DNA from: an uncultured Gammaproteobacteria bacterium | Lineage (GTDB): Bacteria > Patescibacteriota > Patescibacteriia > UBA1558 > S5-K13 | Direction of reading: 5' to 3' | DNA: 64,000 bases | NCBI GenBank assembly: GCA_964640635.1 | Contig: CAZXFD010000003.1 | Coordinates: 1,149 to 65,148 of the forward strand | Shown here: positions 1-64,000 of the stretch, one piece after another | Layout of the letters: each line of letters begins with the position of its first letter | Position numbering within the stretch: the first letter of the stretch is position 1 | Position numbers and translations under genes: made by a program | Notes under the pieces: model-generated | Database searches by the model: none | Told to the model about the DNA's origin: nothing | What the model saw: only the letters and a program-made list of their open reading frames with translations

Positions 1-165
1 ATGAAATACATATTTTTTGCCATCTACCAAAATTGTATGACCCGCGTTACTACCGCCCTGAAACCTTACAACAAGACCATTGCTCATTGACTGATTTAAA
101 TAATCAACAATCTTCGCCTTGGCTTCATCTCCCCAAGCACATCCTAAAACAGCTATAGAACTCAT
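1..165 (-). CDS. purA: adenylosuccinate synthetase, N-terminal 55 aa (gene continues left of window)
   Basis: Manual minus-strand translation: [55 protein letters not shown]. The QWGDEGKGKIVD-like P-loop and YQGGxNAGHT motif are diagnostic of PurA. SD-like GGGAGGA lies 5 nt upstream of the ATG (plus 163-165 = cat). Confidence 0.85.
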
Positions 166-294
166 TAGTTCCTCCCTTTTTTAATATATTTTGGCTTTTA
201 TAGCCTTAATAAAATTACATCTATTATTCTCTTATGTCAATTGTAAATAAAAAACCCGAACACTTTATGCATTCGGGAAGGACAATAATTAATC

Positions 295-909
295 TTATAC
301 TTTACGTCTCATAAGTCCCACATCAGCAAACCTAGACCAAACTACACTAAATGGCACGCTGCACTTATTAGCTAGATCTTCTATAGCCCTTTGCCTTTCC
401 AAACTATCTTTACTCTTGGAATAAACGGAAACAAACTCTTCCATCTTAGCATTTTGCATCAACAAGAGTCTTGCAAATAATCCCGGATCAGAATTCTCAT
501 TAAACAAATTAAGTCCAAAAGATCTTGCAAAATCTTCATAAATTGTTTTTATTTGTTGATTAATGAGTTTATAATTACGTTGATCTCTAGTATAGTCAGT
601 ACGTAACAAAAGAATTCCTAGTATAAAAGCCGTTCTATATGTTTTAACTTTTTCTATGATATTTATTTCTTCTTCCGGGCATTTGGGTATATAAACATTA
701 AACTCAAAGTTATCGGAATCTATAAAATTAATAGAATAGACACCAAGAGCATACATGCTCGAAAATAAATTTGGATCAAATATAAAATTGATCTTTCCAC
801 CAAGCCTTTCTATAACTTGAGTAAGAGATTCTAAATTAATATATTCTTCAAACTTAAAAGTAGATATCACCCCATTAACAAACTTTTCAACGTCTTCGTA
901 CTTAAGCAT
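295..909 (-). CDS. hypothetical protein (204 aa)
   Basis: Long intact ORF with no recognisable catalytic motif. Confidence 0.4.
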   Translation of the reverse strand: MLKYEDVEKFVNGVISTFKFEEYINLESLTQVIERLGGKINFIFDPNLFSSMYALGVYSINFIDSDNFEFNVYIPKCPEEEINIIEKVKTYRTAFILGILLLRTDYTRDQRNYKLINQQIKTIYEDFARSFGLNLFNENSDPGLFARLLLMQNAKMEEFVSVYSKSKDSLERQRAIEDLANKCSVPFSVVWSRFADVGLMRRKV

Positions 910-1104
910 TTTTCCTCCAAATGTATATTATTTTTTACAATATTACATCCATTGCATATAGTAGTCAACGCTTGATTTATTATTACTTTTGTGCTAAATT
1001 ATGAATACTCTAATAAACGCTCAAATTTATTAAGAAAATTAAACATCGGTATAAGTTGAGGTTAATCCCTTAACCTTCAAACTTCATACCTCAAACTTAA
1101 CACT

Positions 1105-1371
1105 ATGCCACAAAAAAAATCAGCTATAAAAGAACTTAGAAAGACAGCAAAACGAACTGCAAGAAACAAACAAGCAAAAAGAAGAATAAAAGATCTTCAA
1201 AAAGAAATCATTTCAACTCCTGAGATCAAAAAAGACGATGCAAAAGTTCTTTACAAAAAACTTCAAAAATCTGTAGACAAAGCTGCAAAAAGAAACAATC
1301 CTTTCAACAAAAATAAAGCTTCTAGAATAAAATCTAGAATGGCAAAAAAACTCAACGCAAAGGTAAAATAA
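1105..1371 (+). CDS. rpsT: 30S ribosomal protein S20
   Basis: 88 aa, very basic; the N-terminus (SAIKELRKTAKRTARNK) and C-terminus (KNKASRIKSRMAKKL) match S20. One of the few plus-strand genes. Confidence 0.85.
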   Translation: MPQKKSAIKELRKTAKRTARNKQAKRRIKDLQKEIISTPEIKKDDAKVLYKKLQKSVDKAAKRNNPFNKNKASRIKSRMAKKLNAKVK

Positions 1372-1382
1372 CAAAATTAAAA

Positions 1383-1417
1383 CTCGCTCAGTCATTCAAC
1401 TGGGCGAGTTTTTTTGT
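1383..1417 (+). terminator. rho-independent terminator after rpsT
   Basis: Hairpin ctcgctcag...ctgggcgag followed by T7. Confidence 0.7.
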
Positions 1418-1420
1418 TGA

Positions 1421-1630
1421 TTATTTCGCAAATTCGGTCTGCGACTTGCACGATCTTGTAAAATAAGCATAAGCATCTTCATTGATTTTCTCTAAAATTT
1501 CCATAGCAATTGCTTTTGATGTTTCATCTAATGATTCCAAATAGATACCTATTTCTTCAAAAGTAGAGCCGTGCATAAGGCTCAAGTCCTGCTCTAGTTC
1601 AATTCTGCTTTTTGTCATTTTTCCTCCCAA
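1421..1630 (-). CDS. hypothetical small protein (69 aa)
   Basis: ORF immediately downstream of holA on the same strand. Confidence 0.4.
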   Translation of the reverse strand: MGGKMTKSRIELEQDLSLMHGSTFEEIGIYLESLDETSKAIAMEILEKINEDAYAYFTRSCKSQTEFAK

Positions 1631-1644
1631 TTTATTATAAAATA

Positions 1645-2634
1645 TTATTTCATGTTTAATAAAAATACACTTATAAGAGTATATGTATCTAACTTTGAAG
1701 ATTTAGACGCTAGATCTAATTTTAATAATTTCTTATATATATCCTTTAGCTCAACGAGCGAATAAAGCCTTGCTGAATTTGATGCTTTTTTTACAACAAA
1801 TGGATGAAGAGATAAATACTTAGCTAAATTATTAACATTAACCCCATCTTCTATGGCTGATTTTATCTGCAATAAAATTCTAAATTGCCTTATAAACATA
1901 GTAAGCAAATACTGAGAATTTTCTCCAGAATCAATCTGACTTTTAATAAGCTTGAGAGCCCCCTTATTATCCTTATTAGCTAATTTTTCAGAAATCAAAA
2001 ATATATTATCATCTATATTTGAAAGAATCAAGTCGCTTATCATACTACTTTCAATCTTAGACCCTTTTGCATAATTTGAGATTTTTTGTATTTCTGTCTC
2101 TAACGTCCAAAGATCGCTTCCAATTCTCCCAAGCATTTCAAATGCCAATTTATCATCAATTGAACCACCGGCTTCTTTAAACTTATTTTTTATCCAGATA
2201 ACCATTTTGCCATCTGACATCTTCTTAAATTCCTGTTTATACTGAAATAAATCTAATCTTTTGAATATCTTTAAGTTCTCTCCACTGAGAGCATCTTTAC
2301 TAGAATGTGGGAGTCTATCTTCATAAAAAACAATAATATTATCCTCGTCTTGATCAGAATTTTTGGAACTATTTTTATCAAAAAAATCCATCAGAAAAGA
2401 AGATAACTCTTTGGTAATTTTCTTATCTAATAAATTTTTAATAATCACTAATTTTTTAGAAGACAAAAATCCTCCCTGACAAAGCTCTTTAGAAAGATTT
2501 TCTATAGTAATTTTATCATCAAGAATAATTATGTTATACCCAGATGTGTCAATATCGCGGATAAATTTTTCCTTTATCTGTTTTAATTTTTCATTGGAAC
2601 TATAGCTGTCTTCTCCGTATAAGAAAAAAAACAT
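1645..2634 (-). CDS. holA: DNA polymerase III delta subunit
   Basis: N-terminal FFLYGEDSY motif; size (329 aa) and architecture typical of HolA. Confidence 0.7.
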   Translation of the reverse strand: MFFFLYGEDSYSSNEKLKQIKEKFIRDIDTSGYNIIILDDKITIENLSKELCQGGFLSSKKLVIIKNLLDKKITKELSSFLMDFFDKNSSKNSDQDEDNIIVFYEDRLPHSSKDALSGENLKIFKRLDLFQYKQEFKKMSDGKMVIWIKNKFKEAGGSIDDKLAFEMLGRIGSDLWTLETEIQKISNYAKGSKIESSMISDLILSNIDDNIFLISEKLANKDNKGALKLIKSQIDSGENSQYLLTMFIRQFRILLQIKSAIEDGVNVNNLAKYLSLHPFVVKKASNSARLYSLVELKDIYKKLLKLDLASKSSKLDTYTLISVFLLNMK

Positions 2635-2702
2635 AACTTTAGTAGATTAGTGTGATTAGTGAGGTTAGAAAACTATGAGACTATGGATCTAAGAAGCTAA
2701 CC

Positions 2703-5402
2703 CTATTTACTCTCCGCCCAATTCTTCGCACAGCTTACTTCAACTTTTATAGGAACCTTAAGTTCAAAAATATTTTCCATTATTTCTTTGATCTTTTGAC
2801 TTACCTTTTCTACATCGCTATTTGGCACTTCGATAATGACTTCATCATGAACCTGTAAAAGCATTTTAGCTTCTTGTGAGGTTTTTGGCAACTCCCTATC
2901 AATCCTTATCATTGCCATTTTCATAAGATCTGCGGCCGTACCCTGAACAGGCATATTTATCGCAACTCTCTCTGCTGCTGCTGCAATCATAGCTACTCCT
3001 GAATTTATTTCAGCAATATATCTGCGTCTACCAAAAAGAGTTTGAACATACATATTTTTATGTGCAAAATCTTTTGTTTTATCAAGATATTTTTTCACAT
3101 TTTTATATAAATCAAAATATCTATCTATAAATTCCTTAGCTTCTTGAAAATTCATTTCTGTTCGCTGAGCCAATCCACGAGCCCCAAGTCCATATATTAC
3201 ACCAAAGTTAACTTCTTTTGCTTTCCGTCTTTCTGATTTAGTAACATCTTCTAATTTTTTATTGAATATTTCTGCAGCTGTACGAGCATGAATATCTTCT
3301 CCCATATTAAATGACTTTATCATTTTTTCATCATTTGAAAGTGATGCAACAACGCGAAGCTCTATCTGAGAATAGTCCGCTGAGATAAGACGATACCCTC
3401 GCCTTGCAACAAAAGCACGTCTAATTTCTCTGCCAAGTTCAGATCGAATTGGAATATTTTGTAAATTTGGATCAGACGATGACAAGCGTCCGGTTGCTGT
3501 CACGGCTTGATTAAAACTCGTATGAATTCTATTATTTTTATCTACCTGACTAATAAGTGACTCTACATATGTAGATTGGAGTTTTGATAATTCACGATAT
3601 TCTATTATCATATCAATCACAGGATGAACTCCTTGCATCTTAAGAAGCTCTGGCGCAGCGGTTGAAAACCCAGTCTTACCTTTTTTAAGTCCTTTTGTAG
3701 AAATATTTAACTTGTCGAACAAAACTTCTTTGAGTTGTAATGGTGAATTTATATTGAACTCATGACCAGAACATTCATATATTTTTTTTGTAAGACTATT
3801 TATTGTTTTATTTAAGTTTTTACCAAAGTTCTGTAAAAAATCTACATCTATTTCAATTCCAGAGAGCTCCATTTCTGATAAAACTTTTACTAGTGGCATC
3901 TCAACCCTATCAAAAAGATCAAAAAACTTTTCTTTTATAAGCTCATTTTTATATTTTTCATATAATCTAAAAGTATAGTCAGCATCTTCACACGAATAAT
4001 AAGATACCTTCTCTATGTCTATGTCCTCCATTGATAATTGATTTTTACCCTTTTTACCAATAAGCTCTTCAATCGCCTGCATCCTATGTCCTAATTCTGA
4101 AAAAACCAAATCATCTAATTTCAAACTTCTGTCTATCTGTGACAATAAATATGCAGCAACCAATGTATCAAAATATACATTATCCATTTCAAATCCTGCA
4201 AGACGTAAAATTTTATAATCATACTTGATATTGTGTCCTATAATCTTTGCCTTTTTCAAAACTGGTTTTAATTTTTCCAAAAACTCCTTCTTGGCATTTA
4301 CATAATAAGCTACACCACTTTTAAAACAAAAACTAATTCCAAGTAATTTAGCATCAAAAACATTAATGGCCGTTGTTTCCGTATCAACACAAATTTCATC
4401 TTGCAAAATAAGTTCCTTAAAAAATATATTAAAGTCTGATACATTGTTAATAAGTTTATAAACCTCCCCTTTATCAACCCTTTTTATCTCACCCGTAAAA
4501 AGACTTTCTTTATTATCTGGCTTTGCTTTTGGAATTTTTGCAATAAGACTTCTAAATTCATACTTTTGAAAAACACTAACCACATCATCACTTGCCTTTT
4601 TATTTTCTAGATAATCCCATTTACATTTATCAAGCTCAAAATTCATTTCTACATTTTGATTTATTATAGAAAGCTCTTGTGATAAATAAGCATTTTTCTT
4701 TTCATCTATTAATTTGGCCTTTAGGTTGTCTTTTATCTTTGCTGTATCTATTTTTTTATAAAGCCCATCAAGACTTCCGAATTCCTTTATGAGGCTTATT
4801 GCTGTTTTTTCCCCTATGCCCTTAACTCCTGGAATATTATCAGATGGATCTCCCCTTAGTGCCTTATAATCTATCATTTGACTTGGCAAAAGCTCATATC
4901 TATTTTTTACTGCATCTATATCATATATTATGACATCATTTATTCCTTTTCTAAAAGTAAGTATCTTGGTAGTTTCGTCAACAAGCTGAAGAGTATCTAA
5001 ATCTCCTGTCAAAATAAATGTTTCAATATTTTTTTCCTTGCGTAATTTATTTGCAATTGTTCCTATCACGTCATCTGCTTCAAAACCGCTTTTCTCATAT
5101 ACTGGAATCGTAAAAGCATCTAGGACTTCTTTAATCATGGGAATTTGATCATAAAGCTCATCTGCCTGTTTTACGCGTTGTGCTTTATATTCCTTAAATT
5201 TTTCATGCCTAAATGTAGGGGCTTTTAAATCAAAGGTAGAGCACAAATAATCCGGCTTATACTCGCTTATAATTTTAAGAAGTATAGAAGTAAAGCCATA
5301 TGCCGCATTGATAAGAAGTCCGCTCTTTGTAGTAAGCGGAGGTAGTGCGTGCCATGCTCTATGGAGCAGAGCATTTCCATCTATAATAATAAATTTCTTC
5401 AT
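2703..5402 (-). CDS. polA: DNA polymerase I (5'-3' exonuclease + 3'-5' exonuclease + family A polymerase)
   Basis: N-terminal IIDGNALLHRAWHA is the FEN-type 5'-3' exonuclease signature. Motif A is DYSQIELRVVA and motif C is VHDEVIIE. Confidence 0.95.
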   Translation of the reverse strand: MKKFIIIDGNALLHRAWHALPPLTTKSGLLINAAYGFTSILLKIISEYKPDYLCSTFDLKAPTFRHEKFKEYKAQRVKQADELYDQIPMIKEVLDAFTIPVYEKSGFEADDVIGTIANKLRKEKNIETFILTGDLDTLQLVDETTKILTFRKGINDVIIYDIDAVKNRYELLPSQMIDYKALRGDPSDNIPGVKGIGEKTAISLIKEFGSLDGLYKKIDTAKIKDNLKAKLIDEKKNAYLSQELSIINQNVEMNFELDKCKWDYLENKKASDDVVSVFQKYEFRSLIAKIPKAKPDNKESLFTGEIKRVDKGEVYKLINNVSDFNIFFKELILQDEICVDTETTAINVFDAKLLGISFCFKSGVAYYVNAKKEFLEKLKPVLKKAKIIGHNIKYDYKILRLAGFEMDNVYFDTLVAAYLLSQIDRSLKLDDLVFSELGHRMQAIEELIGKKGKNQLSMEDIDIEKVSYYSCEDADYTFRLYEKYKNELIKEKFFDLFDRVEMPLVKVLSEMELSGIEIDVDFLQNFGKNLNKTINSLTKKIYECSGHEFNINSPLQLKEVLFDKLNISTKGLKKGKTGFSTAAPELLKMQGVHPVIDMIIEYRELSKLQSTYVESLISQVDKNNRIHTSFNQAVTATGRLSSSDPNLQNIPIRSELGREIRRAFVARRGYRLISADYSQIELRVVASLSNDEKMIKSFNMGEDIHARTAAEIFNKKLEDVTKSERRKAKEVNFGVIYGLGARGLAQRTEMNFQEAKEFIDRYFDLYKNVKKYLDKTKDFAHKNMYVQTLFGRRRYIAEINSGVAMIAAAAERVAINMPVQGTAADLMKMAMIRIDRELPKTSQEAKMLLQVHDEVIIEVPNSDVEKVSQKIKEIMENIFELKVPIKVEVSCAKNWAESK

Positions 5403-5403
5403 A

Positions 5404-5757
5404 TTAAAAAAAGCTTCTTATAAAAAAGAAAAATAGAAATAAACCAAAAATATAAAAACTCAAAAGAAAATTCTTTTGAATAAAAATATCTTTTAGAGTT
5501 ATTTTATAAAATAGGGGTTTATAATTAACATAATTATCAAAAGAACTTACAAATAAATGGAAAAACACTATCGCAGAAAAAATCACAAGATAAAGTTCAA
5601 AAAAGACCACCAGAAAATCATTGGGAAATGATATAAGAAGCGGATAAAAGAATGTCAAAGCAAAAACTATGCCCAAAAAAGCTCCAAATATTCCTATCGT
5701 ATATCTAAATATATAATAGAATAAATTAAAATTGTGTTTTTTCAATGTTTCTTCCAT
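5404..5757 (-). CDS. small integral membrane protein, translationally coupled to polA
   Basis: 117 aa with 3-4 predicted TM helices. Its stop codon lies 1 nt from the polA ATG. Confidence 0.45.
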   Translation of the reverse strand: MEETLKKHNFNLFYYIFRYTIGIFGAFLGIVFALTFFYPLLISFPNDFLVVFFELYLVIFSAIVFFHLFVSSFDNYVNYKPLFYKITLKDIFIQKNFLLSFYIFGLFLFFFFIRSFF

Positions 5758-5898
5758 ATAAATGTCTATACATATATTTTACCACACACTCAAATACAAG
5801 AATAGTTGTTTAATTATACCCTTTTGATACAATAGGATTAGATAGTTATTAGGGTTGGTGAACTAGGCAAACATACTAATCGTGCCAACTTTAAACAT

Positions 5899-6055
5899 AA
5901 AAAACCCTCCCCCACCCTTAAATTAATATTGTGTCGTAAAACTAGATTTACCAAGTCCTAAACCGAGCTTCTAAAATCATAATAAATATAAAAACACCTT
6001 CGATTAACGAGGTGTTTTTTATAAAAATTAACTTAAGGGTGGGGGAGGGTTTTTA
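5899..6055. repeat. inverted-repeat element: C-rich arm / terminator hairpin / G-rich arm (copy 1)
   Basis: AAAAACCCTCCCCCACCCTTAA at 5899-5920 is the perfect reverse complement of TTAAGGGTGGGGGAGGGTTTTT at 6034-6055. The arms enclose a bidirectional terminator (acaccttcg..cgaggtgt + T6) at 5995-6020. Confidence 0.6.
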
Positions 6056-6075
6056 TCTATAAAACATATGGTTAT

Positions 6076-6633
6076 TTATTCAAGTATAACCATCTTGAGA
6101 TACCTTTTTCCAAAATGTCTTGCGTCGTCATAGCTTATCATCCAAAAATCTACTCTATCGCTATATCTTGCATTCATTCTGTCTCTTACCACGAAAATTC
6201 TATCACCAAACATCTCTGGAAACTGCACTTTTGTGCCAAAAGGTAGGGCATTTGTAGCTACAGTATCTTCTATACCATGCTCACAAACATTGAACCCATT
6301 TGCTGTAATACATGGGGAACCATCTGTTTGATTGGGTAATGAATTATAAGCAGTAGAGTAAACATAGGTGGTTTTTACTGGAACCAGCTCTTTTTCCTTA
6401 AGCTCTGGTAAAGATCCAGTATTTGAAAGGGTATATTCCTCTATTTCTAAGGTAGTGTCAGAGCTTATAACAAGTTCTTGACTGATGGCACTAGCGCTTT
6501 GAGCCATACTATGTTGTGGAAAGTTCATGGAACAAAAGACCATGAAAATAAGCACAATTACGTTTAATTTGTTTTCTATTGTTTTAGATATTTTCCTTAT
6601 AATTTTGTTGAAAGATTTGCTTTTACTATGCAT
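6076..6633 (-). CDS. 3D-domain (cell-wall binding/lytic, YocH/YuiC-like) protein with signal anchor
   Basis: C-terminal DTVATNALPFGTKVQFPE..GDRIFVVRDRMNARYSDRVDFWM matches the 3D domain; N-terminal TM/signal segment. Confidence 0.65.
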   Translation of the reverse strand: MHSKSKSFNKIIRKISKTIENKLNVIVLIFMVFCSMNFPQHSMAQSASAISQELVISSDTTLEIEEYTLSNTGSLPELKEKELVPVKTTYVYSTAYNSLPNQTDGSPCITANGFNVCEHGIEDTVATNALPFGTKVQFPEMFGDRIFVVRDRMNARYSDRVDFWMISYDDARHFGKRYLKMVILE

Positions 6634-6943
6634 AAAATATCTTAATTATTAAGCATTTTACCTAAAAAGCCTTATAAAAAGCCATTTTAAGTAAAATTAA
6701 AGATACTTTTAAAGTATCATAATATAATAGCATATATATTAAATATTGTCAATGGTAGACTCTACTTATTTATATGCAATAGAGAACCTTACACGAAGCA
6801 CTATCCCCTGTCAAATGACTTATCCACAGGCAAAAATTTGCCAAAAATAAAAGGCTCCATCCTATTTTCCTTGGATAGAGCCCTTATTTAATATTATTTG
6901 TGTGCATTTCCAGGCACCTCCCTTTATTTTTTTGCTTTTAGCG

Positions 6944-7345
6944 CTATGCGCTACGTTGATTTTGCAAATCTTCCTCTAAATATGCGCTTCTAAACCACGA
7001 AGCTGCTCCACAGAGCATCCAATACTTATAAAGCTCTATAATTGTAAGGGTATGATCTTCTGGATATCCGCAATACTTCACATAATATGCCTTAGCATGC
7101 CAGACATTGTCATCGCTTGCTACTAGGGGTAATTCTTTTAGAAATATATCTAAAAATACATCCCTAAACCACTTAGCAGCTCCGCATTCTACCCAGTAAA
7201 GGCAAAGCTCGTCTGAAGTCAGTACTCTGTCCTTATCATAACCATGATGCTCAATATAGTGTTTTTTTGCATACCATCTGTTGTCATCACTCATTATAAA
7301 AGACATTTGCAACTCTACTTCATCTTTCATACTTAGTTTATACAT
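6944..7345 (-). CDS. hypothetical protein built from two tandem ~42-aa repeats (W-[YH]-AK-x-[HY]Y[IV]..GY..D...ELxxYW..CGAAxWFR)
   Basis: Internal duplication is visible in the translation (DDNRWYAKKHYIEHHGYDKD...CGAAKWFR vs DDNVWHAKAYYVKYCGYPED...CGAASWFR). Own terminator at 6853-6890. Confidence 0.5.
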   Translation of the reverse strand: MYKLSMKDEVELQMSFIMSDDNRWYAKKHYIEHHGYDKDRVLTSDELCLYWVECGAAKWFRDVFLDIFLKELPLVASDDNVWHAKAYYVKYCGYPEDHTLTIIELYKYWMLCGAASWFRSAYLEEDLQNQRSA

Positions 7346-7527
7346 TTTTCCTCCTTTCGTATTAAAAAAAGAAACCCTTTTTAGGTTAAATTTTTTGCTA
7401 CGTTTTTCAGTGTACTATGCTTATACTATAACTCTTAGTTTAAAAAATGCAAGTATTTATTACAAATTGCAAAAACACTGCAAAAAAAATAATAGGCCCT
7501 ATTAAATAATAAAGCCTATGTTTAAAT

Positions 7528-7743
7528 TTACTCCCCCTTCAAATTATCCAGTTGATGTACAACGTTTATGCCCCCACTTTCAATAAAATGCTCAACCAGC
7601 GCATTTCGATCATCCGTTTTATCTTCAATTGGATGATGAACCACTTCTCCTGTTCCCCATATATTAAGTGGGGTTTTAGCTAGCTCTAACACCATCATGT
7701 TGTGTTTTAGAAGGCCTTCGCGATCAAATGGTTTATTGCTCAT
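7528..7743 (-). CDS. hypothetical small protein (71 aa)
   Basis: Intact ORF with no recognisable motif. Confidence 0.35.
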   Translation of the reverse strand: MSNKPFDREGLLKHNMMVLELAKTPLNIWGTGEVVHHPIEDKTDDRNALVEHFIESGGINVVHQLDNLKGE

Positions 7744-7857
7744 AACATCCTCCTTGATTGTTATTTTTATAACTAAAAATCAAGACAACTATCCTGATTT
7801 AATTTTTTAAACAAAATTTACAAATTACCATCTATTTACTTATTTATAATATACTAC

Positions 7858-9165
7858 TTATAAAATATTTTTCAAGAGTTTTTCATTTGTTATACCCAAA
7901 ATCAAAAACATCATCATCAATCCAGAAAAAGAAGTCATAAAATAATGATCCAATAAGCTGATTAACAAAATTGATAATATAATAATGAGCAAAATAATAT
8001 CTTCGTTACTTTCGCTCTGTATTTTTTCTATAGCATAAAATACAAATATCAATATAAACGCAATTACTCCAAATAAACCAGCCTCTCCAAACACGAGAAG
8101 AAAAATATTATGAACTGGTTGATATTGCCAAATATCCAAATCACTATTGATATTAGAAAAAACATAAGGAATATAATTCCCAAGACCAACACCAAATAAA
8201 ATATTATTTTTTATAGCAATGAGCGCTTGCTTACTAAGTTCTATTCTCTCTATTCCAGAACTTTCCTGGACAATATCTGGAGAAAAAACTCTTGAAATCA
8301 CAAGATCATTAAATATCACAAAGTTCACTGCAAAAGATATTATCAAAATTAATAAAAATGGCCTTATGGTGTTAAATTGTTTTTTATATAAAAAATAAAT
8401 AGTTAAAACAATAATAGACATAAACATGGCAATATAAGCACTTCTTGAAAATGTTAAAACTAGTGCCGAGCTCAATATAAACAAAACTACATATAAAGAT
8501 ATTTTTGAAATGCTCTTCATTTTTGAATATTTTTTTATAAACATCGCAAACAAAAGCAATATAGCTATTACTATAAATCCTCCCAAAACATTTGGATGTG
8601 TCATTCCTCCATAAGCTCTCAAAAACCTACCGCTTACATCTTTTAACACAGATGGACCATAGTAACTTGAGATTTGCTCAGAAATACCTAGATATTTATT
8701 AGGCTCAACATATTGAATAAAAAACTGATATATCCCCAAAATAGCCTGCATCAAAACACTAAAAACAATAGCCATTGCTATTTTGATAGTAGAAAATTTT
8801 ATTTTACTAAGCACAAACATAAGGAAAACAGCTTCAGATAATCTAAGAATGCTATATGAAAACATTTGCCTGTCTTTTGCAAAAAAATATGCAAAAGAGC
8901 ATATCATTAAAAATAGAAATGAAAAGAGAAAGCTTTTTTTTATATTGTTTTTTGAAATACCACAAAAAATCCAATTTATAATAAATACCACAAATAGTAC
9001 TAACAAAAATACCTCACTCAAATAAATAGATAGTTTGCCGTATTCATAATACTCGCCCCCCAATTTGAGATAATAAAAAATATATCTAGTCTGCCAAGGA
9101 AGTAAAAAAACAAATACGTATAGTAAGTATTCCATTGTTAAACCAATATTAATACGCTTAATCAT
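7858..9165 (-). CDS. O-antigen ligase (Wzy_C)-like polytopic membrane protein
   Basis: 435 aa with about 10-12 TM helices; periplasmic loop pattern typical of the O-antigen ligase/polymerase family. Confidence 0.5.
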   Translation of the reverse strand: MIKRINIGLTMEYLLYVFVFLLPWQTRYIFYYLKLGGEYYEYGKLSIYLSEVFLLVLFVVFIINWIFCGISKNNIKKSFLFSFLFLMICSFAYFFAKDRQMFSYSILRLSEAVFLMFVLSKIKFSTIKIAMAIVFSVLMQAILGIYQFFIQYVEPNKYLGISEQISSYYGPSVLKDVSGRFLRAYGGMTHPNVLGGFIVIAILLLFAMFIKKYSKMKSISKISLYVVLFILSSALVLTFSRSAYIAMFMSIIVLTIYFLYKKQFNTIRPFLLILIISFAVNFVIFNDLVISRVFSPDIVQESSGIERIELSKQALIAIKNNILFGVGLGNYIPYVFSNINSDLDIWQYQPVHNIFLLVFGEAGLFGVIAFILIFVFYAIEKIQSESNEDIILLIIILSILLISLLDHYFMTSFSGLMMMFLILGITNEKLLKNIL

Positions 9166-9176
9166 ATTTAAAAAAG

Positions 9177-10118
9177 TTATTCTGATAAAAACCTAATTCT
9201 ATCAAAAAATATTTTATTATAGTGTGCTCTCATATCATTTTCATGAAACTTTAGCATAGAATCATTTACCACAACACTATTATCTCCATTATTCATTTTG
9301 GAATTTTTATTTTGTCTCATCTTTAATAATTGTATACTCTTTAAAAAAGAATTCAAAAATCTACCAAATCTATTATATAATAAGAATTCCATAAAACGTC
9401 TTATACTTTTTGAAAAAACATCATCCCTCACCTTCCAATACTGCGCTATTTCGTGTTTAATATGATTTTTTGCAAACTCACTTACCCATTTATTAGACTC
9501 ATAAAAATTATCATAAACACCCAAATCAAATATCGGAACAATGGTTAAAAACCAGTAAGCAAACCAAATATCTTTTTCATAAGCCAAATGATCCAGATCT
9601 ATTGCCTTATCGCTTGTATAAAAATTTAGACATATTCTATTTTTTATTTTCTTTCCATGTCTTCTCTTTCCAGATATATGCGTAAATAATGTAATAAAAA
9701 ATCTTGTAAACCAAACATATCCATCTTTTATAATAATAAATACATCTATATCGCTTTCCTCTTTTACATTAAGATATCCTATTGATCCTGATATTGCTAC
9801 CATCCTTATAAAGGGAATGAATCTTAAAAAATAAACAACCTTTTGGGCCATTTGAATTTTTGCTATACTACTATCTCTCTTTGATTTTCTCGAGTAAATT
9901 AATTCTCTTTTACCCTTCAAAAAATAAAATCCATCTTTAGTTTCCGTATATCTTTTTATAGACTCGCTACCCGAAAGACACAATACGACATCATTTAAAT
10001 CACATTTAGTCTCATACAAATATTTCCAAATCTCAAAAACCGTCATTGGATAGTTAAATATATCAAAGTATATAATCGTCTTTAAAATTGATTTTTCTAA
10101 TTCATTCATATTTCCCAA
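9177..10118 (-). CDS. nucleotidyltransferase-fold protein (unknown substrate)
   Basis: ISGSIGYLNVKEESDIDVFII fits the hG[GS]...DhDh minimal NTase motif. Confidence 0.45.
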   Translation of the reverse strand: MGNMNELEKSILKTIIYFDIFNYPMTVFEIWKYLYETKCDLNDVVLCLSGSESIKRYTETKDGFYFLKGKRELIYSRKSKRDSSIAKIQMAQKVVYFLRFIPFIRMVAISGSIGYLNVKEESDIDVFIIIKDGYVWFTRFFITLFTHISGKRRHGKKIKNRICLNFYTSDKAIDLDHLAYEKDIWFAYWFLTIVPIFDLGVYDNFYESNKWVSEFAKNHIKHEIAQYWKVRDDVFSKSIRRFMEFLLYNRFGRFLNSFLKSIQLLKMRQNKNSKMNNGDNSVVVNDSMLKFHENDMRAHYNKIFFDRIRFLSE

Positions 10119-10174
10119 ACCTTTCTGCTTTTCACCTTAATTTTGGGTCTTTCGCCTTTTCACCTTCGCCTATT

Positions 10175-12985
10175 TTATATCAATTCCTTCAAATATTTTC
10201 CCGTATAAGATTTTGCATTCCTTGAAACTTCCTTTGGAGTACCAACAGCAACTACTTCACCACCTTTATCGCCACCCTCTGGTCCTAAGTCTATTATCCA
10301 ATCGGCACATTTTATGACATCCAAGTTATGCTCTATTATAAGCACACTATTTCCCTTATCAACTAATTTTTGTAAAACATCAACAAGTTTTTTAATATCT
10401 TCAAAATGTAGTCCTGTCGTTGGCTCATCTAGTATATAAAGAGTTTTACCACTAGCCTTTCTTGATAGCTCTGTTGCTAGCTTTACGCGCTGTGCCTCTC
10501 CTCCAGAGAGTGTTGTTGCTGATTGACCAAGTTTTACATAAGAAAGACCAACATCGTTTAATGTCTTCAGTTTATTATAAATTACTGGGATATCGGAAAA
10601 AAACTTCATTGATTCAAGAACTGTCATATCCAAAACATCAGAGATTGTTTTGTCTTTATAATGAACCTCTAGTATATCAGAATTATACCTCTTTCCATGA
10701 CAATCTTCACACTCTACATAAATATCTGGCAAAAAATTCATTTCTATTTTTACAAGTCCATTTCCCTGACAAGTTTCACATCTTCCACCTTTTACATTAA
10801 AACTGAATTTTCCCAGTCTATATCCACGCATTTTTGATTCTGGAAGACCAGCAAACAAATCTCTTATATAAGTAAACAACCCCGTGTATGTTGATGGATT
10901 TGACCTAGGCGTACGGCCAATTGGTGACTGGTCGATATTTATTACTTTATCAATATGTTCTAAACCCAAAATCTTTTTATGCTTTCCTGGCAAATCTTTT
11001 GCTCTTGTAAATTTATATGAGAGAGCCTTACCTAAAATTTCGAATATTAAAGTTGATTTTCCACTTCCTGATACACCTGTAATACAAACTAGTTTTCCAA
11101 GTGGAATTTTTACATCAATATTTTTTAGATTAAACTCACTAGCCCCGATTATTTCAATATTATGGCCATTTCCTAGTCTTTTGTTTTTAAGGGGCAAAAC
11201 ACTTAATTTATTTGATAAATATTTGCCAGTCAAAGATTTTGTATCTTTTTTTATTTCGGCTGCCGTTCCTGCAAAAATGATCTTCCCTCCATTTTCTCCT
11301 GCTCCTGGACCAACATCAATAATATAGTCTGCAGACAAAATAGTGTCTCTATCATGCTCTATTACAATTACCGTATTTTCAAAATCTCTTAATTTCTTGA
11401 GTGTTTTAATGAGTCTATCATTATCTCTTTGATGGAGCCCAATAGATGGTTCATCTAATATATATAAAACTCCAGATAGGGAAGAATTAATCTGCGTTGC
11501 AAGCCTTATTCTTTGAGATTCTCCACCAGACAAAGAAACAACTGTTCTATTCAAAGATAAATATCCAAGACCTATATCATTTATTGATTTCAATCTTACT
11601 ATAATTTCTTTAATAATTTTTTCAGCTATTATAAAAGATTTTTTGCTTAAGCTTGTTTTATTTTTATCTCCCAGGACAGAAAACAATTTGAAAGCACTTT
11701 CTATGTTGAAATTGGTTATTTCACTAATATCTTTTCCATCTATTTTTATAGCCAGAGATTCTTTCTTTAATCTTTTTCCATGACACAGTGTACACTCATC
11801 CGCTCTCATACATTTTTCTATTTCTGATTTTACATATTCAGAATCAGTATCTCTATATTTTTTTTCTAAATATTCTATTACACCACCCTTTTTAAGCCCA
11901 CTTTCATTGTCTAACTTTCCAAATAAAACCAGGCCTAAGTCCTCTTTGCTCAAGTTTTTTATAGGAACATTTATATCTATATCAAAATCATTTTTGATAC
12001 CCTCTATTATTTTGTAATAAATATTTTGGTTAACACAAATTTTGAATAGTAGTCTTATTCCACCTTCTGACAAGCTCAATTTATTGTTTGGAATAATAAG
12101 TTCTGGGTCTATTTTAAGTTTCATTCCTAGACCAGAACATTCGAAACATGCACCATGTGGAGAATTAAAAGAAAAATTTCTTGGCTCTATTTTTGAAAAT
12201 AAATAATTACATTCTTCACAATAAAGATGATTATTAAATGTTTTAACAATTGTATTTTTTTCTCCTGACGTTGCCATAAATCCATTTGAATAATCTATTG
12301 CCGTAGATATTGAAGCTATCAGTGAGTTAATATCATATTTATCTTTTTCTAAATTAAATTTACTGATAACAAGAAAAATTTCTTTATTCACATACTCTAC
12401 TTCATCCATTTTAATTACATCTTCTATAGAACAATATACATCTCCCACTCTGAGCATCTCGTAGTTACTTTTTTTTATTTTCTTAAATAAACTAGAGTCT
12501 ACTTTTTGACCGTTCTTTAATATCGGCGATAAAATATAAATTACATCGTCTTTAAATTCAGACTCTATATCCCTAGCTATTTGCTTTAAATCTTTTATGC
12601 TCAAAACTTTATCACACTCTGGACAATGAACGTCTCCCGATTTTGCAAAAAGGAGTCTTAGATAATCGTATATTTCTGTAGTTGTAGCAAGAGTTGATCT
12701 TGGACTTCTATTGCTCATTCCCTGACCTATTGAAATTGCTGGTGGAAGACCCTCAATACTATCAACATCCGGCTTATCTAATAAATCAAAAAACTGCTTT
12801 GAATAAGCAGACAATGATTCCATATATCTTCTTTGACTCTCTGCATACAATGTATCAAAGGCCAAAGATGACTTACCACTTCCAGACAAGCCACTTATAA
12901 CAGTGAATCTGTTTCTTGGTATATTAACACTTATATTTTTTAGATTATGAACTCTTGCACCCTTTATAACGATCTTTTTGTCCAT
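10175..12985 (-). CDS. uvrA: excinuclease ABC subunit A
   Basis: Two ABC modules (GLSGSGKSSLAFDTLYAE; GVSGSGKSTL), zinc-finger CxxC pairs, 936 aa. Confidence 0.95.
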   Translation of the reverse strand: MDKKIVIKGARVHNLKNISVNIPRNRFTVISGLSGSGKSSLAFDTLYAESQRRYMESLSAYSKQFFDLLDKPDVDSIEGLPPAISIGQGMSNRSPRSTLATTTEIYDYLRLLFAKSGDVHCPECDKVLSIKDLKQIARDIESEFKDDVIYILSPILKNGQKVDSSLFKKIKKSNYEMLRVGDVYCSIEDVIKMDEVEYVNKEIFLVISKFNLEKDKYDINSLIASISTAIDYSNGFMATSGEKNTIVKTFNNHLYCEECNYLFSKIEPRNFSFNSPHGACFECSGLGMKLKIDPELIIPNNKLSLSEGGIRLLFKICVNQNIYYKIIEGIKNDFDIDINVPIKNLSKEDLGLVLFGKLDNESGLKKGGVIEYLEKKYRDTDSEYVKSEIEKCMRADECTLCHGKRLKKESLAIKIDGKDISEITNFNIESAFKLFSVLGDKNKTSLSKKSFIIAEKIIKEIIVRLKSINDIGLGYLSLNRTVVSLSGGESQRIRLATQINSSLSGVLYILDEPSIGLHQRDNDRLIKTLKKLRDFENTVIVIEHDRDTILSADYIIDVGPGAGENGGKIIFAGTAAEIKKDTKSLTGKYLSNKLSVLPLKNKRLGNGHNIEIIGASEFNLKNIDVKIPLGKLVCITGVSGSGKSTLIFEILGKALSYKFTRAKDLPGKHKKILGLEHIDKVINIDQSPIGRTPRSNPSTYTGLFTYIRDLFAGLPESKMRGYRLGKFSFNVKGGRCETCQGNGLVKIEMNFLPDIYVECEDCHGKRYNSDILEVHYKDKTISDVLDMTVLESMKFFSDIPVIYNKLKTLNDVGLSYVKLGQSATTLSGGEAQRVKLATELSRKASGKTLYILDEPTTGLHFEDIKKLVDVLQKLVDKGNSVLIIEHNLDVIKCADWIIDLGPEGGDKGGEVVAVGTPKEVSRNAKSYTGKYLKELI

Positions 12986-13062
12986 ATGGTTAGCTACATA
13001 GCTACTTAGTTTCGTAGTTTAAAAATAGATATAATTAGCTCTCATTGTATCACCAAATAACA

Positions 13063-13095
13063 AAAAAATCAACCGCTGAATCTCAACGGTTGAAG
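13063..13095 (-). terminator. terminator separating the upstream small gene from uvrA
   Basis: caaccg..cggttg hairpin with an A-run on the plus strand (T-run on the minus strand). Confidence 0.5.
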
Positions 13096-13124
13096 TATCA
13101 TAAAGACAATGTTAAAAGACAATG

Positions 13125-13343
13125 TTATTGGACCCCTGGAGAAGCCGACGACTTCTCAAAACGAATCATCTTACCATCCTCATAACGGGCGATAATAACC
13201 GTTCCACTTTCCTCATGGAGATAAACTCCAAGGATATCACCTATTTCAAGGGGTTTGACATTATTAATGTTAACGACACCATCAACGATAATTTTATCAT
13301 CCCCAATAGCAAAGTTAAACACTTTATTGTGGCACATAACCAC
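13125..13343 (-). CDS. hypothetical small protein (about 70 aa)
   Basis: Strong SD (AAGGAGG) 6 nt upstream of the ATG on the minus strand; beta-strand-rich composition. The overlapping plus-strand ORF 13122..13367 is rejected. Confidence 0.5.
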   Translation of the reverse strand: MVMCHNKVFNFAIGDDKIIVDGVVNINNVKPLEIGDILGVYLHEESGTVIIARYEDGKMIRFEKSSASPGVQ

Positions 13344-13356
13344 CTCCTTATATATT

Positions 13357-14394
13357 TTAATTTCTGATTGTTCTAATATTGTTTATGCTGTGATTTTTTT
13401 GTTCAAAATTATCAAGTGCGCCAGCCCTTCTTTTGCGACATCTTAACATATTATAAGAATAAAAATCACACTTTTTACCAATACAGCCTTCTTTTGAGGG
13501 ACACATTCCCTTTGCCATTTTTACAGTATCTATTCCTATCATTATGGCCCTTTTGACAGTTGCCTTATCTATTTGGACTGGCTTTTCTGTTTTTATTTCA
13601 CCGCCTATTGGATCAAAATTCCAATGTGGAATTCCTTCCATAATCCCCGATCTATTTAAAACATGTTTATTTATTTTATCAAAAGGAACTTTGTGCTTTC
13701 TTGCTGTTTCAACTCGCAGTATTGCAACTACATCTAACAAGTCAACACTCTTTTCCTTTTTCGTCTTTATTACTATATTATCTTTTGATTTAAAAATTAC
13801 TACAACATCAGCCATAACTTCTTTTTTATAAAACAAAAACTCTGCTATATCATCATGTTCACAATCAATAAAAACAACTTTCAATTCTTTATCATTTTGA
13901 TTTGTGCTAAAACTCGTTATTTTTCCTTCTTTTACAGCCTTTGAACAATAATCAAAAAATGTTTTTGTTTTTTCTTCGTTATGTTCCAAGTATTCTTTTA
14001 TAATGGGTAATGTCAATTTTAATACTTTTTCTGGATTATCTTTTATAATTGTAGTTAAATACGTCCAAGAGAAAAAATCATTACTGCAAACGTTTTTATT
14101 CTTAAAACAAGAAATCAGCTGATTTACAACTGGTATTTCATCTAGGTTCAAACCCTCTATATTAAGAAGTTCAAATAAAAGTGTATTTCTACCCTTAAAA
14201 TTAAGAAGTGGCAACACACCATTTGAAATAAAATAATTAATATCCTTATCCTCTGGCAGATCTACCCTAAATTCAAGCTCTGCTTTTGAAAGATTAGAAA
14301 ATTTCTTTGTAGCATATTTATACATCAGCGAAAGAGCAAGTATTGAATCAATGCTAAGCTCTTTTGGTAATAAAATTTTTTCTATTTTTTGCAT
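13357..14394 (-). CDS. hypothetical protein with C-terminal Cys cluster (C-x5-C-x4-C...C)
   Basis: 345-aa intact ORF with no assignable family. Confidence 0.45.
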   Translation of the reverse strand: MQKIEKILLPKELSIDSILALSLMYKYATKKFSNLSKAELEFRVDLPEDKDINYFISNGVLPLLNFKGRNTLLFELLNIEGLNLDEIPVVNQLISCFKNKNVCSNDFFSWTYLTTIIKDNPEKVLKLTLPIIKEYLEHNEEKTKTFFDYCSKAVKEGKITSFSTNQNDKELKVVFIDCEHDDIAEFLFYKKEVMADVVVIFKSKDNIVIKTKKEKSVDLLDVVAILRVETARKHKVPFDKINKHVLNRSGIMEGIPHWNFDPIGGEIKTEKPVQIDKATVKRAIMIGIDTVKMAKGMCPSKEGCIGKKCDFYSYNMLRCRKRRAGALDNFEQKNHSINNIRTIRN

Positions 14395-14602
14395 ATATTC
14401 CCTCTTAGTTATTAAAATATGAACTATTTAAATACTAAATATTATTATATCATATATAAACCCCTGTGTCAATGATAATGTATAGTGCATATTTTATAGT
14501 CATATCAACGCTATGCGCAAAATATAAAACACACAAAGCAAGTCTTGACAAAATTATTTAAAAAGACTATTGTTTTATCAATAAAAACATGGAGGAACCA
14601 AA

Positions 14603-14965
14603 ATGCGAGAACCAAAAAAGGTCATCATAACCTTTTTACCTGGAACTAGTTTTAATACAGTCTGCAAAGACGTAAACAAACTAATTCAAAAATTTGATGC
14701 AGAGATTCCACAATTTAAGAACTTAGACATAATTCTTATAACAAGTCTGGAAATCTCACATTGCAAAAAAATAAGTCATCCAAGAATAAGGGCCACTGTA
14801 TGCGGAACATACTTTTCTCCAAAAAAGGGTGTTCAATACATATTAATACAAAATGGTTCTCCCAAAGAACTTGCCCAAGTAACTCGAGCCATGAGCCAGA
14901 AAAAACAAACACCAATTAAGGTGTTTGAAGTAAAAAATGGCAAAATTACTGGGGTTGCCGCTTAA
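14603..14965 (+). CDS. hypothetical protein (120 aa)
   Basis: TTGACA-17-TATTGT promoter-like sequence and GGAGGA SD upstream; terminator at 14981-15010. Confidence 0.45.
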   Translation: MREPKKVIITFLPGTSFNTVCKDVNKLIQKFDAEIPQFKNLDIILITSLEISHCKKISHPRIRATVCGTYFSPKKGVQYILIQNGSPKELAQVTRAMSQKKQTPIKVFEVKNGKITGVAA

Positions 14966-14980
14966 CAAACAAAGCTTTCT

Positions 14981-15010
14981 GCGTTGGGTCAAGCGACCCG
15001 ACGCTTTTTT
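14981..15010 (+). terminator. rho-independent terminator
   Basis: 10-bp stem gcgttgggtc/gacccgacgc followed by T6. Confidence 0.65.
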
Positions 15011-15026
15011 ATTATAAAAAAACAAA

Positions 15027-16625
15027 TTACTTAGATAAAATCTTTTCTATTTCCTTCAACAATTCTTTTGGTGCAGTACCTCCTTTAAAAATATATCCCG
15101 ACGCTCCCATTTCTGCAGATTTTTTTCTATCTTTTTCAGTGTTTAAATTTGTAAACATCACTACTGGGATATTTTTTGTTTTTGGATTTTTCTTTAATTC
15201 CGCCAAAAAATTATATCCTTGTTCTGCAACAACATTTACCGCTCCATCTTTTTCTTTTTTTGGAATTATAATATCCAAAAGAACAATATCAATTTTTTTA
15301 TTCTGAGCCATATCTATAGCACCCTCTACGCTCTGAGTAGAATAAAAATTATATCCATTATGTTTAAAATATATGTGGTACAGATCTACTATATTTGATT
15401 CATCTTCAATCAAAAGTATTGATCTATTAGTATTTTTATTACCACTGACAAACTCAATCTGTTTTTCTTCACTACTATTTACATTCAAATGACTATCTTC
15501 TTTTTTTGCAACTGGCAAAGAAAAGCTAAATGTAGTGCCTTTGCCAAGTTTTGTTTTTTCTAAAATTAGTTTACCACCACTATCCTCAATAACTTTTTTA
15601 GCTATATAGAGACCTAATCCAGATCCATCTGGATTGAGTCCTGTTGCCTGAGATCCTCTATAAAACTTTGTAAATAATCTCTTCTTGTCATCTTCACCTA
15701 TGCCGGCACCAGTATCAGAAACCAAAACTTTCAAATATTTCTTTTTATTTTTTTCAAAAATCATCAAATCTACACTCACACTACCCTTAGACGTATAAAA
15801 AATTGCATTATCTAACAAATTAGAAACCACGTGCACTATTTTTTTTAAATCACACAAAACTAGTGGAATTTTAAATTTTGGCTTATTTATTTTTATTTTG
15901 ATCTTTCTATCTATTGCTAGTCTCAAATTCTTTTTCTCTTCAATCATTGTATTAATAATTTTTTCTATGTCAACAGGTTCAATATTCATCTTTATTGTTT
16001 GACCCTCTAGCTCAAAAGCGTCCCAAAACTCAGAAATTGTGCTAGCCATTCTAGAGAGCCCTTTACTTGCTATTTCCATGCCCTTATCAATAGGAATAGA
16101 GTCTTCTTCCATCATAGAAAAAGCACTCCTCATTATAGAAAGTGGGGTATTAAGCTGATGATTTACCACTCTCAAAAAATCTCCTTTCATATTGAGCAGT
16201 TCTTGAAGATGCTCATTCTTTTCTTTTATGTCTTTAGTTTGATCACTCACTCTTTCTTCAAGTTGATCTGACAACTCCCTCAAGGCTTCTTTGCTTTTCT
16301 TTTCAAGAAAATTGGACTTGATAATTTTCTCAGTACTATTGTTAAAAAAATATCCGTAAACGATTACAAGTAAAAAAACAATCATTACTGCTGCTGTAGA
16401 AATGCTTTTATCAATAAAGAAAAAAATCCCAAAAGAAAACAATATCAAGATCATACTGATTACTTGATATTGTAAGAATAAGCATTTATGAAATTTTTGT
16501 TCACAATACTGACAACGCTTATAAGGCGAGTTGTTGAGATTTTTTACTAGCCAACAATTTCTATTGAGATAACAACCACTTCCAAGTTCTATTTTTTCTT
16601 TTTGTTTTGGATCCTTCTTGTCCAT
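15027..16625 (-). CDS. hybrid sensor histidine kinase / response regulator with N-terminal Cys-rich segment
   Basis: H-box HQLNTPLSIMR, G2 box GLGLYIAKKVIEDSGG, C-terminal receiver domain (IDIVLLDIIIP). The Cys-rich segment (CWLV..CQYCEQKFHKC) precedes a TM helix. Confidence 0.85.
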   Translation of the reverse strand: MDKKDPKQKEKIELGSGCYLNRNCWLVKNLNNSPYKRCQYCEQKFHKCLFLQYQVISMILILFSFGIFFFIDKSISTAAVMIVFLLVIVYGYFFNNSTEKIIKSNFLEKKSKEALRELSDQLEERVSDQTKDIKEKNEHLQELLNMKGDFLRVVNHQLNTPLSIMRSAFSMMEEDSIPIDKGMEIASKGLSRMASTISEFWDAFELEGQTIKMNIEPVDIEKIINTMIEEKKNLRLAIDRKIKIKINKPKFKIPLVLCDLKKIVHVVSNLLDNAIFYTSKGSVSVDLMIFEKNKKKYLKVLVSDTGAGIGEDDKKRLFTKFYRGSQATGLNPDGSGLGLYIAKKVIEDSGGKLILEKTKLGKGTTFSFSLPVAKKEDSHLNVNSSEEKQIEFVSGNKNTNRSILLIEDESNIVDLYHIYFKHNGYNFYSTQSVEGAIDMAQNKKIDIVLLDIIIPKKEKDGAVNVVAEQGYNFLAELKKNPKTKNIPVVMFTNLNTEKDRKKSAEMGASGYIFKGGTAPKELLKEIEKILSK

Positions 16626-16637
16626 TAGTAATAACTA

Positions 16638-17078
16638 TTATGAGTCAATTTGATTTTTAATAAAAACCTTTTTTAAGGCAATATACATCAAAGTTGCTAC
16701 GCAAAAACCCACAAGACATGCCAAAAATATCATCAGCGTTACTATCAAAATATAAATCCATGCAAAGTTAATAAGTTTTGTATAGTGCAATAACAAAAAT
16801 CCAATCAAAAGTAATACTGCTGTAGCAAGTGATACAAAATTTAATTCTCCTAACTCCTTTTGAGTTGGTTCGGACTTTTTTTTCAAAAATCTAGTTGCTA
16901 TAAAATTGTGAAGTTGATATGGAATGTTGAGTTTCAAAGAAACAACTCCAATGATTATCAAAAAACTTACTATCAAAACTAGCCACTTATTATGGATAAA
17001 AAATGCTAATAAAACCAAAGCTCCGTATGTAGCTCTAGAAAACCTTAAAGACTTGTCATAAATTAAACATTGTTTCAT
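16638..17078 (-). CDS. membrane protein, 4 TM, unknown function
   Basis: Hydrophobicity pattern only. Confidence 0.45.
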   Translation of the reverse strand: MKQCLIYDKSLRFSRATYGALVLLAFFIHNKWLVLIVSFLIIIGVVSLKLNIPYQLHNFIATRFLKKKSEPTQKELGELNFVSLATAVLLLIGFLLLHYTKLINFAWIYILIVTLMIFLACLVGFCVATLMYIALKKVFIKNQIDS

Positions 17079-17145
17079 ATTGTTTTTTATCTTACCTTAG
17101 CAAGACGAATTAATTTTACTTAAAATACAAACTTATTATATCTAA

Positions 17146-18477
17146 TTAAACTTTGCTCTCAAGACACTTTTTAACTGCCACACACGCCCTTCTCACATCC
17201 TTAATATCATTATATATATAGAAACTCAATCTACAGCTTGCTGGTGGATTAAGTTGATAATGATAGTGTGCCAATGTTGCACAATGGCATCCAGCACGAG
17301 ACTCAATCCCTAATTTATTTAGCTCCTCAGCAAGTTTAAACGGACTTTTATCTCCACAGTTAAAAGCTAATAAAGATGTTCTCTCTTCTGGATTTCTTGG
17401 ACCATAGATTGTCAACGCTGGAATTTCTCCTAATATCTTAAGCGCCTCTTCAATAAGTTCATGTTCATGAGTTGCTATATTATCCATAGCTTTTTTTATG
17501 TCATCTGGTTCCAATTTTTTATCAGTCATAAAATAAACATTCTTTCCTGGGTTTAAAGAAAAATCCATTAGCAATCTCACAGACTGTGCTGACAAAATGG
17601 TTCCTAAAATATTAGGAGTTCCTGCCGTAAATTTCCAAGGAAGAGCATTATATTCTACTTTTTCTGGACTAACCATGCCCTCAGCAATCATATCCCCACC
17701 ATATAAGAATGGTTTCATACTATTTAACAATTCTTCTCTTGCATATAAAGCACCCACACCAAATGGTGCGAGCATTTTATGAAAAGACCATGCGAGAAAA
17801 TCTACACCCAAATCTTTAACATCTATGAAAACATTTGGAACAATTTGGGCACCATCAATTAAAAGATAAGATTTTTTTTCTCCATTTGGCTGATTATATC
17901 CACTGGAATCAGCTATTTTTCTAATTTCTTTGATAGGATTTTTTGTTCCTAAAAAATTGGATGCTCCGACACAACAAATAAGCTTAGTTCTATCATCCAC
18001 TAAAGATTTCAAATGTTCTAAGTCGAGTTTACCCGTTTCCTTATCAAATTCTACAATTCTACACTCTACGTTGATACCAAATTTTGGCAAAATTTCTTTA
18101 GTAAGTCCGTACCATGGGACATAATTTGAATTATGTTCCATAAAAGTCGTAATGATATTATCTCCATCTTTAAATTCTGTCATTAAGGAATACATGACAG
18201 AGTTGATTGCTTCTGTAGTGTTTCTATACAAAATAATATTTTTTCTAGATGAAGCACCAATAAACTGTGCTATTGTATCATATGAAGACTCAAACATTTC
18301 CGTTGTTGATATTGAAGAATCAGACTGACCTCTATGCACATTGTCATATTTTATGACGAGCTTCTTCAATAAATCTAATAATTGCGTAGGAACTTGTGTG
18401 CTAGCTGCATTATTCGATACAACTCTTCCAGACTTTACTGCTGGAAAAAATTTTCTGATTTTTTTTGTGTTAAGCAT
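17146..18477 (-). CDS. class V aminotransferase-fold PLP enzyme, cysteine desulfurase (SufS-like)
   Basis: PLP lysine in SFHKMLAPFGVGALY; the active-site region RAGCHCA resembles the SufS RAGHHCA segment. Confidence 0.75.
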   Translation of the reverse strand: MLNTKKIRKFFPAVKSGRVVSNNAASTQVPTQLLDLLKKLVIKYDNVHRGQSDSSISTTEMFESSYDTIAQFIGASSRKNIILYRNTTEAINSVMYSLMTEFKDGDNIITTFMEHNSNYVPWYGLTKEILPKFGINVECRIVEFDKETGKLDLEHLKSLVDDRTKLICCVGASNFLGTKNPIKEIRKIADSSGYNQPNGEKKSYLLIDGAQIVPNVFIDVKDLGVDFLAWSFHKMLAPFGVGALYAREELLNSMKPFLYGGDMIAEGMVSPEKVEYNALPWKFTAGTPNILGTILSAQSVRLLMDFSLNPGKNVYFMTDKKLEPDDIKKAMDNIATHEHELIEEALKILGEIPALTIYGPRNPEERTSLLAFNCGDKSPFKLAEELNKLGIESRAGCHCATLAHYHYQLNPPASCRLSFYIYNDIKDVRRACVAVKKCLESKV

Positions 18478-18593
18478 AAAATTGTTACTTTTTAATATGA
18501 TTTTTTATATTAAAACTGGCTCTATTATAATACTATTATAGCTATTAAAAGCTCTTTAAGCAACACTTTATATAGAACCCCGCGTATAGGAGT

Positions 18594-19220
18594 TTATTCC
18601 AAAAAATGTATAAAGCTTTTCCTATGTATGTCGCACATTCCAAATTTCTTTATACTCTCAATATGATTTTTGGTTCCATATCCCTTATGTATATCAAATG
18701 AATATTCTGGGTATTTTTTTGCCAAATCTTCCATATACTCATCTCTATATACTTTTGCAATAATAGACGCTGCTGCAATAAGAAAGTGTTTTGCATCACC
18801 GTCAACAATTGTCTCATAATTTTTGAAATCAAGATCAAAATATTTACTAAATCCACCAATATAATCAATTATTGCATAATCAATATCTGGAACGTGATTA
18901 TATATAACTCGCTCTACTATTTTTACATTTGCCGTCTGAATTCCTAGTTTATCTATCTGAATATTGTCTATCATAGAAATCCCTGATTTAAACCTTTTCT
19001 TTATCTCACCTGACAATTCTTTTCTTTTATTATGAGTTAGCTTTTTAGAATCATTAATATGTGGTACTAAATCAAGATTATTATTTAATTCCTCAGGAGT
19101 TAAAAAAACATAGCCACAAACAATAGGCCCAGCCAGTGGCCCTCGACCAGCTTCGTCAAATCCAATGATCGTTTTACAACCATTTTCAAAAAGTGTTTTT
19201 TCTAATTCTATATTTACCAT
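18594..19220 (-). CDS. rnhB: ribonuclease HII
   Basis: IGFDEAGRGPLAGPIV signature. Confidence 0.9.
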   Translation of the reverse strand: MVNIELEKTLFENGCKTIIGFDEAGRGPLAGPIVCGYVFLTPEELNNNLDLVPHINDSKKLTHNKRKELSGEIKKRFKSGISMIDNIQIDKLGIQTANVKIVERVIYNHVPDIDYAIIDYIGGFSKYFDLDFKNYETIVDGDAKHFLIAAASIIAKVYRDEYMEDLAKKYPEYSFDIHKGYGTKNHIESIKKFGMCDIHRKSFIHFLE

Positions 19221-19251
19221 AAATGCATTATATCTTTATTTAGATAAAAAT

Positions 19252-19375
19252 AAAAATCACCCCTTTATAATATGTATGTCATTCTGAGTTCATCTCAGAA
19301 TCTCATGGTTAATATAATTTACTGCGAGATCCTGAAACAAGTTCAGGATGACAGGTGTAAATATGGGTGATTTTT
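19252..19375. other. structured intergenic element: 11-bp outer inverted repeat enclosing two related 8-bp hairpins
   Basis: Outer IR is aaaaatcaccc / gggtgattttt. Inner hairpins are attctgag-ttcat-ctcagaat and atcctgaa-acaag-ttcaggat. Confidence 0.5.
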
Positions 19376-19390
19376 ATTTCTAACAAATAT

Positions 19391-20596
19391 TTATATATTC
19401 ATCTTTGCCTCAATTCTCTTTAGCGCTGAGACAAATGCTGCCATTCTAAAATCAACATCTTTTGCATTTGCAATATCATAAATTTCATCAAAGGACTTGT
19501 ACATTATTTCTTTTAATTTTGTATTTACCTCTTCCAAGCTCCAAATCTCATCTTTTATATTCTGAAGCCATTCAAAGTAAGACACGGTTACGCCACCCGC
19601 ATTTGTAAGAACGTCTGGAAGAACCAATATTTCCTTTGATTTTAAAATTAAATCTGCTTCTGGTGTCACTGGACCATTTGCAAGTTCAAAAACAATTTTT
19701 GCTTTAATATTATCTGCATTGTTATCAGCCACCTGATTTTCTAGTGCACAAAGAGCTAGCACATCACAATCAAGTTCTAATAATTCTTGATTTGTAATTG
19801 TCCTAGTATTTTCAAAGTTTATTACACTGCCTGTATTTTCTTTAAATTTCAAAACCTCGTCAATATTAAGTCCATTATCACTCACTATTGCACCTTTTGA
19901 ATCAGATACTGCTATTATTGAATACCCCGCATCAAACAATATTTTTGCAAAGACCGCACCCGCGTTTCCAAATCCTTGAATTACAATTTTTGAATCTTTT
20001 GAAAGACTCAATTTTTCTATTGCTTTTTCAAACACATAAAAAGCACCTAGGGCTGTTGCTTTGTCTCGGCCCAATGATCCACCATTTTCTATTGGCTTAC
20101 CCGTAAAAGCAGCCTTGTCTCCAATTTCATCAGCCATTATTGCCATAATACGTGGCGTTGTATAAACATCTGGAGCTGGCACATCAATATCTCTTCCTAT
20201 TATACCCTTTAATTTTTTGACGTATCCACGAGATAATTTTTCAATCTCGGGCTCTGATAAAACTTTTGGATCTACTGTGACTCCACCTTTTCCACCACCA
20301 AGTGGAATTCCTACAACAGAGCACTTTATAGTCATCCAAAACGAAAGAGCCTTTACCTCATCTAAGTCAGTATCACTATGAAATCTTATTCCACCTTTAT
20401 ATGGCCCCATTGTATTGTCATATTGTACGCGGTAACCAGTAAAAACTTTCAGCTCTCCACTATCCATTCTTATCGGAATTGAAACTTGCACAAATCTGTC
20501 AGGACTTTGAAGTTTTAGTAGTACATCTTTGTTTAATTCTGCAATTTCACTTGCTTTTCTAAGCTGTTCCATTGCATTTTGATAAGCAGTTTGCAT
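19391..20596 (-). CDS. gdhA: Glu/Leu/Phe/Val-family glutamate dehydrogenase
   Basis: KGGIRFH and GGGKGG motifs plus a C-terminal Rossmann domain. Confidence 0.9.
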   Translation of the reverse strand: MQTAYQNAMEQLRKASEIAELNKDVLLKLQSPDRFVQVSIPIRMDSGELKVFTGYRVQYDNTMGPYKGGIRFHSDTDLDEVKALSFWMTIKCSVVGIPLGGGKGGVTVDPKVLSEPEIEKLSRGYVKKLKGIIGRDIDVPAPDVYTTPRIMAIMADEIGDKAAFTGKPIENGGSLGRDKATALGAFYVFEKAIEKLSLSKDSKIVIQGFGNAGAVFAKILFDAGYSIIAVSDSKGAIVSDNGLNIDEVLKFKENTGSVINFENTRTITNQELLELDCDVLALCALENQVADNNADNIKAKIVFELANGPVTPEADLILKSKEILVLPDVLTNAGGVTVSYFEWLQNIKDEIWSLEEVNTKLKEIMYKSFDEIYDIANAKDVDFRMAAFVSALKRIEAKMNI

Positions 20597-20642
20597 AATA
20601 TTAGGGTTTAAAATTTAATGATCTTAAAAATACTCTATTCTA

Positions 20643-20960
20643 CTATTTAGTAAACTCATCAATTTTATTTTTCAAAACATCTTTTGCGATAAGTCCCATA
20701 AGAGTATCCTTAGGCTCTCCATTTTCAAAAAATATCATTGTAGGAATACTCATAATATCAAATTTTCTTGCTGTCTCTGGAGACTCATCTACATCTAACT
20801 TTACAATCTTGATTTTGTCTTTATATTCTTCGCTTAATTCATCCATAATTGGGGCTAACATTTTACATGGTCCACACCACACAGCAAAAAAATCTACAAG
20901 TACATACTTGTTGTTTTTTAATGTTTCATCAAAATTTGTGTCTTTTAATATTTCTGTCAT
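20643..20960 (-). CDS. trxA: thioredoxin
   Basis: WCGPCK active site; 105 aa. Confidence 0.9.
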   Translation of the reverse strand: MTEILKDTNFDETLKNNKYVLVDFFAVWCGPCKMLAPIMDELSEEYKDKIKIVKLDVDESPETARKFDIMSIPTMIFFENGEPKDTLMGLIAKDVLKNKIDEFTK

Positions 20961-21067
20961 AGTTTTAGTTTGTTAGCCACGTAGTAACATAGCTAAGATT
21001 AATTATTATTTATTTATATATTATTTGAATTGCGCAACTACGAAGCTAAGTAACTAAGTAGCTGGCT

Positions 21068-21313
21068 TTATAATTCAAACTTATCTTCTTTCTCGGCTGG
21101 AAAATAAAATTGTGCTTTTGCATTTGTAAGGGCCTTTTCAATTGAAAAAAATATTTTATCAATTTGTTCCCTATTGTATGAATAAGCACTCCTATTTGCA
21201 CAGTTTGAAAGAGTCTTTATCTTTTTAAGTATCTCATTTGTACGACAAGTTGCAAGACATTTAAACTTATCTTCTCTTGTTTTACAAGTTGAAACACACC
21301 TTTTTTCATTCAT
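21068..21313 (-). CDS. hypothetical small protein with twin CX3C motifs
   Basis: CVSTC and CLATC motifs; 81 aa. Confidence 0.4.
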   Translation of the reverse strand: MNEKRCVSTCKTREDKFKCLATCRTNEILKKIKTLSNCANRSAYSYNREQIDKIFFSIEKALTNAKAQFYFPAEKEDKFEL

Positions 21314-21551
21314 ATGGTTAATTTATATAAATATGATTCTATATATATAAATATAGCGCACATTTATATATATGTCAACATAAAATAGTAAATCCTACAA
21401 ATAGTTGCATTGACATTATATTAATAATATGAGATGGGTTCTTTTTTTTATAAAAATTCAAAAAATACTGCCAAACTCAATAAAAAACAGGTCGAATGAC
21501 CTATTGACAAAACCCATTATATTATGTAATATTATATGTTAATATAAAACT

Positions 21552-23561
21552 ATGAAAATTATAAAATACAGGTCAAAAAATGCAAAAATTTATTTTTTAA
21601 AATACCAAATATTTGGTATGTTTTTGTTATTTTTTTTAATAAATCCATATAATAACATCTGTAGTGCGCAAACAGACACCCCCCTTATTGCAAACTACTT
21701 CTTAAAATGGTCTATTTCGGATATTGAGGCGATAGAACTTTCAAAGTGGGACCTTTTAATATTAGACATGGAAAATCAAATTAATAATCCTGAAAAAATA
21801 AAAAAGATTCGCGAACTCAATCCTGATATAAAAATTCTTGCCTATATAACAATTCAAGAAATAAGAAATTCTTGTGATAGTAATAATATAAAGTTAAGAT
21901 GCGAATTATTGTCAAAAATTAATGATTCAAATTATCTAAAAGACACCAATGGAAATAAGCTGAGCTTTTGGTTAAATTCAAATCTTTTAAATGTTTCTGG
22001 AATTTGGAATGAAATTTTACCAAACTTTGTAAAAGACAAAATATATTCATCGGGATTGTGGGATGGAATTTTTTATGACAACTCTTGGGGAAATATTTCA
22101 TGGTTTAATAATGGAAATATAGATATTGATAATGATTATGATCTAGATGATAAAACATTTATTGATTCCCTATGGAAATCTGGGATACTAAAAGCAATCT
22201 CACAAACAAGAATACTAACAAATAATAATTTTATAATAATAGGAAATTCTATTGAAGATACTGATATATTATCACATACAAATGGAACTATGATAGAAAA
22301 TTTTTCTACTAAATCATGGAAGAACATAATGCCTCTTTATCTTCAAAATACTTCATTTACTCCAAATATTTCAATTATAAACTCAAATACTGCAAATACT
22401 GGAAATCAAAATGATTATAAAAAAATGCGTTATGGACTTACAAATACCCTACTTGGAAATGGATACTTTGCATTTGATTATGGAGATCTAGATCATGCAC
22501 AATTATATTGGTATGATGAATACGATACTAAAATTGGAAAATCAATCTCTGATCCAATTAATATAAAAACAAATACATCGACAATAGATTTGGGATTATG
22601 GAGAAGGGATTTTGAAAATGCAACATCTTTTGTAAACTCATCAAGAGAAAATCAAGTCTATGTTTTTGAAAATGAGGTTTTTGAAAAAATCAAAGGAACA
22701 CAAGATACCAAAACCAATGACGGAACAAAAGTAAACTACTTGAACCTTGCGCCAAGCGAGGGCATTATCCTTCTCAAAACAAATCAAGAGATACAAAACT
22801 CTGTATTTAATAATGGGGATTTTTATCGAGTGTTTGACCATAAAGGACTCCAAACTAGAAATGGTTTCTTTGCTCTAAAAAATAATTTCATGCTAAATAC
22901 AAAAATTCTTGTAAATGATATTAATAATGACGAAAAAATTGAAACAATAAGCTCTGAGGGGACGAGTATAAACATATACAACAAATACAAAGAAAAACTT
23001 AGCTCTTTTTATCCTTACGATAAAAATTTCAGAGGCGGAATAAATTTTGTTGTATATGATATAAACAATGACGGTAAAAATGAAATAATTACAGGCGCTA
23101 ACTCTGGAGGATCTCATGTAAGAATATTTGATGCTAATGGCAAATTAATAAATCAATTTTTTGCACATGACAAAAATACAAGATATGGAGTAAAAGTAGC
23201 AGTATCTGATATAAACAACGACGGAAATATTGAAATAATTACTTCTTTTGGAAAAGGTCTAGAACCAATTCTAAAAATATTTGATATTAAAGGAAACCTA
23301 TTAAATAGTTTCCTTGCTTATGATAAAAACTTTAGAGGTGGGGTAAATATAAACACATCTGACGTAAACAACGATGGAAGCGGTGAAATAATTGCAGCTC
23401 CCGCTTCAAATGGTGGTAGTCATATAAAAATATTTACTGTAAATGGAAAATTACTAAGTCAATTTTTTGCTTATGAAAAAAGTTTTAGGGGTGGATTCAA
23501 TATTTCTATAAATAACGCGAATATAAATCAAAAAGAAATTCTAATATCTGCAAACAAATAA
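21552..23561 (+). CDS. secreted protein: N-terminal TIM-barrel glycoside-hydrolase-like domain fused to C-terminal FG-GAP/VCBS-like repeats
   Basis: N-terminal signal peptide. Five or more repeats of DINNDG.NEIIT....GGSHV.IFD.NGKL.. fit the FG-GAP pattern. The hydrolase assignment is by fold resemblance only. Confidence 0.5.
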   Translation: MKIIKYRSKNAKIYFLKYQIFGMFLLFFLINPYNNICSAQTDTPLIANYFLKWSISDIEAIELSKWDLLILDMENQINNPEKIKKIRELNPDIKILAYITIQEIRNSCDSNNIKLRCELLSKINDSNYLKDTNGNKLSFWLNSNLLNVSGIWNEILPNFVKDKIYSSGLWDGIFYDNSWGNISWFNNGNIDIDNDYDLDDKTFIDSLWKSGILKAISQTRILTNNNFIIIGNSIEDTDILSHTNGTMIENFSTKSWKNIMPLYLQNTSFTPNISIINSNTANTGNQNDYKKMRYGLTNTLLGNGYFAFDYGDLDHAQLYWYDEYDTKIGKSISDPINIKTNTSTIDLGLWRRDFENATSFVNSSRENQVYVFENEVFEKIKGTQDTKTNDGTKVNYLNLAPSEGIILLKTNQEIQNSVFNNGDFYRVFDHKGLQTRNGFFALKNNFMLNTKILVNDINNDEKIETISSEGTSINIYNKYKEKLSSFYPYDKNFRGGINFVVYDINNDGKNEIITGANSGGSHVRIFDANGKLINQFFAHDKNTRYGVKVAVSDINNDGNIEIITSFGKGLEPILKIFDIKGNLLNSFLAYDKNFRGGVNINTSDVNNDGSGEIIAAPASNGGSHIKIFTVNGKLLSQFFAYEKSFRGGFNISINNANINQKEILISANK

Positions 23562-23600
23562 AGCATTTTAATTTTTATAAGTATTATCTATAATAAAGGT

Positions 23601-24317
23601 ATGGCAAATATATTTACAAAACAATTCAAAGTGCTTGGAAGATCCAAAAAAGTGAGAATAATTACTGATTCATTATTTTTAATTATACTTACTATTGCTT
23701 TGTTTTTTTATTCTTACAATTACATCAAAAAGCTAAATATAAAACCCATTATTCTAAATACAATTTCAACAATACAAAATAAAGAAACAACTCCAGAATT
23801 AAAACCTAGACAAGAAAAAATTTGTATCGTCCCCGACATAAAAACATCTGCTCTTTATTATAATAGTTTTGGCGATCAAATTGGTATTGGTCCAAATCCA
23901 CCAATCATTGAAATTCCTACAAATTATTGGGTATTTTTAAAAATCACCAATAAAGAAAATATTCAAGAAAATATAAAAATAGAAACTGGATTACCATACA
24001 ATGTCTCATTTACTGGAAGAAAAGGCACAACCCTTGGTAATTTATATTTTCTTACAACAAACAAAACAGTTGTTTGGGAAATAAAGACACTAAGCAAAAA
24101 TGAAACTCAAGAAGCAAAGTTTGAAATATCCCTTACTCCTATTATAAATAACTTTGGAAAAATACTTTTACTAACTCAAAACACCAACCTTTTATCATTT
24201 GATACATATTGTGAGAAAACAGTATCTAGCACAATAGAAAACCTTGATACAGGCCTCAAATATGATCAAATTGGAAAAAATCCTGGAAAAGTGACTAGCC
24301 TTGATAATGATCTATAA
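23601..24317 (+). CDS. hypothetical membrane-anchored protein (238 aa)
   Basis: N-terminal TM helix; no recognisable domain. Confidence 0.45.
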   Translation: MANIFTKQFKVLGRSKKVRIITDSLFLIILTIALFFYSYNYIKKLNIKPIILNTISTIQNKETTPELKPRQEKICIVPDIKTSALYYNSFGDQIGIGPNPPIIEIPTNYWVFLKITNKENIQENIKIETGLPYNVSFTGRKGTTLGNLYFLTTNKTVVWEIKTLSKNETQEAKFEISLTPIINNFGKILLLTQNTNLLSFDTYCEKTVSSTIENLDTGLKYDQIGKNPGKVTSLDNDL

Positions 24318-24356
24318 AATGATATAATATAAAAAATTAGTTCTTAGGAGGAACAA

Positions 24357-24572
24357 ATGAACGAACAAAATCAACCCAAACTAGATCAACGTGGTTGCAA
24401 GGTATTGTACAAGGAAAAAGAGTACCTTGTTGATATGAGTCTCGAAAAATTCAAAAAACTACAAGAAGAACATCCCAACATTGATATTAGACTGTTCTGG
24501 AAAGAACCCTTCTACGATGAAAATTCCATCGGACCAGTTACAGTATCCGAACTAACCCTTCCAGTGGAATAA
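24357..24572 (+). CDS. hypothetical small protein (71 aa)
   Basis: Canonical SD AGGAGG 8 nt upstream of the ATG. Confidence 0.5.
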   Translation: MNEQNQPKLDQRGCKVLYKEKEYLVDMSLEKFKKLQEEHPNIDIRLFWKEPFYDENSIGPVTVSELTLPVE

Positions 24573-24585
24573 TTCATTACAAATC

Positions 24586-24620
24586 AAAAATCCCTCTGTC
24601 AAATGACTTTGGGATTTTTT
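24586..24620. terminator. bidirectional terminator between converging genes
   Basis: aaatccc..gggattt hairpin with A5 before and T7 after; the loop contains TGTCAAATGACTT. Confidence 0.65.
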
Positions 24621-24670
24621 TATTCTCTGCCCGGGGTTAAAACATTAACCCCGAATAGGTGTAAATACAT

Positions 24671-26728
24671 CTAATAATTTATCTTTGGTAAGTATTCTCT
24701 CTCAGTTGCCTCATCTTCTTCAATTTGATAAGAAATATTGTCTTCTTTAGAGGAAGAAAAAAATCCCATACTTCTTGCTAAATAATTTGCCTCTATAAGA
24801 TTCTGATCTACTCCTGAAATAAACTCTGAAACTTCTGTATCCTTGAATCCATCATATTTGAAAATAGACAGTGGGTAAGTAAGGATAAGGTGTTTTTTTG
24901 CACGAGTTATTGCTACATAAAAAAGTCGCCTTTCTTCTTCAACTGCTTCTACCGTTGTAGCAAATATATGAGGAAAAGCGTCGCTTACAAGATTCATTAC
25001 AAAAACAGTGCTCCACTCGAGTCCTTTTGCCTGATGCACAGTACTAAGCACAAGACAATTACCACGACTTTCTTTACTACTTTTCAAAGTAAAGCTTTCT
25101 TGCAAACTTATCTCCGACAAAAACTCTTCTAAACTTGTATAATTATTTGAAAATAATGCTAATTGATCTAAATCTTCTTGACGTTGTTTGTAATCAGGAT
25201 ACTCTGATATAAGATAAGTAGAATAATCATCTATTAAAACATTTATCATTTTCATAAGCCCGTCGCTCTCTGATTTGTGTATTGCTTTTATTGCTCTTAA
25301 AAATGCTTCCCAAGATTTTTTTGGCCTCTCTCCAAGATTAATCTGAAGATCAAATAGTTCTTCTAATTTTTCTACACCCTTTAACTCTTTATAAATTTTA
25401 CCTATTGTAGAGGCCCCTATGCCATCATACATTTCAAGCACCCTATGAAGTGATACTTCATCTTTATGATTTTTGTAAATTCTTAAAAATGCAACAACAT
25501 CTTTGATATGAGCGCGCTCAAAAAATTTAAGCCCCCCTCGCATTTCATAAACAATTCCTCTTGCATTTAATTCCATTTCAAGTTGTTGACAGTGGTTTGC
25601 GGCACGAAACAAAACGGCTATATCACTAGACTTGGCACCATCATAAATACATTTTTCAATTCTATCTACAATATATCTTGCCTCATCTCTATTACTACGA
25701 AGCGCAACAAGCTCTGGCTTTGCACTAGCACTAAGAATAGATTTCAAATTTTTTGTAAATTGATTTGTATTTTCTGAAATCACTTTATTTGCCAAACCCA
25801 CTATCTGAGGAGTTGATCTATAGTTTGTCTCTAATTTATGAACACTACAATTTTTGAATGTCTTTGGAAAATCCAAAATATTATTTATATCCGCTCCACG
25901 AAAAGAATAAATACTCTGCGCATCATCTCCAACTGCAATAATATTTTGATGGCTATGTGATATATTGTAGACAATTTCAGCTTGAATAGAGTTTGTGTCC
26001 TGATACTCATCAACTAAAACATATTCCCATTTTTTTCCTAACACACCTCCAATCTCATCATGAATAGTAAGATTCTTTAGATAATATAATAAATCATCAA
26101 AGTCCAACAACTTTGTTTCCTTTTTTCTATTTTTATACTCCTTAAAAATATTTATAAAATCGTTTTCAAAATCCTTCCACTCTGGAAATTTTATCTCTAG
26201 CGATTTAGAAATAGCAAAGGAAGAATTTAGTGAAAAACTAATAACCTCTTTTATAAACGATGGTGATGGTTTTCTTTTTTCATGTAAATTTTGAAAATAC
26301 TCTTTTGAAATATTTTTTATAATACTTTTTGCATCTGATTCATCAAGTATTACAAAATCTTTTGGGATATCAATACTGCTTCCATAAATTCGCAATAATC
26401 TGTGAGCAATAGAGTGAAATGTCCCACCCCAAATACCCAAATTTTTATCAATCTCCAAAATGTTTTTAACCCTCTCCATCATTTCATTTGCAGCCTTGTT
26501 GGTAAAAGTGAGGAGCAAAATCTTACTAGGATCTACTCCAGCTTTAATAAGCCAAGCAACACGGTATACAAGAGTCCTTGTCTTTCCACTACCTGCTCCA
26601 GCGAGCACTAAATGAGGTCCATTCCCAGTGGAAACAACACTATACTGCTCTTCATTTAATTCTTTTTGAAAATCAATTTGTTTCATAATCGTATGGGAAT
26701 TATATATGAAAAAAACAATAAAAACCAT
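24671..26728 (-). CDS. UvrD/PcrA/Rep-family ATP-dependent DNA helicase
   Basis: Walker A AGAGSGKTRTL and the full SF1 helicase motif set. The true start is probably the internal Met (MKQIDF...) at 26686 rather than 26728. Confidence 0.9.
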   Translation of the reverse strand: MVFIVFFIYNSHTIMKQIDFQKELNEEQYSVVSTGNGPHLVLAGAGSGKTRTLVYRVAWLIKAGVDPSKILLLTFTNKAANEMMERVKNILEIDKNLGIWGGTFHSIAHRLLRIYGSSIDIPKDFVILDESDAKSIIKNISKEYFQNLHEKRKPSPSFIKEVISFSLNSSFAISKSLEIKFPEWKDFENDFINIFKEYKNRKKETKLLDFDDLLYYLKNLTIHDEIGGVLGKKWEYVLVDEYQDTNSIQAEIVYNISHSHQNIIAVGDDAQSIYSFRGADINNILDFPKTFKNCSVHKLETNYRSTPQIVGLANKVISENTNQFTKNLKSILSASAKPELVALRSNRDEARYIVDRIEKCIYDGAKSSDIAVLFRAANHCQQLEMELNARGIVYEMRGGLKFFERAHIKDVVAFLRIYKNHKDEVSLHRVLEMYDGIGASTIGKIYKELKGVEKLEELFDLQINLGERPKKSWEAFLRAIKAIHKSESDGLMKMINVLIDDYSTYLISEYPDYKQRQEDLDQLALFSNNYTSLEEFLSEISLQESFTLKSSKESRGNCLVLSTVHQAKGLEWSTVFVMNLVSDAFPHIFATTVEAVEEERRLFYVAITRAKKHLILTYPLSIFKYDGFKDTEVSEFISGVDQNLIEANYLARSMGFFSSSKEDNISYQIEEDEATEREYLPKINY

Positions 26729-26744
26729 CCCTCAAAATATAATC

Positions 26745-26774
26745 TTGACAAAATAACGATACTTATAATATAAT
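26745..26774 (+). promoter_or_regulatory. sigma70-type promoter (TTGACA-18-TATAAT) driving the downstream non-coding locus
   Basis: TTGACA at 26745-26750 and TATAAT at 26769-26774. Confidence 0.6.
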
Positions 26775-26780
26775 TGCCAT

Positions 26781-27272
26781 ATGCATAATCTATAACAGGG
26801 AGGAAACATGATGCTATTACGTATTCTTCCTGGTACAAGTCCTGACATGTGTGTGTCGATAAAGTCGCTCCCTGTGTCAACTGTACCAATTCGACCTACA
26901 TTGCCTCATCCTGCCAAAATAGACACTCTGAGGTAGGGTAGTGAGGCGCCAAGAACTCTGATGAGTGTCTAGAGATATCCTCTAAGGATATAGCCACCTT
27001 CTATCTTAACGAGCTTTTCTAAGCTCACAAGAATATTCAGAGCATTCTGAATGAACCCGTTAAAAGGAGAAAGGAAATGAAATTCATTTACTTGCTCAAC
27101 GAGGTTACTTTTAGCTAAAAGCCGCAAAACTTGGCAGTAGCAGATCCAATCCATTAACCTCGTTGCCATAGTCTGATGCAAGTCGGTAGCATCAGATTGA
27201 CATTTCGCCGACTGGTCGTTATAAATCCTTTTATACAATAGTGCAGGCATCTGAATCAGATGCCTGTTTTTT
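26781..27272 (+). ncRNA. candidate large structured non-coding RNA (about 480 nt), class unresolved
   Basis: No credible ORF in a stretch of about 45% GC against about 28% background. It is bracketed by its own promoter and a rho-independent terminator (27244-27272). Multiple internal helices are visible, e.g. caacgaggtt/aacctcgttg and tctgatgc..gcatcagat. It contains a 13-aa mini-ORF with a strong SD. Confidence 0.45.
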
Positions 27273-27330
27273 AAAATCTATGATTTTTGTATCAAATCAA
27301 CTATACTATTAAATAGAGAAAATATATAAT

Positions 27331-28935
27331 ATGATAAAAAATTTAAACTACAAAAAAATAATCACCTACGCCTTTTGGCTAGTTTTTTATATTTTAATAT
27401 TCTTGATTCTGCTAAAAAATTCTTTTTCATATCTTGATCCTGATTTGGGATGGCATCTAAAAGTAGGAGAAGAAATACTTCAAAGCAATCATATCCCAGA
27501 ATTGCAAAAATACATGTGGACGCTTGAAGGTCAAAATTGGGTTGATCATGAGTGGCTACTAAATCTTATAACATATTCTATATTCCAAAATTTTGGATAT
27601 ATTGCCCTTAGTATATTTTTTGCACTTATCCCGCTCTTAGGGTTTATTTTATTAAACATACACTTCAAAAAAAAATATATCCAAAGCTCTCTCTCGGGTA
27701 TTTTTATAGCGATCATACAAATATTTGGATTATTTGTTTGCCTTCCTCATTTTGGAATTAGAATGCAAGAGATTACTTTTTTATTTCTTATAATACTTTT
27801 CATAATTATAGACAGCCTTGAAATAAAACAAAAAATATCTACATCAATACTTACAATACTATTATTTTTTCTTTGGGCATGTCTTCATGCCGGATTTCTT
27901 ATAGGACTTTTTGTTTTATTTTTTAAACTAGCCATAGATATATTTATATTTCTAATCAATATAAAAAATACAGACTCAAATATAAAAATTCTGGAAGCAA
28001 AGAAAATAAAATTCCTAAGCGCAACAGCAATACTTTCATTTCTTATAACACTCCTTACTCCATACGGACTCAATTTATATAAATTCCTCTATGACTACAA
28101 AAATTCTTTTTATAAATCTCATATTCAAGAATGGCTATCTCCTCTTGCATTTATTCCTTTGCAATACACAAAGTTATTTTATATAGCACTCACAATAGTC
28201 GCCATAATTTTCATATTTATATTTGAAAAAATATCCCTCAAACAAAAACATGTCAAAAACATCTACTACTGGCAGATACTTATAAGTATGATATTTATAT
28301 ATCTTGGGCTCAGTTCTCTCAGGCATGCACCACTTTTATTTATAGCCTCTTTTTTCTTTATAACAATATTTAGTTATGATTTATTTAAGGGCTATAATAA
28401 ATATTTAAAAAAAGAATTTTTAGAAATATTATTTATTATCACAATGATAATATGCTCTATGTCCATAATTTTGACGATAAAAACTACAAAAAATCCTTTT
28501 ACTGAAAATTATTGCAATAAATATCCGTGTGAATTTTCAAATTTTTTAGATACCAATCCAGAATACAAAAATTATAAGCTATTCAATTCATATACCTGGG
28601 GTGGATATTTTATATATAGGCATCCTGATATGAAACTTTTTATAGACGGCCGCTTACCTCAATACAAATTCAAAGATAAAACTATTCTAGAGGAATACTA
28701 TAGCTTTTTTGATAAAAATAATGCTTATAACAAACTATCTGAATATCAAATCAACATGGTAGTTTTCAATAAAAAAACAGATACTAAACTAGACTGGTTT
28801 GAAAAAAATATACTAAAAATTGATGAAGTAAAACTAAATAACAAAGAAAACGTTGTTATAGATTATATAAAAAGCTCTAGTGAGTGGACAATGCTCTATG
28901 AAGATTCAAATACATTTGCATACATAAAAAAATAA
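27331..28935 (+). CDS. polytopic membrane protein with C-terminal soluble domain (possible GT-C-like glycosyltransferase)
   Basis: About 11 TM helices followed by an approximately 150-aa hydrophilic domain; a conserved acidic first loop (LDPDLGWHLKVGEE). Function uncertain. Confidence 0.4.
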   Translation: MIKNLNYKKIITYAFWLVFYILIFLILLKNSFSYLDPDLGWHLKVGEEILQSNHIPELQKYMWTLEGQNWVDHEWLLNLITYSIFQNFGYIALSIFFALIPLLGFILLNIHFKKKYIQSSLSGIFIAIIQIFGLFVCLPHFGIRMQEITFLFLIILFIIIDSLEIKQKISTSILTILLFFLWACLHAGFLIGLFVLFFKLAIDIFIFLINIKNTDSNIKILEAKKIKFLSATAILSFLITLLTPYGLNLYKFLYDYKNSFYKSHIQEWLSPLAFIPLQYTKLFYIALTIVAIIFIFIFEKISLKQKHVKNIYYWQILISMIFIYLGLSSLRHAPLLFIASFFFITIFSYDLFKGYNKYLKKEFLEILFIITMIICSMSIILTIKTTKNPFTENYCNKYPCEFSNFLDTNPEYKNYKLFNSYTWGGYFIYRHPDMKLFIDGRLPQYKFKDKTILEEYYSFFDKNNAYNKLSEYQINMVVFNKKTDTKLDWFEKNILKIDEVKLNNKENVVIDYIKSSSEWTMLYEDSNTFAYIKK

Positions 28936-28991
28936 TCTAAAAATACATACAAAAAAACCGAGTGTAGATTCCGACACTCGGTTTATATTAT

Positions 28992-30290
28992 TTATTTCAT
29001 TAGAATAATTTTTTTAAAAGATGAAAGCCTTCCATGTGTCATCTTATAAAAATAGACTCCGTCGGCAACCAACATATTAGCGTCATTGGTTCCATTCCAA
29101 ATCACACCGTAGGTTCCAGATGATTTTGTTTCTGAAACTAAGGTCTTTATTTTCTGACCTCTAATGTTGTAGATTTCTAGTTTTACATTTTCAGTCTTGG
29201 GAAGTGAAAATGAAATTTTGGTTTCCCCACTAAATGGGTTCGGATAATTACTCATAACAATACCTGGTGAAACCATATTATCATCGATAGCTACGCTTTG
29301 AAGATCTAATGTAATAAAATATCCATAGTCATCAGAATGTTCAAATAATGCTATTAATTTATTACCCGTAATGAACATACTTTTTGCTATATCTCCATAC
29401 GAAGAACCGTACACCGTTTGCCAACCCACTCCAGTAGTATTTATATCATACCTAGCAACTCCAGTACCCATAGCAAAATATATAGAGTTTCCGTTTTTTT
29501 CAAAAAACATTGGAGCAAGATAATGTGTGGGCATATGAACCAAAAGCTCTTGGCTAAAATCAGTACTCTGATTTATTTTGATAAGGTTAAATGCTCCCCA
29601 ACCATAGGGTGGAGTCAAATTTTCTTTTGCAATAATATAAATTCCAAATTCATCATTAATAACCTTGTTTATCTCTGAGTATTGTCCATATCCATAAGAG
29701 ATAATTGGCACTGAATAATACTCAAGATTATCAAAAATAGAAATCTGAGCTGCCATATCACCATTGCCAAGAACTTCATACCCACCACATACCAATTTAA
29801 GTGGTGCTTCCAGATTTATATCAAAACAGCTTATATTATCTACAGTATTGTTTTGACTACAAAACTGGTTTCCCTCTTCGAAATTATATGAAGTTACTCC
29901 AATAACTCCAGAAGAAAACAACACATACATGGAGCTATCATTGCATTTTTTGACTTGTTTAATGGGCGTATAAAGATCATAATAACCAAGGCTATCCTGA
30001 TCAAGATAAATATAAGTATTGGCCTCTGTTATGATCCCAACCCTTTCTTCATCAAACATTACTATCTGTTTATAAATAAGGGTATCTGGCAAGTCAATAG
30101 TTTCTGAAATGAATATCGTCCCTGTCTCCAGCGTGAATTTCAATAATTTGACATCAGTAGAGTCAGTAACGCCCCAAAAAACATTCCCATCTACAGAATC
30201 CATGCACGACATGTTTACATCATACCGATTCTGAGCATAAACAAGTATTGCGATCACAACGATCACAACAAGTAAAAAGATCTTCTTCAT
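28992..30290 (-). CDS. secreted beta-propeller-like protein with C-terminal T9SS type-A sorting domain (Por_Secre_tail)
   Basis: Signal peptide. The C-terminus (NYPNPFSGETKISFSLP..VKLEIYNIRGQKIKTLV...GVYFYKM...KKIILMK) is the hallmark NYPNPF CTD. Confidence 0.65.
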   Translation of the reverse strand: MKKIFLLVVIVVIAILVYAQNRYDVNMSCMDSVDGNVFWGVTDSTDVKLLKFTLETGTIFISETIDLPDTLIYKQIVMFDEERVGIITEANTYIYLDQDSLGYYDLYTPIKQVKKCNDSSMYVLFSSGVIGVTSYNFEEGNQFCSQNNTVDNISCFDINLEAPLKLVCGGYEVLGNGDMAAQISIFDNLEYYSVPIISYGYGQYSEINKVINDEFGIYIIAKENLTPPYGWGAFNLIKINQSTDFSQELLVHMPTHYLAPMFFEKNGNSIYFAMGTGVARYDINTTGVGWQTVYGSSYGDIAKSMFITGNKLIALFEHSDDYGYFITLDLQSVAIDDNMVSPGIVMSNYPNPFSGETKISFSLPKTENVKLEIYNIRGQKIKTLVSETKSSGTYGVIWNGTNDANMLVADGVYFYKMTHGRLSSFKKIILMK

Positions 30291-30417
30291 TTTCTCCTCC
30301 TAAGGATTATGTTTTCAAAGATATATTAGTATTACAACAATAAAAAAACTTTGTCAATAGCTCCCTAAACATAAAAAGTCTCCCGTATTTAATATAAAAC
30401 CCTTATTCCTTGATAAT

Positions 30418-30840
30418 TTAAAAAATAGATATTATAGAAGCGCCAGCTAAAACCAATATAATACCAATTATTTTTAACAAAGAAATATCTGAATTGAATA
30501 AGAGGGGCGCAAGTAATGCTATCAAAATGATCTGAGTTGCTTTTAAGGCACCTGCATATCCTGGATTAGGAGCGCTTTTTACAGCGGAAACATCCAAATA
30601 ATTTCCAAATACTGCAAATGCAGAGGCCAACACTAAAAACAGTATGACACTTAATCCTATATTTATCTTTGATTTATTGATTACATTCCAAATAACAAAA
30701 CCTGTAAATGTAATTCCAAATATAAACATATTAAGTACAAGTGGAGGCACATTCATTAAAAACAACTTTTTTATGACAAGTGTCATACCAGTAAAACATA
30801 CCGCCGATCCAAATGCATACATTACCCAGCTTGATATCAT
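30418..30840 (-). CDS. small 4-TM membrane protein (EamA/SMR-like half-transporter)
   Basis: Hydrophobicity pattern only. Confidence 0.4.
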   Translation of the reverse strand: MISSWVMYAFGSAVCFTGMTLVIKKLFLMNVPPLVLNMFIFGITFTGFVIWNVINKSKINIGLSVILFLVLASAFAVFGNYLDVSAVKSAPNPGYAGALKATQIILIALLAPLLFNSDISLLKIIGIILVLAGASIISIF

Positions 30841-30863
30841 ATTTTTTTATTTAATATTAATAA

Positions 30864-31349
30864 TTATTTTATCTGTGCAAAAATTACTACATAATTCTTT
30901 CCATAAGCTTTTGCACATTTTGGACATGCTGTATAGAAAAAATATAACTTTTTGACTTCCTTATCTCTGCTTTTCACATATTGCCTCATCTCTTGTATCC
31001 ATTTCCCCATATTTTGATATGACCCCTCAAAAACTTTTGTCAAAAATGTACCACCTAACTTTGTCATTTGTGCACCAGGAACATCCTTTGCAACATCGAT
31101 ATAAATGTCGGATCCAAATAAGGATTTTTCATCAAAAAGCATTAGTTGATGCTCTGCGCTTGCACCTGCTTTTTCTATTAACTTTGTGTTTTTGACAATC
31201 TTTGCTCCAATATTAATTGGAATATGAAAAAAATTAAGAATACCGTCTTTTACAAAAAGCTTGTCTTGCCAAAGAGTTTCTTTATTATCCCATGATTCTG
31301 GATCAAATGGCTCACAACAACCGGTTGATTTTATTATTTGTTCATTCAT
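30864..31349 (-). CDS. hypothetical protein with CC..CPKC cysteines
   Basis: 161-aa intact ORF. Confidence 0.4.
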   Translation of the reverse strand: MNEQIIKSTGCCEPFDPESWDNKETLWQDKLFVKDGILNFFHIPINIGAKIVKNTKLIEKAGASAEHQLMLFDEKSLFGSDIYIDVAKDVPGAQMTKLGGTFLTKVFEGSYQNMGKWIQEMRQYVKSRDKEVKKLYFFYTACPKCAKAYGKNYVVIFAQIK

Positions 31350-31407
31350 AATTTTGTTTCTTCTAAATTTGTTGGTAAAATATATATCTTATTTTAATTG
31401 GTTAAAA

Positions 31408-31830
31408 CTACTTAATCCATTCATATAACCCCCTACCGCTTGCAATAGTTCCTATTTGTCTAGCCAATCCCTTGTCTACTAGTTTTTTCCAAAGATTCTC
31501 AGCTGATTCAGAAATATGAATATCTGATCTCAGTGGTTTATCAAGGGAGTCTACCAACTTTTTATAAACCTCTTCTCCAATACCTTGACCCCTCATGTCT
31601 TCTTCTATAGTAATAAAACCAATACTATAATAATCACCACAATCTTTATAAGACATAAAACCAATTTTTTTACCATCTAATAAAATAGATCTTGTATTTT
31701 TTAAGTGATCAAATTTTCTTCCTGCTAAAATAATATCCCCCGTTTTTTCTTTGGTATGTATAAGCTCAACTCTATTTTCTAAACTTTTTTTATTCTGTGG
31801 TTTTGGAAATTCTTCTATCATGATTTTCAT
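31408..31830 (-). CDS. GNAT-family N-acetyltransferase
   Basis: Motif A: MRGQGIGEEVYKKLV. Confidence 0.7.
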   Translation of the reverse strand: MKIMIEEFPKPQNKKSLENRVELIHTKEKTGDIILAGRKFDHLKNTRSILLDGKKIGFMSYKDCGDYYSIGFITIEEDMRGQGIGEEVYKKLVDSLDKPLRSDIHISESAENLWKKLVDKGLARQIGTIASGRGLYEWIK

Positions 31831-31836
31831 TATTAA

Positions 31837-32778
31837 TTATTTATCTACAGACGAACAAAAATCTTTTAATATTGAAATATCTTCTTTCGTTAACATCCTA
31901 TTTAACTCTGTGCTTATTGGATACATCATCGATTCTTGACTATCTGAGTGACCTAATCCTATCGCATGCCCCAATTCGTGAGCCAAAACCCTTACCAATG
32001 CACTATAATCGTCAAATTGATAAATATCAATTTTTTCCTCTCCGTCTGAAGTTGACTCATACAAGCCATCTTCGAAATTACTTGGTAATTTATCACCCAC
32101 CATATTATACTCCCCAACATTCATATTCAATGATTCACCCAAGCCATTTAGTGCTGACACTAGAGCATTTAAATTGCTAGTTTTTGTATTTAAAGTATTT
32201 TGTATTTGATTTATTGAGCTACTTTGTGAATTGAGATATAGTCTTTGTTTTTCAAGAGCATTGTATACTTCTTGTGTTGCACCATTTTTGGAATTCCAAT
32301 ATTTAACTTCTTTTTCGTATTTATCTTTTTGAATTTTAAAGTTACTAATTATCAAATTAAGGCTTGCCAAGTCTCTATCATATTCAGATTTAAGCGCATT
32401 GTATTTTGCTTGCATCAAGTCATATGAAGCTTTGTTATTTTTTACATCAAGACCCAAATCTTCTAGTCTTTTTGTTGCTTCTTGACGAATGTCATATACA
32501 AGATTTATTTTCAAATTTCCATTTTCAGAATACTCAAACAAATCTCTACCAATCCCATCTTCCCATATTTTTTCTGCATCATTTATTGCCGACAAAAATT
32601 CATCATTTGATATACCAAATTTTCCATCAACAGAGCCTAGTGTATAAGTAATAACTTTTTCACACGGAGCATTATTAATATTTATTCTAGATGACAAAAT
32701 TTCTATATTGTTTTTTATAATATAAACATTTAATCCTACTATTGCTATAACTAATATTATTTTTAATGCTTTACCCAT
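31837..32778 (-). CDS. membrane-anchored metzincin (M10 matrixin-like) zinc metalloprotease
   Basis: HELGHAIGLGHS (HExxHxxGxxH) followed by a Met-turn (SMMYP); N-terminal TM helix and coiled-coil region. Confidence 0.7.
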   Translation of the reverse strand: MGKALKIILVIAIVGLNVYIIKNNIEILSSRININNAPCEKVITYTLGSVDGKFGISNDEFLSAINDAEKIWEDGIGRDLFEYSENGNLKINLVYDIRQEATKRLEDLGLDVKNNKASYDLMQAKYNALKSEYDRDLASLNLIISNFKIQKDKYEKEVKYWNSKNGATQEVYNALEKQRLYLNSQSSSINQIQNTLNTKTSNLNALVSALNGLGESLNMNVGEYNMVGDKLPSNFEDGLYESTSDGEEKIDIYQFDDYSALVRVLAHELGHAIGLGHSDSQESMMYPISTELNRMLTKEDISILKDFCSSVDK

Positions 32779-32798
32779 GTTTTATTTATTAAAAAATA

Positions 32799-33506
32799 TT
32801 ATCTATCAACTCTCACGTCATACAACCAAATTTTTTCTGGTTGAGATAACATATATACTACTACATCTGCCAAATCCTTGGGACTAGTAAACTCGTCTGT
32901 TTTAAAGTCTTCTCCCGTTTTTTCAAACATTTTTGTATCAACTCCACCCTGATACAAACCCGCAACCCTAACTCCTGCATCTTTTAACTCTAATTGCAAT
33001 ACTTCTGTAAATCCCCTTACTCCATATTTGGAAGCTGTATAAACCGATTGACCCTCTTGAGCCATTATTCCTGATTTTGAAACAATATTAATAATTGCTG
33101 ATTCTTTGTTTTTCTTTAATATTGGAATTAATAGTCTTGTAGTATTAATAAGTGCTACAAGATTTGTGCCAATTACCTCATCAACAACATCTTTACTAAT
33201 TTCCTCTGCTTTCATAAGCTTTTGCCAAATCCCTGCATCATTTATCAAAATGTTAACATTTCCAAAATCAGTAATTATATTATTTATAATTTTTTCTAGC
33301 ATTTCACTATCACATATATCACAAACATAAATCATCACTTTTTTTGCACCTAGCTTTTCTGATTCAAGTGCAACGGCTTCAAGTCGCCCTTTATCTCTTC
33401 CAATAAGTGCCAAGTTAGTGTTTTCTTTTGCTAGACGATATGTAATTTCTTTACCAAGTCCATCGCTAGCACCTGTAATTATAATTGTTTTATTTTGTAA
33501 ATTCAT
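32799..33506 (-). CDS. SDR-family short-chain dehydrogenase/reductase
   Basis: TGASDGLGKE (TGxxxGxG) and YTASKYGVRG (YxxxK). Confidence 0.85.
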   Translation of the reverse strand: MNLQNKTIIITGASDGLGKEITYRLAKENTNLALIGRDKGRLEAVALESEKLGAKKVMIYVCDICDSEMLEKIINNIITDFGNVNILINDAGIWQKLMKAEEISKDVVDEVIGTNLVALINTTRLLIPILKKNKESAIINIVSKSGIMAQEGQSVYTASKYGVRGFTEVLQLELKDAGVRVAGLYQGGVDTKMFEKTGEDFKTDEFTSPKDLADVVVYMLSQPEKIWLYDVRVDR

Positions 33507-33546
33507 AAAATTTATTTTAAATAATTATCTATATTTTTTTATATTT

Positions 33547-34185
33547 TTATTTCGTGTAATGACAATACAATAATTCAACAAATCTAGTAGCAATATAATC
33601 TATATCCTCCAGAGAAGATGCGCTATTGTGTTCTCTCAAATTTATACTACCAATAATTTTATCTGAGAAAGCTCCTTCTTTTAATACATAATGATCGTCA
33701 TAATCACTTCCATGCTGTAATTCTAGGTTACCATCTATAATCATCATTTCTGGAACACCAACACCATCATTTTTTAGCTCACCTAAAATATTTTTATTTA
33801 CCCTAAATCCATGATGAACATACCTTTTCACAAATAATTTAATTGCTTTTACAAATTCTTCTGGATGTAATTCAAAATAGCCCGGACTAGCCAACAAATT
33901 CTCCCGAGACCTTTCTAAAAATACACCGACATTAGTATCTTTTTTCTTGAAGCCATTATTCATTATATTTTTTACAAAACCTGTGTCTATTTTATTTTCT
34001 CCAGTCTGTATAGCACTCGATGTAATATGCACTACTGGCATAGGTGCGTTTTTTTCTGAAAGAACATGCATACATTTCAAAATATCTTCTTTCAAACTCA
34101 CATTCTTTTCTATTACTTCTCTACAAAAAACATCAATTTGCTTTTGACTCGGTTTTTCTTGATCAAATATTTTTGGTATTTCCAT
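33547..34185 (-). CDS. hypothetical protein (212 aa)
   Basis: Intact ORF with no motif. Confidence 0.4.
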   Translation of the reverse strand: MEIPKIFDQEKPSQKQIDVFCREVIEKNVSLKEDILKCMHVLSEKNAPMPVVHITSSAIQTGENKIDTGFVKNIMNNGFKKKDTNVGVFLERSRENLLASPGYFELHPEEFVKAIKLFVKRYVHHGFRVNKNILGELKNDGVGVPEMMIIDGNLELQHGSDYDDHYVLKEGAFSDKIIGSINLREHNSASSLEDIDYIATRFVELLYCHYTK

Positions 34186-34206
34186 AAATTTATCTTAAAT
34201 AATTAT

Positions 34207-35442
34207 CTATATCTTTTTCCATGAAATCTTTTTCCAGACCAAAACAAACAATAATACTTGTAAGATCGCTAATACAAGAGGTGTAATAAGCAGAGCAACG
34301 CTACTTGAAAATATATATATAAGCCCCATAAATATTAGTATACCAATAACTCTTCCTAGATCTAAGAAAATTTCACAATCAACTATTAGTGGATATTTAT
34401 CTGATTCATGACTAATCAATTCTTCATCCATGATATTCATTTGCCATGGATAAAAAACAAGCCAATAAAAGGATGGTGGCATTCCTGCCAATAATACATA
34501 AATTAATATTGTAAAATTACTATTTCCAAAAGCTAAAACACTGGCTAGTAAAACTGAAATTAAAAGCATAATAAAAAATACTTTTTCTCGATGACTATCT
34601 TTTGAAAATCTACCATAAAAATACATAAGAACAATAGAAAAAATACTTATAATAGCGCCGATTGTTCCAAGTATTCCTTCATTGCCCAAGAAGCTTAGTA
34701 TAAGTAACGTGGTAATAAGAGAGACAATTGTTTCAAAAATTCCTACAGAAAAATTTACTGCCCTTACAATATTCCATTGTTTTGAAATGTGCAGGTGCCA
34801 AATACCCTTAATTCTCGGTGTTTTAAAATCCGATTTTAAAAGCACTAATCCCGAAATAAACAAAGAAATTATTGCAAGCGCACTTACAAAAACATAGGCC
34901 ACGAATGCAGAATAAAGCTTGCTTATATCAGAAAATGCAATAATCCAACCAGCCAAAAACGAAACTATAATAGTTATTGTTGAAGCTAGTGCTGATACAA
35001 TGCTAAAAAAATATGTTCTTGTATCTGGACTCGTTTCTTGATAACTAAGATAATTTCTACTTGACCAATAAATACCATTTCCTAGTCCATAAATCATACC
35101 AAAAATAAGTAAGTTTATGACAGATGAGCCATGAAAAAATATTACTGCAGTTGCTCCAAATATAGAAAGCATATTTCCTACAAAATGGGTTTGCACCAAA
35201 CTAAATTTTCTCAAAACTTTGCCATTCATGATGAATCCAAAAGGTAATGCAAAAAAATATCCTAGACTATACACAAGGACAAGTGAAATTGACGATGTCA
35301 TTCGCCATATAAAAGCATTTATAAAAAGCGACAATATTGGCTGAGCAATCGAGCGAAGATTATATGCTATGACAAGAAGTCTCGCATTGTGAGGCAGGGT
35401 TTTGTAATGATTTAATTCTTTTTTTATTAAATGAATAAGCAT
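34207..35442 (-). CDS. MFS transporter
   Basis: 12 TM helices in a 6+6 pattern. Confidence 0.65.
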   Translation of the reverse strand: MLIHLIKKELNHYKTLPHNARLLVIAYNLRSIAQPILSLFINAFIWRMTSSISLVLVYSLGYFFALPFGFIMNGKVLRKFSLVQTHFVGNMLSIFGATAVIFFHGSSVINLLIFGMIYGLGNGIYWSSRNYLSYQETSPDTRTYFFSIVSALASTITIIVSFLAGWIIAFSDISKLYSAFVAYVFVSALAIISLFISGLVLLKSDFKTPRIKGIWHLHISKQWNIVRAVNFSVGIFETIVSLITTLLILSFLGNEGILGTIGAIISIFSIVLMYFYGRFSKDSHREKVFFIMLLISVLLASVLAFGNSNFTILIYVLLAGMPPSFYWLVFYPWQMNIMDEELISHESDKYPLIVDCEIFLDLGRVIGILIFMGLIYIFSSSVALLITPLVLAILQVLLFVLVWKKISWKKI

Positions 35443-35590
35443 TATAAATAACTAATGTTGATATTTTTATTATACACCACTAAATCAAGGGTCGACAACG
35501 CACAAGTAAAAAAATTATCCTCCATTATTGACACAGACAAAAAAAGATACTATACTAAAAAATCAATAAAAAACTGACGAGGGGGATAAC

Positions 35591-35809
35591 ATGACAAGAG
35601 AAGAACATCTTGATTGGTGCAAACAACGCGCCATTGAATATGCAGCTAGAGGAGATTTACAAGGTGCTTGGACTTCAATGGTTTCGGACTTAAACAAACA
35701 TCCAGAAACCAAAGACCATATAGCAATTAGCCTAGGATCGTCATTGTTTATGACTGGTCACCTAAGCACAATAGCTTTAATGACCAAATTCATCAAAGAT
35801 TTTAATTGA
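35591..35809 (+). CDS. hypothetical small protein (72 aa)
   Basis: SD GAGGGGG upstream. Confidence 0.45.
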   Translation: MTREEHLDWCKQRAIEYAARGDLQGAWTSMVSDLNKHPETKDHIAISLGSSLFMTGHLSTIALMTKFIKDFN

Positions 35810-35976
35810 TCATTTATACCATAAAAAATTCATTTAGTGACAATAATTCTGTTGTCACTTTTTTATTAGATAATAAAAAAGGCATCATTTATACACCTAA
35901 AAAATTAATAATTATTATCAAAAACTATTAGAACCAATGTGGGTTCAAGCGTATCTAAGTTCAATAATAACATCTT

Positions 35977-36813
35977 TTAAAGAATAATATCAAAACCATT
36001 TGAATCATAAACCCTAATAGATTTTGGTATATATAATCTAAGGGCGTCTTTTAATGTTGGGTGATCAATTCCAAGTTTTTGCGCAAATGCTGTCTCTATA
36101 CTTTGAGATATTATTTTTTCAATTTGCATAACAATATCATTTCTTTTTTTATGTTTTTCTACATAATCAAGGTTTTTATTTTCAATTGTCTTTTTCTTTT
36201 TTATAAGTTCTTCAAGTGCTGTAGTATCTGCATGATATCCAGTTTCTATTTCCAGATCACTAATTATTCTTCTAAAACGATTATCTGTATAGGCACATCC
36301 TATTTTAGCGAGATCTAGAGGTAGATTCGCAAGTGGAAAACTCAATAAATTTGTGGGCACCATAATGCCAACTATATTTTCTTTTTTCACCTCATGTCCA
36401 ATAAATGCCTCGTCCGGATATCCACTATATTGGGAGGAACCCTTATTCACTTTATATGCTGACTTTTCACTAATAACAAAACTAATTCCATTTTTAATAT
36501 AATTACCAAAACAACCAAATGTAAATGAATTATTTATTGACGGTGATTCTGCTACTGAAACACTATTTTCTAAATTATAACCGCCATAGTTCCTTGTTAA
36601 TTTTACCCCCTTAGATTGAGCTGCTTGCTCTGATAAAATACCGTTTTCTAAAATACTACGAAGTTTTGGTATATCAAAACCAATACCATGAAAAACCAAC
36701 TTTTTATCATATAATATTTCACCATATTTTAACTCATGCTCCTTCGCGTTTTTAGGGTTTGAGATTGGTTTCTCTGAAATAAATTGTGGCTTTTCTTCTA
36801 ATGATAATTTCAT
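35977..36813 (-). CDS. hypothetical protein (278 aa)
   Basis: Intact ORF with no motif. Confidence 0.4.
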   Translation of the reverse strand: MKLSLEEKPQFISEKPISNPKNAKEHELKYGEILYDKKLVFHGIGFDIPKLRSILENGILSEQAAQSKGVKLTRNYGGYNLENSVSVAESPSINNSFTFGCFGNYIKNGISFVISEKSAYKVNKGSSQYSGYPDEAFIGHEVKKENIVGIMVPTNLLSFPLANLPLDLAKIGCAYTDNRFRRIISDLEIETGYHADTTALEELIKKKKTIENKNLDYVEKHKKRNDIVMQIEKIISQSIETAFAQKLGIDHPTLKDALRLYIPKSIRVYDSNGFDIIL

Positions 36814-36834
36814 ATTTTTATTTATACTTACACC

Positions 36835-37338
36835 CTAATAATTAGTATCTAAGTATTTTTGAACATACTCAATATCAATTCGTTGGTGTTCGCCCCCTAG
36901 CTCCTTTTTGTATTCTATCAAATCACGAGGATCCATTATAAGAGCCTTAGTCCCGTTAATATTAGTAATAATGCCCTCAAATAGACGAATATCTTTGACA
37001 TTTATCCATTTACTTTGATTCAAGTTGGTCATTTTTAATGTATCAATATCTGTCATGTCTATATCCTGTCCTTTATAATTAACAGATAATGTATTACAAT
37101 CCCATTTTTCATTTAGATAATGCTTTGGTCCATCTGTAATATACTCTTTTACCTCTGAAACGATCGTATCAAAATATTTACCAGAAAGAGATATATCTAT
37201 ATCATTAACCTCTCGAGGAGATCCATAAATTTTAGCAGCAAATCCACCACCAATTTTATATGTAATATTATTTCTGTCTAAAATATCTATTATCCAACGA
37301 AGACCACTTAGAATTTTATCACCTAGATCATATTGCAT
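36835..37338 (-). CDS. nucleotidyltransferase (Lnu/ANT-like minimal NTase fold)
   Basis: IGGGFAAKIYGSPREVNDIDISL matches the hG[GS]x(9-13)DhDh motif. Confidence 0.6.
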   Translation of the reverse strand: MQYDLGDKILSGLRWIIDILDRNNITYKIGGGFAAKIYGSPREVNDIDISLSGKYFDTIVSEVKEYITDGPKHYLNEKWDCNTLSVNYKGQDIDMTDIDTLKMTNLNQSKWINVKDIRLFEGIITNINGTKALIMDPRDLIEYKKELGGEHQRIDIEYVQKYLDTNY

Positions 37339-37390
37339 AAATATTTAATTAGATTTCAAGTATATTTTATTCAACATATAAACTTTATAG

Positions 37391-39292
37391 TTAAAAAGAC
37401 CTAACAGCACGAACATAAGTCCATCTAGTGTCCTTAAGTTGGTTGGATATACTTGAAACTGTAAAATGCTTGCTCCAAGCTGAATTTACCCCACCCTCAG
37501 TAGAACTCCAGTAATAATCTGCACTAAAACCACCAATTATTACTCTATTTATATAAAGCAAAGTTAACTCATCTAGACTTGGCAAATACCAATCATCATA
37601 GCCGCCACCGTCATAAGCTCGAGCTTTGCCTGCCGCATAAGTATTATCATCAACACCATTTTGAGCAATTATTCTGTCTGTATTTGTCGCACCGCTCCCC
37701 AATGTAGTGTCAGTACCTCCTGGTACAGCAGTGGATTGATAAGCGACTTTAGCCCAAATAATACCAGCACTCTGATTAACTGTTGCAGCTATTAATCCGT
37801 GTATTTCTCCCTCCACATAACCAAGATCTCCGTCTTGAAAAATATAAGCAATCTTACCGCCTTGATATTCATCGCCAATAACCAACATAGAATTCCATTT
37901 AGCATAAAGAGTGACATCTTCTGTCCCGATAGTATAACTTGCGCCATCAGCATATCCAACGACTCCATCAGTTGTAGTGGCCCATCCTGCAAAAGTATAG
38001 CTAGTTCTAGTAAAACCGTTAGCTGTCAAATTTGTTGGTGTATTATAAATCAATGTTTGACTAGCGGTAGCACCACCATCTCCTCCATTAGTGTCAAAAG
38101 TAACAGTATAGGTGTTGATTGTCCACTTGGCGTAAAGAGTGACATCTTCCGTTCCGATAGTATAACTTGCGCCATCAGCATATCCAACAACTCCATCAGT
38201 TGTTGTTGCCCAACCAGCAAAAGTATACCCTGTTTTCGTAAACCCATTTGCCGTCAAAGACGTTGGTGTATTATAAATCAATGTTTGACTAGCGGTAGCA
38301 CCACCATCTCCAGAATTAACATCAAAGGTTATGGTATAGGTATTTATTACGAATATAGCAGAGGCAAATTTATTACTTGTAACAGAAGTGTCTGTTCTTT
38401 CTGCTGTTAGAATACCATCACTCCAGCCAACAAAACTATAGCCAGCATCTGGCACAGCAATAACAGTAGAGCCACTACTACCACTATTTATGGTTTGAGA
38501 AGTATTACCAGAAATTGTTCCTCCAGTACTAGCGGTATAGACAAGAGAATAACGAGTAACAGTAGCTCCACTAGGAATAAATGTGAAAGGATTATAAAGC
38601 AAGTTAACACCACAAGCAACTTTAATATTTTCTACATTAGATTTATTTATCACTCCAATACCATTATTAACATAACAAGTTTGATTTATATAATTTGATT
38701 TAACTGTTATGTTATAGCTTGCGCCATCTGTTAATAACGTAATAAATTTAAAATTACTATTATCACCCAGATTAATAGCTAAATCATCTTTGCCATTGTT
38801 TTGCAAGACAACTGACCCAACAATACCAGTTATGCTACCTCCTATAGTATAATATTCATCTTTGATATTTCGATTAGATTTATTTTTGATTTTATCTGTT
38901 GGTAGACTATTATCGACCTTGTTTTCTAATGACTTGGAAATTGCTGGTAATAAATTCAATATATTATTTACTACATTTCTAGTAATAGAACCGAAATATC
39001 CCGCAGCTGGAGTAATTTTGTTGGCTTTTTGAAATTTTATAAGAGCATTTCTTGTAGATAGTCCAAAAAATGTTGTTTCTTTCCCCAACGAACCAAAACC
39101 AGATTTGTTTAAGACAAATCCATTATTATTCAAGAACTTTTGTAATTCTTTGACATCATTATTTATGTTACCTGTTTGCAGATTTTTATTAAAAACAAAA
39201 GTATCGCTAGCCTGAACTGATTGGATTAAAATAAAAAATAGCGCAAAAACAATTGTAATTGTAAGCGCTAGTAGCTTTTGCTTTTTAAACAT
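37391..39292 (-). CDS. secreted protein: peptidoglycan-binding domain + Listeria-Bacteroides (InlB B-type) repeats + C-terminal DUF1566 (Lcl-like) domain
   Basis: PG_binding_1-like segment (LQKFLNNNGF..GLSTRNALIKFQ), 2-3 repeats of YT(I/V)TFD.NGGDGGATASQTLIYNTPT.LTANGFT.TGYTFAGWATTTDG, and C-terminal DWYLPSLDEL...YYWSSTE. Confidence 0.7.
   Translation of the reverse strand: MFKKQKLLALTITIVFALFFILIQSVQASDTFVFNKNLQTGNINNDVKELQKFLNNNGFVLNKSGFGSLGKETTFFGLSTRNALIKFQKANKITPAAGYFGSITRNVVNNILNLLPAISKSLENKVDNSLPTDKIKNKSNRNIKDEYYTIGGSITGIVGSVVLQNNGKDDLAINLGDNSNFKFITLLTDGASYNITVKSNYINQTCYVNNGIGVINKSNVENIKVACGVNLLYNPFTFIPSGATVTRYSLVYTASTGGTISGNTSQTINSGSSGSTVIAVPDAGYSFVGWSDGILTAERTDTSVTSNKFASAIFVINTYTITFDVNSGDGGATASQTLIYNTPTSLTANGFTKTGYTFAGWATTTDGVVGYADGASYTIGTEDVTLYAKWTINTYTVTFDTNGGDGGATASQTLIYNTPTNLTANGFTRTSYTFAGWATTTDGVVGYADGASYTIGTEDVTLYAKWNSMLVIGDEYQGGKIAYIFQDGDLGYVEGEIHGLIAATVNQSAGIIWAKVAYQSTAVPGGTDTTLGSGATNTDRIIAQNGVDDNTYAAGKARAYDGGGYDDWYLPSLDELTLLYINRVIIGGFSADYYWSSTEGGVNSAWSKHFTVSSISNQLKDTRWTYVRAVRSF
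37903..38360. repeat. two tandem about 225-bp near-identical coding repeats (B-repeat modules)
   Basis: gcgtaaagagtgacatcttc(c/t)gt(t/c)ccgatagtataacttgcgccatcagcatatccaac... recurs with about 88% identity. Confidence 0.8.
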
Positions 39293-39660
39293 AAAAACAT
39301 AAAATATTAATTAATATTGCTACAATTATAACATAAGCCTATCTTATTTGAAAAATATAAAATCCAAGAAATATCATATACTTGAATCTCCACTATACTA
39401 AATTGTCTGCCCTTCAATTCAGTCGCTCAGCTCCTTCACTCAGGACATTCGATGTCTATCATTTTAAAATGTAAATGCGGTCGAAGACCATCTTTCGACA
39501 ATGAGTCTCAAGACCGAATGGTGAACGAAGTTCTACAAAGCGGAACGAAATCGAATGGCGCTGGGGCAGAGCCCCACACAATTTCACTCCGTTCAATTTG
39601 CGGGGTAAAATTCGAACTTAAATTGATTCATTAACTAACAATTACACTAAATCCAAAAAA

Positions 39661-39700
39661 ACCTGTGGCGGAGTTTCCGGGATTCGAACATCCTCGTGCT
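39661..39700 (-). pseudogene. tRNA 3'-end-like relic (acceptor 3' strand + degenerate T-arm)
   Basis: TGGCGGAG....GGGATTCGAAC parallels the 3' end of the tRNA-Ser at 41142 (TGGCGGAG....GGGATTTGAAC), but it cannot fold into a cloverleaf and lacks a 5' half. Confidence 0.4.
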
Positions 39701-39804
39701 AGCTCTAAGACCCTATTAAATAAGTTTTTTTATTATATATATTTAATTTATGGCTCTATTCCATAAATAGCAAAAATAGTTTTGTTATTTCAAATAAGAA
39801 TTTG

Positions 39805-40386
39805 CTAATCAACTTGAATAAACGTTCTTCCATCAGGTGTTGCACATTTAGGTGGATTGGATTTCATAATAGAAAATCCAGCCCTAATACAATCGTCAAA
39901 ATCTATAATTGTAGCTAAGAGTTCGCTACATCTCTCATGACTAGTTATATCACTTTTAGGCAGACATTCTCTTAGTTCGTTGAGGATATTATTTTCATTA
40001 TTTTTGATTTCTTCAGTAATGTTCCAAAGTGAATAAGATCGTGAATAATATTTATGTGTGACTATAACTCTATTCAAATTATCTTTTATGAAAAAATAAC
40101 TAGACCCCATTTGTTCCGTAAAATCATAGCCATTATCTTTCATGAAATTTTTAATAACATTTTGACCATTTTTACTCTTGGTCATGTATCTATTTTCTTT
40201 ACTAGATAACTTAACTATAGTTTTGCTTGTAAAATTCAATTGAGTTATCCCTTTCATCTGTGGCCATGGATTGCCCTCCTGAAAGATTATTGAAGAGTAT
40301 AAAAATAAAAAAGCACCCATAACTAAAATAGCTGTAAAGATAAACAACAATATTTTTTTCTTTTTCGATAAATGTTCTAAAATCAT
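39805..40386 (-). CDS. hypothetical membrane-anchored protein (193 aa)
   Basis: N-terminal TM helix. Confidence 0.4.
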   Translation of the reverse strand: MILEHLSKKKKILLFIFTAILVMGAFLFLYSSIIFQEGNPWPQMKGITQLNFTSKTIVKLSSKENRYMTKSKNGQNVIKNFMKDNGYDFTEQMGSSYFFIKDNLNRVIVTHKYYSRSYSLWNITEEIKNNENNILNELRECLPKSDITSHERCSELLATIIDFDDCIRAGFSIMKSNPPKCATPDGRTFIQVD

Positions 40387-40397
40387 AAAATTAAATT

Positions 40398-40592
40398 TTA
40401 TTTATCAAAAATAAATAACTTATCTATGCTTGTTTTGAGTGATTTGGCGACATCATGAGCTAGATTAAGTGATGGGTTATATTTGCCCTGTTCGAGAAAG
40501 ATAATAGTCTCACGCCTAACTCCAGCTTTCTGGGCTAATTCTTCTTGAGTAATACCTAATTTTATTCGTAAATCTTTAATTTTATTTTTCAT
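40398..40592 (-). CDS. XRE-family helix-turn-helix transcriptional regulator
   Basis: [31 protein letters not shown] is a classic Cro/C1 HTH; 64 aa. Confidence 0.8.
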
Positions 40593-40974
40593 TACTATGA
40601 TTATGTTTACTATAATACTTAAAAATAATTGAATATGTCAACATTAAAAAACAGATAAAAAAAGCAAGTGTCATTGCTATTGGTTTATAAAATAAGTTTT
40701 TATCACTAAGAGCATAAAATATAAACATAACAATAACGCCAACCCAAGAAGTTAATTGAATAGCAAGCAATGCTGATTTTCCTCCAATTTGATAATCCCT
40801 TTCATCTGCTATTACATCTATAACTTTTTTTCTTAAATAAAAAAGAATCAAAGATGATATGCCTAAGACCATAATTGGTATAAAAAAATTGTGTAAAACT
40901 AGAGATTGGCTAAAGATTAAAGCAGTCATAAAAACTATACCCAACCTTATTCTATTGTATTTTTTAAGAGTCAT
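40582..40974 (-). CDS. small membrane protein overlapping the XRE gene (DUF2975-like partner)
   Basis: 4 TM helices; 11-nt overlap with the downstream XRE gene, the typical two-gene module arrangement. Confidence 0.45.
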
Positions 40975-41141
40975 ATAATTTATTAATTATTTATAACTAT
41001 CTTTAATGTTAGAAAAATATAACATCGTTGTCAAGTGTGGATAAGTAAACAAAAAAATCGTCTTTCTAAAATGACGATTTGTAAATGTCTAGTATTAGCT
41101 ATAAAACCCCATAAAATAAGGGTCATCGTGCTATCACGAGG

Positions 41142-41229
41142 TGGCGGAGAGATAGGGATTTGAACCCTAGAGGGATTGCTCCCAAACGGTTTTCGAGACC
41201 GTCGCTTTAGACCACTCAGCCATCTCTCC
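41142..41229 (-). tRNA. tRNA-Ser (anticodon CGA), CCA encoded
   Basis: Minus-strand sequence GGAGAGATGGCTGAGTGGTCTAAAGCGACGGTCTCGAAAACCGTTTGGGAGCAATCCCTCTAGGGTTCAAATCCCTATCTCTCCGCCA: 7-bp acceptor stem, long variable arm, T-arm TAGGG-TTCAAAT-CCCTA, anticodon loop cTCGAaa. Confidence 0.85.
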
Positions 41230-41364
41230 AATCCTATTTCTATTAATCAATTACATAATTATTCAATTAATTCATTAGCCACCCCACCACATATCCTATA
41301 TTCTATATTCTATATTCTATTTAAGTTTTTGTAAAATAATAAAACATGCTATAATAAATATACC

Positions 41365-41558
41365 TGCTAATGAATATATCCTCCTTACGCCACAACTTCA
41401 ATAATCAGGTTGTATTTCGCGGAAAACCCCGCAACCAACAATGTTCAACCCGAAGCAATAATACCTTTGCTTCACACAATCCTACTCCTACGCCTGCTCA
41501 TATCCCGAATGAACACAAAGAGGGATCAGAAATACTCTGTATCCCTCTCTTTTTTTAT
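41365..41558 (+). ncRNA. candidate small RNA (about 190 nt) with terminator
   Basis: Possible -10 TATAAT at 41351-41356; the GC-richer segment has hairpins (gcgg..ccgc; gaagcaa..ttgcttc) and ends in the terminator agagggat..atccctct + T9 (41519-41558). No credible ORF. Confidence 0.35.
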
Positions 41559-41667
41559 TCAAAAAAATCAAGTTTCAAAACCCGATTTTAAAATTTGCAC
41601 TTCAAACTTAACATTATTCCATCTAATTCTTACTTCAAACTTCATACTTCATACTTCATACTTCACA

Positions 41668-42600
41668 CTATATCCACTTATTCTTCACAAAAATATAAAA
41701 CGCACTCGCCGATATAATGAGAGTTATAAATATTACATAAACAAATGCCATTGGATTAGATGCAAATGGAATTCCAACATTCATACCAAAAAAAGATGAT
41801 ATTGTTGTAGGAATTGTCATGATAATAGTAAATGCCGTAAGAAACTGAATTGTCTTGTTTAATCTATTTGTAAAAATTATCTGATGAGATTCACGCAAAC
41901 TTTGAATACTTTTTATATTTACATTACAAACATCAACGCACTGCTTCATAGTAATTGAAACATCTTGAAATAAATCCGAATCATCTTCATAAAGTGGAAT
42001 ATATGAACCATTTGAAAGCGCGTCTAAAACATTTTTCATTGGAACAAGGGCTGAAATATATTGATTTAATATTTCTTCATTTTCTACTAATTTTGAAATA
42101 TCAGAATCTTTTATATTCTTCAAATTTGTTTTCTGAGACAACACCGTATTCCTAACGCTTTTTATTTCTTTATTAAATCTCTGAGAAATCTTTAGGAGTA
42201 TATAAATAAGTAACTTGCTTCTCTGCGTTGTTGAATATCCTATGCTCTTTTTAAAAATACTTGATATCGTTCTACTCTTTGTAATAGAAGATGTAATAAA
42301 ATATTTATCATTTATAATAATAGTGAGCGGATGAGTATGTAAAAGATCTTCTTCTTTATCACTTTTTCTTGGGCTTCTAATAAATATTATTGTATTATTA
42401 CCCTCTTGCCTTTCTATACGAGGAAGTTCGTGTGGATCAAGAGAATCTTCTAAATCTTGTTTATTAAGCCCCGTTATTTTTGCAACAAAATCCAAATCTT
42501 CTTCTTCAGCATCTTCTATATTTATCCAAGCACCATCTCTCACTTCTTTTATTTTTTTGAAGTCTTTACTTTTTGCTGGCTTGAAATAAATATTTATCAT
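41668..42600 (-). CDS. corA: CorA-family magnesium/cobalt transporter
   Basis: C-terminal two TM helices with FGMNVG (GMN motif). Confidence 0.8.
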   Translation of the reverse strand: MINIYFKPAKSKDFKKIKEVRDGAWINIEDAEEEDLDFVAKITGLNKQDLEDSLDPHELPRIERQEGNNTIIFIRSPRKSDKEEDLLHTHPLTIIINDKYFITSSITKSRTISSIFKKSIGYSTTQRSKLLIYILLKISQRFNKEIKSVRNTVLSQKTNLKNIKDSDISKLVENEEILNQYISALVPMKNVLDALSNGSYIPLYEDDSDLFQDVSITMKQCVDVCNVNIKSIQSLRESHQIIFTNRLNKTIQFLTAFTIIMTIPTTISSFFGMNVGIPFASNPMAFVYVIFITLIISASAFYIFVKNKWI

Positions 42601-42604
42601 AATT

Positions 42605-44830
42605 TTATTGAACGTTTATAGAAAAATGTCTTGATAATTGTTTGTCTATCAAAACTTCTTTATAATTAGATCCATACTCTAATTGAAAATAAATAGGGTA
42701 TTGTTTTTTTGCTGTTGGTGCTTTTAGCTTAAATGTAAACGTATATTGCTCTCCTGGTTTTACAATACCACTTACCTTACTTATTGCCATAGGAGAAATC
42801 CAGCTATTATCATAAAAATAGCTTGCTGAAAAAGGCATTGTACTTTTATAAGATCTAAGAACAAAGCTATTATCCCAATTTTCTGTTCCTGTATTTTTCA
42901 AAATCACCGTAACCATCTTTGTCTCTAGTGAGCTCATGCTCGTTGGTATGCTTGCAGCAACAAGCTCTGCAGCTTGTGCGCTAGCACTTGTTTGTGTATT
43001 AGTTACTACATTAGTGCCTTGAGTAGACACACTTGTGCCAATCGCATTCTTGTTTACGTCAATAATAAATTTCTTTGAAAGAGTATCGTCTATAATTATT
43101 TCTTCATATTTCTTTCCCCACTCTAATTGTAAATACAAATTATATTTTCCTACTTTTGTAGGTGCCTTTATTCTAAAAGTAAATGAATATTCCTCTCCCG
43201 GACTGACAACTCCATCTATCTTATCTGCTACATAAATACTTTCCCAACTAGAATCTCTAAAAATACTCTTATAAAATGGGCTTATTTTATCGTATGCTCT
43301 CAAAACTAAATTCTTATCCCATTTTTGACTTCCAACATTTTTTAGTTTTATAGTTATTGTTTTTGTTTCTCCTGGCTTCATGCTACTTGGAATGTCATTG
43401 TTTATTGTTTGGGCACCAAGCTTTACAGAAACAGAAACATTTCCATCGTAATCGCCAGAGGAAAATTTATTTAATTGTTTTGTATTTATTTGTTTGTATA
43501 ATGATAAAGAATACTTACGAGATCCAACACTTTTTGGGATATCTGAAAATACAAAGCTGGCAGTAGCACCTGGAGCAACTTTAGAGTTAATCATAGACGC
43601 ATAATGCTCCTTATTATCTAGATCTACCCATTTTAATTTTGTATCATTTTTATTCCATGTTACTGTGCCAATATTTTTGTATTTGACTGTAAATGTGTGT
43701 TTTTTTAATAGCTCTAAATTAGCATCTATCCCGCCTACATACTCACCTTCATACTTAAATTGTCTTGTTACCGTAAAATTTACACCACCGTCTGCAAACC
43801 AACCCTTATTTCCTAAAACAAGCATATAACTTAATGACTCTGTTTTATTATAATTTGGCTCAATAGGTATAGTAATTCTAAGCACCTCTCCTGGCTTTAC
43901 GCTTGTTTTTTGAGAATAAACTTTTACATCTTTTGCTATTTCTGGAGTTATTGCAAAAGCACTCGTCTGATTTATCATTGGAATGTTTGGTTTGTAGTTC
44001 GAACTAAGTATATACAAATTTTTTAAATCTTCATTATTCCAAGTTTCTGTTCCAATATTCAAATATTCTGCCCAAAAGTATCCTGTTTCTCCTTCTTTTA
44101 TAGTTAAATTTTTCTCTTCTGTATTTATAAGCTGTGCCATATATCCAGTATAGATACTTGCGCTAGTATCACGAGCAGATGAAAGTGGATCACCAAAATA
44201 TCTTTGCCATATAAGCCAAAAAGTATAATTACCATGGAAATGTGGAGTATATGTATATAGGTTTGCGGTTGCTTGAGTTTCAAAAACAACAGTTTCCCCA
44301 TCTATTGTATATGTTTTTCCTGCTCTTTTTATAAAATCATAAATACTATTTTTATCAGAATAGAATCTCATTGCTCCTGCTGTATTGTCCATTTGTTTTC
44401 CAAAGCCTTTGTATTTCTGAATTTTTGGATCATCCATAGAACAAGAATCACAAACTGCATATCCAGCTGCCCAATCAAGTCTTTTTTGTGTAGGACTTTG
44501 CATTTGAATAAGTCCTTGTTCTTTTTGCAAAGTTACAAGAATATATTTTGGATTTACTTGATAACGTTGTGCTGCATCATAAATAATTTCAGCTGAAGTT
44601 TTCATAACACCTTGATAATCTGGACTTATGTATGTTGCAAGATATGAATTTTTGCTTTGCAAAAAACTCTGAATCTGAGAAACATTCATTGAATTGTAAT
44701 CAAACATCTGAAAATCTGAGATAATTCTTCCTTTTGCAAAATCAGGATCATATTCTTGAGAATTAATCTTATCTGCAAAAAAATAAGCGCCGATTAGTAA
44801 CAAAAAAATTGTAAAAAGTATTTTTTTCAT
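42605..44830 (-). CDS. secreted multidomain protein: N-terminal putative peptidoglycan/glycan-hydrolase-like domain + four Ig-like (CARDB/NBR1-like) repeats
   Basis: Signal peptide; N-terminal domain with LQKEQGLI...RLDWAAGYA; repeats of ..K/LKN.G...W.... of about 100 aa. Assignment by resemblance only. Confidence 0.5.
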   Translation of the reverse strand: MKKILFTIFLLLIGAYFFADKINSQEYDPDFAKGRIISDFQMFDYNSMNVSQIQSFLQSKNSYLATYISPDYQGVMKTSAEIIYDAAQRYQVNPKYILVTLQKEQGLIQMQSPTQKRLDWAAGYAVCDSCSMDDPKIQKYKGFGKQMDNTAGAMRFYSDKNSIYDFIKRAGKTYTIDGETVVFETQATANLYTYTPHFHGNYTFWLIWQRYFGDPLSSARDTSASIYTGYMAQLINTEEKNLTIKEGETGYFWAEYLNIGTETWNNEDLKNLYILSSNYKPNIPMINQTSAFAITPEIAKDVKVYSQKTSVKPGEVLRITIPIEPNYNKTESLSYMLVLGNKGWFADGGVNFTVTRQFKYEGEYVGGIDANLELLKKHTFTVKYKNIGTVTWNKNDTKLKWVDLDNKEHYASMINSKVAPGATASFVFSDIPKSVGSRKYSLSLYKQINTKQLNKFSSGDYDGNVSVSVKLGAQTINNDIPSSMKPGETKTITIKLKNVGSQKWDKNLVLRAYDKISPFYKSIFRDSSWESIYVADKIDGVVSPGEEYSFTFRIKAPTKVGKYNLYLQLEWGKKYEEIIIDDTLSKKFIIDVNKNAIGTSVSTQGTNVVTNTQTSASAQAAELVAASIPTSMSSLETKMVTVILKNTGTENWDNSFVLRSYKSTMPFSASYFYDNSWISPMAISKVSGIVKPGEQYTFTFKLKAPTAKKQYPIYFQLEYGSNYKEVLIDKQLSRHFSINVQ

Positions 44831-44860
44831 TGATTGTATTATAGCAGACTTTGGCCTATC

Positions 44861-44988
44861 AAAAAACCCTCCCCCACACTTAGAAAAATTTCATCTGATT
44901 AAATATTATTATATTAAAAAACACGGCCTTTTTAATAAACCGTGTTTTATTTTGATAAATCTTTTCTAAGGGTGGGGGATTATTTAAT
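44861..44988. repeat. inverted-repeat element: C-rich arm / terminator hairpin / G-rich arm (copy 2)
   Basis: AAAAAACCCTCCCCCACACTTAGAAAAA (44861-44888) pairs with TTTCTAAGGGTGGGGGATTATTT (44962-44988, reverse complement with 2-3 mismatches). They enclose the terminator acacgg..ccgtgt + T8 (44921-44953). Confidence 0.55.
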
Positions 44989-45816
44989 TTTGTAGCTCAA
45001 GTTTGTCTCAACTAATACTTCATAAGTTCCTGTTGGAATGTTTGGCGTGACACTTCCTCCTGCACCCATACCACCCTTGCCATAATCAGAGTAAACTGCT
45101 TCTGATACTGGAGAAATATAATTTTCCCACATTCCTACTATTTTTCCTAGCTTTACTCCAAGTGACTTTTCAATCTCTTTCGATTTTTCTTTTGCATTTA
45201 GTATTGCCTTAACACGAGCTTCTTGTTTTAAATTATCAATATTAGAATTTTCAAAAACAACTCCACTTATTTGATTAGCACCTGCTTTTGTTGCCTCTGA
45301 AATAACCTTTGAAATTAAATCTTGATTATTTTGAATATCCTTTACCTTTATCACAATACTTTCATTTGCATTATACCCACTTACCTTTGAAATATTATTT
45401 ACATAATCATAGTTTGCATAAAGATTATAATTCTGTGTTTTGATATCTTCTTTGAGAATGCCAAGTTTTGTAACAGCTTCAATAATTTTGTTTGTTTTAT
45501 TATTCAATTGATTTAGTGCATCTTCTGCTTTTGCAACTTTATCAATTTGAACACCTAGTGTTATGTTTGCTGTATCTGGCTCATAGGAAATTCTTCCTTG
45601 CCCTACAACAGAAATCTGAAATTGATTTTGATTTACAATCCTATCTCGCAGTATTGATACAATAACAATTGCACCAAGCACTATAATTGCAAAAAAGACT
45701 AATGCAATTTTTACTTTTTTCCTACAACCAGACTCAGATCCACATCCACAATCACAATTAGAATCACATTTACAATTATCTCCGCACTCACACTCCATTT
45801 TTTTTATTTCTTCCAT
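44980..45816 (-). CDS. SIMPL/DUF541-family protein with metallothionein-like Cys-rich N-terminal tail and TM anchor
   Basis: N-terminus MECECGDNCKCDSNCDCGCGSESGC (11 Cys in 25 aa), then a TM helix, then a SIMPL-like domain (ISVVGQGRISYEPDTANITLGV...). Confidence 0.65.
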   Translation of the reverse strand: MEEIKKMECECGDNCKCDSNCDCGCGSESGCRKKVKIALVFFAIIVLGAIVIVSILRDRIVNQNQFQISVVGQGRISYEPDTANITLGVQIDKVAKAEDALNQLNNKTNKIIEAVTKLGILKEDIKTQNYNLYANYDYVNNISKVSGYNANESIVIKVKDIQNNQDLISKVISEATKAGANQISGVVFENSNIDNLKQEARVKAILNAKEKSKEIEKSLGVKLGKIVGMWENYISPVSEAVYSDYGKGGMGAGGSVTPNIPTGTYEVLVETNLSYKIK

Positions 45817-46093
45817 AATATTAGTTTCATAGCTAGATAGCTTCGTAGCTTCGTAGCTAATATTAATTATTAGTTCATTATATAGCTATTATAGCAGAAA
45901 ATATAACATCATACACCCTTGAAGCCATAAAAAGCCTTGTTAAGCCAATATTAAGATGTTTAACTATATTTTAAACCTATAAAGTGATTATTCATATTAT
46001 AAAAAACTACAAGACTAAGTAGCTTTAATAAAATACTAAATTCTAAACAATATCTAAATCCTAAATTATAAATTACAAACTATTTGAAAAATT

Positions 46094-46203
46094 AAAAAAT
46101 CAGTGTTCGAGTTGTATCGAGAACCTGATTTTTTTATTTAACCTAATTTATCAGCTTCTCGACTCCACCCATTCGACAAGCTCAGGGTTTCGCTCGAAGA
46201 CTG
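46094..46203. repeat. about 100-bp repeated intergenic element, copy A (terminator hairpin + GC-rich module)
   Basis: aaaaaatcagtgttcgag(t)tatcgagaacctgattttttta...cagcttctcgactcca...gctcgaagactga matches copy B (62514-62604) at about 85-90% identity. Confidence 0.7.
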
Positions 46204-46211
46204 AATGACAA

Positions 46212-47552
46212 CTATTTATTCTCTCTAGCTACGTTGTCCTCTCTTCCAAGCACAATTGCCCCCACAAACACCGTCCACCATACAATACTCAAATCATTCT
46301 TAAAATATGGCGCCTCAACAATTCCTTGAATAATTATTGCGAGCATTGTAAGAAGTATAAAAATTTGATCCCTTGACCCGCTAAAATATTTTGTAATTGT
46401 AAATCTTATTAAGTTTACAGTAAGCCACAGAAATCCTAGCATTCCAAACAATCCAAGAGATACATAAAAATTCATAAATATCGAATGAGGATACAAAAAT
46501 ATTTCTATATAATCATATTTATGATACTTGATTGAATCATTTTGAAATCCGTTTAATCCTGAAGCAAAAAATGATTTCTCTTTTAGCAATTGCTTTGTCT
46601 CATCATACATATTTCGTCTAATCTGACCTGACAAATCTTGAAGTAATAATTTTTCTTTTATTGAATAATTTTTACTGCCTGGCACATCAACGGTTTGTGG
46701 AGACTTAATAACATAAGGAAATAAAAGCGAAACCAAAATTATAGAAAAAGATACAAAATAAAAAAACTTTTTATTATTTATTAACTTAAAACATGCAAAT
46801 ATAAGAAGTCCAGATATCATTGCAATAATAGCGCTTTCTGATTTTGACCAAAACACAGTTATAAATGCTGTCAAAAATACCAAGACATTAAATACTTTCA
46901 AATATAATTTTTTATCCTGTAGTAAATTCAATAAGTTGAGGAAAAATATAGGAACAAGTATGAGTCCATTTGCGTTTGGATAGCCAAAAAAACTTATCAC
47001 ACGATTGTCCTCTATAATTCCTGTTGTGCTAAATGTAAAATTTCCTGTCAACTTTTGATAAAGTGATAAAATAAAAATTAATATACCCAAAACCCCCAAT
47101 GAATATACAATTTTCTTAAATTGCTTTTTATCTTTTATAGCACTTACCACAACAACAAACAAAAACAAGCTTTCTAAAAAGTATGACTTAAAAAGTCCTA
47201 GTGCCTTAGTCGTATCATACGAGACTAAAACTGAAATAAAGGCGCTAATCAATATTAGTATTATTGGCCACTTAAAATTTCCAAAAATATTTTGACCCAT
47301 TATAGTCTCTTTTGGTCTAGAAAATAAACCCTTTAAAGACAAAGCAATATTTCTAAAATTTCTAATAAACCACACAAAAACAATAATCCAAATAAATGCC
47401 GACAATAAATTCATTGGAAACCCTAAAATTCCAAATTGCACTCTATATGTAGGAAGTAATATAAAAATAAAATATAGGGCAAAATTGAAATTTTTCAAGG
47501 CAAAAAATAAATATAGTGAGAGAATTAGAATAATAAGTATACTAAGTGTCAT
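46212..47552 (-). CDS. O-antigen ligase/polymerase-like polytopic membrane protein
   Basis: About 12 TM helices; 11-nt overlap with the upstream flippase gene (operon). Confidence 0.5.
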   Translation of the reverse strand: MTLSILIILILSLYLFFALKNFNFALYFIFILLPTYRVQFGILGFPMNLLSAFIWIIVFVWFIRNFRNIALSLKGLFSRPKETIMGQNIFGNFKWPIILILISAFISVLVSYDTTKALGLFKSYFLESLFLFVVVVSAIKDKKQFKKIVYSLGVLGILIFILSLYQKLTGNFTFSTTGIIEDNRVISFFGYPNANGLILVPIFFLNLLNLLQDKKLYLKVFNVLVFLTAFITVFWSKSESAIIAMISGLLIFACFKLINNKKFFYFVSFSIILVSLLFPYVIKSPQTVDVPGSKNYSIKEKLLLQDLSGQIRRNMYDETKQLLKEKSFFASGLNGFQNDSIKYHKYDYIEIFLYPHSIFMNFYVSLGLFGMLGFLWLTVNLIRFTITKYFSGSRDQIFILLTMLAIIIQGIVEAPYFKNDLSIVWWTVFVGAIVLGREDNVARENK

Positions 47553-48966
47553 AGCTTGAACTAATTAATTGTTTAAAAATACTTTTATCAAAAAAGTTTA
47601 ATGCGACAAGTAATAAGCAATAAATAACACCTCCCAAAACAAGCTCTATAAAAAGATTAAACTGAAATTCTTTCAATATCATATAAACAAGAAATGAAAT
47701 TACTGCTATTTTTATAGCAAATGAAAAATTTATTTTCCATTTTACATATTTATAAAGAAGCATATAAGACAAAATCATCATAAAAAGCTCTACAAATAAC
47801 GTCGTATAAGCAGCTCCCATATATGAATATTTTGGAATGAAGATAAAATATGCTATCAAAGAAACCACCGCTGCCATAAAAAAATATTTTATAATCTCTC
47901 TCTGTTTTTCTATTGCTATAATTGCATAATTAAATAATGATCCAAAAAATATTATAGCCGTTGGCCAAATAAGAACCTGTAAGATACCTATTGAATTATA
48001 ATACTTATCCCCTGCTACAAAATTTATAATTCCGCTTGCCTCCGCGCTAAATATGGCTACCATTATAAAGGTTATAAAACAAAAAACATTAAAAAATTTC
48101 TGCATTGTAAAATTGAAGTCCTTTATTTTTGCAGATGCCCAATAAACAGATATTATAGGTAATACTAATCCCAAAATCATATGTGGCAAAGTTGTAATTA
48201 CTTCTAATATTTTATATGGTGCTCCATAATATCCGACATCAGTAGGTGTTTTGAAAATAGACAAAATAATTGTATCTGCTTTAAAATATATTAAATTTAA
48301 AATAGTAGTAACAGCGATTGGCCAAGAAATATGCAATACTTTTTTCCAATAAACCAAATCAATTGTCCAAGAATATGATATATATTTTCTTGAGTATAAA
48401 TACAATATAAACAAAAATATGCTAGAGTTAATATTATTAACACATAAAATAGCAATAATATTAAATTTCATCAAAATAAACAATACTATCAAACTTAAGA
48501 AAAATACTTTCGCAATTACCTCAGCATACACAACTTTATCCATTTTCATTTCCTTTTGAAATATGGCTGAATAAATTTGTATTATACTATTCAAAAAAAA
48601 TGTAAGCGATGTCACAAGAATTCCAATTTTTACATCAGTTGAATATGGAAAAAAGAAAACAAGTATTGGGATAGCGACAAAAAACAAAACACCAGAAACA
48701 ATACGAAGTGTCAGGATATTATTAAAAATATAATTTCTATTCGCATCAATTTTTGAAATTTCTGAAAGAAGCACTAAATATAATCCAAAATCAAAAATAA
48801 TCCCCACAATCTGCAAAAATGATAAAACAGTTGTATACTTTCCAAATCCATCGGGACTTAAATAACGAGCAAGAAAAGCAATGGCCAACACACCTATAAG
48901 GATGTTGGCCGCTTTTCCTATCACCTGAAAAATTGTATTGTAAGCTATTTTTCTTATTGGAAGCAT
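47542..48966 (-). CDS. Wzx-type oligosaccharide flippase (MOP superfamily)
   Basis: 474 aa, 12-14 TM helices; the N-terminal region (NTIFQVIGKAANILIGVLAIAFLARYLSPDGFGKY) is typical of Wzx. Confidence 0.65.
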   Translation of the reverse strand: MLPIRKIAYNTIFQVIGKAANILIGVLAIAFLARYLSPDGFGKYTTVLSFLQIVGIIFDFGLYLVLLSEISKIDANRNYIFNNILTLRIVSGVLFFVAIPILVFFFPYSTDVKIGILVTSLTFFLNSIIQIYSAIFQKEMKMDKVVYAEVIAKVFFLSLIVLFILMKFNIIAILCVNNINSSIFLFILYLYSRKYISYSWTIDLVYWKKVLHISWPIAVTTILNLIYFKADTIILSIFKTPTDVGYYGAPYKILEVITTLPHMILGLVLPIISVYWASAKIKDFNFTMQKFFNVFCFITFIMVAIFSAEASGIINFVAGDKYYNSIGILQVLIWPTAIIFFGSLFNYAIIAIEKQREIIKYFFMAAVVSLIAYFIFIPKYSYMGAAYTTLFVELFMMILSYMLLYKYVKWKINFSFAIKIAVISFLVYMILKEFQFNLFIELVLGGVIYCLLLVALNFFDKSIFKQLISSSYDT

Positions 48967-48967
48967 T

Positions 48968-50014
48968 TTATTGATCGTTCAAAGCTCTTTTTTCTTGTAC
49001 TTTTTTTAATACTTCTACTCTTATTTCATCTCTTAATTTTGGATTCTCTTTTAAAAATATTCTTGTAGCTTCTCTTCCTACTCCGAGTTTCTCTTTTCCA
49101 AAAGAATACGAATTACCACTCTTCTCTATCACATCATAAGCAAGTGCGGTATCTATTACATCACCCTCTTTTGAAATTCCTTCATTATACAAGATATCAA
49201 ACTGACATGCAGTAAATGGTGCAGCAACCTTGTTCTTTACTATTTTACAATTAACGCGATTTCCTATTATTTCTTCCTTCTTCTTAATAACTGCCGCTTT
49301 TCTTACTTCTATTCTAAGTGATGAATAAAATTTTAGAGCTTTTCCACCGGGGGTTGTTTCTGGATTTCCAAAGTAAACCCCAATTTTCATTCTTATTTGA
49401 TTTATAAAAATCACAACTGTTTTGCTCTTTGAAATAACAGAAGTTAACTTTCTAAGCGCTTTACTCATTAGCCTTGCTTGAAGTCCAATTTGCTGATCTC
49501 CCATTTCTCCATCTATTTCTGCTTGAGGAACTAGGGCTGCAACTGAGTCTACGACAACAACATCAATTGCATTTGAACGAACCAATGTTTCAACTATTTC
49601 AAGCGCTTGTTCTGCAGCATCTGGTTGAGATAAAATCATATCATCTACATTTACACCAATTTTTTTTGCATAAGCTGGATCAAGAGCATGTTCTGCATCA
49701 ACAAATGCAACTATTCCACCTGCTTTTTGAGCCTCTGCAATAATATGCTGTGCTAATGTTGTTTTTCCAGACGACTCAGGTCCATATAATTCTACAACTC
49801 TTCCGCGGGGGACACCATTTACACCAAGTGCAATATCAAGACTTAAACATCCAGTACTAATAGAATCAACATTAACATTTCTAACATCTGACATTTTCAT
49901 AATAGCTCCTTGTCCAAATTTTTCTCTAATTTGATCAATAGCTTGCTCTGCTGCCTTAAATTTACTTTTTGATTCACTGCTCATTGCCTCCACGGCCTTT
50001 GTTTGTTTTTTCAT
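48968..50014 (-). CDS. recA: recombinase RecA
   Basis: [11 protein letters not shown] Walker A; L2 loop [23 protein letters not shown]. Confidence 0.95.
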
Positions 50015-50084
50015 GTTATTAGTGGGTTAGATAGTTAGTTGCATAGCTACATAGCTACGTGGCTAACTTGCCAACCATTAGTAA

Positions 50085-50750
50085 TTAATTCTTCTCTTTG
50101 AAAACAACAACATTTTCTATATGTTGACGGCCATGTTTTCTTTGGCTAATAATTTCAAAATTATTTAGCCCGTACTTCAACTTCACTTCTATGCTGAATA
50201 CCCCATCCTTTTCAAGAGATATGCCCTCTCCATTTATATATAGTAGGGCTTCTTCATCTGTCTTTCCATTTATTATAATCAAATTATCCTTTGTAATATA
50301 ATCTTTATTTGGGGATAATATTTCAAGCTTTGGAGGTTTCAAATAGTTGCTTGTTTCATAATAAATATATCCTAAAAAAAATATTAATACAACTATAAAA
50401 AATATCTTTCTAAACGTGTGCGGAGTTACATTATTTACATACTCTTTTATCTTGTTTTGTTTGATATCTGTCTTTTTTAATAAGTCTAATTCTTTGTGTT
50501 TTTTGTAATAATTAAAACTAAGACCAAAATGAACACCCAAAAATTCGCAATAAATTTTTAAAAAATTTTTTATATATATTTCCCCTGGTAATAATTGCCA
50601 ATTCTCATTTTCTATAGCATTTAAATATTCTACTGGAATTTTTAGTTTTACTGAAGCTTCTTTTATTGAATATCCCTTTGCTTCTCTTTTTAATTTCAAT
50701 TTATCTCCCAGTAAATCTTTCTTTAAATTTTTTTGCTTAAATTTCAACAT
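50085..50750 (-). CDS. rodZ: RodZ-like cytoskeleton protein (HTH + TM + C-terminal domain)
   Basis: N-terminal XRE-type HTH (LKREAKGYSIKEASVKLKIPVEYLNAIENENW), central TM helix, C-terminal beta-rich domain. Confidence 0.55.
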   Translation of the reverse strand: MLKFKQKNLKKDLLGDKLKLKREAKGYSIKEASVKLKIPVEYLNAIENENWQLLPGEIYIKNFLKIYCEFLGVHFGLSFNYYKKHKELDLLKKTDIKQNKIKEYVNNVTPHTFRKIFFIVVLIFFLGYIYYETSNYLKPPKLEILSPNKDYITKDNLIIINGKTDEEALLYINGEGISLEKDGVFSIEVKLKYGLNNFEIISQRKHGRQHIENVVVFKEKN

Positions 50751-50774
50751 ACTCGAGATATTAACTATTTATTC

Positions 50775-53186
50775 TTATTTTTCTTCTTCCTCAAATTCTA
50801 TTTCATCATCATCTTCTTCTCCTACAAAACTATCGCCTACGTCAATATCATTTACTTTTTTAAGTGCATCACTTACAAGCTCGTTAGCTAATATCGTATT
50901 TGCCTCTACTGGAAAATCTTCATCATCTAGTCCAATGGCATTTTCCTCTTCCTCAGCTTGTGCCTCAGCGTGCTCCATAAAAGTGCCTTGTGAACCAAGC
51001 TTTGCTATTTCCTGATCTTCTATGTCTTCTTGTGTTATGAGCACATCACGAGGCTTAGGACCATTTGCAGGACCAACATATCCAAGTGACTCAAGCTGAT
51101 CTAGTATTTTAGCTGCCCTTGCATATCCAACGCTTAATTTTCTCTGAAATAGCGTTGCTGACGCCTTATCATAATTTACGACAATTTGTTTTGCTTGATC
51201 AACTAGTGGATCCCAGTTTTCTATCTTGCCATTTAGTCCTGCTACAGCGCCTTCATGTGGATCTGTAATCTCAGGTAAATATTCTGGACTTGCTTGTTTT
51301 TTCAAGAAATCAATTACAGCATCTTTTTCTTCCTCTGATATAAATGCTCCCTGAAGTCTTCGTGGCTTTGAAAGCTCTGCTGATATAAAGAGCATGTCTC
51401 CTTTACCAAGTAATTTTTCAGCACCTCCAGTATCGAGAACTGTTCTTGAGTCTATCTGAGACGCAACTGAAAATGCAATACGGGAAGTAATATTTGCTTT
51501 AATAAGACCAGTTATAACATTTACTGATGGGCGTTGTGTTGCAAGAACCAAATGAATTCCTACTGCTCTTGCCATTTGAGCAAGTCTTATAATAGATGTT
51601 TCTGCTTCAACTGGATTAACAAGCATTACTTCAGCAAGTTCATCAATAACTATGACAATACTTGGCATTCTATCTTCTACCTTTGAAACAGATTGATTGT
51701 AACTAGATATATCTTTTCTTCCAGCACGTTCTAAAAGCTCATACCTTCGCTCCATTTCAGCTACAGACCACTTAAGAGCATTTACTGTTTTGTCTGCCTT
51801 GGTAATAACTGGAGTAAGTAAATGTGGAATGCCATTGTATGGGGAAAGTTCTACTCTTTTTGGATCAACAAAAATAAATTTGAGTTCATTTGGATTAAGT
51901 CTATATAATAAACTAAGTATCAAACAGTTTACCATCACAGACTTACCACTTCCAGTAGCTCCTGCAATAAGCAAATGTGGCATCTTATCAAGATTGACTG
52001 CAATATTTTTTCCAGTAACATCTTTTCCAAGGGCGAATACTAAATGTCCATCTGATTGCTTGAAAACATTATCTGAGAGAATTTCACGAAGTCTCACGAT
52101 AGAAACAATTCTATTTGGAACCTCGATACCTACAAGTGACTTACCAGGAATTGGAGCCTCTATTCTAAGGGGGTGAGCTGCAAGTGATAGTGCAAGATTG
52201 TCCTGTAGTGCACCAATTTTTGCAAGCCTCACGCTTTCATCTGGTTTCAGTGTAAACTGAGTTACAGTAGGACCCACATTTACGTCACTCATTTCAACAT
52301 TTATACCAAAATTTGCCAAAGTTTTTCTAATCTTTTCTTTTCCAGCTTCTATATCACAACTTGCTGGGGTTGATTTTTTATCACTCAATAATTCCATTGG
52401 AATTTTGATATCTCTATAAACTTTTCTTTTTTTCTCTTGTTCTTGTGGAACTGCAGAAAACTTTTCTGATATATTGCTGTCCTTGTCACCTATATTTTTA
52501 CCTTGTTTTTTATCAAATAAAGATTCTTGAACCAAGCTATCAGCACTATCTGGATCATCATCAATTATCTCTTCATACTCTTCTTCATATTGAGCTCTTT
52601 CTCTTCTTATCTTCATTTTCTTTCTTAGAGTATTTATAAAATTGAGCTCGCTTATTGATAAGTCAAACATTATCAAAATTGATACTACAAATAATCCAAA
52701 AAGTATTATAAGAGACCCCCACATTCCTGAAAGCTCGTAAAGTGGCCAATAAAAAATCATACCAATATATCCACCACCTCGACCTGATAACAACTCTTCT
52801 TTTACACTATTTGAATCAATAAAAAGATTCAAAATTCCAGATGAGCTAAGCACAAAAAGCAAAAGTCCAAGATAGTGTCTTAGACCAATATTATATTTAC
52901 TTGGAAACAAATACATATATCCCAAAATTATAAAAACTATTGGCGTGATAAAATGAAGCCAACCAAATATGACACTTGTTCCTATTGTAAGATACTTTCC
53001 TAAAGCCCCAACAAGATCAAATAATCCTAGAAAACTTATGAAACCAAATATCAAAAGAAATACAACGAATATTCCTTTCTTTGTTTCTGGGGATAGACGA
53101 GAGATCATGTTGCCAACTTTTGGTTCATCAAATCTCTGTTTTTTTATATAAGTTCTTTTTGCTAATGTTCTTCTTTTTTTTCGCAT
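50775..53186 (-). CDS. ftsK: DNA translocase FtsK/SpoIIIE
   Basis: N-terminal TM helices; Walker A LIAGATGSGKSV; C-terminal winged-helix gamma domain; acidic tail. Confidence 0.9.
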   Translation of the reverse strand: MRKKRRTLAKRTYIKKQRFDEPKVGNMISRLSPETKKGIFVVFLLIFGFISFLGLFDLVGALGKYLTIGTSVIFGWLHFITPIVFIILGYMYLFPSKYNIGLRHYLGLLLFVLSSSGILNLFIDSNSVKEELLSGRGGGYIGMIFYWPLYELSGMWGSLIILFGLFVVSILIMFDLSISELNFINTLRKKMKIRRERAQYEEEYEEIIDDDPDSADSLVQESLFDKKQGKNIGDKDSNISEKFSAVPQEQEKKRKVYRDIKIPMELLSDKKSTPASCDIEAGKEKIRKTLANFGINVEMSDVNVGPTVTQFTLKPDESVRLAKIGALQDNLALSLAAHPLRIEAPIPGKSLVGIEVPNRIVSIVRLREILSDNVFKQSDGHLVFALGKDVTGKNIAVNLDKMPHLLIAGATGSGKSVMVNCLILSLLYRLNPNELKFIFVDPKRVELSPYNGIPHLLTPVITKADKTVNALKWSVAEMERRYELLERAGRKDISSYNQSVSKVEDRMPSIVIVIDELAEVMLVNPVEAETSIIRLAQMARAVGIHLVLATQRPSVNVITGLIKANITSRIAFSVASQIDSRTVLDTGGAEKLLGKGDMLFISAELSKPRRLQGAFISEEEKDAVIDFLKKQASPEYLPEITDPHEGAVAGLNGKIENWDPLVDQAKQIVVNYDKASATLFQRKLSVGYARAAKILDQLESLGYVGPANGPKPRDVLITQEDIEDQEIAKLGSQGTFMEHAEAQAEEEENAIGLDDEDFPVEANTILANELVSDALKKVNDIDVGDSFVGEEDDDEIEFEEEEK

Positions 53187-53344
53187 ATTAAAAAAGCTAA
53201 ATCTTGTTTAATTTATGTAGATATTATAGCATTTTTTAAAATATTTGAATAATCTTTAAAAATAAAAAAATCCCGCCTGCAAACACACATTGAAGTGCAA
53301 CTGCAAACGGGAAATTATACTATTATTTTATTTTTTGTCTTAAA

Positions 53345-53914
53345 CTAAGTCCCTATTTCACCGCCTTTAAAAGTACGACTTACAGAAATAAGGAACTTAA
53401 TGATCCCAAATACAACCGCCCAAATAACCATGACTATTAAAATACTGATCCAAATATTGGGCATTTCAGAAACATACTTAAATACAAGCTCTCCCTTATC
53501 TGAAAAATAGGCAACGTTTTGAAAATCATGTATCTCGTAAAAAAAATACATGATTGTCCCTGGAATGCTTGGGTACGATTTCCATATATGTATGCCAAAA
53601 TTGTATTCCGAGTAATCCTTGACTCCACTATCCCGTATCATCATACTACCATATGAAAGGCTTGCATCTTTCCCCCAGCCAAGAGCTTCTTCCAAAGGAA
53701 CGTTTGCCTTTATGATTGGGGTGTTTCTAGGCTCGATATTAGAGGCATCATAAATTACACCTTCAAACTGCGAAATGTCCAAAACCTTAGTTTCTCCGGG
53801 TCTAGGAAGTCCTCTTTGAGATAATGGACTCATTCCCCAAGATATTAACATAGATAATGCCAATGCGATACCTGCTATTAAAAGCGTCTTTTTTGTATTC
53901 TTCGAGATTTTCAT
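53345..53914 (-). CDS. hypothetical bitopic membrane protein (189 aa)
   Basis: N-terminal signal anchor and C-terminal TM helix. Confidence 0.4.
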   Translation of the reverse strand: MKISKNTKKTLLIAGIALALSMLISWGMSPLSQRGLPRPGETKVLDISQFEGVIYDASNIEPRNTPIIKANVPLEEALGWGKDASLSYGSMMIRDSGVKDYSEYNFGIHIWKSYPSIPGTIMYFFYEIHDFQNVAYFSDKGELVFKYVSEMPNIWISILIVMVIWAVVFGIIKFLISVSRTFKGGEIGT

Positions 53915-53996
53915 TTCATCCTCCTAAGGATTTAGATTTTTGTTATTATTTAACAAATTATATTATCATATAGCCCATATTTTGTCAATGGTAAAT

Positions 53997-54026
53997 GGGG
54001 GCCAGGACCCGAGCGGGTCCTGGCCC
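53997..54026. other. isolated GC-rich perfect hairpin (12-13-bp stem)
   Basis: GGGGGCCAGGACCCGAGCGGGTCCTGGCCC is 100% complementary arm to arm, in a roughly 28% GC genome. Confidence 0.6.
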
Positions 54027-54030
54027 AAAC

Positions 54031-54068
54031 AAAAAAACTCGGTGCATTGTCTGCGACCGAGTCTTTTT
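54031..54068 (-). terminator. rpoC terminator (bidirectional-type hairpin)
   Basis: actcggt..accgagt hairpin flanked by A6 and T5. Confidence 0.65.
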
Positions 54069-54099
54069 AGTATAGCTATTTTCAAAACGTCTAAATAAT

Positions 54100-57000
54100 T
54101 TAGCTAATATCTTTTGCCTTAAAACCAGTTCCAGCTGGGATAAGACGTCCAACAATTACATTTTCCTTTAGACCCTTAAGTACATCTATTTGACCTTTTA
54201 TAGAAGCATTTATAAGAACTCTTGCTGTCTCTTGGAAAGATGCAGCTGATAAGAATGAATCTGTTGTAAGAGATGCCTTTGTAATTCCAAGTATAAGTGT
54301 CTTACCGTTTGCCTCTTTCTTTCCTTGTTTCTTTGCTATAGTATTTATTCTTGTATATTGAGACTTTGTAACTATCTCTCCTGGAATAAGCTCCGTATCT
54401 CCTTGATCAGCAATATATACTCTTGAGAACATCTGACGACATACAATTTCAATATGTTTATCATTCAATTTCTGACCTTGAGAAGAGTAAATATGTTGAA
54501 TTTCTCTTATGATATAATTTTGAACAACATCTTCGCCACGAAGTGCAAATAATTTTTTCAAATTAATACTTCCTTCAGTAAGCTGTGTTCCTTCTCCTAC
54601 AAGCTCTCCATCTTTTACCCAAATACTTATATCAGCAGGCACAATGTATTCTGCCTCTATTGGTCTTACAGAAATAATCTCCAGTTTGCCCTTCTTTAGA
54701 TTTATAACTCCTGGGTTAAGTGACTGAGTCTTCTTTCCATTTATATCAAAGATAGCTTGCTTTTTCTTGATCTCGTCTTTATCTTTTACTAATATGTTCA
54801 TTTCATCTGTAACATCATATCTTTCCAAAACATTTTCCTCTGATATAACTCTAATTCTCTTTGATTTTTTATTACCAGCACCTTCATCATAGTCAGATAT
54901 TACAATTTTTCCAGCAAGGTCACTTATAAAAGCTTGCATCTTTGGAGTTCTTACTTCCAAAATTTCTTCAACTCTTGGTAAACCTTGAGTAATATCTCCA
55001 CCAGCAATACCTCCAGTGTGGAAGGTTCTCATAGTAAGCTGAGTACCAGGCTCACCAATTGACTGTGCCGCTATAATTCCAGTTGCTGTTCCAATCTTTA
55101 CAAGCTTATTATATCCCAAATCGTATCCATAACATTTCTGACAAATTCCATCTTCAGCTTTACATGTAAGGATAGACCTAATATGAATACTATCTACTCC
55201 AGACTCATCTATTAGCTGTGCTGCCTTTTTATCTATTATAGAGTCTTTCTTTACTATTACTTCGCTAGTTTTTGGATTTAGTACTTCGGTCAATGTAAAT
55301 CTTCCCAAAACTCTATTACCCAAAGTCTTGCTCATTTCTTCTGAGTCTTTCTTTGTAATAATTTTTCCTTCTTTATCATGACAATCATCAGAGAGAACCA
55401 TGACATCTTGAGAAACATCTACTAGTCTTCTTGTTAGGTATCCTGCACTAGCAGTACGAAGGGCAGTATCAGATAGTCCTTTTCTAGTACCATGAGTTGA
55501 GATAAAGTATTCCAATACATCTAGTCCTTCGTTAAAGTTAGCCTTAATAGGAAGTTCTATAATTTCTCCAGCTGGGTTAATCACGAGACCTTTCATACCC
55601 ATGATCTGAGTCATCTGACTCCATGCTCCTCTTGCTCCTGAATTAATCATAGAATAAACTGGATTGTCTTTATCAAATACTTTTTTACTCTTATCTGTAA
55701 TTTCATTTTTTACTCTTGTCCAAATCTCAATTGCTTTTACATATCTTTCTTTATTGGTCAAAAATCCATTATCATACAAATCATGAATTTTCAAAATTTC
55801 TTCATTTGCTTTTTTGATAAGAGCTGGTTTTTCATCAATTTTTGGAAGATCCATCATGCTCCAAGAAAGACCAGATTTTGTAATAAACTTGAATGTAAGT
55901 TTCTTGAGTCTATCCAAAAATTCTATAGCAACTTCATTTCCATAAAGATCCAATATCTTTGCTACGAATTCTTTCAAATTGCCTGATCTAATTTCTTCAT
56001 TTAAGAATCTCAAATCTTCTGGAACAATCTTATTGAAAATAATACGTCCTACAGAAGTTTTTATTATTTCACCCTTTCTTCTTACCTTAATAAGTTCTTG
56101 CAATTTGATTTTCTCTAAATCATAAGCAGTAAGAGCTGATTCTCTATTTGAAAAGATCTTTATTTTTTCTTCTGCTATATCGTCGTATGGAATAGTTGTT
56201 AAGTAATTTGCTCCCCATACCATATCTTGTGCTGGAGTAACTATAGGATCCCCTGTTGCAGGCTTTAATAAGTTCTTTGATGAAAGCATTATTTCTTCTG
56301 CTTCTTTTCTAGCATTTTTTGACAAAGGAACATGTACCGCCATCTGATCTCCATCAAAGTCAGCATTAAAAGCAGTACATACCATAGGATGAATTCTGAT
56401 AGCTTTTCCTTCAATAAGTTTTGGTCTAAATGCTTGAATACCTAATCTATGTAAGGTTGGGGCGCGATTTAATAAGACATATGACTTGTCAGTAATTTCT
56501 TCAAGCATATCCCATACATCGTCATTTCCCATTTCAATATATCTTTTTGCACTTCTTACATTATGGGCTATTTCTCTTTCAATAAGTTTTGCAATTACGA
56601 AAGGCTTAAAAAGTTCAAGCGCCATTGTCTTTGGAATACCACATTCATCAAGTTTCAAGTGTGGTCCTACAACAATTACAGAACGACCTGAGTAATCCAC
56701 ACGTTTTCCAAGCAAGTTTCTTCTAAATCTTCCTTGTTTTCCTTTCAACATATCTGCTAGACTCTTCAACATTCTCTTTTGACCAGTTGAAGCTGTAACT
56801 GTTTTTCCATGTCTTGCATTATTATCTATTAAAGCATCTACTGCCTCTTGTAACATTCTTTTTTCATTTCTAAGAATTACTTCCGGTGCATTTAAATCTT
56901 TAAGTCTTTTTAATCTATTATTTCTATTAATAACTCTTCTATATAAATCATTTAAGTCGGATGTTGCAAATCTTCCACCATCAAGCTGAACCATAGGACG

Positions 57001-58002
57001 TAAATCTGGTGGAATAACAGGAAGAGATGTAAGTATCATCCATTCTGGACGAATTTCATTTTTTATAAAATTCTGAATCAATCTTGCACGTCTAATAAGT
57101 TTCTTTTGTTTTGATGCGGGAGAATCTTGGATTTTTTCGTTTACATCTTCGAGTAAAAGATTTAAGTCAATTTTCTTAAGTAATTTTCTGATTGCTTCTG
57201 CTCCAATGTCTGCATTAAATATATGACCATACTTAAGAGATAATTCTTTATATACACTCTCTGAAATTATCTTAAGTGGCTTTATTGCTTTTAGCTCTTT
57301 CTTTGCCATCTCAGCAGCTTCTTCTAATTCACTTGAATCTTTTGCTTTTATCTCTAGTGCAGAATTTTTTTCTACTTCCAACTTTGCAATTTCCCCTAAA
57401 TTTTTGCTTTCCAATTTGATAGCTTCTATTTTTTTATCAATTTCAAGTATTGTATCTTCTGCTCTTTTCAAAATTGCTTTTGTTTTTTGTTTGAATTCTT
57501 GATTAATTTGAAGGAGTACTTCTTTTTTCAAATCTTCATTTACATCAGTTACTATAAAGTTTGCAAAATAAACAACTTTTTCAAGCCTTTGAATTGATAA
57601 ATCAAGTATGATACCCACCTTTGAAGGAACACCTCTTAAAAACCAGATGTGAGAAACTGGAGTAGAGAGCTCAATATGGCCAAATCTTTCTCTTCTTACA
57701 ATTTTCTTTGTAACTTCAACTCCACACTTGTCACAAACTATTCCCTTGTATCTTATTCTTTTGTATTTTCCGCAATAACATTCCCAGTCCTTTGTAGGAC
57801 CAAAAATTCTCTCGCAAAAAAGACCATCCTTTTCTGGTTTTTGAGTTCTATAATTTATAGTTTCTGGTTTTAAAACCTCACCATGTGACCAGGATTTAAC
57901 ATTTTCTGGAGAAGCCAAGACTACTCTTATAGAATTAAAATAAGGTAATCTATTTATGTCGGCAAAAGCTGGATTTAGCTTTGGGTTAGAAGAATTTGAC
58001 AT
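54100..58002 (-). CDS. rpoC: DNA-directed RNA polymerase subunit beta'
   Basis: NADFDGDQM catalytic motif; 1300 aa. Confidence 0.97.
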   Translation of the reverse strand: MSNSSNPKLNPAFADINRLPYFNSIRVVLASPENVKSWSHGEVLKPETINYRTQKPEKDGLFCERIFGPTKDWECYCGKYKRIRYKGIVCDKCGVEVTKKIVRRERFGHIELSTPVSHIWFLRGVPSKVGIILDLSIQRLEKVVYFANFIVTDVNEDLKKEVLLQINQEFKQKTKAILKRAEDTILEIDKKIEAIKLESKNLGEIAKLEVEKNSALEIKAKDSSELEEAAEMAKKELKAIKPLKIISESVYKELSLKYGHIFNADIGAEAIRKLLKKIDLNLLLEDVNEKIQDSPASKQKKLIRRARLIQNFIKNEIRPEWMILTSLPVIPPDLRPMVQLDGGRFATSDLNDLYRRVINRNNRLKRLKDLNAPEVILRNEKRMLQEAVDALIDNNARHGKTVTASTGQKRMLKSLADMLKGKQGRFRRNLLGKRVDYSGRSVIVVGPHLKLDECGIPKTMALELFKPFVIAKLIEREIAHNVRSAKRYIEMGNDDVWDMLEEITDKSYVLLNRAPTLHRLGIQAFRPKLIEGKAIRIHPMVCTAFNADFDGDQMAVHVPLSKNARKEAEEIMLSSKNLLKPATGDPIVTPAQDMVWGANYLTTIPYDDIAEEKIKIFSNRESALTAYDLEKIKLQELIKVRRKGEIIKTSVGRIIFNKIVPEDLRFLNEEIRSGNLKEFVAKILDLYGNEVAIEFLDRLKKLTFKFITKSGLSWSMMDLPKIDEKPALIKKANEEILKIHDLYDNGFLTNKERYVKAIEIWTRVKNEITDKSKKVFDKDNPVYSMINSGARGAWSQMTQIMGMKGLVINPAGEIIELPIKANFNEGLDVLEYFISTHGTRKGLSDTALRTASAGYLTRRLVDVSQDVMVLSDDCHDKEGKIITKKDSEEMSKTLGNRVLGRFTLTEVLNPKTSEVIVKKDSIIDKKAAQLIDESGVDSIHIRSILTCKAEDGICQKCYGYDLGYNKLVKIGTATGIIAAQSIGEPGTQLTMRTFHTGGIAGGDITQGLPRVEEILEVRTPKMQAFISDLAGKIVISDYDEGAGNKKSKRIRVISEENVLERYDVTDEMNILVKDKDEIKKKQAIFDINGKKTQSLNPGVINLKKGKLEIISVRPIEAEYIVPADISIWVKDGELVGEGTQLTEGSINLKKLFALRGEDVVQNYIIREIQHIYSSQGQKLNDKHIEIVCRQMFSRVYIADQGDTELIPGEIVTKSQYTRINTIAKKQGKKEANGKTLILGITKASLTTDSFLSAASFQETARVLINASIKGQIDVLKGLKENVIVGRLIPAGTGFKAKDIS

Positions 58003-58067
58003 ATTGTTTTAATAATTTATTTAATGATTATTTTTAATATTTTAAACCTAATTTAATTAACTAGTTT

Positions 58068-58100
58068 CGTAGTTACTTAGATAAACTCTAAGTAACTACG
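58068..58100. other. perfect 13-bp inverted repeat in the rpoB-rpoC spacer
   Basis: CGTAGTTACTTAG-ataaact-CTAAGTAACTACG. Confidence 0.7.
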
Positions 58101-58117
58101 TGACTAAGTAACTAATT

Positions 58118-61100
58118 TTATATTGCCCCTGGTTCTATTATTCCAGACTCTTCCATTGTTTTAAGCTCTTCTTTTACACCAAGCTCGTCTTTGATATCTG
58201 TCTCTTCTATTTTTATTACTTCTTCTTCAGGGATTATTATCTCTTCTTCAATAAAATCCATCTTACGATTTTCTTTATCAAGCATCTCAACATTTATGCC
58301 AAGAGCCTTTAACTCACTCATCAAAACGTTAAAACTTTCAGGGATGTTTATCTTATCTATTTCTTCTCCCTTTATAATAGCTTCGTAAGCTTTGCTTCTT
58401 CCGTTTATATCGTCTGATTTAATAGTAAGCATTTCTTGAAGAGTATGAGCAGCACCATAAGCTTCAAGTGCCCAAACTTCCATCTCTCCAAAACGTTGTC
58501 CACCAAACTGAGCTTTACCTCCAAGAGGTTGCTGAGTAATAAGTGAGTATGGACCAATAGATCTTTGATGAATCTTGTCTTCTACCAAATGGTTTAATTT
58601 CAAGAAATATGTAATTCCAACTGTTGTCTTATTATCAAATGGTTCACCTGTTCTTCCATCAAACAATTGTACTTTTCCATTTTCAGGATATCCTGCTTTT
58701 ACAAGCTCTGCTCTTATCTGTTCTATATCAACTCCGTTTAGTGTAGGAGAAGCAACTGTATAACCCAATGTTTTTGCAGCAAGACCAAGATGAGTTTCAA
58801 GAACCTGACCCAAGTTCATACGAGATATGATACCAAGTGGATTCAAAATGATATCGACCGGAGTTCCATCTTGCATAAATGGCATATCTTCTTCTGGAAT
58901 TATTCTTGAAATAACACCTTTGTTTCCATGACGTCCTGCCATTTTATCTCCGACCTGTATCTTTCTAAGTTGAGCGACACTTATTTGAATTGTTCTAATG
59001 ACTCCTGCTTGAAGTTTGTCTCCATTTTTTCTTGTAAAAAATTTCATATCAACAACTTTTCCGTGTTCTCCGTGTTCCAAATAAAGTGATGAATCTTTTA
59101 CGTCTTTTGCTTTTTCACCAAAGATAGCGCGAAGAAGTTTTTCTTCTGCTGATAATTCTGTTTCACCTTTTGGAGTAATTTTTCCAACCAAGATATCTCC
59201 AGATTTTACAGTTGCTCCTATTCTTATAATTCCATCTTTGTCTAAATCTTTTAATCTTTCTTCTCCAATGTTTGGAATATCACGAGTAATCACCTCAGGT
59301 CCAAGTTTTGTGTCACGCACTTCTATTGAATAATTTTCTATATGAATTGAAGTATATACATCGTCTTTTACAAATCTTTCTGAAATCAATATAGCATCTT
59401 CATAGTTTCCACCTTCCCAAGGCATATATGCAACCAAGATATTTCTACCTAGTGCAAGTTCTCCATTATCAATGGCAGCACCGTCAGCAATAACATCTCC
59501 CTTTTTAATTTTTTCACCTTTATCAACTATAGGATGCTGGTTCATACAAGTTGAAGCATTTGAACGGATAAATTTTGAAAGATTATATGTATGATCTTTT
59601 CCATTTTTATCTCTTATTATAATTTCATTTCCAGAAACACTAACCACTTCTCCATCTTCTTTTGACCTTACAAGTTGTCCACTATCTTCTGCGGCACGAC
59701 CCTCAACACCAGTTCCAATAATAGGAGCTTCTGGCTTTACAAGAGATACTGCTTGTCTTTGCATGTTTGATCCCATAAGAGCACGAACGGCATCATCATG
59801 TTCTAAAAAAGGAATAAGTGAAGTTGAAATACTAATAATTTGATTTGGAGCTACATCCATATAGTCAATTTTTTCAACATCATCAAATGTAGGCTGACCA
59901 TGAACTCTCATTTCTGCTTGAGGATTTTTGAATCTTCCATTTGCTTCATCAACTGGTGTTGTAGCAGCAGTAGTAACTTTTCTTTCTTCTTCAAAAGCAT
60001 CTAAATATATAATTTCATTTGTCACAAAAGGAACAATAGGAACTGTTTTAATTTCAATATTCTTTGCTAATTCTTTTGCTATTTTTTCATCAATTACTGT
60101 ATTTTCCTTTAAAATTACTTTGTTTGTTTTTGGATCAATAACATCAATTCTTGTTATATGTCCTTTTGTAATTTCAGCCTTATTTTCTATGTCATGCATT
60201 ACTTTTCTATAAGGAGTCTCTAAGAATCCATATTCATTTATTCTTGCATATGACGCTAAGTGTCCTACAAGACCAATATTTGGTCCTTCTGGTGTTGCAA
60301 TAGGACAAATTCTTCCATAGTGACTACGATGTACATCGCGCACTTCAAATCCAGCTCTTTCTCTTGAAAGTCCTCCAGGTCCAAGTGCTGACAATCTTCT
60401 CTTATGCTCAAGTTCTGCCAATGGATTAGTCTGATCCATGAATTGTGACAACTGAGAACTCATAAAAAATTCTTTTATTGTTCCTATAACTGGTTTTGCA
60501 TTTATAAGTAAGTTTGGTGTAATAGAGGTAACATCTCCTGTAGACATTCTGTCTTTTACTATTCTCTCCATACGAGCCAAACCAATTCTAAATCTATTTT
60601 GAATTAATTCACCAACTGCTCTTACACGTCTATTTCCCAAATGATCAATATCATCAGCTGCTTCTTGATTTAGGTTCAATTTTATAATTTCTTTTATAAC
60701 ATCAATAAGATCTTCTTTCTTGATTGTTCTATGTTCATTTGTAATAGGATAATCTCTACCAAATCTCTTGTTTAATTTATATCTTCCTACGTTTGCAAGG
60801 TCATATCTATTAAAATCAAAAAACATTGCAAAGATAAGTGACTTTACATTTTCTGCAGTTGCTAAATCCCCTGGTCTTATTCTTCTATAAACTTCTATGA
60901 GACCTTCATTTTGATTATGAGCAGCATCTTTTTCAATGGTATTTTTTATAAAACTTACCTCTGGATGATTATCTACATCTTTAAATAAATTTATCAATTC
61001 CTCATCTGTTTCATATCCAAAAGCACGAAGCAAAGATGTAACAGCTACTTTTCTTTTTCTATCAATAGATACATATAAAACTTTTTTCTTTGGATCTGTT

Positions 61101-61597
61101 TCTATTTCAAGCCAAGCACCACGATTTGGAATAATTTTTGCTCCATAATAATTTCTTCCAATAAAAGTTTGTGATGTAAAAAATACTCCTGCACTTCTTA
61201 CAAGTTGTGATACGACAACACGCTCAACTCCATTTATAATAAAAGTTCCTTTATCAGTCATTAGTGGGAAATCACCAAGATAAATTTCTTGTTCTCTTGA
61301 AATATTATTTCTTTTATTTACAAGTTTTGCGTTTATTCTAAGCGGTGCTTCATAAGTTGTATTTCTTTCTCTTGCATAAATTTCATCAAACTTAGGTTCT
61401 TCTAATCTATAATCCAAAAATGAAAGCTCTAAATCACGTCCTGAAAAATCCTTAATAGGAGAAATCTCTTCAAATAATTCTTTTAACCCTTTTTCAAAAA
61501 ACCATTTGTAAGAATCCTTTTGTACTTCTATAAGATCTAATAGTGGTAAAGCTTCTTTGACATCTGAAAAATATTTTCTGTTATTTTTCTTTGGCAT
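58118..61597 (-). CDS. rpoB: DNA-directed RNA polymerase subunit beta
   Basis: 1159 aa, conserved beta-subunit regions throughout; no SD, CA-rich leader. Confidence 0.97.
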
Positions 61598-62080
61598 ATT
61601 ATTTAGTTGGTTAGTTTGTTGGCTTATTGATTGATTGAAAAATTATAGTATATCTCAATCAATTTGCTTATTAACTAATATTAATTTATCTTATTTTATT
61701 TAAAATGATTTCAAAATTTTGTTTAACAAAAAATACCCATCTTAATCGAAATGAATCAACTTAGTTATGGGTATTTATATTTTGTAAGTTACGGTTAAAC
61801 ATTTTTTTATGCTATAATGTTAAAGGTATTCTTTTGAATCTGTGGAAAACTTCCTTATAAGGAAAGAATTCTAGACCAAAATTATACAAAGTTCATTAAA
61901 AAACGCCCTTTAAATCTATAAAAGGACTTCTCATATACTCTTTTTTCAAGATATTTTTGAGTTTTTCTATTGAATTTCTAGAAAAATAGCTTATTTTACG
62001 AAAAAAAACCCTTTCCCTTTCCGTAAGAGAACTTGCCAAAACCTAAGTTTTTTTATATAGTAATAGTCATTAACATACAG

Positions 62081-62108
62081 AATTATAGCATCTGTATTTT
62101 TTTTGTCA
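62081..62108 (-). promoter_or_regulatory. sigma70-type promoter (TTGACA-16-TATAAT on minus strand), about 480 nt upstream of rpoB
   Basis: Plus-strand attata (62081-62086) and tgtcaa (62103-62108). Confidence 0.5.
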
Positions 62109-62141
62109 AGAAAAATAAGTATAAAATAAAAAGCGGATACA

Positions 62142-62456
62142 CTAATACCCGCTAATCATTGTTTTTGATCTAATTAACTTCCTTTTTCTCGGGTTTTTCA
62201 GAGCACAAACTGCAATAGCTCTATTAATTTGTTTGCGTATTTCAATTTCATCGTTGATAAGACCTATATTTTTAGTAGCCCTATCTTGAGTTTTTTCCAA
62301 AAATCTAACTGCTGCCAATTCACCAGATTTTATACTTATTGATCTTATTTCTCTTAATTCTGATGTAGCAGATTCGAGATCTTTTTGTTGTTGATGTAAA
62401 AATTCTAATAAATCTTCTTTACTCAATTCGCCAAATGGTCTTTGTGATTCACACAT
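62142..62456 (-). CDS. hypothetical coiled-coil protein (104 aa)
   Basis: Intact ORF between dnaN and the rpoB upstream region; own terminator at 62121-62152. Confidence 0.45.
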   Translation of the reverse strand: MCESQRPFGELSKEDLLEFLHQQQKDLESATSELREIRSISIKSGELAAVRFLEKTQDRATKNIGLINDEIEIRKQINRAIAVCALKNPRKRKLIRSKTMISGY

Positions 62457-62513
62457 TTTAACCTCCTATTATTTTATATTTTAAATATCTTATCATTAAA
62501 AGAATAATTGTCA

Positions 62514-62604
62514 AATAAAAAAAATCAGTGTTCGAGTATATCGAGAACCTGATTTTTTTATTGACTTCAGCTTCTCGACTCCACTGCATTCCGCTCGAAG
62601 ACTG
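62514..62604. repeat. about 100-bp repeated intergenic element, copy B
   Basis: See copy A (46094-46203). Confidence 0.7.
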
Positions 62605-62643
62605 ATAATTCTACATTCTAAACACTAACAACTAAATACCAAC

Positions 62644-63747
62644 CTACTGTTTAATAGGCATTATAATATAAACAAAATTCTCATCTTTTTTTGATTTGAG
62701 TATTCCAGCACTTTTATTATCTATCAACTCTAATATCGCATTGTCATTTTCTATATTATTAAGTCCATCTAGTAAATATTTATAGTTAAATACTACATCA
62801 TTATCAACACCTGTGATCTTTGCAGTAATTACTGTAATATTTTCTCCTATTTGATCACTTGTTGAAGAAATTACTAACTCACTTTTTTCTGCAACTAAAT
62901 TGAGTTTTATATCATTTATTCCTGGTTTACAAAAAAGTGATGTTCTCTTTATTGCACTTACAAATTCATAAACATCTATTTCTGCTTTTGTATTTGTTTC
63001 TTTTGGAATAATTTGTTTATAATCAGGATAATTTCCATCAATAAGACGTGATACTATTTCAATATTTCCTATTTCAAACAAAATTTGATTTTCTTCTACA
63101 AAAAATTTAATTTCATCTTCTTGAAAATCGCTAAGTATTCTAACAAGTTCTGAAATTGTCTCTACTGGAACAATAAGACTTGAATCAGAGGAAGTTTTTG
63201 AGATATGAACTATTTTCTCTGAGAGTCTATAACTATCAGTTCCAACTAACGTAAGCTTGTCTCCTACTATATTGAAAAATACCCCTGATATCTCTGGTCT
63301 ATTTGTATCAATATAAACTGGGAAATTAGCTTTCTTTAATCCATTTTTAATTTCAACAGCTTCAATAGTATATTCTTTTTGCTTTTCTATTGTAGGAAGA
63401 AGTGGAAATTCATCATGACTCATTGTATTTATGGAAGTCTTGTCATTTGCGCATTCTACTTTTAATACATTATCTTTTGTTTCAAGAGTAATATTTCCTT
63501 TTGGAAGTAAGTTTATAAAATCTGTAATAAGTTTTGCTGGCACTGTGCATTTTCCATCACGCTCTATCTTTCCTCTTATCTTACAATTGATACCAATTTC
63601 TAAATTTGTTGTGGTAAATGTTATTTGTCCATCGCTAGCTTCAATTAGTACATTATTAAGTATTGGTAGATTAATATTCTTACCAGCTAAATGACTTACT
63701 ATTTGTAATCCTTTTATTAAGTTCTCTTGTAAGCAAACTATTTTCAT
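62644..63747 (-). CDS. dnaN: DNA polymerase III beta subunit (sliding clamp)
   Basis: 367 aa; the N-terminus MKIVCLQENLIKGLQIVSHLAGKN and the three-domain length are typical. Confidence 0.9.
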   Translation of the reverse strand: MKIVCLQENLIKGLQIVSHLAGKNINLPILNNVLIEASDGQITFTTTNLEIGINCKIRGKIERDGKCTVPAKLITDFINLLPKGNITLETKDNVLKVECANDKTSINTMSHDEFPLLPTIEKQKEYTIEAVEIKNGLKKANFPVYIDTNRPEISGVFFNIVGDKLTLVGTDSYRLSEKIVHISKTSSDSSLIVPVETISELVRILSDFQEDEIKFFVEENQILFEIGNIEIVSRLIDGNYPDYKQIIPKETNTKAEIDVYEFVSAIKRTSLFCKPGINDIKLNLVAEKSELVISSTSDQIGENITVITAKITGVDNDVVFNYKYLLDGLNNIENDNAILELIDNKSAGILKSKKDENFVYIIMPIKQ

Positions 63748-63749
63748 AT

Positions 63750-64000
63750 TTTTATTTATCCCCTTTAAAAGGAATCTAATTATTTATTATTCTTTTATAT
63801 ATATAAATTAATAATTATAATAAGTGTTGTGAATTTAGTTGATAAGTATTAATTTTCTCTTGTATGAGGCAAAAAATTGATTTTATAACATGTGCTCTGT
63901 GATAGGTATATTTCTGTGTATAAGTGAGTGATTTATTATTTTCTTATTTTATCCTCTTTTATACACAGGGTTATTCACATAGGTTAGTTAACTAGTTACG
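63750..64000. promoter_or_regulatory. AT-rich region with DnaA-box-like 9-mers upstream of dnaN (probable oriC / dnaA-dnaN spacer)
   Basis: TTATACACA (63959-63967), TTATTCACA (63971-63979) and TGTGTATAA (63915-63923, reverse orientation) each differ by 1 nt from TTATCCACA. Confidence 0.5.

Follow-up and report, generated by a model that had tools for sequence, protein, structure and literature searches.

Two intergenic loci in a 64-kb stretch of a Patescibacteria/CPR genome (hereafter the window, the whole of the DNA that was analyzed) carry nearly the same pair of long inverted repeats around two different intrinsic terminators. The feature is real, non-random and lineage-specific, and it most likely represents a small new family of a known kind (palindromic terminator-like interspersed repeats) whose nested layout is unusual. 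Our leading explanation, which we put forward tentatively, is that both loci harbor a palindromic "terminator cassette", a dispersed repeat of low copy number that is restricted to this lineage and comparable to MITEs and SPRITEs. The copies of such a cassette would share only their ~22-nt termini (A5-CCCTCCCCCACCC-TTA and the complement ending in T5-6), the AT-rich interior would be particular to each copy and contain a bidirectional intrinsic terminator of the ordinary type, and the two loci would apparently have acquired the unit at separate times. The shared termini, the differing interiors, the presence or absence of the element at orthologous loci, its two-level terminator anatomy and its location at the 3' ends of CDSs all support this explanation. 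Counting against it are the number of copies (only two), the absence of a target-site duplication (TSD), the truncation of one arm and the lack of a transposase in the window.

The GC content of the window is 31%, a recount that replaces an earlier figure of ~28%, and the nearest named relatives of its PolA come from Patescibacteria, Komeilibacteria and Buchananbacteria MAGs. Nearly all genes lie on the minus strand. Both elements sit between co-oriented minus-strand genes, as had been noticed before: site 1 has a 185-aa ORF and a 117-aa ORF as neighbors, the latter upstream of polA, and site 2 lies between a SIMPL-domain gene and the gene of a 741-aa Ig-like/CBM protein. Site 2 adjoins a stop codon and site 1 is found 21 nt past one. 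The features discussed here are the following.

Positions 5900 to 5930: site 1 arm A, consisting of A5, the C-rich core CCCTCCCCCACCC, TTAA and an AT-rich extension.
Positions 5931 to 6023: site 1 interior, AT-rich, with an inner bidirectional intrinsic-terminator hairpin and a second small hairpin.
Positions 5990 to 6020: site 1 inner terminator, consisting of A5, the hairpin CACCTTCG / ATTAA / CGAGGTG and T6.
Positions 6024 to 6054: site 1 arm B, consisting of an AT-rich extension, TTAA, GGGTGGGGGAGGG and T5.
Positions 19240 to 19387: a third nested palindrome, with arms AAAAATCACCC / GGGGTGATTTTT (30 nt at 80%) around an 88-nt inner hairpin.
Positions 44833 to 44866, minus strand: promoter of the downstream 741-aa gene, TTGATA ... 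TGCTATAAT, with a -10 that ends 7 nt before the ATG.
Positions 44861 to 44882: site 2 promoter-proximal arm, AAAAACCCTCCCCCACACTTAG, which matches the site 1 arms at 21 of 22 positions.
Positions 44883 to 44962: site 2 interior, AT-rich, with the inner terminator and a promoter-like TTAAAA-N16-TATAAT on the minus strand.
Positions ~44904 to 44940: site 2 inner terminator, a hairpin AAAAAACACGG...CCGTGTTTT flanked by an A-tract and a T-tract, different from that of site 1.
Positions 44963 to 44979: site 2 stop-proximal arm, TTCTAAGGGTGGGGGA, truncated and devoid of the outer CCC/A5 part.

The palindrome at 19240-19387 shows the same architecture with a different sequence, and was not counted in the family.

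At site 1, a 22-nt inverted repeat pairs positions 5900-5921 (AAAAACCCTCCCCCACCCTTAA) with 6033-6054. The earlier note had rightly described it as perfect, with coordinates (5899-5920 / 6034-6055) that are one base off. The repeat extends to 31 nt at 94% (5900-5930 / 6024-6054), and the AT-rich DNA between its arms measures 93-111 nt. Read on the gene-sense (minus) strand, arm A takes the role of arm B and is followed by T6. Since the inner hairpin is preceded by A5 and followed by T6, it has the make-up of an intrinsic terminator on either strand. The RNA of the element folds at -67.8 kcal/mol (z -8.75), a value that none of 200 dinucleotide shuffles equaled and the most stable of all intergenic regions included in the scan (those of 60 nt or more between listed ORFs).

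The recurrence of this architecture from position 44861 onward, with a near-identical arm core around a different terminator, had also been claimed and is borne out by the alignment of the arm at 44861-44882 with those of site 1 (21/22 identical; blastn-short, E ~5e-4). On the gene-sense strand this promoter-proximal arm reads CTAAGTGTGGGGGAGGGTTTTT, followed by one further T, and stands directly upstream of TTGATA. The other arm is cut short by the abutting TAA stop (44980-44982) of the upstream SIMPL-domain gene, and the two arms pair over 8 perfect bp, one mismatch and 10 bp. The element (44861-44979) has ~80-83 nt enclosed by its arms, or 94 nt between the 8-nt G/C cores, and folds at -47.6 kcal/mol (z -6.8; 0/200 dinucleotide shuffles as good). 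The TTGATA...TGCTATAAT promoter lies outside the element, since it is kept in all relatives, with or without the latter.

What the two copies have in common is their arms. Within the window, the exact core CCCTCCCCCAC occurs only in the arms of site 1 and site 2. Local alignment of the two interiors gives p-values of 0.09 and 0.01, with a similarity confined to the terminator hairpin; homology between the interiors was rejected, only generic terminator features being alike. The outer helix measures 18-33 bp, with A5-6 before it and T5-6 after it, and the predicted energies of the outer duplex (-48.3 kcal/mol at site 1, -28.8 kcal/mol at site 2) can be set beside those of the inner hairpin (-12.9 and -9.9 kcal/mol respectively). 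Inner hairpins and outer helices alike present a G/C-rich stem followed by a U-tract on both strands, the hallmark of intrinsic terminators; a terminator consensus scan picked up only the inner hairpin of site 1.

This anatomy suggests a two-step mode of action. A polymerase arriving from either side would meet the inner hairpin and its U-tract first. Any RNA that reads through would then complete the outer helix of 18-33 bp before the second U-tract, so that helix and U-tract may work as a second, serial terminator in both directions. Read-through RNA containing such a long, perfect duplex would also be a likely substrate of RNase III, by analogy with Correia elements. The earlier proposal that the arms clamp the inner terminator does not fit the order of transcription: the polymerase reaches the G-rich arm 13-65 nt past the inner U-tract, the distance varying with site and direction. 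Being made after that tract in either direction, the arm is expected to act only on read-through transcripts and to have no bearing on the decision at the inner terminator.

The family appears to be very small. Only two copies, hence four arms, were found in ~74 kb of this genome (the window and a 10-kb extension). Apart from orthologues, no further copy was found in ~150 kb of relatives, and no solo arm was seen in the ~74 kb or in the related loci. A fuzzy search with CCCTCCCCCACCC, allowing up to 3 mismatches in the related loci and the 10-kb extension, returned only orthologues, a tRNA and chance matches in coding sequences. The exact arm had 2 matches in GTDB representative genomes, both due to chance in genomes of 50-74% GC, 45 in JGI metagenomes, all of them chance matches or a plant repeat (from an Agave sample) in a different context, and 24 in IMG/VR, all due to chance and none with a paired G-arm. 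The inner hairpin of site 2 had no match in IMG/VR. Since the arm scans of GTDB, JGI and IMG/VR returned no related match, the arm family is rare and lineage-restricted as far as public data show.

Searches for a known machinery or a known RNA were likewise negative. Pfam annotations revealed no transposase, recombinase, integrase or reverse transcriptase domain among the proteins of the 64-kb window. No Rfam 15 family was detected at the elements with either gathering or permissive thresholds, a tRNA being the sole above-threshold match in the window; the best score at the elements was 38 bits against a threshold of 90, obtained with generic long-hairpin models of plant miRNA precursors. No direct repeat that could be a TSD was found at either site, the flanking A-run and T-run being part of the inverted repeat. 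The parallel with MITEs drawn in the earlier note is therefore only partly upheld: shared terminal inverted repeats and empty sites were found, but a TSD and a transposase in the window were not, and one of the site 2 arms is truncated.

Orthologous loci in related genomes were the most informative guide to the history of the elements. The closest relative (L052, GCA_964636855.1; 88% DNA identity, 97% for PolA) carries the site 1 element with an interior that is ~83% identical. Its arms are degenerate (CTCTCCGCCTC / GGTGTGGAAGAG), the same sequence being recognizable through C to T/A/G changes and small deletions, and its fold is weak (-35.5 kcal/mol, z -2.3). The element is absent from three ~80%-identical relatives (L053/L054 and L055), which have a simple bidirectional terminator with the same flanks as in the window, TTTTATAGA...A-tract on the left and T-tract...ATTCTATTG on the right. 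In all the relatives examined at site 1, L052 included, the terminator is followed by an antisense gene of 58-59 aa that is deleted in the window, and site 1 must originally have lain between convergent genes, the 185-aa ORF and this antisense ORF.

For site 2, no orthologue from GCA_964636855.1 was found in the protein database. The element is present in four relatives that are 79-84% identical overall (L056-L059), whose interiors are 100% identical over 81-90 nt. The 90-nt run is the longest exact match in a 12-kb alignment with an overall identity of 79%, and the coding DNA of the same alignment has exact runs of 86 nt too. In L056 the outer helix is maintained by a register shift despite 5 substitutions in the arms (-46.4 kcal/mol, z -7.1). 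The element is absent from L060, L085, L089 and the outgroup L086 (73% identity), in all of which a simple terminator separates the stop codon from the same TTTTTTGATA...TGCTATAAT promoter. One genome, GCA_019248515.1, has the element at site 2 and lacks it at site 1. Presence is thus staggered: site 2 is common to a ~84%-identical lineage, and site 1 is shared only with the ~88%-identical one. Judging from these sequences, the most economical history would be that the branch leading to this genome acquired the element twice, at separate times.

Empty sites in relatives are what a mobile or dispersed repeat predicts. They contain a different terminator rather than the clean junction of an excision or insertion, and the slot of the element is where relatives have their simple terminator, between the same A-tract and T-tract. 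Such a precise replacement of the resident terminator, as opposed to an insertion beside it, is unlike what simple cut-and-paste transposition predicts. MAFFT alignments of element-bearing and simple loci did not single out an orthologous part. The site 2 interior has a weak similarity to the resident spacer and stem of the simple terminators (p 0.006-0.01), which is not robust to multiple testing, and homology of the interiors to resident simple terminators was judged unconvincing. The earlier note had held that the MITE and regulatory interpretations would lose support if only two copies existed, TSDs were lacking and relatives had plain terminators. Only two copies and no TSD were indeed found, yet some relatives carry the element where others have a plain terminator.

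The arms change faster than the interiors. Between orthologues of site 2, 5 of 31 arm positions are substituted against 0 of 82 in the interior (Fisher p = 0.0012), and between the window and L052 at site 1 the figures are 16/47 and 19/112 (p = 0.022). The interior of site 1 diverges at roughly the neutral rate, by 17% compared to 12% genome-wide. The earlier observation that the arms are shared and the inner terminators differ is thus confirmed, but the selection on arm sequence that had been deduced from it is not, the arms outpacing the interiors between orthologues at both sites. Given the 16-34% divergence of orthologous arms, the close match between the arms of sites 1 and 2 cannot be ancient. 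Identity within the genome together with divergence between genomes points to a recent common source or to concerted evolution, and not to long-term purifying selection.

A different origin, less likely and the main rival of the cassette, is that the arms arose in situ as the halves of a palindromic terminator hairpin, AAAAACCCTCCCCCACCC-TTAA-GGGTGGGGGAGGGTTTTT, whose central TA or TTAA received different small AT-rich elements. The arms take the place of the stem halves of the simple terminators on both flanks, between TTTTATAGA..A-tract and T-tract..ATTCTATTG at site 1, and between the stop codon and TTTTTTGATA at site 2. Removing the interiors leaves CCCT-TA-AGGG at both sites and restores the palindrome CCCTTAAGGG; TA (TTAA at site 1) borders the interiors, which possess imperfect terminal inverted repeats of their own. 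An invariant interior within diverging arms at site 2 would fit a younger insertion in an older stem, and another hairpin differs between L053 and L055 by a 27-nt insertion located exactly in the loop. The stem of the outgroup terminator at site 2, CCCCATC / GGTGGGG, resembles the arm core, which counts against a cassette and favors arms derived from a resident stem. However, the uninterrupted palindrome (AAAAACCCTCCCCCACCCTTAAGGGTGGGGGAGGGTTTTT) is seen in no lineage, arms and interior always occurring together, and two independent insertions would be needed, one for each of the only two known copies. The boundaries of the site 2 interior (TTAG...CTAA) form an inverted repeat and not a direct duplication of 4 nt. 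Nor does an origin in situ explain why the stems of two unrelated terminators are identical at 21 of 22 positions, unless the hairpin is itself a dispersed repeat, in which case this scenario collapses into the cassette explanation. A variant of the latter, in which a small non-coding unit homes to terminators and precisely replaces the resident one between A-tract and T-tract without TSD, is unlikely, and would imply a targeting mechanism that has not been described for MITEs. If true, insertion might for instance be directed by a hairpin or single strand, or exchange might proceed via taken-up DNA, these ultra-small genomes being naturally competent, and the clade would harbor several such families.

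The remaining readings assign a function to the arms or the interior, and we consider them improbable to varying degrees. The arms could be the recognition sites of one trans-acting recombinase that flips an interior with a promoter-like site, making for instance the Ig-like surface protein phase-variable. Inverted repeats of 22-31 bp around a segment of 90-113 bp, the recurrence of one repeat at two loci whose interiors differ, and likeness within the genome combined with divergence between genomes (as expected from co-evolution with a recombinase) would all suit such an inverton, and at site 2 the TTAAAA-N16-TATAAT motif faces the gene of the 741-aa Ig-like/CBM protein. Invertons often adjoin surface genes (PMC11892184). 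This reading is nonetheless improbable: a single orientation is seen in all independent assemblies, at site 1 (the window, L001-L003 and L090), at site 2 (the window and L004) and in the relatives L056-L059 and L052, although consensus assemblies are a weak test; the 64-kb window has no recombinase gene; a separate promoter kept in all relatives already drives the downstream gene; and the enclosed terminators are symmetric, so that a flip would change little. A functional structured RNA or regulated terminator, with the interior under selection and the outer helix being part of a cis-regulatory or small-RNA structure, is about as doubtful. The very stable folds, the 90-nt exact run in the site 2 interior and the outer pairing that L056 keeps through a register shift argue for it, but coding DNA has 86-nt exact runs and this conservation is not unique, the site 1 interior diverges at a near-neutral rate, the outer helix of L052 has largely decayed, relatives manage with a plain terminator, Rfam matches are all sub-threshold, and synthesis of the G-arm comes too late for any effect on the inner terminator. 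It is very improbable that the arms are a DNA-uptake-type or protein-binding motif which, like the neisserial DUS, gathers as inverted pairs around terminators. The weak similarity of the interior to resident terminators hints that arms may flank local sequence, but its p-value does not hold up against multiple testing or against the features that terminators have in common; moreover, four arms in ~74 kb compare poorly with ~1 per kb for DUS, solo arms are lacking, and a 21-nt motif is not buildable by point mutation. Finally, the G-quadruplex suggested earlier for the G-rich arm is hardly credible. Its only basis is the G-richness of GGGTGGGGGAGGG in a 31% GC genome, but the motif GGG-T-GGGGG-A-GGG has three G-tracts of at least 3, not four, its perfect complement ~100 nt away (90-113 nt) offers a competing duplex of -29 to -48 kcal/mol, and L052 has lost several Gs of the arm. 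The well-known anatomy of attC sites, retron/DGR parts, REP/REPIN and dif sites served as a yardstick to drop these families (REP/REPIN since the arms are not palindromic, retron/DGR for want of an RT gene in the Pfam annotations).

A second dispersed terminator module, found in the same clade, lends independent support to the terminator cassette. In this second family, ~65-75 nt are shared within 120-nt modules that directly follow the stop codons of Wzy_C and dnaN in the window, and that of RNase HII in the relative L055. The module is absent from the orthologous Wzy_C spacer of other relatives.

Among described systems, the closest analogue of the cassette may be the SPRITE of Streptococcus pneumoniae, by functional analogy only. 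SPRITEs exist in ~30 copies with AAAA/TTTT termini and an 18-bp duplex followed by a U-rich tract, and are located near CDS 3' ends with no established TSD (PMC3049150). Like them, the elements described here are shorter than 200 bp, AT-rich, bounded by an A-run and a T-run, capable of forming a long duplex with a U-rich tract, close to CDS 3' ends, low in copy number and free of a TSD, and they are likewise proposed to be co-opted terminators. Site 1, which in relatives stands between the convergent 185-aa ORF and a 59-aa antisense ORF, has a SPRITE-type location. Unlike SPRITEs, from which they differ in sequence and in phylum, only two copies are seen, sharing only 22-nt G/C-rich termini around differing interiors that each hold a complete second, nested terminator, and the empty sites show that a resident terminator was replaced. 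Correia elements occur in hundreds of copies with a conserved core, a TA duplication and an IHF site. None of these properties, neither the high copy number nor the core, the duplication or the IHF site, is seen in the terminator cassette. In Neisseria, these Correia/NEMIS elements are intergenic, measure ~100-155 bp with terminal inverted repeats of ~26 bp, and are transcribed into a hairpin that affects the expression of neighboring genes and is cut by RNase III (PMC2649163, PMC10969869).

Inverted DUS pairs also form the stems of rho-independent terminators in Neisseria, with a spacing of at most 21 nt and a motif present about once per kb (PMC2397512). A short specific sequence recurs as an inverted pair in both cases, but the arms described here are 90-113 nt apart and their motif is rare. 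With invertons the elements have in common the inverted repeats, a short promoter-like intergenic segment and an adjoining surface-protein gene (PMC11892184, PMC11602134). They differ from invertons by a single orientation in every assembly, no recombinase nearby and the symmetry of the enclosed terminator. IS1397 and ISKpn1 are full-length insertion sequences with a transposase that target the loops of abundant REP palindromes, whose stem halves then mimic arms. Insertion at the center of an extragenic palindrome would be a point of resemblance, but the inserts considered here are non-coding and ~100 nt long, and no uninterrupted palindrome was found.

The significance of the cassette is limited by its very low copy number, and we do not regard it as a major surprise. 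It does call for caution in annotation: when a long G/C-rich inverted repeat turns up in an AT-rich CPR genome, it is not necessarily a transposon end, a riboswitch or a G-quadruplex. The nested symmetric design would amount to a natural "double terminator" and is a candidate insulator part. If our reading holds, the intrinsic terminators of streamlined Patescibacteria would not be static, but would be swapped as small dispersed cassettes between close relatives, which would let regulation turn over cheaply in genomes nearly devoid of classical mobile elements.

The two cassettes, in which an inner terminator hairpin is enclosed by G/C-rich inverted-repeat arms (sites 1 and 2), are accompanied by other folded elements and an antisense gene, in the window and in the relatives L052 (GCA_964636855.1, the closest), L053 and L055 (both about 80% identical):

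window 19240-19387: third nested palindrome, flanked by the genes for glutamate dehydrogenase and RNase HII
window about 46095-46211 and about 62525-62643: second family of terminator modules, directly 3' of the stop codons of a Wzy_C gene and dnaN
L055 488-552: copy of this second family, 3' of RNase HII, a non-orthologous site
window 53999-54026: perfect 12-bp G/C hairpin, directly after the rpoC terminator
L053 570-640 and L055 655-690: one and the same hairpin in two relatives
L052 8614-8793, L053 9290-9466 and L055 9300-9476: antisense gene of 58-59 aa, adjoining site 1

The third palindrome shares the architecture of the two cassettes but differs from them in sequence. Its 30-nt arms (AAAAATCACCC / GGGGTGATTTTT, 80%) enclose a long hairpin of 88 nt (GTCATCCTGAAC...), and the whole folds at -53.1 kcal/mol (z -8.8). 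Members of the second, dispersed family have the sequence TCAGTCTTCGAGCG...GTGGAGTCGAGAAGCTGA...AAAAAAATCAGGTTCTCGATA.ACTCGAACACTGATTTTT in common, with about 85% identity and a 15-nt indel. The hairpin after rpoC (GGGCCAGGACCC-GCTC-GGGTCCTGGCCC) is an extreme outlier in composition. In the hairpin of the two relatives, the stems (CCACTCTTTTC/GAAAAGAGTGG in L053, CACCCTTTTC/GAAAAGGGTG in L055) carry compensatory changes, and the difference between the copies is a 27-nt insertion placed precisely in the loop. Strongly folding G/C-rich stems were also found at window 39293-39804, a 512-nt stretch in which no ORF reaches 100 aa. Neither Rfam nor tRNA and tmRNA searches gave a match there, so that an unrecognised RNA gene could be present.

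Comparison with L052, 88% identical in DNA, revealed a longest exact match of 126 nt (10818-10943 of L001, which stands here for the window genome), which spans the promoter and 5' region of a 117-aa ORF upstream of polA (...TAATTAAACAACTATTCTTGTATTTGAGTGTGTGGTAAAATATATG...) and is better conserved than every coding stretch compared. The promoter of the 741-aa Ig-like protein gene, downstream of site 2, is kept in all relatives examined. Its extended -10, TGCTATAAT (window 44833-44845), ends 7 nt upstream of the ATG, which suggests that the mRNA is leaderless. In several window genes on the minus strand (ATGs at 12985, 45816, 50014, 20960 and 61597), G-poor TAGCTAYGWAGCTA / AACTAA-type repeats take up the 5' leader all the way to the start codon. 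Many genes in the window lack a Shine-Dalgarno sequence, and others have a strong GGAGG.

The antisense gene beside site 1, seen in all three relatives, has a putative Gly-rich product that looks hydrophobic. It is absent from the window genome (about 5880-5900), where some 225 bp carrying it are deleted exactly at the T-run of the site 1 element.

What the first reader, a model, noticed from the sequence alone, without database searches (positions are those of the whole stretch)
26745..27275. A roughly 480-nt GC-enriched structured non-coding locus with its own promoter and terminator, class unresolved
Seen directly. A TTGACA-18-TATAAT promoter (26745-26774) is followed by about 480 nt lacking any plausible ORF. 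The only ORF of 60 codons or more is a minus-strand 93-aa reading frame with no protein-like character. GC is about 45% against about 28% elsewhere. The locus ends in a textbook terminator (caggcatctga-atc-agatgcctg + T6, 27244-27272) just upstream of the promoter of the next gene. Helices are evident, for example caacgaggtt (27097-27106) with aacctcgttg (27156-27165), and tctgatgc/gcatcagat. It also holds a 13-codon mini-ORF (MKFIYLLNEVTFS) with a strong SD, whose 3' half is one strand of the 10-bp helix, an attenuator-like arrangement. I tried to fit the two universal RNAs missing from the window. For RNase P RNA, AAAGUCGCUCC at 26861 resembles GGAAAGUCCGGGCUCC and GAACCCGUUA at 27052 resembles AGAACCCGGCUUA, but no P4 pairing can be drawn. 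For tmRNA, AAAAGCCGCAAAA at 27117 is identical to the E. coli segment upstream of the resume codon, but there is no GGGG...UUCGACGGG 5' end, no T-arm/CCA 3' end and no ALAA-type tag. The size, GC skew and transcription signals point to an RNA gene. It is either a very divergent RNase P RNA or tmRNA, or a large RNA not in the standard set.
Basis: partly seen in the sequence, partly recalled or inferred. Interest (0 to 1): 0.8.

Follow-up and report, generated by a model that had tools for sequence, protein, structure and literature searches.

The report
Orphan structured RNA gene with mini-ORFs
This is a real, self-contained gene for a roughly 490-base, heavily folded RNA found only in a few closely related uncultured bacteria; it is not RNase P RNA, tmRNA or any catalogued RNA family, one sister genome has lost it, and its function is unknown.

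Summary
There is a perfect TTGACA-18-TATAAT promoter, a strong intrinsic terminator and about 490 nt of GC-enriched sequence that folds far better than shuffled controls (z -4.8).

Three diverged syntenic copies exist, plus near-identical ones. They lie between a UvrD-type helicase gene and a 534-aa membrane protein gene. Core blocks are 80-90% invariant, while neutral sites in the flanking genes are only 57-67% identical. Twelve base pairs change on both sides and stay paired, and G·U substitutions fit only the + strand. Selection therefore acts on an RNA fold.

No Rfam family matches any copy, and ARAGORN finds no tmRNA.

It is kept in frame in all copies, as is the 12-13-codon ORF. Its substitution pattern shows little protein-level constraint, and it has no homologue among 1.8 billion proteins.

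A sister genome has the helicase and membrane genes 37 nt apart with the whole RNA gene missing. The RNA is therefore accessory and not an obligatory leader.

Best reading: a new, clade-restricted structured RNA, possibly dual-function. The mechanism is inferred, not shown.

The parts
26745..26774 (+). Sigma-70-type promoter: -35 TTGACA (26745-26750), 18-nt spacer, -10 TATAAT (26769-26774). The inferred transcription start is near 26781.
   Evidence: 12/12 consensus match. The -35 and -10 boxes are conserved in L082 (TTGACA) and L085 (TTGACC). The start site is inferred, not measured.
26797..26831 (+). Hairpin H1: AGGGAGGAA pairs with UUCUUCCU, enclosing Shine-Dalgarno 1 and the ORF1 start codon.
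   Evidence: Predicted in all three copies. 14 pairs, of which 6 vary on one side and 2 on both sides.
26808..26936 (+). ORF1, 42 codons (44 in L082, 42 in L085), preceded by GGGAGG-AAAC. Conserved motifs are ILPGT ... VP.RPT.PHP.K.DTLR. Translation is not shown.
   Evidence: Frame, start, SD and stop are kept in all copies. No codon periodicity. pN/pS is about 0.5. No homologue elsewhere.
26832..26887 (+). Long hairpin H2: GGUACAA...UUGUACC base with a tip that varies in sequence and length.
   Evidence: 5 of 13 pairs change on both sides and stay paired. The hairpin is kept with different tips in each copy.
26903..26971 (+). Nearly invariant core, proposed H-type pseudoknot. S1 is GCCUCAUCCUGCC (26903-26915) with GGUAGGGUAGUGAGGC (26932-26947). 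S2 is UAGACACUC (26920-26928) with GAGUGUCUA (26963-26971). The ORF1 stop codon lies inside the S1 3' strand.
   Evidence: 80-90% three-way invariance. S1 shows only pair-preserving one-sided changes. S2 forms in the L085 MFE fold. The competing local hairpin is broken by a U-to-C change in L085 (pair 199/206). The pseudoknot itself is inferred, because its invariance gives no covariation to test.
26975..27053 (+). Three short hairpins: H4 (26975-26991), H5 (27011-27026) and H6 (27034-27053).
   Evidence: The sequences differ between copies but a hairpin is retained at each place. H5 changes G-C to A-U, and H6 has an unrelated sequence in each genome.
27067..27097 (+). Hairpin H7, enclosing Shine-Dalgarno 2 (AAGGAG) and the ORF2 start codon.
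   Evidence: 12 pairs, 5 of them with one-sided G·U-type changes, 97% of cells paired.
27077..27118 (+). ORF2, 13 codons (MKFIYLLNEVTFS). It is 12-13 codons in relatives, with a variable C-terminus.
27097..27165 (+). Helix H8 (CAACGAGGUUA / UAACCUCGUUG) enclosing a variable insert of 27-49 nt. The tmRNA-like string at 27117 sits in this insert.
   Evidence: The helix is kept in all copies, with an A-U to G-C change at its inner end. The insert is not conserved.
27170..27212 (+). Hairpin H9 (27170-27198) with the conserved loop A(A/U)(G/A)UCGGUA. A second pseudoknot is possible between the loop (G/A)UCGG and CCGA(C/U) at 27208-27212.
   Evidence: H9 has 11 pairs with one G-C to A-U compensation. 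For the loop-to-3' pairing, G:C in the window becomes A:U in L082 and a mismatch in L085 (read), which is weak evidence.
27243..27273 (+). Intrinsic terminator: 11-bp stem, 3-nt loop and U-tract.
   Evidence: It is conserved in all copies, with a U-A to U·G change in L085.

Best explanation
The locus is a self-contained gene for a roughly 490-nt, highly structured RNA. It runs from the promoter at 26745-26774 to the terminator at 27243-27273, on the + strand. It belongs to a new family confined to one small clade of uncultured, probably Patescibacteria-affiliated bacteria.

Shown: purifying selection acts on the RNA sequence and fold. The fold is a string of about ten hairpins around a nearly invariant core at 26903-26971. 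The gene is accessory, because a sister genome lacks it.

Inferred: the core forms a pseudoknot. The RNA acts in trans as a stable regulatory or protein-binding RNA. Its two mini-ORFs carry Shine-Dalgarno and AUG signals, each buried in a conserved hairpin, with the ORF1 stop inside the core. They make it a dual-function RNA, or one whose fold responds to translation, in the manner of S. aureus RNAIII. It is not RNase P RNA, tmRNA or any Rfam family.
For: Transcription signals: a 12/12 promoter and a strong terminator, both conserved in relatives.

Fold: z -4.8, -5.8 and -6.3 in three diverged copies. 95% of pair cells are paired. 12 pairs change on both sides, against 1-4 in slid controls and 5.3 +/- 1.7 in shuffles.

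Strand: the G·U-type changes fit only the + strand.

Selection on RNA: four-fold degenerate sites in the flanking genes are 56-67% identical, while 20-nt blocks of the RNA are up to 90% invariant in the three-way alignment and show no codon periodicity. Synonymous divergence inside ORF1 (0.39-0.46) is below that of the flanking genes (0.48-0.63).

Mini-ORFs: ORF1 and ORF2 keep their SD, AUG and frame in all copies. Only about 6 of 44 genes in the window use such an SD, and they use the same GGAGG-N4-5-ATG geometry.

Independence from neighbours: distant homologues of the downstream gene have upstream gaps of 62-193 nt and no such element. L233 keeps both flanking genes 37 nt apart without the RNA.
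Against: Only three informative sequences exist, and the structure was derived from them. The covariation statistics are therefore weak, and the core and pseudoknot are untestable because they do not vary.

There are no expression data. No target, partner protein or ligand has been identified.

The scan found no canonical promoter between the terminator and the downstream gene, so read-through into that gene cannot be excluded.

The conserved peptide segments of ORF1 coincide exactly with conserved RNA helices. Frame retention is estimated at p of about 0.03-0.1 by chance, and that estimate is my own reasoning, not a computation. This retention is the main independent sign of translation.

Loss in L233 rests on a single Logan contig.
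Confidence: 0.55

Rival explanations
1. It is primarily an mRNA for a small protein (ORF1, 42-44 aa, perhaps also ORF2). The conserved structure would be regulatory UTR and coding-region folding that controls the peptide's translation or stability.
For: - ORF1 is the only ORF kept in all copies. Length differences in the variable hairpin tip are multiples of three (+6, +3).
- Its SD has exactly the geometry of the few strongly SD-led genes of this genome.
- The codon log-odds of the ORF1 frame (about 0.0) exceeds 99.75% of off-frame windows.
Against: - No codon periodicity: invariant fractions are 0.65/0.72/0.57 at positions 1/2/3.
- pN/pS is about 0.5, against 0.08-0.11 for the helicase and 0.25-0.31 for the membrane gene, and synonymous sites are themselves constrained.
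- The codon score sits in the lowest 1.5% of real gene windows.
- About 340 nt downstream of the stop is as conserved as the ORF.
- No homologue in 5.8 billion or 1.84 billion protein sets.
Confidence: 0.2
2. It is a long cis-acting leader or attenuator of the downstream 534-aa membrane (GT-C-like) gene. Translation of the leader ORFs would decide whether transcription stops at 27243-27273.
For: - It has the same orientation as the gene and ends 58 nt before its start codon.
- The RNA and this gene occur together in all RNA-bearing genomes.
- No sigma-70-like site was found between the terminator and the gene.
- Half of ORF2 is one strand of helix H8.
Against: - The sister genome L233 keeps the membrane gene with a 37-nt upstream region and no RNA.
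- Homologues at about 45% identity lack any long leader.
- No conserved antiterminator was found. The only upstream segment resembling the terminator strand (H9) covaries to preserve H9 itself, and this weakens pairing with the terminator in L082 and L085 (read directly).
- 490 nt with about ten hairpins is far larger than known leader-peptide attenuators.
Confidence: 0.12
3. It is a very divergent RNase P RNA or tmRNA.
For: Only its size (about 0.5 kb), strong promoter, high structure and short look-alike strings (finding text).
Against: - No RNase P, tmRNA or other universal-RNA model appears even at E<=10 on three copies.
- ARAGORN is negative.
- The look-alike strings are not conserved.
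- No conserved 5'/3' closing helix was found.
- The gene is deleted in L233.
Confidence: 0.01
4. It is a non-functional remnant or a small inserted or mobile element that happens to fold.
For: - It behaves as a presence/absence indel of about 540 bp.
- It sits in a variable island.
- Its distribution is very narrow.
Against: - Strong purifying selection relative to neutral sites, and compensatory changes.
- Single copy in the window, and no hit in 230 fetched loci, phage or plasmid collections.
- No terminal repeats or target duplication at the indel borders (read directly).
Confidence: 0.05

Closest known systems
Staphylococcus aureus RNAIII and other dual-function sRNAs (SgrS/SgrT, SR1/SR1P, Pel/SagA)
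   Same: It is about 0.5 kb with its own strong promoter and intrinsic terminator. It folds as a chain of many hairpins rather than one closed globular fold. It carries a small SD-led ORF near the 5' end. (The comparison is from established knowledge of RNAIII. The anatomy here comes.)
   Different: No sequence or structure homology: no Rfam hit, including RNAIII. No C-rich target-binding loops are evident. There is no quorum-sensing context. Translation and trans-regulation are unshown. The distribution is limited to a few uncultured genomes.
Large orphan structured RNAs found as GC-rich intergenic regions (OLE, ROOL, GOLLD, raiA, HEARO)
   Same: It is a GC-enriched intergenic region in an AT-rich genome, with extensive conserved secondary structure and unknown biochemical role. 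Like OLE with oapA, it lies next to a membrane protein gene.
   Different: None of these models matches. It has a much narrower distribution, carries SD-AUG mini-ORFs, and has no closing long-range helix.
Leader-peptide transcription attenuators (trp/his/pheST leaders, tnaC, erm leaders)
   Same: Short SD-led ORFs overlap helices, and the element ends in an intrinsic terminator upstream of a co-oriented gene.
   Different: It is several times longer. No conserved terminator/antiterminator alternative was found. There are no runs of regulatory codons. The downstream gene exists without it in L233 and in distant homologues.
RNase P RNA and tmRNA
   Same: Size class and strong expression signals only.
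   Different: It fails every defining feature tested (see the membership table).

Membership tests
Bacterial RNase P RNA (Rfam RNaseP_bact_a/b) | Covariance-model match at or near the gathering score | tested here: not met
   No RNase P model is listed even at E<=10 on the window copy, L082 or L085.
Bacterial RNase P RNA (Rfam RNaseP_bact_a/b) | Conserved P4 / CR-I and CR-V sequence blocks | tested here: not met
   The look-alike strings at 26861 and 27052 fall in segments that differ completely in L082 and L085. The truly conserved blocks do not resemble CR-I or CR-V (read directly).
Bacterial RNase P RNA (Rfam RNaseP_bact_a/b) | Essential and universally retained | tested here: inconclusive
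   The gene is absent from the syntenic slot of sister genome L233. Whole genomes could not be scanned for a copy elsewhere.
tmRNA (SsrA) | tRNA-like domain formed by the 5' and 3' ends (acceptor stem, T-arm, CCA) | tested here: not met
   ARAGORN finds only tRNA-Ser at 41142-41229. No conserved 5'/3' pairing was found.
tmRNA (SsrA) | Tag reading frame with a resume codon and an ALAA-type end, and a Rfam tmRNA match | tested here: not met
   No tmRNA hit. The AAAAGCCGCAAAA string at 27117 sits in the variable insert of H8, which is largely absent in L085.
Dual-function sRNA (RNAIII-like) | Independent transcription unit with its own promoter and terminator | tested here: met
   Sequence signals are present and conserved. 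Transcript ends were not measured.
Dual-function sRNA (RNAIII-like) | Small ORF with a ribosome-binding site, conserved among homologues | tested here: met
   ORF1 and ORF2 are retained with SD and AUG in all copies.
Dual-function sRNA (RNAIII-like) | The ORF is translated and the RNA also regulates targets by base-pairing | not testable with these tools
   This needs ribosome profiling or proteomics and target identification. The substitution pattern gives little support for constraint on the peptide.
Leader-peptide attenuator | Mutually exclusive terminator/antiterminator helices, conserved among homologues | tested here: not met
   The only candidate is the H9 strands against the terminator strands, at 7/8 complementarity in the window. 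It drops to 6/8 in L082 and L085, while H9 itself is preserved (read directly).
Leader-peptide attenuator | The regulated gene is always preceded by the element | tested here: not met
   L233 has a 37-nt upstream region. Homologues at about 45% identity have upstream gaps of 62-193 nt.
OLE / ROOL / GOLLD / raiA / HEARO large ncRNAs | Covariance-model match | tested here: not met
   No hit at E<=10.
Type I toxin mRNA (hok-like) | Small hydrophobic membrane peptide | tested here: not met
   ORF1 is proline-rich and has no hydrophobic stretch of transmembrane length. ORF2 is only 12-13 aa (read directly).

The most novel reading that the evidence does not exclude
It may be a previously undescribed class of accessory riboregulator in Patescibacteria-like bacteria. 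In this reading, ribosomes translating a 42-codon ORF run into and terminate inside an invariant pseudoknot, and a second mini-ORF invades another helix. The RNA's fold, and so its trans activity or partner binding, would report translation status. The ORF1 C-terminal motif R-P-x-x-P-H-P resembles tunnel-binding proline-rich peptides. That resemblance is recalled from memory and untested.
Probability: 0.2. Interest if true: 0.7.

Novelty: new member of a known kind. Interest (0 to 1): 0.45.

Why it matters
Few structured RNAs beyond the universal ones have been described for candidate-phyla-radiation-type bacteria; two quick literature searches found nothing. This locus gives a clean candidate with defined ends, a conserved core likely to be a pseudoknot, and a natural deletion variant in a sister genome for comparison. 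If the mini-ORFs are translated, it would be a rare dual-function RNA outside the well-studied phyla. It also shows that the 'missing universal RNA' reasoning from a 64-kb window was misleading.

Tried and rejected
1. Rfam at gathering thresholds on the whole window, and in E-value mode on three copies. Only noise, and no family shared between copies.
2. ARAGORN for tmRNA. Negative.
3. Genome-collection scan with the helicase.
4. JGI metagenome scan with the invariant core 20-mer. It gave one chance hit in a high-GC contig.
5. Two viral-contig scans, plus phage and plasmid blastn. Chance 15-mer hits only, and nhmmer found no extended similarity in 230 loci.
6. The next relatives by helicase identity (81% and 74%), with +/-10 kb flanks. 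No RNA; the slot holds other small genes.
7. Upstream regions of distant membrane-protein homologues. No leader.
8. ORF1 as a protein family. No homologue in either protein search and no Pfam match.
9. ORF1 as a RiPP precursor for the radical-SAM/SPASM gene seen near the locus in L082, L085 and L234. That gene is absent from the 64-kb window, and ORF1 has no conserved Cys. The idea is not supported.
10. Hammerhead reading of the conserved CUGAYGAG. The flanking helices are in the wrong order and no GAAA follows (read directly; no Rfam hit).
11. A 5'/3' closing helix. None is conserved.
12. L234 and L235 as extra sequences. They differ from L082 by 1 nt, but the local flanks are equally similar, so they are uninformative.
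13. Literature searches for Patescibacteria structured RNAs and for the assembly accession. Nothing found.

Full report

Reading 26400-27600 and the consensus scan confirm the transcription signals. A 12/12 TTGACA-18-TATAAT site lies at 26745-26774. An intrinsic terminator lies at 27243-27267, with 11 pairs (6 G-C), a 3-nt loop and a T6 tail. The scan as a whole found no more promoter-like sites than shuffles (11 against 10.8), but this is the only perfect match.

GC is 0.46 at 26800-26999 and 0.425 over 26801-27200, against about 0.25-0.35 around it. The + strand folds to -147.1 kcal/mol, against -116.6 +/- 6.4 for dinucleotide shuffles (z -4.8). The reverse strand gives z -3.8. The described object is therefore present and is not a chance feature.

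One statement is wrong: the region is not free of plausible ORFs. A 42-codon ORF at 26808-26936 has GGGAGG-AAAC-ATG in front of it. The 13-codon ORF lies at 27077-27118.

**2. Known RNA families**

Rfam 15 at gathering thresholds finds only tRNA-Ser at 41145-41229 in the whole window. ARAGORN finds the same tRNA and no tmRNA.

In E-value mode (E<=10, permissive filters) the window copy and two diverged copies give only unrelated noise. No family is shared between copies. Nothing appears from RNase P, tmRNA, 6S, SRP, OLE, ROOL, GOLLD, raiA, HEARO, riboswitches or ribozymes.

**3. Relatives**

- The downstream 534-aa membrane protein has no Pfam match. It has only two close cluster relatives (78% and 69% identity) before dropping to about 46% in Patescibacteria.
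- Their contigs show the same arrangement: UvrD-type helicase (-), a gap of about 600 nt, then the membrane gene (+).
- The helicase search added relatives at 81% and 74%, then Patescibacteria at 59% or less.
- The nearest named homologues of both flanking genes are Patescibacteria. The organism is probably affiliated with that group. This is an inference and is not established.
- Members of the 90% helicase cluster gave two more genomes.
- In total there are three diverged copies of the element (window = L081; L082 = L083, with L234/L235 differing by 1 nt; L085) and one genome without it (L233).
- Nothing was found in JGI metagenomes with the invariant 20-mer, apart from one chance hit. Nothing was found in viral contigs, phages or plasmids, or by nhmmer over all 230 fetched loci. 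Nothing was found within +/-10 kb of the helicase in the 81% and 74% relatives.

**4. What is conserved**

The promoter, the terminator and several internal blocks are nearly identical across the three copies, with variable segments in between. Four-fold degenerate sites of the flanking genes are only 56-67% identical. By contrast, 20-nt blocks of the element reach 80-90% three-way invariance, highest at 26895-26974.

They are unrecognisable in L082 and L085, so they are coincidences.

**5. Structure**

All three copies fold far better than shuffles: z -4.8, -5.8 and -6.3.

RNAalifold predicts 109 pairs. On these, 95.1% of cells are paired. 12 pairs change on both sides and stay paired, against 1-4 when partners are slid by 1-3 columns and 5.3 +/- 1.7 in shuffles. 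This comes with the caveat that the structure was derived from these same three sequences.

Segment-wise folding shows hairpins kept with different sequences:
- H2 has a variable tip and five covarying pairs.
- H4, H5 and H6 are each retained. H5 changes G-C to A-U, and H6 has an unrelated sequence in each genome.
It is kept with an A-U to G-C change and a variable insert of 27-49 nt.
- H9 has one G-C to A-U compensation.

The many G·U-type one-sided changes are compatible only with the + strand.

The invariant core (26903-26971) can form two stems that are mutually nested as an H-type pseudoknot. S1 is GCCUCAUCCUGCC with GGUAGGGUAGUGAGGC. S2 is UAGACACUC with GAGUGUCUA. S2 appears in the L085 MFE fold, and the competing local hairpin is broken by a U-to-C change in L085. 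The stems do not vary, so the pseudoknot is an inference.

A second loop-to-3' pairing, (G/A)UCGG with CCGA(C/U), has one compensatory change and one mismatch. No conserved helix joins the 5' and 3' ends. The architecture is therefore a chain of hairpins around a knotted core rather than a closed ribozyme-like fold.

**6. The ORFs**

ORF1 is retained at 42, 44 and 42 codons, with SD, AUG and stop in place. The tip of H2, which it crosses, differs in length by +6 and +3 nt. ORF2 is retained over MK(F/I)IYLLNEV, with a variable end.

In this genome only about 6 of 44 long ORFs have a strong SD. Those use GGAGG-N4-5-ATG, exactly as ORF1 does. Two such signals in 490 nt are unlikely to be accidental; that is my estimate, not a computed value.

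Several results argue against a protein under selection:
- The invariant fractions at codon positions 1/2/3 are 0.65/0.72/0.57.
- pN/pS is about 0.5, with synonymous divergence below that of the neighbours.
- The codon score lies between real genes and off-frames.
- The conserved peptide segments coincide with H1, the base of H2 and the core.
- No homologue exists in 5.8 billion or 1.84 billion proteins.

Both SD-AUG pairs are buried in conserved hairpins (H1 and H7), and the ORF1 stop lies inside S1 of the core. I put the chance that at least one ORF is translated at roughly one half. The antisense 93-aa ORF is broken in relatives and is spurious.

**7. Relation to the neighbours**

No RNA-related partner gene (reverse transcriptase, Cas, transposase) was found among the 26 proteins scanned with Pfam, mainly 13-41 kb of the window.

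Distant homologues of the membrane gene sit in glycosyltransferase contexts, with upstream gaps of 62-193 nt.

The decisive case is L233 (Logan ERR14064755). It is the sister of L085, at 94% helicase and 80% membrane-protein identity, and it is nested inside the RNA-bearing clade in NJ trees. There the helicase and membrane genes are 37 nt apart. The whole segment of about 540 bp is absent, from just upstream of the -35 box to the conserved box before the membrane gene, and the borders carry no repeats.

The most parsimonious reading is secondary loss. The element is therefore accessory, and the membrane gene does not need it in cis. This rests on a single assembled contig.

**8. Interpretation**

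Shown:
- A conserved transcription unit under purifying selection on RNA sequence and fold.
- No match to any Rfam family.
- Restriction to a small clade.
- Dispensability in one lineage.

Inferred:
- It is made as a discrete, abundant RNA of about 490 nt.
- The core is a pseudoknot.
- It acts in trans, possibly as a dual-function RNA whose mini-ORF translation interacts with its fold, working like RNAIII.

Rivals are a small-protein mRNA (0.2), a cis leader or attenuator (0.12), a remnant or mobile insert (0.05), and RNase P RNA or tmRNA (0.01).

**9. Novelty and score**

It is a new family of a known kind of thing: an orphan bacterial structured RNA, possibly dual-function. The narrow distribution, the lack of any functional handle and the thin comparative data (three sequences) limit its weight. 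The clean gene anatomy, the invariant knotted core, the embedded SD-ORFs and the natural deletion make it a reasonable experimental candidate. Interest is 0.45.

Noticed in passing
L090 3773-4000 (= L231 9773-10000), minus strand relative to the helicase: In the 74%-identity relative, the slot that holds the RNA here contains a tiny gene instead. It has a TTGACA promoter, a GAGGAGG SD, an 18-aa hydrophobic ORF (MMKPGSIGLLIGMLVISS) and a terminator. It looks like a type-I-toxin-like or small membrane peptide gene.
   Followed up: no
window, start regions of 295-909, 6944-7345, 13357-14394, 14603-14965, 28992-30290, 53345-53914: Only about 6 of 44 long ORFs carry a strong Shine-Dalgarno, all as GGAGG-N4-5-ATG. 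The rest have A/T-rich upstream regions with no SD. Translation initiation therefore appears to be bimodal in this genome.
   Followed up: partly
window 28992-30290 (-): A protein with a Por_Secre_tail / FlgD_ig C-terminal sorting domain (type IX secretion signal) sits in a genome whose neighbouring genes have their best named homologues in Patescibacteria. That is an unexpected combination.
   Followed up: no
window 27331-31830 versus L082 4001-9602, L085 4001-7575, L087, L090: The stretch next to the helicase is a variable island. The T9SS-tail protein, a radical-SAM/SPASM enzyme, SdpI and an ArsR-type regulator are present or absent in different relatives. The window lacks the rSAM and SdpI genes altogether.
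   Followed up: partly
L082 4001-5602 versus L234 762-2363: Between two near-identical genomes, 77 of the 80 nucleotide differences in the membrane protein gene fall in its last 280 nt. This suggests recombination or a hypervariable C-terminal domain.
   Followed up: no
window 27273-27330; L082 and L085 equivalents: A conserved box AAATC-N-A-N-TATACTATTAA lies between the terminator and the membrane gene start. It is deleted together with the RNA in L233. It is not a canonical sigma-70 promoter by the scan.
   Followed up: partly
window 37601-38000: This is the second GC peak of the window (0.43). It lies inside a Listeria-Bacteroides-repeat / peptidoglycan-binding surface protein gene (37391-39292), so GC enrichment alone does not mark RNA genes here.
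   Followed up: no
window 24671-26728 (-): The mechanical helicase ORF (685 aa) starts 14 codons upstream of the start used by gene callers in relatives (671 aa, MKQIDFQK at 26686). The longer version would run into the RNA promoter region and is probably not real.
   Followed up: partly
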